DNA of 64,000 nucleotides, from positions 264,926,001 through 264,990,000 of the forward strand of contig NW_027362767.1 of assembly GCF_046119375.1 (NCBI RefSeq), given 5' to 3'. Position 1 is the first letter of the stretch. Each line of letters opens with the position of its first letter. Under the pieces are notes generated by a model. It was not told the origin of the DNA, ran no database searches, and was given only the letters and a program-made list of their open reading frames with translations. Source of the stretch: Phyllobates terribilis. Its lineage: Eukaryota. Below, in pieces: positions 1 through 64,000 of this stretch. The position numbers and the translations under genes were made by a program.

Positions 1-3000
1 CTTTTTTCCAGTTTTATAATCCATTACACAGTAAAATAAATGAGGTCATTCAAAACTACAAGTCGTCCCGCAACAAATGAGCCCTGATACGGCTGTAACA
101 ACGGAAGAAAAAGTCATTGTTATTGAAAGATTGGGAGGAAAAAAAAAAAAGACGACGAAAACGCAAGAATAAAGAAGTGTCCTTAACCCAGAGCCTGTTT
201 TTGCCTTCGTGGCCGGGCCAATTATTTCAGTTCTGACCACTGTCACTTTATGAGGTAATTACTCTGGAACGCTTCAATGGATCCCCCTGATTGTGAGATT
301 GTTTTTTCGTGACATATTGTACTTCATGATTGTGGTAAAATTTCTCCGATATCACTTGCGTTTATTTGTGAAAAAAACAGAAATTTGGTGAAAATTTCGC
401 AATTTTCATGCCCTTAAATCAGAGAGATATGTCACACAAAATAGTTAATATCATTTCCCACATGTCTACTTTACATCAGCACAATTTTGGAACCAAAATT
501 TTTTTTTTGTTAGGAAGCTATAAGGGTTAAAAGTTGACCAGCGATTTCTCATTTTTCCAACAAAATTTACAAAAACTTTTTTAGGGACCACATCACATTT
601 GAAGTGACTTTGAGGGGTCTTTATGACAGAAAATACCCAAAAGTGACAATTCTAAAAACTTCACCACTCAAGGTGATCAAAACCACATTCAAGAACTTTA
701 ATAACCCTTCAGGTACTTCACGGGAAATTTTGGAATGTGGAAGAAAACAATGAATATTTAACTTTTTTTCACAAAAATGTTACTTTAGACCCCATTTTTT
801 TTTATTTTCACAAGGGTAACAGGAAAAAATGGAATACACAATTTGTAGTGCAATTTCTCTTGAGCACGCCGATATCCCATATGTGAGGGAAAACCACTGT
901 TTGGGTGCACGGCAGGGCTCGGAAGGGAGGGAGCGCCATTTGACTTTTTGAATGTAAAATTTGCTTGAATAATTGGCGGACGCCATTTTGCGTTTGGAGA
1001 CCCCCTGATGTGCCTAAACAGTGGAAACCCCCCACAAATGACCCCATTTTGGAAACTAGACCCCTTAGGGAACTTATCTAGATGTGTGGTGAGCACCTTG
1101 AACCCCAAGGTGCTTCACAGAAGTTTATAATATTGAGCCGTAAAAATAAAATGTTCACATTTTTCCCACAAAAATGTTTTTCATCCCACAATTTTGCATT
1201 ATCATAAGGGTAATAGGATAAATTGCACCATGCAATTTGTTGTACAATTTCTCCTGAGTACGTCGATACCCCATATGTGGGGGAAAACCACTGCTTTGGC
1301 ACATAGCAGGGCTTGGAAGAGAAAGGAGCGCTATGTTGGCTGGGAAAGGTTGCAGACACCATGTCACATTTGAAGAGTCGCTGACGTGCCGAAACAGCAG
1401 AAACCCTCACAAGTGACCCTATTTTGCAAACTACACCTCTCAAGGAATTCATCTAGGGAAGTAGTGAGTATTTTTTAATTTATACCATTGGGCAGTGAAG
1501 AAAAAATAATTATATTTTTATCACAAAAAAATTGTTTTAGCCTCAGATTTTACATTTTCACACAGGGCAATGGGTAAAAATGGTGCCGAAATGTGTCACA
1601 CAAATTCTTTTAAAAGTGATAATACCCCATATGTGGCTGTATAGTACCGCTCAGCCATATGGCGAGACCCGGGAGGGACGGAGCGCTATTTGACTCTTGG
1701 AGAACAAATTATTGTAGAATAGTTTGTGGACTCCATATACAGAGACCCTAAGTGCTAGAAGAGCAGAATCCCCCCTCAAGTGACCCCATTTTGGAAATTA
1801 CACCCCTTTGGGAATTTACCTACAGGTGTAGTGACTATTTTGACTCCATGGGTCTTTTCCAGAAACAAGCAGCAGTGGATGTTGCTGAGTGAAAATTTCA
1901 AACTGCCGTTGTAGTGACCAGTACATTGTAGTGACCAGTACGTTTTGACCAGCTCATGCTTCCGGAGACATGCATCTGTAATTTAGGCAAGCTCTCATCA
2001 AAATTTTCTGAATTTCTTTTGGGGGGCAAGGGCCATTTTGCTTTTCCAGAACCTCTGTACTACCAGTAACTTGGAAGTCCCTTATATTTTTAACAGATGA
2101 CAGACCCGAGTTGGGACTTGCTTTTTTTGAGGACTGAGTTGAAGCTTTTATTGGGAACATTTTACGTAACATTTATCCTGCGCTCTACGCCGAGCATTTA
2201 CATCGGGGTTTCCATCTAAATCTCCATGTGATGTAATTCAGATGAAACCCCCCTGGGATCCATTCACTATAATGAGGCAGCAGTTACTCTGGACTCCGTT
2301 TGGCCTCTGTTTAGCGGTGTCCTTTTTTTAAGAAGTGCACAAAACTGTGGCCAAAAGCACTTTTATGCACGCCTAAAAAAATTGACACCGTGGGATCACA
2401 GGCCAGACGGCGTCCACAGTGCCTCCATCTGCCTCATTACAGGGAATCTTCCGTCATGGGTTCTGTCTGAATATTTTATTTCAGAGATTTACACGGAAAC
2501 CCCGGTGTAAGCGCTCAGCGCAGGATAAATGTGAGCAGAGCCTTACTGCGATCATTGGGAGACATAATAAACAAATCAGCAGCAGGTGAAGAATTGGTTT
2601 TATTCATATTTTAAGCCGTTCCTAGTGCGGTATAAGTGATTAGACGACTTTATTCTTCAGGTCTGTGCGATTACAGCGATACCAGATTCATATCGGGTTT
2701 TTATTATTGACAGCTGTCACACACTAAAAGACGCTTTTTCTTGCAAAATCTAGTTTTTGCATCGCCATATTTTGAGAGCTATAATTTTTCCATAGTCATG
2801 TAAGGGCTTGTTTTTTGTGGGACGAGTTGACGTTTTTATTGGTACCATTTTTGGGTACGTGACATTTTTTGATCGCTTTCTATTCCATTTTTTGGGAGGT
2901 AAAATGAACAAAACCCAGCAATTCAGGATTTTTTTTTTTTTTTTTTATGCCGTTCTGCGTGTGGTAAAAGTGATAAGGCAGCTTTATTTTTCGGGTCAGT

Positions 3001-4011
3001 ACACTTATATAGTTTTTTTATATTTTGGCGCTTTTACACAATAAAACTGTTTTATAGAAAAAATAAAATTTTTTGCATCGCTTAATTCTGGGAACTATAA
3101 CTTTTTTAAATTTTTCGGCTGATGGAGCTGTATGGCGGCTTTTTTTTGCGGGACAAGATGACATTTTCAGCGGTACCATTTTTATTTCCATTTGGCTTTT
3201 TGATCACATTTTATTCCACTTTTTGTTTGGCGGTATGATGAAAAAGCATCGCTTTTTGCTCCGTTTTTTTAATATTTTTTATTTTTTTACGGTGTACACA
3301 GAAGGGGTTAAGTAGTGTGACAATTTTATAGATCGGGTTGTTCCGGACATGGAGATACCAAATATGTACTTTTTTTGTTTTTGCATAAATATACGGATTT
3401 ATTGGTTTAATTAATATATATATATTTTATTTTGTGATTTTTTTTTTAACAGTTTGAAAACAATTTTTAAATTTTTTTTTTTACATTTTTACTTAGCCCC
3501 TGTATGGGACTTCAATTTTTATTTTTATAGTCACTGTTCTCATGCAATGCAATAGACATGTATTGCATGAGAGCTGACAGTTTTACACTGTCAGTATCTC
3601 CTGCTAGACTTCAGCTGCAGGCTGAGCCTAGCAGGACACCGTGCATGGCAGACCCGGAGGTGGTCATGTGACCACCGGCAGCCATGACAACAACACGTCC
3701 TCTCAGACATCACGGGGGCTGTCGGAAAGGTAAGTGGACGACCCCCTCTCCTTTCACTATCTTCTAAATGCCGCAATAGCTATGGATCGCGGCATCTAGA
3801 AGATAGCAAAGGGTTAACATCATTGGGACCTGATCCAATCAGGTCCCGATGAAGTCCCCTGTCAGAGCTGTCGCTCTGCACCACACCCGCAGAGCTTGCA
3901 GGACCCTTGGGGTCCTGAGCGCTGCGGGACCACCGACTGTTTTTAAATGTCGGCGCTGCACAGAGCCCAGTCAGCGCCGACGTTTATATACAGTGAGCGG
4001 TCGGGAAGCGG
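1..4011. mobile_element. Large non-autonomous DNA-transposon-like repeat with a TTAA-flanked terminus (piggyBac-like end); left end outside the window
   Basis: Ends ...GGTCGGGAAGCGG followed by TTAA (4012-4015). Internal ~370-bp-spaced repeats of CAARTGACCCYATTTTG(G/C)AAA at ~1040, ~1410 and ~1780. AT-rich with no coding motif. Lies in MAN1B1 intron 6. Superfamily assignment is inference. Confidence 0.55.
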
Positions 4012-4104
4012 TTAAAGGGTTAGAAGCTCTGAAACTTTCTAATACATGTAGCAAACCCTCAGCTGTGAGACTACTACCCCCCACATCCTCAAGATGGCTG
4101 GACC

Positions 4105-4295
4105 ATCATTGTATATAAGCACCTGTACTTTGTGTCACCCCCACCTCATTGTAGAGTGTAAGCTCTTACGAGCAGGGTCGTCATTATTTTTGCAATAATT
4201 ATTGTATTATCTTTAACTGTTACTTATGACTGTTGTATATGAACCTCTGAATTGTAAAGCGCTGCAGAATATGTTGGCGCTATATAAATAGAGAT
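4105..4295 (+). mobile_element. L2-clade LINE 3' tail fragment
   Basis: TGTAAGCTCTT..GAGCAGGG ... TTGTAAAGCGCTGCAGAATATGTTGGCGCTATATAAATA, same architecture as the L2 3' end at 49600-49760. Confidence 0.6.
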
Positions 4296-4421
4296 CATTT
4301 TTACGTAGGACAGGACTCATTTTCAGGCAGCTGGATGTAAACGAGAACGTTTCCATTTACGGTCAACAAGCAGAGATCTTGCAGACAGTGAATGCAAACA
4401 CGCGGGGTTTTACAAGCTCAC

Positions 4422-4607
4422 CTTCTTTCAAGCCAAGGATCCACATGGTGTCCAGAGCATCTATGAGGGTGAGACCGAGTCCAAACCATTCACTGTAGGA
4501 TTTGGAGATGGGTTTCAGCTCGTCGTGGCCCCAGGCGAACTGCTTGTAGCCCATCCAGGCGTGTCGGAAAGCCTCGATGACGGCCTCCTGCCGCTCGCTG
4601 ATCGGGA
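4422..4607 (-). CDS. MAN1B1: MAN1B1 coding exon 6 (start of GH47 catalytic domain)
   Basis: CTCCTAG acceptor, GTGAGC donor, 186 bp; encodes AWGHDELKP and [16 protein letters not shown]. Confidence 0.96.
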
Positions 4608-7600
4608 CTAGGAGAGCACGACAGGTTACGTTAGGCAGCAGAGAAACAGTTTGGCTACTTTATCACCACTTTGTGCATTAATCCCTCCATTATTGAGGTC
4701 ACTGCTTGCTGTCAATGAATGGGAACATTCATAGGATACACTGTCACACACTGTATTAGGTGGAAACGATCAGACCCTTTTTGAAGTATCTGATGTTATA
4801 TACTAAATAACTCCGTACACGGACAGCAAGCAGAAATACTGAAAATGAGGGTGTTAAAAACGAGATACGGTACAAACCTGTAATTACTTACACGGTAATC
4901 ATTTATTACCATGGATCACGTAAAACCATTTCCTACCTGGCTCCTTTTCCTCGGGGACATTCTGGGGAGGGGGCTTCGTGGGCTCCGGGGCTTTGTTTGG
5001 TGTTGGGGCCAATGTCTGGACGGGTTCTATCACTGCTCCTCTCCAACTGCAAAAATACACAGAGATCTTGAATGTAATGGGCCAATGGAGGAGCACTTAA
5101 AGGGCCATACACTGCCAAATATCAGCAACATAGTTAAGGCTCTGACCCGCTCCCGGATCTGCAGAGTTTTTCCGCTACCTGATGACTGGCTGCTGGTTAT
5201 CTGCCTCCTCCGGTCGCTGCTCGTTATCTTCCACCTTTTGGCTCTTGCTGGGGGGTGGCTGTAGGTTCGGTGGTCCACGCTTATTTGGTCTACGTGGCTT
5301 CTATTAAAAAAAAAAAAAAGGAACATGAAATTAAGATATATAATGAGACCCCATGCTGATACTGGGCCCCCTGGTAACTCTGCTGTACCGGCAGCTGGGG
5401 CGGTGGTGGAGGCTTTGCAATCTTGTCATCTGGGTGTTCTGCTTGCTTGGGGGCTGGTAATACGGCCGGGTGTGCGGGGATAAAGCCGGGCACGTCACGG
5501 TCCTCATTACCTCCATCTATCTGGCTCGTCAGACCTAAGAACAGACAGTACTAAGTGATTACAGACAACTCATCACCCCTCAATCTGCAGCCACTGCCAG
5601 AGTAAGGGATGTACAGGGCATCATCCCAAAAATAAGAAGACACACTCTGCTTTCAAAAAAATATTTGAGTGGTTACAACAACTACTGGGCTTTTATAGGC
5701 TGAATCCAGCAGGAGCACATCTGTGACAGCCAGAACGTACACAGCGCCATCTACTGCACTACAGCCATACATTAGCTCTATGACAACTCTGATGCCCCTG
5801 TTACAGATGCCACATAGAAGGAATCTACTCCGGAGCTGCACTCACCATTCTGCTGGCGGAGTCACTGTGTATATACATTACTTATCCTGTATTCTACTCC
5901 AGCGCTGCACTCACTATTCTGCTGGTGCAGTCACTGTGTACATACATTACATTACTTATCCTGCACTGATCCTGAGTTACCTCCTGTATTATACTCCAGA
6001 GCTGCACTCACTATTCTGCTGGTGCAGTCACTGTGTACATACATTACATTATTTATCCTGCACTGATCCTGAGTTAAGTCCTGTATTATACTCCAGAGCT
6101 GCACTCACTATTCTGCTGGTGCAGTCACTGTGTACATACATTACATTACTGATCCTGAGTTACATCCTGTATTATACTCCAGTGCTGCACTCACTATTCT
6201 GCTGGTGCAGTCACTGTGTACATACATTACATTAATTATCCTGTACTGATCCTGAGTTACATCCTGTATTCTACTCCAGAGCTGCACTCACTATTCTGCT
6301 GGTGCAGTCACTGTGTACATACATTACATTACTGATCCTGTACTGATCCTGAGTTACATCCTGTATTCTACTCCAGAGCTGCACTCACTATTCTGCTGGT
6401 GCAGTCACTGTGTACATACATTACATTACTGATCCTGTACTGATCCTGAGTTACATCCTGTATTCTACTCCAGCGCTGCACTCACTATTCTGCTGGTGCA
6501 GTCACTGTGTACATACATTACATTACTGATCCTGTACTGATCCTGAGTTACATCCTGTATTATACGCCAGAGCTGCACTCACTATTCTGCTGGTGCAGTC
6601 ACTGTGTACATACATTACATTACTTATCCTGTACTGATCCTGAGTTACATCCTGGATTATACTCCAGAGCTGCACTCACTATTCTGCTGGTGCAGTCACT
6701 GTATACATTACATTACTTATTCTGTACTGATCCCGAGTTACATCCTGGATTATACTCCAGAGCGGAACTTCCTGTGGAGTCACCATGTGCAGAGTGCAGC
6801 TCTGGAGTACAATGCAGGATATAATGTATGTACACAGTGAATATTGCAGTACTGCTGTGTGTGATAAATGGATTTCCTGCGGATGTCACTTACTCTTCCA
6901 GTGCTCGCCCAGGTTGGAGAAGGACACGACCCCACAGACGGCCAGTAACGTGCACAGGAAGAGGATGATGCTGCGCTGCAACCTCGACAGCTGCTTCCAT
7001 TTCTGGAAAACAAGACAGTAAACATGAGCTCCTAGAGGCGCGGGCCAGCAGCCATCACCACTTACTACGGAGTATAAGGGATACATTAATAATGAACTCT
7101 GCTCTCCCGCCAATATAGCAACCAGCAGTCTGTACATAACAGCGCCCCCACATCCAGAGGATACACAATGCATCACACCTGACTACCTGCACTGATGACT
7201 GCTTTCTCCCAGAAGAGACCTCAAATGGGGCCCAAATACGACAAGCGCTATAACAGGGTGGAGCCTGCACACTGGACCCAAAGCCTCATGTCTCAGGGGT
7301 GTCACTGGGGTTTTCAGTTGTAGGACTGAGGGGGAAGGTGGGGGAAGGGACTCTGTTGTTGCAATATTAAGGGGGGGGGGGGTCTCTGGGACTGCAGTAT
7401 TGGATGGGGGGGGGTCTCTGGGGTTAACGTATTGGGTGCAGGGTGTCAGTATTAGGTGGGGGTCTCTGCACTGTGTGGGGGCTGTAGGCTCACAGTACTG
7501 GGTATGGGTTCTGGGGTTGCAGTATTGGGTGGGTGTCTGGAGGCCTCAGTATTGGGTGGAGAATCTCTGGGGTCTCAGTATAGGATAGGGGATCTCTGGG

Positions 7601-8617
7601 ATTGCAGTTTTGGGAAGGCTCTGGGGTCACAGTACTGGGTGACTGTCTGGGGGTCGCAGCACTGGATGTGGGGCTCTGGGTTCTCAGTATTGGGTGGTTG
7701 TCTGGTGGTCGCAGCACTGGATGTGGGGCTCTGGGGTCTCAGTATTGGGTGGTTGTCTGGTGGTCGCAGCACTGGATGTGGGGCTCTGGGGTCTCAGTAT
7801 TGGGTGGTTGTCTGGGGGGGTCGCAGCACTGGATGTGGGGCTCTGGGGTCACAGTATTGGGTGGCTGGGGGTCGCAGCACTGGATGTGGGGCTCTGGGAT
7901 CTCAGTATTGGGTGGTTGTCTGGGGGTCGGAACAGTGGATGTGGGGCTCTGGGGTCACAGTATTGGGTGGTTCTCTGGGGGGTCGCAGCACTGGATGTGC
8001 GGCTCTGGGGTCACAGTATTGGGTGGTTGTCTGGGGGGTCGCAGCACTGGATGTGGGGCTCTGGGGTCTCAGTATTGGATGGTTGTCTGGGGGGTCGCAG
8101 CACTGGATGTGGGGCTCTGGGGTCTCAGTATTGGATGGTTGTCTGGGGGGTCGCAGCACTGGATGTGGGGCTCTGGGGTCACAGTATTAGGGGGCTCTGG
8201 GGTCGCAGCACTGGAGTGGGGCTCTGGGGGGACGCAGCACTGGATGTGGGGCTCTGGGGGTCACAGTCTCCCCTCCATCCTGTGATCCTCAGCATACGTT
8301 ACTCGGTTACAGGTCACTTGTGACATCTGGACAACCACTGAGCAGTAAGAGATGATACTGCCCTAGAACAAGGGCCCCTGACATATAGGGCCCCAGAAGA
8401 AGAAGCAATGCCCCCTGGGGGCCACAATCCCCTAATATCACGGATTGGTGTGGGCTCATTAACCCTTTCCCTCCCCTCCCAGTAACAGGTGTCATTAACC
8501 CCTCCTCACCCGCCAGCACGACCTCCGCCTCCAGTTCTTGCTGTTGTTGTAGCCGCCGCTGCCGTCCGGGTGGATGAGGGTTACGGACATGAAGTCCCGG
8601 CGCTGCGGGGCGTACAT
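4422..8617 (-). CDS. MAN1B1: ER mannosyl-oligosaccharide 1,2-alpha-mannosidase (GH47), coding exons 1-6; gene continues left of the window
   Basis: join(complement 8510-8617, 6894-7002, 5389-5534, 5179-5300, 4937-5046, 4422-4607), all GT-AG with consistent phases. Translation [14 protein letters not shown]...[34 protein letters not shown] (type II TM)...RGPPNLQ...[11 protein letters not shown]...[46 protein letters not shown] matches the MAN1B1 signature. Confidence 0.96.
4937..5046 (-). CDS. MAN1B1: MAN1B1 coding exon 5
   Basis: TTTTGCAG acceptor, GTAGGA donor, 110 bp; WRGAVIEP. Confidence 0.92.
5179..5300 (-). CDS. MAN1B1: MAN1B1 coding exon 4
   Basis: Poly-T/AATAG acceptor, GTAGCG donor; [14 protein letters not shown]...QPVIS. 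Confidence 0.88.
5389..5534 (-). CDS. MAN1B1: MAN1B1 coding exon 3
   Basis: GTTCTTAG acceptor; [13 protein letters not shown] resembles human PANPPVLPAPQKA. The donor CCG/GTACAG is inferred from the required phase 0 and leaves an 88-bp intron. Confidence 0.78.
5825..6845. repeat. ~97-bp minisatellite (about 10 copies) ending in an inverted partial copy, MAN1B1 intron 2
   Basis: Unit GCTGCACTCACTATTCTGCTGGTGCAGTCACTGTGTACATACATTACATTACTTATCCTGTACTGATCCTGAGTTACATCCTGTATTATACTCCAGA. Reverse-complement copy at ~6793-6841. Confidence 0.95.
6894..7002 (-). CDS. MAN1B1: MAN1B1 coding exon 2 (transmembrane anchor)
   Basis: TTTTCCAG acceptor, GTAAGT donor, 109 bp; [10 protein letters not shown]. Confidence 0.95.
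7390..8265. repeat. ~57-bp G-rich minisatellite, MAN1B1 intron 1
   Basis: Unit GGGTCGCAGCACTGGATGTGGGGCTCTGGGGTCTCAGTATTGGGTGGTTGTCTGGGG, degenerate at the left end. Confidence 0.95.
8510..8617 (-). CDS. MAN1B1: MAN1B1 coding exon 1
   Basis: GCGGCC-ATG start at 8617, GTGAGG donor at 8509, 36 codons. Confidence 0.93.
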
Positions 8618-8850
8618 GGCCGCTGTGCTTTACCCTCTCCCCATGCCAAGCTACCCCGGAGAAGGAGGAACAACTCTAGGGAGGTGCGGGAACTACAGCC
8701 CGGGGCTACGGCCTACCCCTCCATGTAAACAAGCTGACAAGTGCCATGCGGGGTAACTGCGCATGCGTGGCGAGAGCACGGCGGCCTCTAGCGACCAGCT
8801 GTCACTCCGGAGCCGCCATTTTGGATGAGGGCACTTTCCATTACCGCCGC
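8618..8850 (-). promoter_or_regulatory. CpG-rich MAN1B1 promoter/5' leader with NRF1-like and YY1-like motifs
   Basis: TGCGCATGCG at 8758-8767 (NRF1 core). GCCGCCATTTTG at 8812-8823 (YY1; CAAAATGGCGGC on the gene strand). Local CpG enrichment. Confidence 0.6.
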
Positions 8851-11688
8851 TGCTGACTCAGTGGTTAAGTACATCTTATGTCCGAAATGAGGAGATAGTG
8901 ATCAAGAAATGGACAAGTATATATTACTGGTGTTTTTTAAAAAACAGCGCGATACTAACCATGCAGCTTTCCACAGCAACCAATCAGGTCACTGCTTTCC
9001 TTAAAAAAATAGATGTGTAGTACTATGTGCAACTGCCGAGTTCTCCATTTGTTGGCTTATTCATCCGAAAACATAAAAATGGTCCAAAAGTATGAACTGC
9101 GATTGTTGCCCAGAGTGACCAATCACAACGCGGCTTTCAAGAGCAGAATAAGATGAACGCTGCGTGCTGATTGGTTGCTATGGGCAACATCTTCCCCATG
9201 GTACTAGGCCCAGACCCTCTTGTTCCACTGAATGGAATCTACATTATCACTTATATATGTTTGCTGGGGAGTGAAGCCGATGGGTTGCCATGAACCCCAA
9301 AATGGTCGTAATAAAAAATGTCACCTTGACAGGCACAAAACAAGCCCCCACACAGCTCCACCAGGGACAAATACAACTATGATGGCTCTTGGATGAAGGG
9401 GGTGGGGCAGTGGTTGCACATGCTCAGTAGGGGACATTGGGACCCCAGTTCTTATGGGTAGTAGGGGTCCTGTGGATAAGTGACATATATTATGTGATAA
9501 CCCCTTTAACTTTTCATATTTCAGATGTAACATGAGGACGTTTCAAGGTTTCACAGGGCTATATACCACCATAAACTAGCCTGAATGAAACCAAGGAAAG
9601 CCATGGCAGCCATACTTGCGCTGAGGATGGTACAGCCGTGCAATATGCCATCATTCCTTGCTCTCTGCAGCCCATTTTCAGCTTCACCTTTCATGCACCT
9701 TGATATAATGAATAGGTTTGCACCCACATCTCCATCATTGCAGTGTATGTAGCTCTCCGCCAGGCATGCTGGGAGTTGTAGTCCCGCACATGTTGGACAC
9801 CCTCCGAGCCCTGCAGCGACTGCCACAAGCTGCTGATCCTCTTTAGTCTCTGATTCTGGAAGCAGACAATGAGCTGGATGCACGGTAGTCACTGTGAGGA
9901 GGAGGAACCACAATTGTGTGAGTCCGCCCCATCCACCATTGTAACCGGCTCTATAAACTATGACAAACAGTTCTGCAGCTTTCAGATTTTTGCCAGTTTT
10001 CTGCAAAAACATGCAACTTTTTGAATGAGGCTTCATTTAAAGAGCTCTGCTTGCTGTCAGAGAACATTTACTGAACCGCTATCCTGACATACCTCTCACA
10101 GCTGAGGGTTTGTTGTAATTGCATCATGTATCCCATCATGAAGAGAGGTCATCAGTACCCCACAACAACCCATTATGATCTGTGGGGTCCGACTTCTAGG
10201 ATCCATCCCCACCGCTCCTGAAAATGAAGACTTATCGCTGCAGACCTAAGTTTTCCCTGCACAACGGCACCAGACACCAACCCACATAGGAAACTGCTAC
10301 CGGCCGCATTCACCTGAATGGTGGGAAAGAGGGGATTCAGCACTGTTCCCCTTCACAGACAGGTTAGTTAGCAGTCCAAACTCTCACCTATCAGAAAGCA
10401 ATAGCATATCCTAGCAATATACCCATGTTGAGTACGATAGCTCCGAACATCATGAACAGGAAAGTACCAGTCTCCTTAGGACCCAGAGCAGCTCGATCAG
10501 ATCAGTCAGGGACTGGACATACAGTTGTCGACTGTGTGATAAATGGACGAGCTGAAATCCCCCTTCATCTGGTAAGGGGATGTCTTCATGAACCAACACT
10601 GTATGAGCTGTGCTTCTCTGTAACATCCAGTTGGCACTTTACGGAGCCATATGCCTCGTATGATGGCAGTTCCCCAATAGGAACATGTTCACAAGCATCA
10701 GATTTGTTGCAGCCGTTTCCTACATCAGGTTTCTGCAGCAGGTGCATGGATTTCTTTTAGCCCCATACAGAAGACTAACACAGTCGTGGAAATTTCTGCA
10801 ATAAATCTGCCCTGTAATCCCATAGAATGGACGCCAGGGATAAATTTTGTGCATGAGAAAAGAACACGACCCAATATCAAGAATCAGTCTCCAGTTTATT
10901 GGAACATCTTGGAATTAGAGCGGATAGGGCAGGATTCACTTCTTTGGTCTTGTGCCCACAACGCTGCCAGGTGTGCCAACAAATAATATCCTGACTGATG
11001 AACGGCAGCACTTTATGGCACTGTCAGTGCAATTCCTATAATCCAGCATTTGATAATTCAGAAAAGTAAATATCATGTCTGGACTGCGGTAATGGAATAT
11101 ACCACTTTATCACTTCATCTGTAATTTCATACTGTACCCATTTCCTTACGCCCTCCCCATGGATCTGGACTTTGTAAAAGGCGGTGGGTTTTAGCAAGTC
11201 CCCGTAGGTAATTGGGGTGACGCAACACACCAGTCCTCAATGGACGCACAAATTATGCAGTTTTGCTATTACCAATGTTTGTTTCTGACCCAAGCAGGAT
11301 GCAGCAGCTGTGTCTAGCTATCAGTGTGGGTTGTGAAGGGACAAAGTCTGCTACTGCATCGCCGCTGATCTGCTGACACGGTATCAGTATTGTATTTGTG
11401 GCTGCAACTGACATAGCATTTACTAAAGTCTGTCCTAAGAAAGAGGGCATTTTACACAATTTATATAAAAGCAAGCATGTGGCAGTCTGAGGTCCTCCAC
11501 CTACCTCAGCAGATACTTAGACTGCTGTTCTCATACTCCTCCATGCTTTACACTGCAGCTCTGCTTATTCAGGTTGGATGATGGAGGAGGTAAGAGCATG
11601 GGGAGAGGTTTTGAAGCAAGAACAGAAAATTATAAATGAGAGGTAGTGAGAAATGTTGCATTGAGTAGAGGTGGAAAGAAGCCTGTAA

Positions 11689-12074
11689 GGCTATGTGCCC
11701 ACGTTGCATTTATGAAGCAGAAAATTTCTGCTGCATAAATGCAAGTCCTCTCCCGGAAAAACGCATGCGGAATTCCGCACGCGTTTATCGCGCATTTTTC
11801 GCGCGTTTATCACGTTTTCCACATGCGGAATTGCCTTGCGTTTTTTATGCATTGGACAAAGGCAATTCCGCTTGCGGCAACGCAAAATTAAATGACATGC
11901 TGCGGATTTTTGAACGCGGCATAAACGCTGCAGAAAAATCCGCAGCATGTGCATAGAACTTGCGGAATCCCATTGGGGACCATGGGGTGCGGATATACAT
12001 GCGTTTTTCAAGCGTTTACGCTGCGGAAATTCCGCAGCATATACGCTTGAAAAATGCTACGTGGGCACACAGCC
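11689..12074. mobile_element. Palindromic MITE (T2/Kolobok-like)
   Basis: Terminal inverted repeats GGCTATGTGCCCACGT / ACGTGGGCACACAGCC and an internally self-complementary body; lies in the probable UAP1L1 3' UTR. Confidence 0.75.
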
Positions 12075-12361
12075 TAAATCCTCCTTAAGGGGTCCTGTCA
12101 ATCTACCTAATATCAGGGTGATGTGAATACAGAGCTACAGTATTCACACCACCCATTGATTGTCCTAAAATGTATACCATGTGTGGATGATGTCCAGCAC
12201 CAACGTCGATGGTGACCTCCTTCATTTTTGGTTTTATAGTAATTTGCTGACACATAAGGCAGTGATTCTCAGTCCTCGCACACCGCCGGGTGGTGACGGA
12301 TCATAAGGCACAAGGACTCCTCTGCATGCCCACCATGCAGGGATTAGCTCTTCATTTCTTC

Positions 12362-31731
<19,370 letters not shown>

Positions 31732-32030
31732 GGCGCCGGTCCGTTACTATGGAAACTGGAGAGACTGCGGAGCCCCCCGGTAACTATGGAGACCAGAAGT
31801 TCACTGAACACTTGAGGAACCCGGAGCTGGGGGCGGAGACAGGCGGAACTGCGGGGGGCGGGCTCTGTGGCGTCACGTGACGAGCTTTCCATATGAATGC
31901 ACTGGGCGGGAACCTCGTGCAGCAGATGAGGTCTGAGGTAAATCTGTCTCCAGCGGCGGCTGCTCCGAGGGGAGCGGGTGTGTGGGGAGGTCACGTGTCC
32001 AAGTCTTACCCCCCCTATCTAGTCTCAGAG
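31732..32030 (-). promoter_or_regulatory. UAP1L1 CpG-rich promoter with a CLEAR/USF E-box palindrome and RFX X-box-like motifs
   Basis: CGTCACGTGACG 31871-31882; GTCACGTG 31990-31997; GTTACTATGGAAAC 31743-31756; GTAACTATGGAGAC 31780-31793; GC boxes near 31830-31862. Confidence 0.65.
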
Positions 32031-32036
32031 TTACAG

Positions 32037-34890
32037 CGCCCCATAATAATGTCAGCCAAAATACCCCCATAATAATGTCTGCCACAGTGCGCCCATAATA
32101 ATGTCTGCCACAGTGCGCCCATAATAATGTCTGCCACAGTGCCCCCATAATAATGTCTGCCACAGTGCCCCCATAATAATGTCTGCCACAGTGCCCCCAT
32201 AATAATGTCTGCCACAGTGCCCCCATAATAATGTCTGCCACAGTACCCCCATAATAATATAAGCCAAAATACCCCCATAATAATGTCTGCCACAGTACCC
32301 CCATAATAATATAAGCCAAAATACCCCCATAATAATGTCAGTCACAATGCCCCCATAATAATGTCAGCCACAATGCCCCATAATAATGTCATCCACAATG
32401 ACCCCATAATAATGTCAGCCACAATGCTCCATAATAATGTCAGCCACAGTGCCCCCATAATAATGTCAGCCACAATGACCCTATAATAATGTCAGCCACA
32501 ATGACCCCATAATAATGTCAGCCACAATGACCCTATAATAATGTCAGCCACAATGACCCCATAATAATGTCAGCCACAATGCCCCCATAATAATGTCAGT
32601 CACAATGCCCCCATAATAATGTCAGCCACAATGCCCCATAATAATGTCATCCACAATGCCCCCATAATAATGTCATCCACAATGCCCCATAATAATGTCA
32701 TCCACAATGCCCCCATAATAATGTCATCCACAATGCCCCCATAATAATGTCAGCCACAATGCCCCCATAATAATGTCATCCACAATGCTCCATAATAATG
32801 TCAGTCACAATGCCCCCATAATAATGTCATCCACAATGCCCCCATAATAATGTCATCCACAATGCCCCCATAATAATGTCAGCCACAATGACCCCATAAT
32901 AATGTCAGTCACAATGCCCCATAATAATGTCAGCCACAATGCCCCCATAATAATGTCAGCCACAATGCCCCCATAATAATGTCATCCACAATGACCCCAT
33001 AATAATGTCAGTCACAATGCCCCATAATAATGTCATCCACAATGACCCCATAATAATGTCAGCCACAGTGCCCCCATAATAATGTCAGCCACAATGCCCC
33101 ATAATAATGTCATCCACAATGCCCCCATAATAATGTCATCCACAATGACCCTATAATAATGTCATCCACAATGCCCCCATAATAATGTCATCCACAATGA
33201 CCCTATAATAATGTCAGCCACAATGCCCCATAATAATGTCAGCCACAATGCCCCATAATAATGTCAGCCACAATGCCCCATAATAATGTCATCCACAATG
33301 ACCCCATAATAATGTCATCCACAATGACCCCATAATAATGTCATCCACAATGCTCCATAATAATTTCATCCACAATGCCCCCATAATAATGTCAGCCACA
33401 ATGCCCCCATGATAATGTCAGCCACAATGCCCCATAATAATGTCATCCACAATGACCCCATAATAATATCAGCCACAGTGCCCCCATAATAATGTCAGCC
33501 ACAGTGCCCCCATAAAATTGTCAGCCACAGTGCCCCATAATAATGTCATCCACAATGCCCCCATAATAATGTCATCCACAATGCCCCCATAATAATGTCA
33601 TCCACAATGCCCCCATAATAATGTCATCCACAATGACCCCATAATAATGTCATCCACAATGCCCCCATAATAATGTCATCCACAATGACCCCATAATAAT
33701 GTCAGCCACAGTGCCCCCATAATAATGTCATCCACAATGACCCCATAATAATGTCAGCCACAGTGCCCCATAATAATGTCATCCACAATGACCCCATAAT
33801 AATGTCAGCCACAGTGCCCCCATAATAATGTCATCCACAATGCTCCATAATAATTTCATCCACAATGCCCCCATAATAATGTCAGCCACAATGCCCCCAT
33901 AATAATGTCATCCACAATGACCCCATAATAATGTCATCCACAATGCCCCATAATAATGTCATCCACAATGACCCCATAATAATGTCATCCACAATGCCCC
34001 ATAATAATGTCATCCACAATGACCCCATAATAATGTCAGCCACAATGCCCCCATAATAATGTCAGCCACAGTGCCCCCATAATAATGTCATCCACAATGA
34101 CCCCATAATAATGTCATCCACAATGCCCCATAATAATGTCATCCACAATGACCCCATAATAATGTCAGCCACAGTGCCCCCATAATAATGTCATCCACAA
34201 TGCTCCATAATAATTTCATCCACAATGCCCCCATAATAATGTCAGCCACAATGCCCCCATAATAATGTCAGCCACAATGCCCCATAATAATGTCATCCAC
34301 AATGACCCCATAATAATGTCAGCCACAGTGCCCCCATAATATTGTCAGCCACAGTGCCCCATAATAATGTCATCCACAATGACCCCATAATAATGTCAGC
34401 CACAGTGCCCCATAATAATGTCATCCACAATGACCCCATAATAATGTCATCCACAATGACCCCATAATAATGTCATCCACAATGCCCCATAATAATGTCA
34501 TCCACAATGCCCCCATAATAATGTCATCCACAATGCCCCCATAATAATGTCATCCACAATGCCCCCATAATAATGTCATCCACAATGCCCCCATAATAAT
34601 GTCAGTCACAATGCCCCCATAATAATGTCAGCCACAATGCCCCCATAATAATGTCAGCCACAATGACCCCATAATAATGTCAGTCACAATGCTCCATAAT
34701 AATGTCAGCCACAGTGCCCCCATAATAATGTCATCCACAATGCCCCCATAATAATGTAAGCCACAATGCCCCCATAATAATGTAAGCCACAATGCCCCCA
34801 TAATAATGTAAGCCACAATGCCCCATAATAATGTCATCCACAATGCCCCCATAATAATGTCAGCCATGGTGCCCCCATAATGATGTCGGC
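32037..34890. repeat. 23-24-bp minisatellite, ~2.9 kb, immediately upstream of the UAP1L1 promoter
   Basis: Unit CCCATAATAATGTCA(G/T)CCACA(A/G)TG(A/C)C. Confidence 0.98.
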
Positions 34891-36420
34891 CATAGCTCCA
34901 CCACATCATACAGAGGTGATCCCCTGTTCTCATCAGGCCATGACGGTCATCTCTTCTTAGCGGAGATGTCACCTGATAATTCGCCTCGGTTACTGTCCTG
35001 TGGGAGAGGTGCTGGCGTTCCATACACCTGACACACACACACGCGTGACCCGACACACACAAGCACACACGCGTGACCCGACACACGCGCCCACACAAGT
35101 GACCTGACACACACAGGACGACGCACGGTTTTAGGGTTATTCCTGGATTTGGGGAGGTAATCGTCTCCACTTATACATAACGTTTTTCTTGTTTGCGTTG
35201 AATATGAGCTTTCACATCCCTGTTTTGCTGTGAATACTGGGGTCTTTGTGCAGCTGTGCGGTGAGGATTGTGGGGGGCGCTGCCAACATCCGCCCTGAGC
35301 AAACATTCCCTGCTCAGTGCGGCCACTGTGCCCCAGGGCAGGCACCAGGACGGACACGCGTCTTCTACAGAAAACATGTTTTGCAGGTCAGATTCAATAG
35401 GTACATAATGTACAAGATGGATTTAAGCAGGAACTCCACAGTATAAATCATCTGTGTCTTCTATTCCATTCACACCTAAAGCTTTTTGCTGATTTCCTGT
35501 TCTGCAATGCATTGTGGGAGCTCTTTAAAAGTGAACTGTTTGGTCATATGTCTAACAAAGGGGTGGAGCTAAACTACCGTTTTCCAAAGGTGACCAGGAG
35601 TATTTTTTAATGCAGCTCTTTATGTGACTAGAGGAAGGACATAAAGTTACTTCATTTTTTATGTACATTTAATCAGTATAAGATGGCTAATGGTCGCATA
35701 GTCGATGGGAGGTATGTGTCACAGAGATGGCTGTCCTCTGTGATGTAACCCAGAGTGTTTCTCTAGTGCATGTGAGCACTAAGAGGCTGTTTGGTGCATC
35801 TGGGACCGGGTTATGGGTAGCTTGGAGAGTTGGGCGGGTCTAGCTACCCACATTCCTCACCTCTGGGTGTGGTTAACAGCCTATAAAATGGAGGCTGTTG
35901 TTTAGCACATGGTCTGTGCGTCTGGAGGGAGAAGGCTTCCTGTGTGTGGTTGTCTCCAGACTGGGCCGTGTACTGGATGCTACACAGCCTATGTGACCAC
36001 AGGACTGGCTAACCAGTGACTTTGCTCAAAGGATTGTTTTCTTTGTTTTTTCTTCACTAAAGGTTGTTTGTTTGCATTTTGCTTTTGACAAGTTTATGAA
36101 GCAAATAACCCATTATGGACATTTAAAGGAACATGCCTCCTGTTTGCCTCACACCGCACTCAAGTGAGTACAATCCCTACAGTTGGTGTTAGCAGTGCGG
36201 GCAGCATTCCCAGCACATACAGGAAGGACTGCATGTCCTTGGTGAACTCTGCCACAAGTCAGCAAGCGACGGCGGACAAAATGGAGGACCTGCTAAAACA
36301 CTTAGTCCAGTCACAGCAGCAGGAGACCAACAGGTTGTTGTTATAGCAGATCCAGCAGGATCAGCAGCAGCCGATGTAGCTTCTAGCAACCACCATCCAG
36401 AGCAGGACGAGCGTCCCAAC

Positions 36421-37828
36421 TAGTGATGAGCGAGCACTAAAATGCTCGGGTGCTCGAAGCTCGGGCCGAGCACATCGTGATACTCGGGTGCTCGACCCGA
36501 GCAACGAGCCCAATGTAAGTCTATGGGAAGCTCGAGCATTTTTCTGGCGGTCCCCCCGGTGGTCTGCAGAAGGTCAAAAATTGCCCAAATCGATGGGAAC
36601 AGTGCACGATGAAACATGTCAGGCAGGCAGAATATATAGGCAGACAGGCAGGCGGGGTATATAGGAGGGTGCATGAAAAACATAGCAGGGCACTCGGAAC
36701 ACACTAGTGCCCTCCGATTTTCACGCACCCATCTCTTTAAAAAAGCCGGGAATTCAGCGGCCGCATACAGTTATAACATCGGTACTCGACAATTTAGAAC
36801 AGAAAGAATAGAGCATCACACATAGATTAGATAGATAGACACATATCAGTCACATATATAATAAGTACAGTGACAGTGTTGGTTAATGTACTTGTCATTT
36901 AGTGTTAAAATAAAGGATTTATTTAAAAAAAAAATTGGCATGGGGTTCTCCGTAATTTTCGTCTCTAGCGGGGGTTAAGCAGACGGCTGGGGCAGATGTT
37001 AAAGCCTGGGAAGGGGGTAATACCCACGGAGCTTCCCAGGTCACTAATATCAGCCCCCAGCTGAATACCTAGCCTTTACTAGCTATCAAAATGGGGGACC
37101 CCAAAAAAAATGACGTGGGGTCCCCCTATTTTAATAGCTAGCAAAGGCTAGGCAGACAGCTGGGGGCTGATATTAATAGCCCAGGAAGGGTGCCATGAAT
37201 ATTGGCCCCCTCCCAGGCTAGAAACACCAGCCCTCAGCCGCCCCAGAAATGGCGCATCCATAGGATGTGCCCATAGGATGTGCCAATTCTGGCACTTAGC
37301 CTCGCTCTTCCCACTGCCCTGTAGCGGAGGCAGTGGGGTAATAGGACTGGGGTTGATGTCAGCTTATAATGACAGCTGACATCAAGCCCAGGTCAGTAAT
37401 GGGGAGCCGTCTATAAGACGACCCCATTACTAATCCCATAGTGAAAGTGAAAAAAACACCAACACCCAGAATAAAATCTTTTAATTGAAATAAACACACA
37501 ATACTTTAATATTCTAAATTAAACTCTACTTACTATTATACCCATTCCAGCTGAAGCCAATGTCTCCTGCAATAAAAGTAAAATAATTAACAAATCTCAT
37601 CCCTACCTTTCCATGGTTCCCACGACGGCTCCAGCTCTGCTACATTAAGATGGCAGGCTGGATCGTAGCAGAACGCTGACATCCAGCTTGCCATGCCGCA
37701 GAGACACTGACAAGCCTTGCGCTCCTCAGTGTCTCGCTGTGACCGGCATCCAGATAAACTCAGCTCACCTCATGCACGTCACTGACAGCGTGGGAGAATT
37801 CTCCTGCGCCTGCGGTGCCTTCAAATGA
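36421..37828. mobile_element. Non-autonomous hAT-family element fragment nested in the Gypsy gag region
   Basis: Begins TAGTGATGAGCGAGCACTAAAATGCTCGGG; about 200 bp are homologous to the terminus of the hAT element at 59306. No matching right end found. Confidence 0.65.
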
Positions 37829-40666
37829 CGTGTTACGAAAGTGAGGGAGGAGATTGTGGAACAGTTATTGATGCTGTCAGGCAAAATGTATTTTTGTCCT
37901 AGTTTTAAAAATGAGAGATGTCTTAAATCTCCACCCCCTGCTCATTTGGAAGAGGCTACATAGAACTCACTCTTGCTTCCCCCCTAACAAGGAATTTTTA
38001 TTTCCGCCATAAAACGTCAGCAAGCATACTGGTATACCCTGGATTTTCCCTCCAGTCCTATTGTTTAACTGTACAAACTTTTAATGTCGATTTTAATAAT
38101 GCCCATGACTGTCACAAACACAGGGACCACATTTTTGAGATGTTCACATTTTTCCAATTGTGATGGTGTGGTTTTTGTGGCTGGAAGACCACCAGGAACC
38201 TGGGAACTGGGTTCTGAGCTTCTAAGCATCATAGAGATATCATATTTGATATCCATCTTCATGAATAGTGGTGACGGCAATCATGATGTCTCCATCTTGG
38301 ATGTGGGACCCCCCCATACCAAGATATGAAATCTGAAGGATTTTTATGTCTTATGCAACTGGGTGGGTTCACAAAACCGAGCCCCCATGTGAGGTAAACA
38401 ACATGGGTGTCTCCTAGAGTTTTGGCCCCTTACTAAAAACCAGAACGGCCATTTTACTTCATTCTTACCCGGGACGTCAGACGCATGCACTCCTCGCTGC
38501 GTGGAAGAATCACATTCAATTTCCGGGGAGCCGTCCCCTGCACAGAATCTGAGACCATCACCTCGTGGCGCAGGTTTTGCTATTATTTTCCCCTTTTATT
38601 TTAATAACTGTTTTATGCATATATGTAAATTGTCTCTTTTATAATATCTTGTATATCTTTTGTAAACACTGCCCACTTTTGGGAGTAAATCATTATTATT
38701 TACCAGCTTTGTTCTTCTTGTCCTATGTCGAGCAAACACGTTCCTCACCCGCTAATTCACGTTACCTAACGGGTACCCGATCCACCTGTTAAGCGATCGG
38801 TGGTGGCAGTATACCAGTATTTATGTGATATTGTGGTTTGAGGGTGGCTGGACGGAGGTATATATACTTTCCTGGAAGGAACTGGTGGTATATATACAGT
38901 ACAGACCAAAAGTTTGGACACACCTTCTCATTTAAAGATTTTTCTGTATTTTCATGACTATGAAAATTGTACATTCACATTGAAGGCATCAAAACTATAA
39001 ATTAACACATGTGGAAATATATACTTAACAAAAAAGTGTGAAACAACTGAAAATATGTGTTATATTCTTGGTTCTTCAAAGTAGCCACCTTTTGCTTTGA
39101 TGACTGCTTTGCACACTCTTGGCATTCTCTTGATGAGCTTCAAGAGGTAGTCACTGGAAATGGCTTTCACTTCACATGTGTGCCCTGTCAGGTTTAATAA
39201 GCGGGATTTCTTGCCTTATAAATGGGGTTGGGACCATCAGTTGTGTTGAGCAGAAGTCTGGTGGATACACAGCTGATAGTCCTACTGAATAGACTATTAG
39301 TATTTGTATTATGGCAAGAAAAAAGTAGCTAAGTAAAGAAAAACGAGTGGCCATCATTACTTTAAGAAATGAAGGACAGTCAGTGCGAAAAATTGGGAAA
39401 ACTTTGAAAGTGTCCCCAAGTGCAGTCGCAAAAAACATCAAGCACTACAAAGAAACTGGCTCACATGAGGACCGCCCCATGAAAGGAAGACCAAGAGTCA
39501 CCTCTGCTTCTGAGAATAAGTTTATCCGAGTCACCAGCCTCAGAAATCGCAGGCTAACAGCAGCTCAGATTAGAGACCAGATCAATGCCACACAGAGTTC
39601 TAGCAGCAGACACATCTCTACAACTGTTAAGAGGAGACTTTGTGCAGCAGGCGTTCATGGTAAAATAGCTGCTAGGAAACCACTGCTAAGGACAGGCAAC
39701 AAGCAGAAGAGACTTGTTTGGGCTAAAGAACACAAGGAATGGATAGACCAGTGGAAATCTGTGCTTTGGTCTGATGAGTCCAAATTTGAGATCTTTGGTT
39801 CCAACCACCGTGTCTTTGTGCGACGCAGAAAAGGTGAACGGATGGACTCTACATGCCTGGTTCCCACTGTGAAGCATGGAGGGGGAGGTGTGATGGTGTG
39901 GGGATGCTTTGCTGGTGACACTGTTGGGGATTTATTCAAAATTGAAGGCATACTGAACCAGCATGGCTACCACAGCATCTTGCAGCGGCATGCTATTCCA
40001 TCCGGTTTGCGTTTAGTTGGACCATCATTTATTTTTCAACAGGACAATGACCTCAAACACACCTCCAGGCTCTGTAAGGGCTATTTCACCAAGAAGGAGA
40101 GTGATGGGGTGCTACGCCAGATGACCTGGCCTCCACAGTCACCAGACCTGAACCCAATCGAGATGGTTTGGTGTGAGCTGGACCGCAGAGTGAAGGCAAA
40201 AGGGCCAACAAGTGCTAAGCATCTCTGGGAACTCCTTCAAGATTGTTGGAAGACCATTTCCGGTGACTACCTCTTGAAGCTCATCAAGAGAATGCCAAGA
40301 GTGTGCAAGGCAGTCATCAAAGCAAAAGGTAGCTACTTTGAAGAACCTAGAATATAAGACATATTTTCAGTTGTTTCACACTTTTTTGTTAAGTATATAA
40401 TTCCACATGTGTTAATTCACAGTTTTGATGTCTTCAGTGTGAATGTACAATTTTCTTAGTCATGAAAATACAGAAAAATCTTTAAATGAGAAGGTGTGTC
40501 CAAACTTTTGGTCTGTACTGTACGTCCTGTCACATCACGTGCCACAATAGTCGACATAAATTAGAGCTGCTGCGCCCGTGCTTATCCTTGGTCAATACCG
40601 TGTTTGACCAGCAGGATAAGGGGGCACCAGAGGGCTGCAAGGTCTGACCAAGTGTGTTTTCGTGAC
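37829..40666. mobile_element. LTR-like segment (TGTTACG...CGTGACA) carrying a Tc1 insertion
   Basis: Inverted terminal motif typical of LTRs, but no target-site duplication; identity uncertain. Confidence 0.4.
38897..40520 (+). mobile_element. Full-length Tc1 transposon with a near-intact DD34E transposase
   Basis: TA|CAGTACAGACCAAAAGTTTGG ... CCAAACTTTTGGTCTGTACTG|TA with ~200-bp TIRs. ATG at 39311, TAG at codon 6 (39326-39328), then open to 40357; WSDESKF, QQDNDLKH, SPDLNPIEMVW. Confidence 0.97.
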
Positions 40667-43600
40667 AGGTGCCGGGGCCCTGTAGATGGAGGGTGTTAAA
40701 CATGGCCCATTCACATATCTTGTGGGGACATCTGGGAGTGGAAAAAACGCAGGAACGGATCGTGCAGAGGTTCTATTGGCCCGGGTGTCACCGGGAAATA
40801 TTAAGATATTGCAGGTCCTGCCCTATGTGCCAGTTAACTGCCCCCACCTCTCACTTTCGAAGTCCCCTTCGTGCCATTGCCCATTATTGAAGTACCATCC
40901 GAGAGAATTTCTATGGACTTGGACGGTCCCCTGGTTAAATATGCTCGTGGGCATCAATATATATTGGCCATCTTGGACTATGCCACCCGCTATCCTGAAG
41001 CAATGCATCTGAGAAACTCCTCCGCCAAGAGTATAGCTCGGGAGTTAGTCCACGTTTTGTCCCGGACATGGTTGCCAAAGGAGATCCTGAACAACCAGGG
41101 AACACCTTTTATGAGTAAGGTGATGAGGGAATTGTGCAAGGTCCTGCAAATCTCCCAACTTAGAACGTCAGTATACCATCGTCAGACAGATGGCCTCGTG
41201 GAGAGGTTTAACAAAAATCTGAAGAGTATGCTTTGGAAGTCCATAGAAAAGGACGGCAGAGACTGGGACTGTCTCCTGCCGTATCTGTTCTCTATCCGAG
41301 AGGTTCCACAGGCCTCTACTGGGTTCTCGCCATTTGAACTCTTGTATGGCTGACATCCGCGGGGTCTCCTGGATGTCGCAAAGGAAACCTGGGAAGCCGA
41401 GGTCATTCCCCACAGGAGCGTCATCGAGCATGTCGCCCTGATACAGGAGAGAATTGCAAAGGTGATGCCCATCGTAAAAGATCATCTCGCCCAGGCACAG
41501 GAGGCGCAGGCCAGGGTCTACAACCGGTCAGCCAGAGTGCGGCTGTTCAATCCTGGTGACAGAGTCCTCGTCTTGATTCCTACTGTGGAAACTAAGTTTT
41601 TGGCCAAGTGGCAAGGGCCGTATAAATTGGTGGAAAAGGGTGGTGGAGTGAACTACAAGATTCATCAACCAGGACGACGTAAGCCATAGCAGATATACCA
41701 CGTCAGCCTCATCAAGCCGTGGCAAGACAGAGAGGCGGTTGAAGCTCCATGCTTGCTGGTCAAACCAGAAGGTGAGGTTGGAGGAGTCACCATAGCGGAG
41801 ACGCTAACAAAAGTCCAAAAACAGCAGTGTCGGGAGTTGCTGCAGAAGAACAGGGATCTGTTCTCGGAATTGCCGGGCTGCACAAGGGTCATAGAACACG
41901 AGGTTCTGACGGAGCCACATGTGCGGGTGAACTTGAAGCCCTATCGGATACCTGAGGCCCGACAAGAGTTGATCTCCAAAGAGGTGGCTTGTATGCTAAA
42001 ACTCGGAGTCAATGAAGAATCCAAGAGCGATTGGTCGAGCCCAATGGTGAATGGAGATTCTGCAATGACTATCGGAAGTTGAATGAGGTCTCCAAATTTG
42101 ACGCATATCCCATGTCACGCGTCAATGAGCTGATCGAGAGACTTGGGCCAGCAAGGTACATAACCACCTTGGATTTGATGAAGGGATATTGGCAGATCTC
42201 CATTGCACAGGGAGCTAAAGAGAAGACTGCTTTTTCTACGCCGGACGGATGCTTCCAGTATGTCCTGATGCCGTTTGGGAAACAGGGGTCCCCTGCCACC
42301 TTACAGAGAGCCATGGATCGAATCCTTGCACCCCATAAGAAATACCGCCACAGCATACCTAGATGATATTGTTATCTTCAGCCCAGACTGGGAGAGTCAT
42401 CTGGAAAAGGTCCAGGCGGTGTTTGATGCTCTAAAGAAGACGGGGTTTTCAATAAACCCAAAAAATGTGCCATGGGAAAAGAAGAAGCCAAATACCTGGG
42501 TTATGTAGTGGGTAGATGCAAGATCAAACCCTAAATCAGCAAAGTGGAGGCAATCCAAACCTAGCCGAGACCGCTGTCAAAAAAACAGTTTACAGCCTTC
42601 CTGGGGATTGTGGGATACTCCATGAGGTTCATCCCAAACTTCGCCATAATGGCTGCACCCCTGACTGACCTCCTTAAGGGGACAAAATCAGTTATGGCCA
42701 AGTGAACTGCAGAGACGGAGACAGCCTTTCAAGAAATGAAAGTGGCTCTGTGTAGGCAACTGGTTCTGGTAGCCTCTGACTTTAAGAAAGAATTTGTACT
42801 CCAAGCGGACGCCTCAGATGTCTGTTTGGGAGCGGTCCTTTCCCGGGACATTCACGGGGAGGAGCACCCTGTTCTCTCTACCTGAGTAGGAAGCTGTCCT
42901 CATGTGAGAGGAATTATTTGGTTATAGAAAAGGTTGGTTGGCCATAAAGTGGGCGGTGGACACGTTACGGTACTATCTGTTAGAACGTAAGTTTAGATTG
43001 GTATCCGACCATGCCCTACTCAGATGGATGAGGGAAACAAAGGGTAAAAATGCTAGGGTCACCCGCTGGTTTTTAGCTCTACAGGATTTCAATTTACACG
43101 TAGAACATAGGGCATGGAAGCTACGTGATAATGCCGATGCCCTCTCGAGAATCCCTTGTCTAGTGGTAGAAGGTGCCAAGCCCCACGGCTTTAGGCAGAG
43201 GGGGGAGGTATGTAAGGTGGCTAATGGTCGCATAGTCGATGGGAGGTATGTGTCACAGAGATGGCTGTCCTCTGTGATGCAGCCCGGAGTGTTTCTCTAG
43301 TGCACGTGAGCACTAAGAGGCTGTTTGGTGCATCTGGGACTGGGTTATGGGTAGCTTGGAGAGTTGGGCTGGTCCAGCTACCCACATACCTGACCTCTGG
43401 GTGTGGTTAACAGCCTATAAAATGGAGACTTTTGTTTAGCACATGGTCTGTGTGTCTGGAGGGAGAAGGCCTCCTGTGTGTGGTTGTCTCCAGACTGGGC
43501 TGTGTACTGGATGCTACACCAGCCTATGTGACCACAGGACTGGCTAACCAAAGACTTTGCTAAAAGGACTGCTTTCTTTGTTTTTGCCTGCACTAAAGGT

Positions 43601-44999
43601 TGTTTGTTTGCATTTTGCTTTTGACCAGTTTATGAAGCAAATAAACTGTTATGGACATTTAAAGGAACATGCCTCCTGTTTGCTTCACACCGCACTCAAG
43701 TGAGTACAATCCCTACACCAGGTAATGTACTGAAGCTCGGGGGGGGCGCCTCCACTGGAGGAAATGCCTTAGAGGTAAGGGGCCGCCGTGAGACCGCCAC
43801 TGAAAATGTGCTAGAATGTGGATGACTGGAGGGAAGACAATAATACCTACTGCACAATATTGCTGATGGGGGTCTCCAAATATGCATCCATATTGGACCC
43901 CAGGTCGACTTGTCACACCACTGGGAATCTGTATATCAATCTCTTTATTTCAGCTCACAATATATTCAGCATTATACTAAATATTTGCGCAGTTCAGCGA
44001 GCAAGCAGCGTAATAATCAGCGGCGATTAATATGACAAAATGTGCAGCACATGGACATCGATACTAATACAACATCACTCTTACAGGCGGCATTATCTAT
44101 CGACTGCTGAGATATTAGTGCTCTGTGCATTAAAGGGGTTGTCCTGCACATAAGGAGGGTCCAACACTAGATCTGGTGTATGGAGCTGGTACAGCACAGC
44201 GCCGTACACTGTGTAGTGGCCTTTCTCGGTACTGCACCTCAGTTTTTATTGAAGTAATTGTTATATGAGCTACAGTAACGAAAATGGCCACTGCACAGTG
44301 TACGGGGCTGTGCTATTTCATATAGGCTCAGTTACCCTTAAAAACAACAGACAAACTGCGGTTTACTTACCCTTCCAGGTTCAACATTATGTGTCCGGTG
44401 CTGCCCCGTTTTCTGTTGTTTGGGTGCAGCAGTGTGTCACATTGTGACGCAGCCAATCAATGAGCCCAATAACCCGGGGAGGGGGAATAAAGCTCAGTTT
44501 ATTTTTTTGCTCACGGGCAAAAGTTGTTTTGAAAGGGGACAATTCCTTTAATGTAACATTGGGTAAAAGTTGCCAAAGCTGCCGAATTAGAAGTTTGGGA
44601 CCAACATCCATAAAATGAAAAAATAGTGTCCCCATCCTGGCTGATGATGGGAGCTGTAGTTTTGTAACATTCATTAGTTGGGGGACTCTGCGCCCACTTA
44701 CTCATCACTATATACCTAGGGACCTGGAAAAGATGGAATAGCAGCCATATTAGATGCTACCCAGCTTCCGAAAACAGATAAAGAATTGGGTGATTTTCGG
44801 TTCCTACTTGACAGCATGGCGAGCCTGGGTGACAGATATTGGGGAGAGCAGAGATTATTTGGGTTGTTTTGTAGTGTTCTCGGCTATACATTCACTATAA
44901 TGGCTACGAACGCGAGGGTTGGGGGATCATAACACACCTATTCCCGTCACTGCCATTTAATTATTCTATCAGTCCCCACATCACGGCCCTCTCTTTCTT

Positions 45000-45209
45000 T
45001 CACAGCTTGGTGGTCTTCTGCAGGTAGATGGTGCTCTGCTTTTGCACGTAAGGGTTGGAGTATCCCTCCTTGTTGGTCGTCCTGAGGCACCTTCGGATAA
45101 AAAGCAGAACGACGTCCAGCAGCAACTCGAAGAACTCCGCCAAGGTGCAAACAGAGAAGCCCACCCACAGGCCCACCAAGCCCCCCATGTTAGAGATGAG
45201 GTTGATTTC
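45000..45209 (-). CDS. DEG/ENaC-like exon 11 (TM2 and C-terminus)
   Basis: TTTTTGCAG acceptor; EINLISNMGGLVGLWVGFSVCTLAEFFEL...KTTKL*. Confidence 0.95.
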   Translation of the reverse strand, partial: EINLISNMGGLVGLWVGFSVCTLAEFFELLLDVVLLFIRRCLRTTNKEGYSNPYVQKQSTIYLQKTTKL

Positions 45210-48200
45210 CTGCAAAAAGAAGAAAAAAAAACAAAACATAAGTCTATAGAGCTCTAGTCACATCCAAAATGTGTGCAGAATTAAGTCATTGCACCATCTC
45301 CTGATGCCAGTGTGACCAGGACCCCCATAATGCTGTGTCTTCATCACCTTGGGGCTCCCCCGTATTAAGTCTGGATGGAATATATATATAATATATTGTG
45401 CGTATAATTTAGGCTCAGTCTCACCGTCATTGATGGTTCTTCTTCTATCAGCTCAAAATTGAGTTGTTTGAAGTAAACAACGACCTTCACAAAATTATCC
45501 CTGGGGGAAATAAAAGACAGATTGGGGAACATTTTTAAAGGGCTGGTAATTCTAATATCAGCTTCTAATAGTGCAGAATCCTGAAGAGGCAGATAACAAG
45601 GAGCAGTAGACTGAATTCGATGTTTAAACCAGTGGAGGCAAGATACCTGATAAGAGCTGGATCATCCGCCACATCTTTCATTTGTCCTCCCCATTCCTTA
45701 AGGTCCTTAGAGAAATTTTCCTAAAAAGAGAGAAAAGTAATTTTCAGCTTCTACCAGTGGCAACATGCACCATTTGGATAAGTTATACCTTATTTTCAAC
45801 AGTCTTGGACCTTAGAGGACCCCCTGGTCTAATATGTGACACTTACAATAAAAGCGGTGGACGGCCACTGGGATCCGGACACGGTCAGCTCATAAATCTC
45901 CTCTCTGTTATAAGGAAGCAAAGAATATAACATAATTATCTGCTTCTGGAAAAGTGGCGCATGCACGGTGGTAAAGTAGCAGCACCGGAAATAAAGACGT
46001 CCCCGGAGCAATGAGTCGCAAGTACAAGCCACAGTCAGCTCTGGAGTGTGAATTTTTTAACAAACAGGTCTGAATTAATTTAGAGGTCTCATCTGGGGTC
46101 TTTATTAGTTTAGGGGTCTTCTCAGTGGTCTATATTTAGAGGTCTAAATTAACTTTGGGGGTCTTAATTTATGTGGTTTGGGGTCTTTATCTAGGGATCT
46201 GTTTTGAGGTCTACATATGTTTAGGGTTTTGGTCTTGGGTCTGAATTTATTTAGGGGTCTGGTCTGAAGTCTCAGTAAATTTAGGGGTCTCTATTAATTT
46301 AGGGGTCTGATCTGAGGTCAGTGAATTTAGGGGTCTGGTCTAGGGTGTGAATTAATTTGGGGTATGGTTTCAAGTCTATATTTAGAGGTTTCTTTAGGGG
46401 CCCGGTTTGGGGTCTAAAATTATTTTAGGTCCTGGTCTGGGGACTGAAATAATTTTGAGTGCATCCCTGTTTCTCTCATTCTTCTTCACAACTTATTAGA
46501 CAAGATGAGGACAGACTGTGGCTGCTGGCGCAGACACAGAGGACTGGGCATCAGTCAGATGTTGGAGGAGGGAGGCATAAACAGACAACTCAGGACTTCC
46601 ATATCCCCCTACTAACAAGATTCCTGCAAGAACCCTTGGTGGGAGCGGTAATGGGGGCCATATTGTCTTTTCCTCAGCTGTCCCAGGAAGAGATATAGCG
46701 GACTCTGTTCTGGTCAGTAACATCTTGTCTCCTCTGCTCTTGGTAAACTTGTGGCCCAGTCTGACTCGTCATGTGATTCAGAAAAGCAGAATTGGCTAAA
46801 ACGTCGTGTCAGCTGGAAACAGACAGGAAATTCTAGACCCGTGTCATGTGCTCTGCCGCTGCGTCGACACATTTGATGACTCAGCAATCAATAGTTAAAG
46901 GGGCATTGATTCACATCCTTATCCAGATGGGACGTGTCCTTCAAACTTTTGCTAAGTGGTCTCCAACTTGCATCTCAGAGCATTCTGGGAGTTGTAGTTT
47001 CCCTGCACCTGCAGATCTACAGGAGGTCGATAGGTGCAGTTGACTTACTTGCACTGTAGGGGGCAGTAGCAGTTCAGTTCATCGTGCGCAAATTTAAATT
47101 CATAGAGCTTCACACAGTCACCTGGAAGCGAAAGACGTAGTGATCAGAGCACGGTCAGCTATGTTTGTGATCCCTCTTACTTTCAGCCCCCTTGTATGGT
47201 TTCTCTTGGAGGGTTGGGCATATTCCTTTCTAATCGCACACTAACATTTCAACAGACAACCCTCCTATGTGGTTAAATTAAAGGGGCAGTAAACCTGGTA
47301 CAATCAGCTTATTAGAGTCTTATAGGTTAAACACTTACCACCTGGAAAAGGCTGATAACAGAGAGGATATTTAATAACTTAATGATAAAGTAGTGGAATG
47401 AACGTACGGACGGCAGCATTGCTGAGGTTACACTTGGGGTACCCCAGCTCTTTTGGACAAGCAAACTCCCAGTGAATGCAGCCGCAATTGTCGATGATGT
47501 TCTGCTGGGCACACGTCCGTTTACAGGCCTGTGGGCGACAGGAAAACGGACAGCGAGGTCAGAGAAGACAGACACGCATGTATCGAGGGGCTGACCAAAA
47601 TTTTCCTTATACTGATCGCAAGCAGAGATGTTAAAAATGCAAAGGATCCCTGTTACAATGAGAATGCTTCATTGGTCTAAGACAGGGGCGGGGAACCTCA
47701 GGCCTTTTCAGGGAAGATTCCTGTGCTCTGCAGTGTTTGGGCCGGGAGCTGTGAATTGATGGCCACTGGCCTTTTAATTTCTTCTTGCTGTGTAAGCACG
47801 AGCACGTAGTGTTCACTACTGAACCCTGAGGCGCATGCAGTGAAGGGTTAATTCAGGGCCGGCTCCAGGTTTTTGTGGGCCCCGGGCGAAAGAGTTTCAG
47901 TGGGCACCTTTAGCCCATACCACGATTCATGATGCACAGATACGGCGGAGAAATATAGATATACAACACAGGGCCCAGCCTGCCACCTCATCCTTCACAT
48001 ATGCAAACATGCACGCACACACACAGTACGCAGACACGCACGCACACAGTACGCAGACACGCACACACACAGTACGCAGACACGCACACACACAGTACAC
48101 AGACACGCACACACACAGTACACAGACACGCACACACACAATACGCAGACACGCACACACACAATAGGCAGGCACGCAGGGACACAATACGCCGACGCGC

Positions 48201-51200
48201 ACACACACAATAACCAGACACGCACACACACAATACGCAGACACGCACACATACAATACGCAGACATGCACACACACACAATACGCAGGGACACAATACG
48301 CCGACGCGCACACATACAATACGCAGACACGCACACATACAATACGCAGACACGCGCACACACAATACGCAGACACGCGCACACACAATACGCAGGCACG
48401 CACACACACAATACGCAGGCACGCGCACATACAATACGCAGGCACGCACACACACAATACGCAGACACGCACACACACAATACGCAGACACGCACACACA
48501 CAATACGCAGGGACACTATACGCCGACGCGCACACACACAATAACCAGACATGCACACACACAATACGCAGACACGCACACATACAATACGCAGACACAC
48601 AATACGCAGGCACGCGCACACACACAATACGCAGGCACGGACGCAGGCACACAATACGCCGACACGCACACACACAATAAGCAGACACGTACACACAATA
48701 TGCAGACACGCACACACACAATACGCAGACACGCACACACAATACGCGCACACAATACGCAGACACGCACACACATTGCACAGACATGCGCATGCACACG
48801 GTACGCAGGCATGCACACACATACACACATGAACATAGTACACAGATATACACACACAATACGCAGACACGCACAGATACATACACATACACTCCCTCTC
48901 CCCAGTCCCTCAAGCTCGCTGCCTTGGGGTAACCCTGGACTCTGAACTCTCCTTCAAACCACATATCCAAGCCCTTTCCACGTCCTGCTGACTCCAACTC
49001 AAAAATATCTCCCGGATCCGCACATTCCTCAACCATGAATCTGCAAAAACACTAGTGCATGCCCTCATCATCTCCCGCCTTGACTACTGCAACCTCCTGC
49101 TCTGTGGCCTCCCCTCTAACACTCTCGCACCCCTCCAATCTATCCTAAACTCTGCTGCTCGACTAATCAACCTGTCCCCCCACTATTCCCCAGCCTCTCC
49201 TCTCTGTCAATCTCTTCACTGGCTCCCCATTGCTCAGAGACTCCAGTTCAAAACCCTAACCATGACATACAAAGCCATTCACAACCTGTCTCCTCCATAT
49301 ATCTCTGACCTAGTCTCCCGGTACATACCTGCACACAACCTCCGATCCTCACAAAATCTCCTTCTCTACTCCCCTCTTATCTCCTCCTCCCACAATCGCA
49401 TACAAGATTTCTCCCGTGCATCCCCCCCTACTCTGGAACTCTCTACCCCAACATATCAGACTCTCGCCTACCATTGAAGCCTTCAAAAGAAACCTGAAGA
49501 CCCACCTCTTCCGACAAGCCTACAACCTGCAGTAACCACCGCTCCACCATACCGCTGCACGACCAGCTCTACCCTCACCTACTGTATCCTCACCCATCCC
49601 TTGTAGATTGTGAGCCCTCGCAGGCAGGGTCCTCGCTCCTCCTGTACCAGTCGCTGTCACATTGTGTTCAAGATTATTGTAATTGTTCTTGTATTATACC
49701 CCTTCTTCACATGTAAAGCGCCATGGAATAAATGGCGCTATGATAATAAATAATAATAATAACATACATATTTGAACACATTCTTAAAAACACATATAAA
49801 ACAGACATAAATATATATATACACTGACATACACAGACATTCACATCATACATGCACACACACACATAAGAAATATTTTTTATATGGGGATTGGAGAAGC
49901 TCGCTCACCTGCCCCCCTGGCCTGTGTTTCGTCCAGCTCCTCAGTCATGTGGCAGTGCAGGGCCTCAGGCGTGTCACATGGCCCTGGACCATCTGGGGGG
50001 CCCACTCGCCGTCAGGGCCCGGGCCACTTCCCCCTTCATCTGTGCAGGGCCGCCGGTGCTGTTCAAGCCCTGCTCTGCTACATGCAGCAGCAGTAGTCAG
50101 TGTGCGGTCAGTGTGCTGCTGCACCACCAATCAGGACCAGTGCTGTCACTTTCCTGACATGGCCGCGCGCTGTGTCTGGTAGTAATGACGTGGCAGGTGC
50201 GAAACACAAGCACAATTAAAGGCGCAGTGTCGCCCCTGCGTGTCATTACTACCAGACACAGCCGCACAGCGTGCGGCCATGTCTTGAAAGTGACAGCACT
50301 GGGCCTGATTGGTGGAGCAGCAGCACACTGACCGCACACTGCTGCTGCTGCATGAAGCAGAGCAGGGCTTGAACAGCACCGGCGGCCCTGCACAGATGCC
50401 GGGGAAGCGGCCCGGGCCCCGATAATGAGTGGGCCCCCCTGATAGTCCAGGGCCCCAGCACTTGCCCGGGTACGCCGGGTGCGGACGCCGGCCCTGGGTA
50501 ACGTCCTGACACCAGTGCCAGCGTCAGGCCGTACTTTGTGGGCAGGGTTAGCTCACAATTTGTACGGCCCCCGAAGGATGATACAAATATCCAAATGGCC
50601 CTTGGCAGAAAGAAGGTTGACCACCCCTCCATTGGTTGTGTGTGGTACTGCAGCTCAGCACCATTGACTTTAATACCAGACGTAACCACGTTTTGCGGTT
50701 TCTGAAAGCTATTGTGTTTTTCTAATACTTCACATATGGCGGTAATGTTTGGGTTTGGTGGGGTTTTTTTGAGCACGGTAATGTGAATGAACCCATGATC
50801 TACCACAATACATATCAATATGTCTGCCGTGCTGTCAGTCCCAGCAGGACAAGCTGACCTCTCGCGTGTACCCAGATCCATAAACATCCTTATAGAAGTT
50901 CTTGATGTTCTCCCCTTCCGTGCACTGACTTATGTACGGGGATTTCAGCCTTTCAATGTGAACCTGCAAAACAGAACAACAAATCCAGCCATTACATTAA
51001 TATAATACAACATGGAGAAAAGTATTGGGCTAGCGTCTCAATTACTGAATTCTGGTTTCTCCTTCAGTCCTGTCGCCCCGGTGTATAACCTTCAGCCTCC
51101 CGCCATGCCGTTTGCCTTTACTAATGTGACAGAGTGGTCGGTGGTGCAGAGCTCAACTATACCAGCGCGGTCCTGTAATAGGAGTCACCGGTGTAACAAC

Positions 51201-54200
51201 TCCATTCCTGACATTTTTTCCTTCTGAATCTTCCCCCATCACCTGTGAGTGATATTACTGAGAAGTGGAAGGAATTGTAGCAACTCAGCCATGAAGTGGA
51301 GACCCCATAACGTTACAGAGCGGGGGGCTGAGTGCTGAGGAGCAGAGGGCAGAAAAGTCACCACCGCTCTGCTGACCCTAAAACTGCAGAGTCCAGACCT
51401 CCTCTGGTATCAGCACTAACACTGCGCCCCGCCAGGAGCTTCATGGCCGAGCAGCTGCATGCAGCCGTACATCACCAAGCACAATGCCGAGCGTCGGATG
51501 GAGTGGTGTAAAGCTGCCACCACTGGACTCTGGAGGAGACGTGTTCTGTGCAGTGATGGATCTCACTTCTCTATCTGGCGTCTGATGGAGGAGTCTGGGT
51601 TTGGTAAATGCCAGGAAAACATTACCCCCTGACTACACAGTGCCCGCTGTACAGAGGGTGGAGGATAATGCTATGGGCTGTTATCAGGGCTCTGCCTTTT
51701 AATTCCACAAGTTAGACATTGTGGACAATTGTAGCTTCAGCTTTGTGGGAACTTTGGGGAAGACCCTTTTCTGTCCTCATGACTGTGCACAGTGCACAAG
51801 CTCCATACAGACATGGGGGGGAGAACATGACCGGCTGCACAAAGCCCGGACCTCAGCCCCATCCAAGAATGGAGATTGTGAGCCTGGCCTCCCCCCAACA
51901 TCAGAGTCTGACCTCGCAAATATCTTCAGGATGAAGGGGCAAAAATTCCACAGTCTCCTCCAAAATCTGGTTGAAATCCTTTCTAGAAGAGCAAAGCCGT
52001 TATATCTGCAGTGGGGACGACTCCATATTAATGTCTATGGGTGTAGCTAGAGGACAGAAAAGCTCCTGGAGGATGGTGAGGGGGGCACATACTTTTCTTT
52101 ATGTAGTTTCCACTATGATTGTTTGCTTATGACCAGGGTGCCATCTAGTGGTCAGTAGGTGGAAACATCTTTGTGGAACCGATCTCTTTTTTTCGGATCA
52201 ATCCTATAAGAAGACTAGTGGTGTAGCTATAGGGCTAGATCCATGCCGTGAGGGGGTCCTGAAGGTCCTTCTACAACATAAAAGGACAGCAGCTCTACAT
52301 ATGTTATGCACGCAGAACTACAAGGGTAGCTGCTGACAAAAAGTTGGGAGTACCCTTTGCTTCTTGATGCAGGGGCTTGTATATCATAGATCTTGAAGGG
52401 ACTCAAAATTTTGCAAACCATGGGAGGAGAAATTTACCCCAGAGTTATAGAAAGAAGATGCAAGGGTTACCAAGCACCTGGCTCCCTGGGCGGAGTGGCA
52501 GAATAATGGTGGACCATTGTGATTTTTACCATGAGGAACGGGTGGCGTCTTATATCAGTGATGACATGGGGGGGGGGGGGTTCAGAACAGGAGCGGAGGA
52601 TATAGACCTCTGTATGAGATCTGTTACATGACACTGGCCCTTTAAGGCATGTTGTTACCTTCATCATGCCGATATCGGTTTCAGCTCCAGGTGGAACATT
52701 GACACCTTCATCCTCAGGGAACGGCATCTGGGTCTGATCGTGAATGAGGAGACGGATGCCAGCGGAGTGCGTCATGTCCCGCACATATTCAATCTGCTGA
52801 ATGAACAGCTCCAGGTGCAGACCTGCTGGGCACACGGACGGGTCAATACCCAAAACCATTGAAGACAGGGTCAAGGTTTATGTGGGCAATGGAGCCTATC
52901 CTACACTCACTGGGCCATTTCTTCTGCCAATGTGACAGCGCCTCTAGTGCCTTCCAGCAATCACAACCTTTTTCTACTGTCTGCAGTGCCCTCCCCCTTA
53001 CCATTACAGCCCCTGAAGCCCCATATAAAGCTAAGGGAACTGCATATAAAACGAATGCATTTTCTGGAAAGCGTAGACCCACCCATCCCCCTCCGTCGTG
53101 CAAGATTATTCCAGAACCTTCTAAAAATACAGCATCAAAACGGCCTTGCAGGCAGGTACAGAAAGTCCGTCCATTACTATTATACCGGCTTATTAGTAAT
53201 AACCAGGTCACCATTAATGATACCGCCATCTCCTGCTCAGCAGCCACACCTGGTAATTCACAGCTCGCTCCTATCTGCACTAGAATATGCAATAGCAATC
53301 TGCTCTGATTATTGAGGTTTTTTTCCTGCCATTTTTGATGCTTTTTTGTGCAGATTTGAAGCAGTGTTATTTTTAGTGCAGAAACGCTGGGATTTCTGCT
53401 GTTAAAAACAGAGTGAAATCTGGATCGACAGAAAAAAACGATATGCTATGGATGGAAATATCCACATTGTGGGACAGTTTGCATGCAGAAAATATCCAGA
53501 ATGTATAGATTTGTTGAAATCTGGTAATGTATTATTTTCTGCACTCAAATCTGTGTTGAAAAATCCAGAAGTCTGCAATGTATGAACTTCACCTAAGGGC
53601 TCGCTCACACAAGCGTATAACACAACCAAGTGCTATGCATTGTTTTATCACATAACACTCGGCCCAGTGTTACTCTATGGGGCAGCTCAGATCTGTAATT
53701 TTTTTTTCTCATGCCGATTCGGCATAGTAGAACAATCCCAGCATGGTGCGGGTGCATCCGAGAATCGGATCTCACTCACTCATACAAGTTTATGGGTGCA
53801 TGTGAAACATCGGACAGCACTCGGATGTCATCCAAGTGCAGTGAAATTCCCTCAGATTTCGGCAATGGAGGAGATGGAGAAATTACTTTCTTTGTCTCTT
53901 CCGCACCTAGGCTGCGATTCCCTCATGCAGCACAGCGCACGGACACTCTGACAGAGTTTGATCCTAGTGTCATTTGCATAATCTGCTCCGATTTTCTCGC
54001 ACGAGAGACCATACGCTCGTGTGACCCCGGCCTAAACCAGAAACACACAAACTCAGGACTTTCGTTCCAATGACTTTACTGTCACCCTGAGCCCTCCCCT
54101 CCTGAGCCTGGCATACATAACCATGGTGGGGGTCCTTACCGTACATAAACCCTGCTTTGGTGATGTTGAGTGGCAGGTTGTTCGCTGGGTTCCCTCGATA

Positions 54201-57028
54201 ATCTGTTGGCTTCAGGGAGTTGAAGGTATAACAATTCCCAAATTTATAGTTAATAAAAGTGGAGAAGAAACTAAAAAAAAAAAGAAGAAAAGTAGTAAGA
54301 ATCCAGCACAACTGTCCAGCTCTGACAATCCTCCATGAGCTGTGAGATGTGGGCTACTACTGGAAAGTTCTGGAGGTTTCTAATGGACTTTATCGGGCCA
54401 ATTCATCATTGTTTTTAGCCCCTCATATAAGGTTCTAAGGCTACGTTCACATGCTGTAGACAGCATTTTTTTTTCAGCTGCAACAATGACAAAAAATACA
54501 ACAATTTTTTTTTTAAAGCATTTTTCTGCAAAAAAAATGCACCCTAATCACAAGGTTTCAAACAAAGACTTACAGTGACTTTTTATTTGCATTATTGAGT
54601 CTGCACCCTTTATATCTTTTAACCTTACTTGGTTTTGAAAATTTTTTTTCTATTCGCCATTATGACTGCAGTTTTGGTTATCCAGATGTTTTCAGCCTAA
54701 TTCATCATTTTGTGGCTTTTCAAAACTTCGTCCAACTAGACTCCTGCACCTATGAAGTACAAAATCTGTCTCATTTGTTTTTCAGAGTTGAAGACTAATA
54801 AGTGACATTTTTAAGCTTATTGAAAGGATCATGCAACTGATGTGAGGAAAAAAAACGAGAGCCAAAAAGTAATCTTTGAATTTGAGTAAAATTCATTAAA
54901 GATCGTGATAAATTTTGCACAAAGTCCATCAACGCTATAAGAAAAGACAAAAACAAAAAATAGATAGCAAATGCTGAATTTTCCCGGATGCTTCAATCCC
55001 TTACCATATAAAGCAGATCTCTGATTTATATCAGTGAGTGGAAACATTACGGGTCTAAAATCCTGTACACACAAGGGCCCCAATTTGTCATTTTTTTGTC
55101 TTTTTGTGCTGATGAATTTTTCGCCAAATTTATCAAAATGGGGTCACAATGTTTACTAAATTCAAAGATGCTTACTTTTAGTCGCCTTTTTAGAGTGAAA
55201 AATCTCACAATCCTCGCAATAAGCTGTATCTAAAAAAAAATTACAGATTTTGCACTCCACTAGAGTGCTGGGGTCCAATTGTACAAAAATTTTGTGATAT
55301 ATCAAGAAGTCGTAAATGATGAATTTGGGCTAAAACATCTGGATAACCAAAGCCACAGCCATAATGTGGACCAACAAAAAAAGCTGCACTGTAAGGCGCA
55401 AATTTAAATAATGAATAGAGTGCAAATAAAGTATTTTATAAGAACAATTTTCCCCCAGAAAAAAGGTGCTGCAAAAGTGAGGATGACCTGTCCCCTGGAA
55501 GTTTTGATATTCTGAGAGCGGACAGTACAAGGATTGACCGTTTTTTGCTTGATCCTATTATTATAAGAAGCTACATAATGGCTCCATTAGTGGGGTGCGC
55601 ACCGATGTCTCCGCCAACTGTTGTCAGATGATTAAAGAAAGACCGTAAAAGATCAGAGGAAAATCAGCCAGGAGTCACTAGTGGATTAATGAGGTGCAGG
55701 AAAGCGAGGTGGAGCGAGGGAGCGGCCTCTTTATAGCCAACGTAACTCTGAGTGGCTGATAACAGAGAATACCTGATGTATTAAAAGCATCAGTCTCCTT
55801 ACAACTGATATGGTTCAGGAAACCTTACATAACAAGGAAAAATATATCATTAGGAAAGGGACAGTAAGGGATCTGTTACTTTCTCTGAGTGAGGATTTGC
55901 TAACACATGCATGCTCAGACAGAGTGCATATGTATATGGGGGATGTCGGGAGAAGTAGCTGCCGGATGAATGAGATATCAGTATATCCTGCCGTACCTGG
56001 CGTTGCATTCCTGACCATGGAAGTTGCAGAAGATCAGCATGTCATCCAGCTGGTGGCCCATCTCTACCTTCTGCTCATCTGGTAACTGGTTAAATTCCGA
56101 GGCGAACCTGTTGAAGGCGCCGGCGTACTGGACGCTGTCATCTTGACATTCAGACGTTGAGTTGACGTGAGAGCGATTTCTCCGGTGGTTCATCTCTAGA
56201 CCTGAGTCCTAGGAAGGAAAAGAACAAATTGGAACTCTTTATAGTAACTGCTTACTGACAGTGAATGGGAACATACTCCGTCCAGACCTAATCCATCTCA
56301 CATGGCCTGCCATGTTTTTGCGCATGTCCAAAAAAGACAGGACGGAGGCCAGACCGTGTCCAAAGTGTATCTGCCAGCTTCATGGAAATGAATAGCTTTG
56401 TTGGGGATTCCAACAGAGACCGTGACGTAGAGCTCAGCGTTGAGGACTGAATATGTGTGAATCTAGCCTAAACTGGATGTAATTGTAACCAAACTTCAGC
56501 TCTGGGACATATAGTTAGGTCACGCACAAGGAAATTAGCAAAAATTACTCTTCCTAAGTTTGTCACACGTTACGCTGGAGGACAGGGGAAGTGTAATATG
56601 TTGATAAATATGATGCATGCTTAGACCGCCATATTTTTCGACGATCGCATGTACATAGGTGGAAGAATTCGCACCTGTAGGGAGGTAGTCATCGCAAAAC
56701 TCTTCTTGATGGAGGACAGTTTCACGCTGTTCAGATTGCAGATAGTGATGGCTGGGAACTTCAGCTTGGCACTGGAGATGAGCATAATCTTTTCATGGGA
56801 TGGGTAGGTGTAGTAGGTCATGACCATCTCGGTGCACTGCCAGAGGGCGCAGCACAGGGCGAAACTCACAAAGAACAACCAGACCAGGCGACGGAACCAG
56901 TGCCGAGAGCGGAAGATGTTGGGAATCCCATGGGCCGAGGTGTGCTGCAGGACGGTATGGCCCAGCTTCCTTAACGTCCTGGCATCATATGAGGAGGACG
57001 CCAGGACCGTCATCTCCGGGTAACCCAT
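45000..57028 (-). CDS. Divergent DEG/ENaC-family (amiloride-sensitive sodium channel-like) subunit, complete 11-exon CDS (1578 nt, 525 aa)
   Basis: join(complement 56675-57028, 55997-56208, 54140-54270, 52659-52822, 50859-50963, 47408-47528, 47049-47121, 45847-45904, 45647-45720, 45425-45500, 45000-45209). All GT-AG and in frame with no stops; Kozak ACA-ATG-G. Motifs: TSAHG, TM1, FPAITICNLN, GHQLDDMLIFCNFHGQEC, FGNCYTFN, GIRLLIHDQ..PFPEDEG, Cys-rich thumb, SQWPS, TM2 ISNMGGLVGLWVGFS. Confidence 0.95.
45425..45500 (-). CDS. DEG/ENaC-like exon 10
   Basis: TTTCCCCCAG / GTGAGA, 76 bp; DNFVKVVVYFKQLNFELIEEEPSMT. Confidence 0.93.
45647..45720 (-). CDS. DEG/ENaC-like exon 9 (knuckle)
   Basis: TCTTTTTAG / GTATCT, 74 bp; its phases fit both neighbours. 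Confidence 0.85.
45847..45904 (-). CDS. DEG/ENaC-like exon 8
   Basis: TATAACAG / GTAAGT, 58 bp; EEIYELTVSGSQWPSTAFI. Confidence 0.93.
46060..46450. repeat. Degenerate short-unit satellite (TTAGGGGTCTGGTCTGAGGTCT-like)
   Basis: Repeated TTAGGGGTCT / GGGGTCT motifs within the channel intron. Confidence 0.6.
47049..47121 (-). CDS. DEG/ENaC-like exon 7
   Basis: CGCTTCCAG / GTAAGT, 73 bp; DCVKLY...NCYCPLQC. Confidence 0.93.
47408..47528 (-). CDS. DEG/ENaC-like exon 6 (thumb)
   Basis: CCCACAG / GTACGT, 121 bp; ACKRTCAQQNIIDNCGCIHWEFACP...KC. Confidence 0.94.
48010..48890. repeat. (CA)-rich degenerate minisatellite (ACACACAATACGCAGACACGC)
   Basis: Directly visible ~21-bp units. Confidence 0.95.
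48893..49762 (+). mobile_element. L2-clade LINE 3' fragment (RT C-terminus plus (TAA)n tail)
   Basis: HALIISRLDYCNLLLCGLP...LQSILNSAARL...LHWLP...FKTL; ends TGTAAAGCGCCATGGAATAAATGGCGCTA..(TAA)n. Confidence 0.92.
50859..50963 (-). CDS. DEG/ENaC-like exon 5
   Basis: TTTTGCAG / GTCAGC, 105 bp; VHIERLKSPYISQC...GYTRE. Confidence 0.93.
51430..52045 (+). mobile_element. Highly decayed Tc1 transposase remnant
   Basis: Residual PYITKHNAERRMEWCK and PDLSPIQ motifs with many deletions. Confidence 0.7.
52659..52822 (-). CDS. DEG/ENaC-like exon 4
   Basis: CCCAGCAG / GTAACA, 164 bp; LHLELFIQQIEY...PPGAETDIGMMK. Confidence 0.95.
53596..54031. mobile_element. MITE (T2-like)
   Basis: Imperfect TIRs GGCTCGCTCACACAAGCG / CGCTCGTGTGACCCCGGCC with TAA flanks. 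Confidence 0.55.
54140..54270 (-). CDS. DEG/ENaC-like exon 3
   Basis: Poly-T AG / GTAAGG, 131 bp; NYKFGNCYTFN. Confidence 0.95.
55997..56208 (-). CDS. DEG/ENaC-like exon 2 (finger)
   Basis: CCTTCCTAG / GTACGG, 212 bp; ...GHQLDDMLIFCNFHGQECNA. Confidence 0.92.
56675..57028 (-). CDS. DEG/ENaC-like coding exon 1 (HG motif, TM1)
   Basis: ATG at 57028, donor CAG/GTGCGA, 118 codons. Confidence 0.92.
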
Positions 57029-57901
57029 TGTCTGCTTTGACTGGTGCCTCTCTGCCTCATGTGACCTGTCTCAGAGGCTCTTAAAAAGTCAGGAGCTGTA
57101 ATGCCCCAAGGTATAGGTTCCTCTAATCCATCGTACAGCTCTTTGAGATGTCCTGTTTCCTTAGTGACATCTCCAGTAATGATCTCATTATACCTCCAAG
57201 TGTGCGATTGTTGTGCCTTCAATTAAAAGACTGCAGGAAGTGATTACACCTTCTATATGAAAGGATTTCTTTCTATTGGGAAATATAATGATTTGATGCC
57301 TACCTGCCATGACTTTATGGATCACTTTACATCCTCCATGCTTCATACCTCCTCCACCCATATGCTACACAAAAACAAGCACAAACGTCCATCACAAATG
57401 TCCAAAATGAGACATTTTCCCATAAGCCGTTCCTCAAATCTCCACGCTAGATGGCTTTGCAAGTCTCAGGCATAGGTGGTTTCCCTTCTCCAAAGCTTTG
57501 AGGGTTTTTTTTCATCTTCTAGCCACTACCCACCCACTACAGGTTATCAAAGGTGGCCGGGCTCCTAGGCAAGGAGTACAGTGCTTGCAAGCTGGATCCA
57601 GGCAGCTTCAGTGCCCTGTGCTCCTCCGATGCTGCACAGGCAAAGTGTCCATGCTTGCAGCTTAAGAGAGCGCAGTTTGGGTTAGTCATAAAGATTGCGC
57701 CGGCCCCCAGTAAGCTGGAAAGTGGTCCTCTAATGAAGACCTAACATAAAACCCTTTTATACAGAACCCATCTTGATCCCTGCATCCCACAAAAGAGGGA
57801 ATATAGGTTTCGTTCGGGTGAGAAATTTGGTGGCTACACATCCACTTTAGACCTTCACAAAAGACATCTTATAAAGGATGCAAAGTGAACACACAGTGAT
57901 G

Positions 57902-59145
57902 TGTGGCGCCCCTGCGGGTTCAGTCGCCACAGAGGTACTGCATCTCACCCAGAGGTGTGGTATCCCACTCTCAGGTAAGGATAGAGTGCTGCCCGGGACC
58001 CTAACACCTGCATCCAACACGTCCACTTCAGTAGGGCAGGGCGAGATTGCTCCTAAGGGAGAGCACAGTCCCTGGCTGGAGTGGAGGGGAACCAAGTGAG
58101 GGAGAACCATGTAGTGGGTGTGGGTGGAGGACGTAGATCAGGGGAGCTCTTGAGAGTGAGTTGTATAAAAGAGGGAACCATCTTGTTTTAGGGAGAGCAG
58201 TCAGAGAAGCCAGTCAGAGGAGGAGAAGTGAAAGGAGCAGAGGCTCTGCAGGAGCTCTGCTCGGGAGGTGGGCCTAGCCCGAGAGGCCCAGGACTGAGAG
58301 AGGAGAGGGAGCAGGAGAAAGGCTCCAGGAACAGAAGGGATTCCAGGGGTACGGGAAGTGCTGGAGGCCACCCGTACGCCCAAATCTGCCAGGCGGTGGA
58401 GGGATCGAGCCGCAGAGGGGACCGGCCCCTAAACTAGTGGAGAACTACAAGGCTCAGCTAGGAACCAGAGGCTGCTGTACTTGTAAGGTGCCGTGATATC
58501 CGCAATTATATCGCTGAAAAGGTGGCCACAGAGGGTCCTGGGGACTGCAGGTCGCCCGATAAGACCCGAGGCTACCGGATTGGGACACTGATTGTGAGGC
58601 GCGGGGCAGGAGGGCGAGAGCCAGCGCAGGAAGATGACTGAGGAAGGCACATAAAAAGGGGTCCTGTCAGGCACTCTTGAATTACCTGAGGGATTGCTGA
58701 ACCCCTGCCCGGTGAACGCAGCACGACGTGGGAGGTTGTAGTCTGGAACCTGTAACCTGAGGAACTTAATAACTGTGAGTAAACTCGGAAGACTGCACCC
58801 CACTGTCTCTGTGATTATTGTCTGCGCCATCACCCCTGCACTACAACGCCCAGCACAATCTATAACATCTACACTGCCCTGGAGCTAAGCTCTACCTGTG
58901 GAGAGCCACACCAGCTTTGCTGCACTAACATCAGCTCCAGAGGACTGCTCCACAGCGGCGGCTCCCTTTAGCCGCATACCACAGGTGGCGTCACAAACTA
59001 TATATATAAAAACTATAATCCCCTGTAAATAAACCCCTTTTTGATTGACCGCCCTGGGTCACGGACCGGGTCACCGCCACTGTGACATCTCCCATAGCAA
59101 CGACCGGCCCGGCACCGAGTACCCCACGGCCCAGGGGGCGCGTCA
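57902..59145 (+). mobile_element. Solo LTR (~1.24 kb)
   Basis: TGTGGCGCCCC ... GGGGCGCGTCA ends; perfect 4-bp TSD GATG (57898-57901, 59146-59149); TATAAAA near 58164 and AATAAA near 59029 on the + strand. Confidence 0.85.
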
Positions 59146-59305
59146 GATGACAGTAGCACAGACTTCCAAGCGGTTTATAAAAAAAAACTATACGATGGTA
59201 ACCTTAGCCGGAAGAGCTGAGTGTATGGAGGTGAGGTACATGCAAATGGGCTGACCCTCGGGGGGATCCAAAGTAAATGGATTTTTAGACTGGGGACCTT
59301 GACAC

Positions 59306-62300
59306 TAGTGATGGGCGGGCACTAAAATGCACGGGTGGTTGTTGCTCAGGTCGAGCAAATTGGAATACTTGGGTGATCGACCCGAGCAACGAGCCCAATG
59401 TAAGTTTATGGGAAACTCGAGTATTTTTCCGGTGGCTCCCCCGGCGGTCTGCAGAGGGACTAGAAATTGCAGAAATCGATGGGAACAGTGCTCAAATGAC
59501 ATGGGAACAGCATTGGGAAGACCCCGAGAAGCATCTCTGACTCCCAGGTCACTGCTGTGAACAATGTTGTCAGAGTATTACGCCACTTTTACGGACTCAC
59601 AATAAAACATACAAAAACTAAACCAAAATGTAGTTTCCTGGGAAAAATGTTAAGGAGCATCCTTTGCAGGTTAATGACTTGTATATAAGGCAAAATAAAT
59701 AACCAAAAACAAAAATACTCCTCCACACCTTGGGCTATGTTCACACTTAGCGTTTTTGATGCGCTTTTGCATTGCTTTCAACCAAGACAAATGCATTCAC
59801 TGGGAAATGTCACTTTAACATTTTACAACCTTATCTGGCCATGTGGTGTGTGACACATCATCAGACACATCCTGTTTCATTTATGATGGAGGGACTCTGA
59901 AAGTCACAAAGCCTATTTTTATAGGACCAGCAGTCGGCCCTCGCTATTGCCAGAGAGCCATCAGCCGGCTATGCTTTGTTGTTCCCATTATTAACGAGTG
60001 GGTCTCCTATACTGTTATTGCGTATGCAGTGACCGCCAGGGCTGCCAAAAATTTGGACGCACGTAATCCAATACCCCTTTGAAGAGACATAGAGGAGGGC
60101 CTCAGTAAAAAAAATGTACCCATTATAAAGGAGCGGGTCTCCTGTAGTGGTAATGCCGATGCTGTGACTGCAAGGCCTGACAAAATTTAGGAAAAACCCC
60201 ATTACCAATTTAAAGACACATAGAGCAGGGCCACAGTAATGACATGTTCCTATTACAAAAGAGCAGTTCTGCTATACAGTTATAGGCTATGCAGTGAGTA
60301 CAACGGCTGCCAAAAATTTGGAGGCACTCCAATGCCCCATTGGAAGAGACGTAGAGGGCCTCATGAAAAAATGTTCCCATTATTAGGAAGTGGGTCTCCC
60401 ATAGTTGCCTATGCAGTGAATGCTAAAGCTGCCAAAATTTGGGAGGCACTCCAATGCCCCTTGGAAGAGACGTATAGAGGGCCTCATGAAAAAATGTTCC
60501 CATTATTAGGAAGTGGGTCTCCCATAGTGTTTGTCTATTCAGTGAAGCAACGGCTGCCAAAAATTTGGAGGAACTCCAATGCCCCTTGCAAGACACGTAG
60601 AGGAGGTGATATGGTAGATATGGTGGTGAATGATATGGTGATGGAGGATGAGGAGAAGGAGGAGGACAAGAGCAAATAGCCAAAATCAGGAAGCATATAC
60701 CCGTGTCTGGGTGTGAAGAGGTGCATGGGAATAGACCTCCCAAAAAAAGACACTGTATTTGAGTTTATGTTACGCTGCTATGATTCGGTCGTGTTGAGAA
60801 GTCTGGCCCAATACCCTTGATTTTTATGAGAGTCAACCTGTCAGCATTTTCAGTTGACAGGCGGATGCGCTTATCAGTTATAATTCCACCAGCGGCACTA
60901 AAAACCCGCTCGGATAAAACTCTGGCGGCAGGGCAGCCCAGGACCTCCAAGGCGTAGAGAGACAGTTTATGCCACTTGTCCAGCTTCGATACCCAATAAT
61001 TATAAGGCACAGAGGAATCACAGAGGACATTGGTACGGTCGGCAAGGTACTCCCTCACCATCTTCCCAAACTTTTCACTCCTTGTGAGAGTACCCTGCGC
61101 CTCAGGACCTGTAACATGGGAGGGTCTGAGAAAACTGTCCCAGAACTTTGACAGTGTTCCCCTGCCTCTGCTGGATTGGAGTTGTGTCTCTCTCGCCTGT
61201 ACTCCTTGGTTGTCCAACGAACTGTGACCTCTGCCGCCAGCGTTGTCAGATGGGAATTTTTTTAATAATTCCACAACAAGGGCTTTCTGGTACTGCCCCA
61301 TTTTAGTAGACCTGTCCACCTAGGGAATAAGAGATAGAAAGTTCTCTTGTAGCGTGGGTCTAGAAGTGTCACCAACCAGTAATGACTGTCACACAAAATT
61401 TTGAGAACGTGAAGGTCACGGGAAAGGCAGCGTAACATAAACTCAGCCATTCGTGCCAGAATGCTAACAGGCAAGACTTCCGTGTCCTCACCAAGAGGAC
61501 GACTGACCATGCTCTCCTCCTCCTCTTCCTCCCTGTACTCAGGCCACCCATGCTGAACAGACGGTGTGACAGTTGTGCAGGTAGTACCTTCTATAGCGCA
61601 TGAAACTAGCTCCTGTTCTTCCTCCTCCTCCTCTTCCTCATTGTCACCCAATCCACGTTGGGATGAGATGAGGCTGGGCTGTGTGTAATCACCCTGTATG
61701 GTTCCTTGCTCCATCTCATTGTGCGCCGCCTGCAATGCATCCTCTTTGATTGTGAGCAGAGAGCGTTTCAGAAGACAGAGAAGCGGGATGGTGACGCTAA
61801 TTATGGCGTCATCGCCGCTCACCATCTTGGTGGAGTCCTCAAAGTTTTGGAGGATGGTACAGATGTCTGACATCTATGTCCACTCCTGAGGTCTTATGTG
61901 TGGAGTCTGAACTGAATACCGACGGCCTTGTTGATGCTGGTAGTCAACAACTGCCCTCTTCTGCTCACAAATCCTTCCCAACATCTGCAGTGTAGAGTTC
62001 CAATGCGTGGGGACATCACACACCAGTCGGTGAGCCGGAAGCTGCAAACGCTGCTGAAACACGGCAAAGGCAGTCTGCTCTTTAGAGCTGTCCACAACTC
62101 TTCAGCATTGTGCGGTTTGTCACCTAAGTATATTAGCTTCAGCACAGCCTGTTGCTGCTTGGCTGAGGCAGTGCTTCCAGCTTGTGACTGATGTGATCAT
62201 TTTGGAGATGGAGGCTGAAGAGGCGGATGAGGTGCAGGCTCATTGACTGTGGGGGCAACCCTGATTGACCTAGGGCCCGCAATCCTCGGCGCCAGGAGGA

Positions 62301-64000
62301 TGTGTTCCGTCCCAAGGTCTGACTGGGTCCTGGCTTCCACTATACTAACCCAGTGTGTCGTCAGCGAGATGTACCGTCCCTGCCCACAAGCACTTGTACA
62401 TGGTTAGGTGGACTTTCCCAGTAACTGCATTATTGAGGGCATGGCTAATGTTGTGGGACGGCACACCGGATAATGCGGGGATGGCACACTGGGAGAAATA
62501 GTGGCTGCTGGGGACCGATTACCGAGGGGCGGTCGCCACCATCAGGTTGCGGAAAGCTTCTGTCTCCATGAGCCTAAAAGGCAACATTTCAAGCGCAAGC
62601 AGTTGCGAAATGTGTGAATTTAGTAGTGTGGCCTGTGGGACATTGGCTGCGTATTTGCTCTTGCGTTCCAAGGATTGGGGTAGGGACAACTGAACGCTGC
62701 GCTGGGACAAAGATGTGGACGTGCTTGCTAATGGTGCTAGTTGAGAGTATGCAACGACAGGTGCAGGGCAGGAGGCATCTTCGCATGCGCCATGGACAGG
62801 GGATTGGCTTGCATGCACAACAGTGGAAAAAGCAGCGGTGCCACCCGCAGACACTGTTCCTGGACCCTGGGGTTTGGCCTACTTAGTCGGGTGCTTTGCT
62901 GCCATGTGCCTGATCATGCTGGTGGTGGTCAGGCTGGTAGTTTTGCTACCCTTGCTAATGGTGGCCTGGCAGGTGGTGCAAATGGCCTTTTTGGGGTTAT
63001 CGGCAGAGTCTTTAAAAAACAACCAGACTCGGGAAGACCTAACAGTTGTACTGGCAACTTCCTTTGTGTTGGTGTTCCGGGGAACGGTTGCCTGCCTTCT
63101 GTCTGCAGCCACCACACTGCTTCTTCCTGCCTGTTGGGGTGCTCTGCCTCCCTCCCCCTGTGTGCTGCTGTCCTCGCTCTGCATGTCTTCCTGCCAGGTT
63201 GGGTCAGTTACTATATCATCCACCACCTCGTCTTCCACTTCTGCACCCTGGTTCTCCTCCTGACTTTCTGGCAATTGTGTCTCATCATCGCCCACCTCTT
63301 GTGACAGTTTCCCACTGTTGCCTTCTTGTGACTGTGGCTGCTCAAATATTTGGGCATCGCTACATGCGATCTCCTCTTGTCCCGCTTCAAGTGGACCGGG
63401 CGAGAGGCCCGAATCTATAAATGGAAAAGTGAACAGCTATTCAGAGTGTCCAAGTGTGGGATCAGTGGTCTCCGGGCACTCGGCATGGTGGGAGGAAGGA
63501 GGATCAGGGTGAGAAATATGCGGTCCAGACTCACAGCTACTGAGACATGACCGTGTGGAAGACAGAGTGGTGGTGGTGGTGGCTAAGTGACTGGAAGCAT
63601 TATCTGCTATCCAACCAATAAACTTTTTACACTGCTCTGTATTCAATAGTGGTGTTCTGCGGTCCCCTATTAATTGGGACAGGAAGGTCGAGCGAGAAGA
63701 TGTGGGTCTTTGTTGTTGCACAATTTCAGCTAGGCCTCGGCCTCGTCCTCTGCATGCACCATCATCACCATCACATCCACTTCCCTATCCCTTGCCACGC
63801 GCCTTGCCCATTTTAAATGGAGGACAATATTTTCCACGTTCACTACAAATGGCTGGATTTGAACCGCAGTGATATGTGATCCGTGTGACGGAAAAGCACA
63901 GTTTTAAATAGCTGGCCTGTAGGTAACTATTTTTAACAGCGCCGACCTCGTGTCAGTAAGTTCACTGACACACTGCAACAAAATGTAAGTGGAGGCCAGA
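59306..64000 (-). mobile_element. hAT-superfamily DNA transposon with a decayed BED-finger transposase; other end outside the window
   Basis: Terminus TAGTGATGGGCGGGCAC at 59306. Fragments at ~60765-63720: BED finger (VWLFF..AICTTC..SMIRHMAAKH), CDVPTHWNSTL, and dimerization domain (LSLYALEVLGCPAARVLSERVFSAAG). Multiple frameshifts; ~120-bp subterminal repeats at ~59990-60590. Confidence 0.92.

What the first reader, a model, noticed from the sequence alone, without database searches (positions are those of the whole stretch)
45000..57028. Intact, divergent DEG/ENaC channel gene that is apparently none of the canonical vertebrate subunits
Seen: an uninterrupted 11-exon, 525-aa ORF with canonical splice sites and every structural hallmark of a trimeric DEG/ENaC subunit, in a region where the neighbouring transposons are decayed. 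Established: vertebrates are described as having ENaC alpha/beta/gamma/delta, ASIC1-4 and BASIC/ASIC5. Inference: this protein fits none of them well. Its palm segment (GLHLELFIQQIEY..SAGIRLLIHDQTQMPFPEDEG..PPGAETDIG) is ENaC-like. Its thumb C-terminal spacing is C-x-C-x-x-x-C (CYCPLQC), as in ASIC and invertebrate DEG channels, rather than the ENaC C-xxx-C-xxx-C. It may be an old extra ENaC-related lineage retained in amphibians, with unknown ligand and selectivity. This is the best candidate for an undescribed system in the window.
Basis: partly seen in the sequence, partly recalled or inferred. Interest (0 to 1): 0.88.

Follow-up and report, generated by a model that had tools for sequence, protein, structure and literature searches.

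The report
Orphan ENaC-like sodium channel gene
This poison-frog gene encodes an intact, strongly conserved channel subunit of the DEG/ENaC family. It belongs to a little-noticed third vertebrate branch that is neither ENaC nor ASIC, survives in fishes, amphibians and monotremes but not in other mammals, and has never been tested for function.

Summary
On the minus strand, 57028-45000, there are 11 exons with GT-AG introns throughout. They give a 1578-nt ORF of 525 aa with every DEG/ENaC hallmark.

RNA contigs from four runs of the same species confirm 9 of the 10 splice junctions exactly. Exon 1 (N-terminus and TM1) is not seen in that RNA, and the RefSeq model for this species (Phyllobates terribilis, 402 aa) starts in exon 2. 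Even so, exon 1 is under strong purifying selection: dN/dS is 0.07 for exon 1 and 0.06 for the whole CDS.

The protein is not an orthologue of any SCNN1 or ASIC gene. It is 21-26% identical to them, against 74-76% to lungfish and monotreme orthologues. It belongs to a vertebrate clade with two old paralogues, here called X1 (this gene) and X2. The clade occurs in non-teleost ray-finned fishes, osteoglossomorphs, lungfish, amphibians and monotremes. X1 sits between SAPCD2 and UAP1L1.

One paper (Wang et al. 2022) mentions fish members in passing as "uncharacterized ENaC-like proteins". I found no functional data. The protein lacks the ENaC GRIP domain and PY motif, and it has a G-F-S filter.

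Verdict: a real gene and a new member of a known kind. It is already auto-annotated and functionally orphan.

The parts
56675..57028 (-). Exon 1 (354 nt, aa 1-118): N-terminus, HG gating motif (TSAHGIP), TM1, start of ectodomain (FPAITICNLN)
   Evidence: define it. Pfam ASC scores 72.7 bits. dN/dS is 0.074 against Engystomops. Only 2 of 118 aa differ from Dendrobates and Ranitomeya imitator. It is NOT covered by the RNA contigs and is absent from the RefSeq model P0292.
55997..56208 (-). Exon 2 (212 nt): finger helices and a disordered loop carrying the conserved HRRNRS polybasic motif and N-glycosylation sequon
   Evidence: define it. The junction to exon 3 is confirmed in runs X1, X3 and X4. 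Motif conservation is shown. The loop is disordered in the AF2 model (pLDDT below 50 at residues 123-141).
54140..54270 (-). Exon 3 (131 nt): beta-ball (FINYKFGNCYTFN)
   Evidence: define it. Joints 54270/55997 and 52822/54140 are seen in RNA contigs.
52659..52822 (-). Exon 4 (164 nt): palm segment GLHLELFIQQIEY...PPGAETDIGMMK
   Evidence: define it. Its best PDB hit is ENaC beta (6e-8). The joints on both sides are confirmed.
50859..50963 (-). Exon 5 (105 nt)
   Evidence: define it. Joints 50963/52659 and 47528/50859 are confirmed.
47408..47528 (-). Exon 6 (121 nt): first half of the thumb (ACKRTCAQQNIIDNCGC)
   Evidence: define it. The joints are confirmed.
47049..47121 (-). Exon 7 (73 nt): end of the thumb with C-Y-C-P-L-Q-C
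   Evidence: define it. Joints 47121/47408 and 45904/47049 are seen in all four runs. The motif is conserved in X1 and X2.
45847..45904 (-). Exon 8 (58 nt)
   Evidence: define it. The joints are confirmed.
45647..45720 (-). Exon 9 (74 nt)
   Evidence: define it. The joints are confirmed in all four runs.
45425..45500 (-). Exon 10 (76 nt): palm strands before TM2
   Evidence: define it. The joints are confirmed.
45000..45209 (-). Exon 11 (210 nt including TGA): pre-TM2 SNMGG, TM2 with the G-F-S filter, and a short C-terminus ending T-K-L
   Evidence: define it. Pfam ASC matches it. Joint 45209/45425 is confirmed. Conservation is shown.
46617..46762 (-). Alternative exon inside intron 7, spliced to exon 8 (seen in run X1 only)
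   Evidence: The joint 45904->46617 has GT..AG ends on the minus strand, and contig record 2 covers 46617-46762. Its coding consequence was not worked out.

Best explanation
This is the Phyllobates terribilis copy of 'X1'. X1 is one of two ancient paralogues (X1 and X2) that form a vertebrate DEG/ENaC subfamily distinct from ENaC (SCNN1A/B/G/D) and from ASIC1-5.

Shown here:
- The gene is intact, correctly spliced in RNA for exons 2-11, and under strong purifying selection over its whole length, including exon 1.
- It lies in conserved synteny: SAPCD2 | X1 | UAP1L1.
- It encodes a protein with the complete DEG/ENaC fold.

Inferred from established family knowledge:
- The 525-aa product assembles as a trimer into a voltage-independent, Na+-preferring cation channel that amiloride probably blocks. 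The evidence is two TM helices, the N-terminal HG gating motif, 14 conserved ectodomain cysteines, an ENaC-type pre-TM2 'SNxGG', a Gly at the amiloride position ('GLW') and a G-x-S filter (here G-F-S).
- Its finger is compact and all-helical, as in ASIC, with no ENaC GRIP domain. It has no PY motif. ENaC-style release of an inhibitory tract and Nedd4-2 control are therefore not expected.
- Two conserved features suggest other regulation. One is a polybasic R-R-N-R/N-glycosylation motif in a disordered finger loop, at roughly the position of the gamma-ENaC furin site. The other is a C-terminal S/T-x-hydrophobic tail that looks like a PDZ ligand.
- X1 occurs without X2 in monotremes, caecilians and osteoglossomorphs, so it probably works as a homomer or with other partners.

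The activating stimulus is unknown.

Rough odds: functional channel subunit 0.85; amiloride-sensitive Na+-preferring pore 0.6; homomerically active 0.5.
For: - Gene model.
- Pfam ASC.
- RNA joints for 9 of 10 introns at the exact predicted sites.
- dN/dS against Engystomops: 0.059 overall, 0.074 for exon 1, dS 0.6-0.8, with identical exon structure.
- Exon 1 differs at 2 of 118 aa within dendrobatids, against 18 of 407 in the rest.
- Orthologues: Dendrobates and Ranitomeya imitator 96%, Engystomops 90%, lungfish 74%, echidna 75%, platypus 76%, gar 68%.
- ML tree (LG+C20, careful search): X1 100/100, X2 100/99, X1+X2 100/100, with species-tree-like topology in both.
- Synteny with UAP1L1 and/or SAPCD2 in echidna, Dendrobates, Engystomops and Bufo, and a UAP1L1 exon hit in the window at 31561-31686.
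- AF2 model of the 96%-identical Dendrobates orthologue: pLDDT 85, pTM 0.77, DEG/ENaC fold. The finger is helical only, with a disordered stretch at 123-141.
- About 78 residues are missing relative to human gamma between residues 116 and 238.
- Motif conservation.
- Literature: the arowana XP_018588349.1 used by Wang et al. 2022 as 'gamma-like / ENaC-like' is in the same 90% cluster as the Arapaima X1 orthologue.
Against: - Exon 1, which carries TM1, is not covered in any of the RNA contig sets of this species.
- One contig reads 58 nt from exon 2 into intron 1. Another carries 124 unplaced nt 5' of exon 2.
- RefSeq models in this frog and several others start at M124. The full-length mRNA is therefore unproven in this species.
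- No electrophysiology exists for any member of the clade.
- The Phe in the G-F-S filter is unusual, so selectivity cannot be predicted.
- My tree has only ENaC gamma as a canonical reference and no ASIC. The deep placement therefore rests on Wang et al.'s tree and on similarity scores.
- The runs are labelled 'RNA?' (guessed), and low intronic coverage shows some pre-mRNA or DNA.
Confidence: 0.8

Rival explanations
1. It is the frog orthologue of a canonical gene (SCNN1A/B/G/D, ASIC1-4 or ASIC5/BASIC) that has simply diverged fast.
For: NCBI names for the orthologues include 'epithelial sodium channel subunit gamma-like' and 'degenerin-like protein asic-1'. The best PDB hits are ENaC gamma and beta.
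Against: - Identity to every canonical subunit is 21-26%, and the best score is 208 bits. The gene itself evolves slowly, at 75% identity between frog and echidna.
- Swiss-Prot holds separate Xenopus ENaC alpha, beta and gamma proteins, which are only 21-26% identical to it.
- Its position between SAPCD2 and UAP1L1 is, from memory, not the locus of any human SCNN1 or ASIC gene.
- The tree and AU test separate it from ENaC gamma.
- The published tree places the arowana and gar members outside the ENaC alpha, beta, gamma, delta and ASIC clades.
Confidence: 0.02
2. In this species the gene no longer makes a channel. The main product is the exon-1-less transcript, which encodes a 402-aa protein lacking TM1 or is non-coding. 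The intact exon 1 is then a relic.
For: - Depth over exon 1 is zero in the four RNA contig sets laid (X1-X4), and three organism-A RNA runs (X2, X3, X25) hold none of its sampled words.
- RefSeq XP_073496716.1 (P0292) starts at M124.
- Similar truncated or 5'-alternative models exist in Anomaloglossus, Dendropsophus, Bufo gargarizans, Hyperolius, Pseudophryne and Eleutherodactylus.
Against: - Exon 1 has dN/dS 0.074 at dS 0.61 against Engystomops.
- Within dendrobatids it is more conserved than the rest of the protein: 2 of 118 against 18 of 407 differences.
- The start codon, Kozak context and splice donor are intact.
- The RNA set is four small runs from one study, of unknown tissue.
- Full-length 525-aa models exist for Dendrobates, Ranitomeya, Bufo and Engystomops.
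Confidence: 0.08
3. X1 is an obligate heteromeric or auxiliary subunit. It would work with X2, or with ENaC or ASIC subunits, rather than as a channel on its own.
For: - ENaC works as a heterotrimer of paralogous subunits (established knowledge).
- X1 and X2 are both retained in gar, sturgeons, Polypterus, lungfish, frogs and salamanders.
Against: - No X2 was found in monotremes, caecilians or osteoglossomorphs, which keep X1.
- X1 has its own complete pore motifs.
Confidence: 0.25

Closest known systems
'Uncharacterized ENaC-like proteins' clade of Wang, Balchak et al. 2022 (eLife 11:e75796, PMC8791634): spotted gar XP_006632023.1, Asian arowana XP_018588349.1 and lancelet sequences
   Same: The arowana entry is the X1 orthologue. 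It is in the same 90% cluster as Arapaima P0178, which is 63% identical to the window protein. The gar entry carries the N-terminal motif of gar X2, P0181. That paper's ML tree puts them outside ENaC alpha, beta, gamma, delta and ASIC.
   Different: In the text and supplementary passages I read, that paper discusses these proteins only for ray-finned fishes and lancelet, as BLAST by-catch. In those passages it does not split X1 from X2, report tetrapod or monotreme members, give synteny, or test function.
ENaC subunits (SCNN1A/B/G/D), especially gamma and beta
   Same: These are the best sequence matches: 195-208 bits for gamma and beta. The palm, the thumb body and the pre-TM2 'LSNxGG' are ENaC-like. 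The G/S-x-S filter and the Gly at the amiloride site are kept. A polybasic motif lies near the position of the gamma furin site.
   Different: - Only 21-26% identical.
- About 78 residues shorter in the finger, with no GRIP domain.
- No PPxY motif.
- Thumb spacing is C-x-C-x3-C rather than C-x3-C-x3-C.
- Different locus.
- An exclusive clade with gamma is rejected, p=0.011.
ASIC1-4 and ASIC5/BASIC
   Same: Similar size (about 525 aa) and a compact helical finger. In the Foldseek search of solved structures, ASIC1 chains gave the best matches. The thumb-end spacing C-x-C-x3-C matches ASIC from memory only; it was not tested here.
   Different: About 25% identical. The scores are 155 bits to ASIC1 and 126-128 bits to ASIC5. 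The thumb and palm sequences hit ENaC and not ASIC1. The pre-TM2 motif is 'SNMGG' rather than the ASIC 'GDIGG' (from memory). Proton sensitivity is unknown.
Uncharacterised ambulacrarian and lophotrochozoan DEG/ENaC genes (echinoderm and hemichordate 'alpha/gamma-like' predictions). This may be the TadNaC10-associated subclade of Elkhatib et al. (bioRxiv 2022.06.28.497943).
   Same: These are the next-best hits after the X family in both database searches, at 30-35% identity. They group with the X clade rather than with ENaC gamma in the tree.
   Different: Support for the exact sister group is weak (80/32). None is functionally characterised. The link to the TadNaC10 subclade is my inference and was not tested.

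Membership tests
DEG/ENaC superfamily (Pfam ASC, PF00858) | Significant match to the family profile along the protein | tested here: met
   Exon translations hit PF00858 in order across profile positions 2-455. Exon 1 scores 72.7 bits and exon 4 scores 42.6 bits. All orthologues carry a precomputed PF00858 hit.
DEG/ENaC superfamily (Pfam ASC, PF00858) | Two TM helices flanking a large cysteine-rich ectodomain, with the palm, beta-ball, finger, thumb and knuckle fold | tested here: met
   Hydropathy peaks lie at about residues 47-66 and 474-495. The AF2 model has pLDDT 85. Foldseek probability is 1.00 to ASIC1, FaNaC and ENaC, with TM-scores of 0.6-0.78. Fourteen family-conserved cysteines are present.
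DEG/ENaC superfamily (Pfam ASC, PF00858) | N-terminal HG motif and a G/S-x-S selectivity motif in TM2 | tested here: met
   TSAHGIP lies at residues 30-36 and G-F-S at 473-475. Both are conserved across X1 and X2, with G-V/I-S in X2 and osteoglossomorphs.
DEG/ENaC superfamily (Pfam ASC, PF00858) | Trimeric, amiloride-sensitive cation channel activity | not testable with these tools
   This needs heterologous expression.
ENaC (SCNN1A/B/G/D) | Orthology to one of the four subunit clades | tested here: not met
   Identity is 21-26%. The clade is separate with 100/100 support, and the AU test rejects union with gamma, p=0.011. Only gamma was available for my tree. Alpha, beta and delta are covered by similarity scores and by the published tree.
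ENaC (SCNN1A/B/G/D) | GRIP domain in the finger with an inhibitory tract | tested here: not met
   Query residues 113-157 correspond to human gamma 116-238, so about 78 residues are missing. The AF2 finger is helices plus a 19-residue disordered loop, with no extra beta-strands.
ENaC (SCNN1A/B/G/D) | C-terminal PPxY (PY) motif for Nedd4-2 | tested here: not met
   The C-terminus reads ...EGYSNPYVQKQSTIYLQKTTKL, with no PPxY in X1 or X2.
ENaC (SCNN1A/B/G/D) | Thumb-end cysteine spacing C-x3-C-x3-C | tested here: not met
   The spacing here is C-Y-C-P-L-Q-C. HMMER needs 1-2-residue gaps against the human alpha, beta, gamma and delta spacing.
Phases here (the phase of the intron following each exon, exons 1-10) are 0,2,1,0,0,1,2,0,2,0.
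ASIC1-4 | Orthology or high similarity to ASIC1-4 | tested here: not met
   The scores are about 155 bits and about 25% identity to ASIC1 and ASIC2. No ASIC sequences were available for my tree.
ASIC1-4 | Proton-sensing determinants (for example His73 and Lys211 of ASIC1a) | not tested
   By eye only, an alignment against an ASIC1a sequence recalled from memory puts a His (H78, in 'YPSHEK') one position off ASIC1a His73, and that His is not conserved in X2. No ASIC1 alignment was examined for Lys211.
ASIC5 / BASIC | Orthology to ASIC5 | tested here: not met
   ASIC5 (9mky) is the weakest canonical match over the whole protein, at 126-128 bits. The thumb region barely matches it, E 0.5.
Vertebrate 'ENaC-like' orphan clade (X1/X2; Wang et al. 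2022) | Same orthogroup as arowana XP_018588349.1, with a sister paralogue containing gar XP_006632023.1 | tested here: met
   P0307 (arowana) falls in the X1 clade with the window protein. Gar P0181 falls in X2.
Vertebrate 'ENaC-like' orphan clade (X1/X2; Wang et al. 2022) | Conserved genomic position next to UAP1L1, downstream of SAPCD2 | tested here: met
   Echidna and Bufo show SAPCD2 | X1 | UAP1L1. Dendrobates and Engystomops show X1 | UAP1L1. The window has X1 at 57028-45000 (-) and a UAP1L1 exon at 31686-31561 (-).

The most novel reading that the evidence does not exclude
X1/X2 would be a third, functionally distinct class of vertebrate DEG/ENaC channel. On this reading it is the vertebrate survivor of an old deuterostome or bilaterian lineage whose other members are uncharacterised echinoderm, hemichordate and lophotrochozoan genes. 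It would be gated by a stimulus that no vertebrate DEG/ENaC is known to use, such as a peptide or another small extracellular ligand, or cleavage at the conserved R-R-N-R finger site. It would serve a physiology shared by anamniotes and monotremes but dispensable in sauropsids and therians.
Probability: 0.25. Interest if true: 0.85.

Novelty: new member of a known kind. Interest (0 to 1): 0.6.

Why it matters
Vertebrate DEG/ENaC channels are usually described as ENaC, ASIC1-4 and BASIC. This locus shows a further pair of paralogues. One of them changes very slowly (75% identity between frog and echidna, dN/dS about 0.06), so it must do something important, yet no member has been expressed or localised.

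The clade is directly testable, because Xenopus itself carries both genes and oocyte recording is the standard assay for this family.

It bears on three questions:
- How Na+ uptake works in ray-finned fishes that lack ENaC. Wang et al. 2022 raise these paralogues as candidates.
- What the ancestral finger looked like before ENaC acquired the GRIP domain.
- Why monotremes keep a gene that I found in no therian or sauropsid proteome.

It also corrects the public model for this species, which lacks the TM1-encoding exon.

Tried and rejected
1. Complete reference phylogeny. I could not obtain SCNN1A/B/D or any ASIC sequence as usable records. The word-indexed protein search returned only one canonical protein, turtle ENaC gamma. 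The exon-1 HMMER search added two more gamma sequences. Naming 20 other hits gave only invertebrate proteins. The tree therefore has ENaC gamma as its only canonical family.

2. Exon 1 to exon 2 junction. Exon 1 had zero depth in all but run X4, which has a single unspliced contig reaching 4 nt into exon 1 at the intron-1 boundary. The junction was not among the joints shown. A Logan contig from another frog (P0002) turned out to read from exon 1 into the intron, so it is not a spliced mRNA.

3. dN/dS against closer relatives.

4. Literature. Searches for the NCBI names ('unc-8-like', 'gamma-2-like', 'gamma-like') found nothing relevant. A review on fish Na+ uptake does not mention these genes.

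5. Second TM1 exon. I looked in the window for a second exon of this type, as ASIC1a/1b have. tblastn found none.

6. Non-coding RNA. Rfam finds no structured RNA in 44-58 kb.

7. Rejected readings. ASIC5/BASIC orthology is rejected because it gives the weakest canonical score. Pseudogene is rejected because the ORF is intact, omega is 0.06 and the RNA is spliced.

Full report
**1. The observation**

The window holds a DEG/ENaC gene on the minus strand. Translated ORF pieces between 57028 and 45000 match Pfam ASC (PF00858) in collinear order.

I aligned a 525-aa orthologue from the 1.8-billion-protein HMMER search (P0001, Ascaphus truei) to the window with tblastn. I then fixed the boundaries by reading frame and splice consensus.

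The result is 11 exons: 57028-56675, 56208-55997, 54270-54140, 52822-52659, 50963-50859, 47528-47408, 47121-47049, 45904-45847, 45720-45647, 45500-45425 and 45209-45000. All ten introns are GT-AG. The CDS is 1578 nt, giving 525 aa and a TGA stop, with no internal stop. The ATG is the first after an upstream in-frame stop and has a strong Kozak context.

**2. Species and public annotation**

RefSeq XP_073496716.1, 'degenerin deg-1-like' of Phyllobates terribilis (P0292, 402 aa), is 100% identical to residues 124-525 of my model. The window therefore comes from that species.

The public model starts at a methionine inside exon 2. It lacks exon 1, which encodes the N-terminus, the HG motif and TM1. 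Full-length 525-aa models exist for Dendrobates tinctorius and Ranitomeya imitator (96.2% identical), R. variabilis (95.6%), and Bufo and Engystomops (88-90%). Exon-1-less or 5'-alternative models exist for several other frogs.

**3. Transcription**

Four small runs labelled 'RNA?' from the same organism hold the exons. Laying their contigs on the gene gives joints at exactly the predicted sites for introns 2 to 10:
- 54270/55997, 52822/54140 and 50963/52659;
- 47528/50859, 47121/47408, 45904/47049, 45720/45847, 45500/45647 and 45209/45425.

Most of these appear in three or four runs. One 894-nt contig spans exons 6-5-4-3-2.

Exon 1 is the exception.
- Depth is zero over 56650-56849 in X1-X3. 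In X4 it is 0.39, from one contig that crosses the intron-1/exon-1 boundary unspliced.
- RNA runs of this organism hold none of the exon 1 words, while DNA runs hold all of them.
- One contig continues 58 nt from exon 2 into intron 1.
- Another contig carries 124 unplaced nucleotides 5' of the exon 2 acceptor.

The sampled tissues therefore appear to use another 5' end. The exon 1 to exon 2 junction is unconfirmed. A minor alternative exon in intron 7 (donor at 46617) appears in one run.

**4. Selection**

The Engystomops pustulosus locus (L002) has the same eleven exons with the same lengths and GT-AG sites, and its CDS translates exactly to P0164. Nei-Gojobori dN/dS between the two frogs is 0.059 overall (dS 0.74), 0.074 for exon 1 (dS 0.61) and 0.055 for the rest.

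Within dendrobatids, exon 1 differs at 2 of 118 residues from D. tinctorius and R. imitator (5 of 118 from R. variabilis). The rest differs at 18 of 407. Exon 1 is therefore a constrained coding exon, whatever the sampled RNA shows.

**5. What it is not**

phmmer of full-length orthologues against all PDB sequences gives, in bits:

| Human or other target | Bits |
|---|---|
| ENaC gamma | 203-208 |
| ENaC beta | 195-202 |
| ENaC alpha | 173 |
| ASIC1 | about 155 |
| ASIC2 | 146 |
| ENaC delta | 130 |
| FaNaC | 123-134 |
| ASIC5 | 126-128 |

Foldseek of an AlphaFold2 model of the Dendrobates orthologue (pLDDT 85, pTM 0.77) against Swiss-Prot models finds every canonical family at 21-26% identity. 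This includes Xenopus laevis ENaC alpha, beta, beta-2, gamma and gamma-2. By contrast, the window protein is 74% identical to the lungfish orthologue, 75-76% to echidna and platypus, 68% to gar and 66% to sterlet. A gene this slow-evolving cannot be a diverged orthologue of a 25%-identical human gene.

**6. What it is**

Two database searches recover the same set of relatives. One used a single sequence and the other a profile of X1 plus X2.

- X1, at 60-96% identity to the window protein. It is found in many anurans, Pleurodeles, three caecilians, Protopterus, echidna and platypus, gar, sterlet, paddlefish and Huso, Polypterus (partial), and the osteoglossomorphs Arapaima, Scleropages and Brienomyrus.
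- X2, at 42-51% identity. It is found in gar, Amia, sturgeon and paddlefish, Polypterus, Protopterus, many frogs, Pleurodeles and Ambystoma.

After these the scores drop straight to echinoderm and hemichordate proteins (30-35%). No shark, lamprey, coelacanth, sauropsid, therian or other teleost member appears. No canonical ENaC or ASIC reaches the top 120 of the profile search.

An IQ-TREE LG+C20 PMSF tree of 68 sequences gives X1 100/100, X2 100/99 and X1+X2 100/100 on a stem of 1.0 substitutions per site. Within each paralogue the topology follows the species tree: ray-finned fishes against lungfish, monotremes and amphibians. The X1/X2 duplication therefore predates the split between ray-finned and lobe-finned fishes.

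ENaC gamma falls elsewhere, on a long branch next to nematode degenerins, and a long-branch warning applies. Forcing X and ENaC gamma into one clade costs 17.9 lnL units and is rejected by the AU test (p=0.011). Two caveats apply: only gamma represents ENaC, and the test was run after I had seen the tree.

**7. Synteny**

In echidna and Bufo bufo the gene lies between SAPCD2 (opposite strand, upstream) and UAP1L1 (same strand, downstream). In Dendrobates and Engystomops, UAP1L1 follows it. In the window a UAP1L1 exon lies at 31686-31561 on the same strand, downstream of the gene.

From memory, human SAPCD2 and UAP1L1 are neighbours at 9q34.3 with no DEG/ENaC gene between them, and no SCNN1 or ASIC gene maps there. 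This was not tested here.

**8. Literature**

Wang, Balchak et al. 2022 (PMC8791634) report that BLAST with human ENaC in ray-finned fishes finds 'uncharacterized ENaC-like proteins'. [quoted passage not shown]

Their supplementary list names spotted gar XP_006632023.1 and Asian arowana XP_018588349.1. The arowana accession is a member of the Arapaima X1 cluster. The gar sequence carries the N-terminal motif of gar X2. The clade has therefore been seen in passing in fishes.

I found no paper that reports tetrapod or monotreme members, separates the two paralogues, or tests function. Subscription journals are not in the searched library.

**9. Anatomy and likely mechanism**

Shown:
- the HG motif (TSAHGIP);
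- two hydrophobic TM segments;
- 14 family-conserved ectodomain cysteines;
- pre-TM2 'ISNMGG', of ENaC type;
- 'GLW' with Gly at the position of the ENaC amiloride-site residue;
- a G-F-S filter, conserved in X1 except in osteoglossomorphs (G-I/V-S), and G-V-S in X2.

The finger is short. Residues 113-157 stand opposite human gamma residues 116-238, and the model shows only helices plus a disordered loop. The ENaC GRIP domain is therefore absent. There is no PPxY motif.

The thumb body matches ENaC beta, delta, alpha and gamma, and not ASIC1. It ends in C-x-C-P-L-Q-C, which is conserved in X1 and X2.

Two conserved features are specific to X1. The first is 'HRRNRS' in the disordered finger loop. 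It combines an R-x-x-R motif with an N-x-S sequon. It is present from Polypterus and sturgeon to monotremes, deleted in osteoglossomorphs and absent in X2. The second is a C-terminal T-x-hydrophobic tail. Both X1 and X2 share an 'NPY' motif after TM2.

Inference: this is a trimeric, voltage-independent, Na+-preferring channel subunit that amiloride probably blocks. It is not regulated in the ENaC manner by release of an inhibitory tract or by Nedd4-2. It may be modulated at the polybasic or glycosylated loop and anchored through a PDZ protein. The gating stimulus is unknown. Because X1 persists without X2 in monotremes, caecilians and osteoglossomorphs, homomeric function is plausible.

**10. 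Verdict**

The gene is real, intact, spliced and strongly constrained. It belongs to an orphan vertebrate DEG/ENaC subfamily.
- The lineage is much wider than amphibians.
- It is not demonstrably closer to ENaC than invertebrate genes are.
- It is already auto-annotated and has been mentioned once in the literature.
- The TM1 exon lacks transcript support in this species.

I rate it a new member of a known kind, of moderate to good interest, because function is fully testable and unknown.

Noticed in passing
window 56675-57028 vs RefSeq XP_073496716.1 (P0292): The public protein model for this gene in this species is 402 aa and starts at M124 in exon 2. It omits the conserved exon that encodes the N-terminus, HG motif and TM1. 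Several other frog RefSeq models have the same truncation.
   Followed up: yes
window 56209-56266 and the 5' side of 56208: One RNA contig reads 58 nt from exon 2 into intron 1. Another has 124 nt of unplaced sequence spliced onto the exon 2 acceptor. This suggests an alternative 5' exon or promoter that bypasses exon 1.
   Followed up: partly
window 46617-46762 (-): An alternative exon inside intron 7 is spliced to exon 8 in one RNA run, at a depth similar to the main isoform. Its coding effect was not worked out.
   Followed up: no
window 48012-48741: A tandem array of a 23-nt CA-rich unit (about 31 copies, 80% matches) lies in intron 5. It produces long spurious Cys/Val ORFs on the minus strand.
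   Followed up: partly
window about 48800-49800: A repeat in intron 5 has very high summed RNA contig depth, up to about 100,000. It carries an ORF at 49055-49477 (+) that looks like a transposon remnant ('RLDYCNLLL...'). It is presumably an abundant transcribed interspersed repeat and not part of the gene.
   Followed up: no
window 31561-31686 (-): An exon matches UAP1L1 (tblastx against the echidna neighbour, E 6e-9). X1 next to UAP1L1 is conserved from frogs to monotremes.
   Followed up: yes
window 22000-34000: Strand composition is extreme. GC skew is +0.2 to +0.3 with AT skew +0.25 at 22-28 kb. From 28 to 32 kb GC content is 0.66 with GC skew -0.5 to -0.7, and the negative skew (-0.51) continues to 34 kb at 0.43 GC.
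   Followed up: no
residue 139 of the window protein (exon 2, about 56144-56146): This species has Cys where the other dendrobatids and Engystomops have Tyr (SECQDD against SEYQDD). It adds a further ectodomain cysteine in the disordered finger loop.
   Followed up: no
L001 (echidna) and cluster of P0172: Both monotremes (echidna XP_038623643.1 and platypus XP_028910070.1) keep a full-length X1. No therian or sauropsid protein of this clade was found in a 5.8-billion-protein collection.
   Followed up: partly
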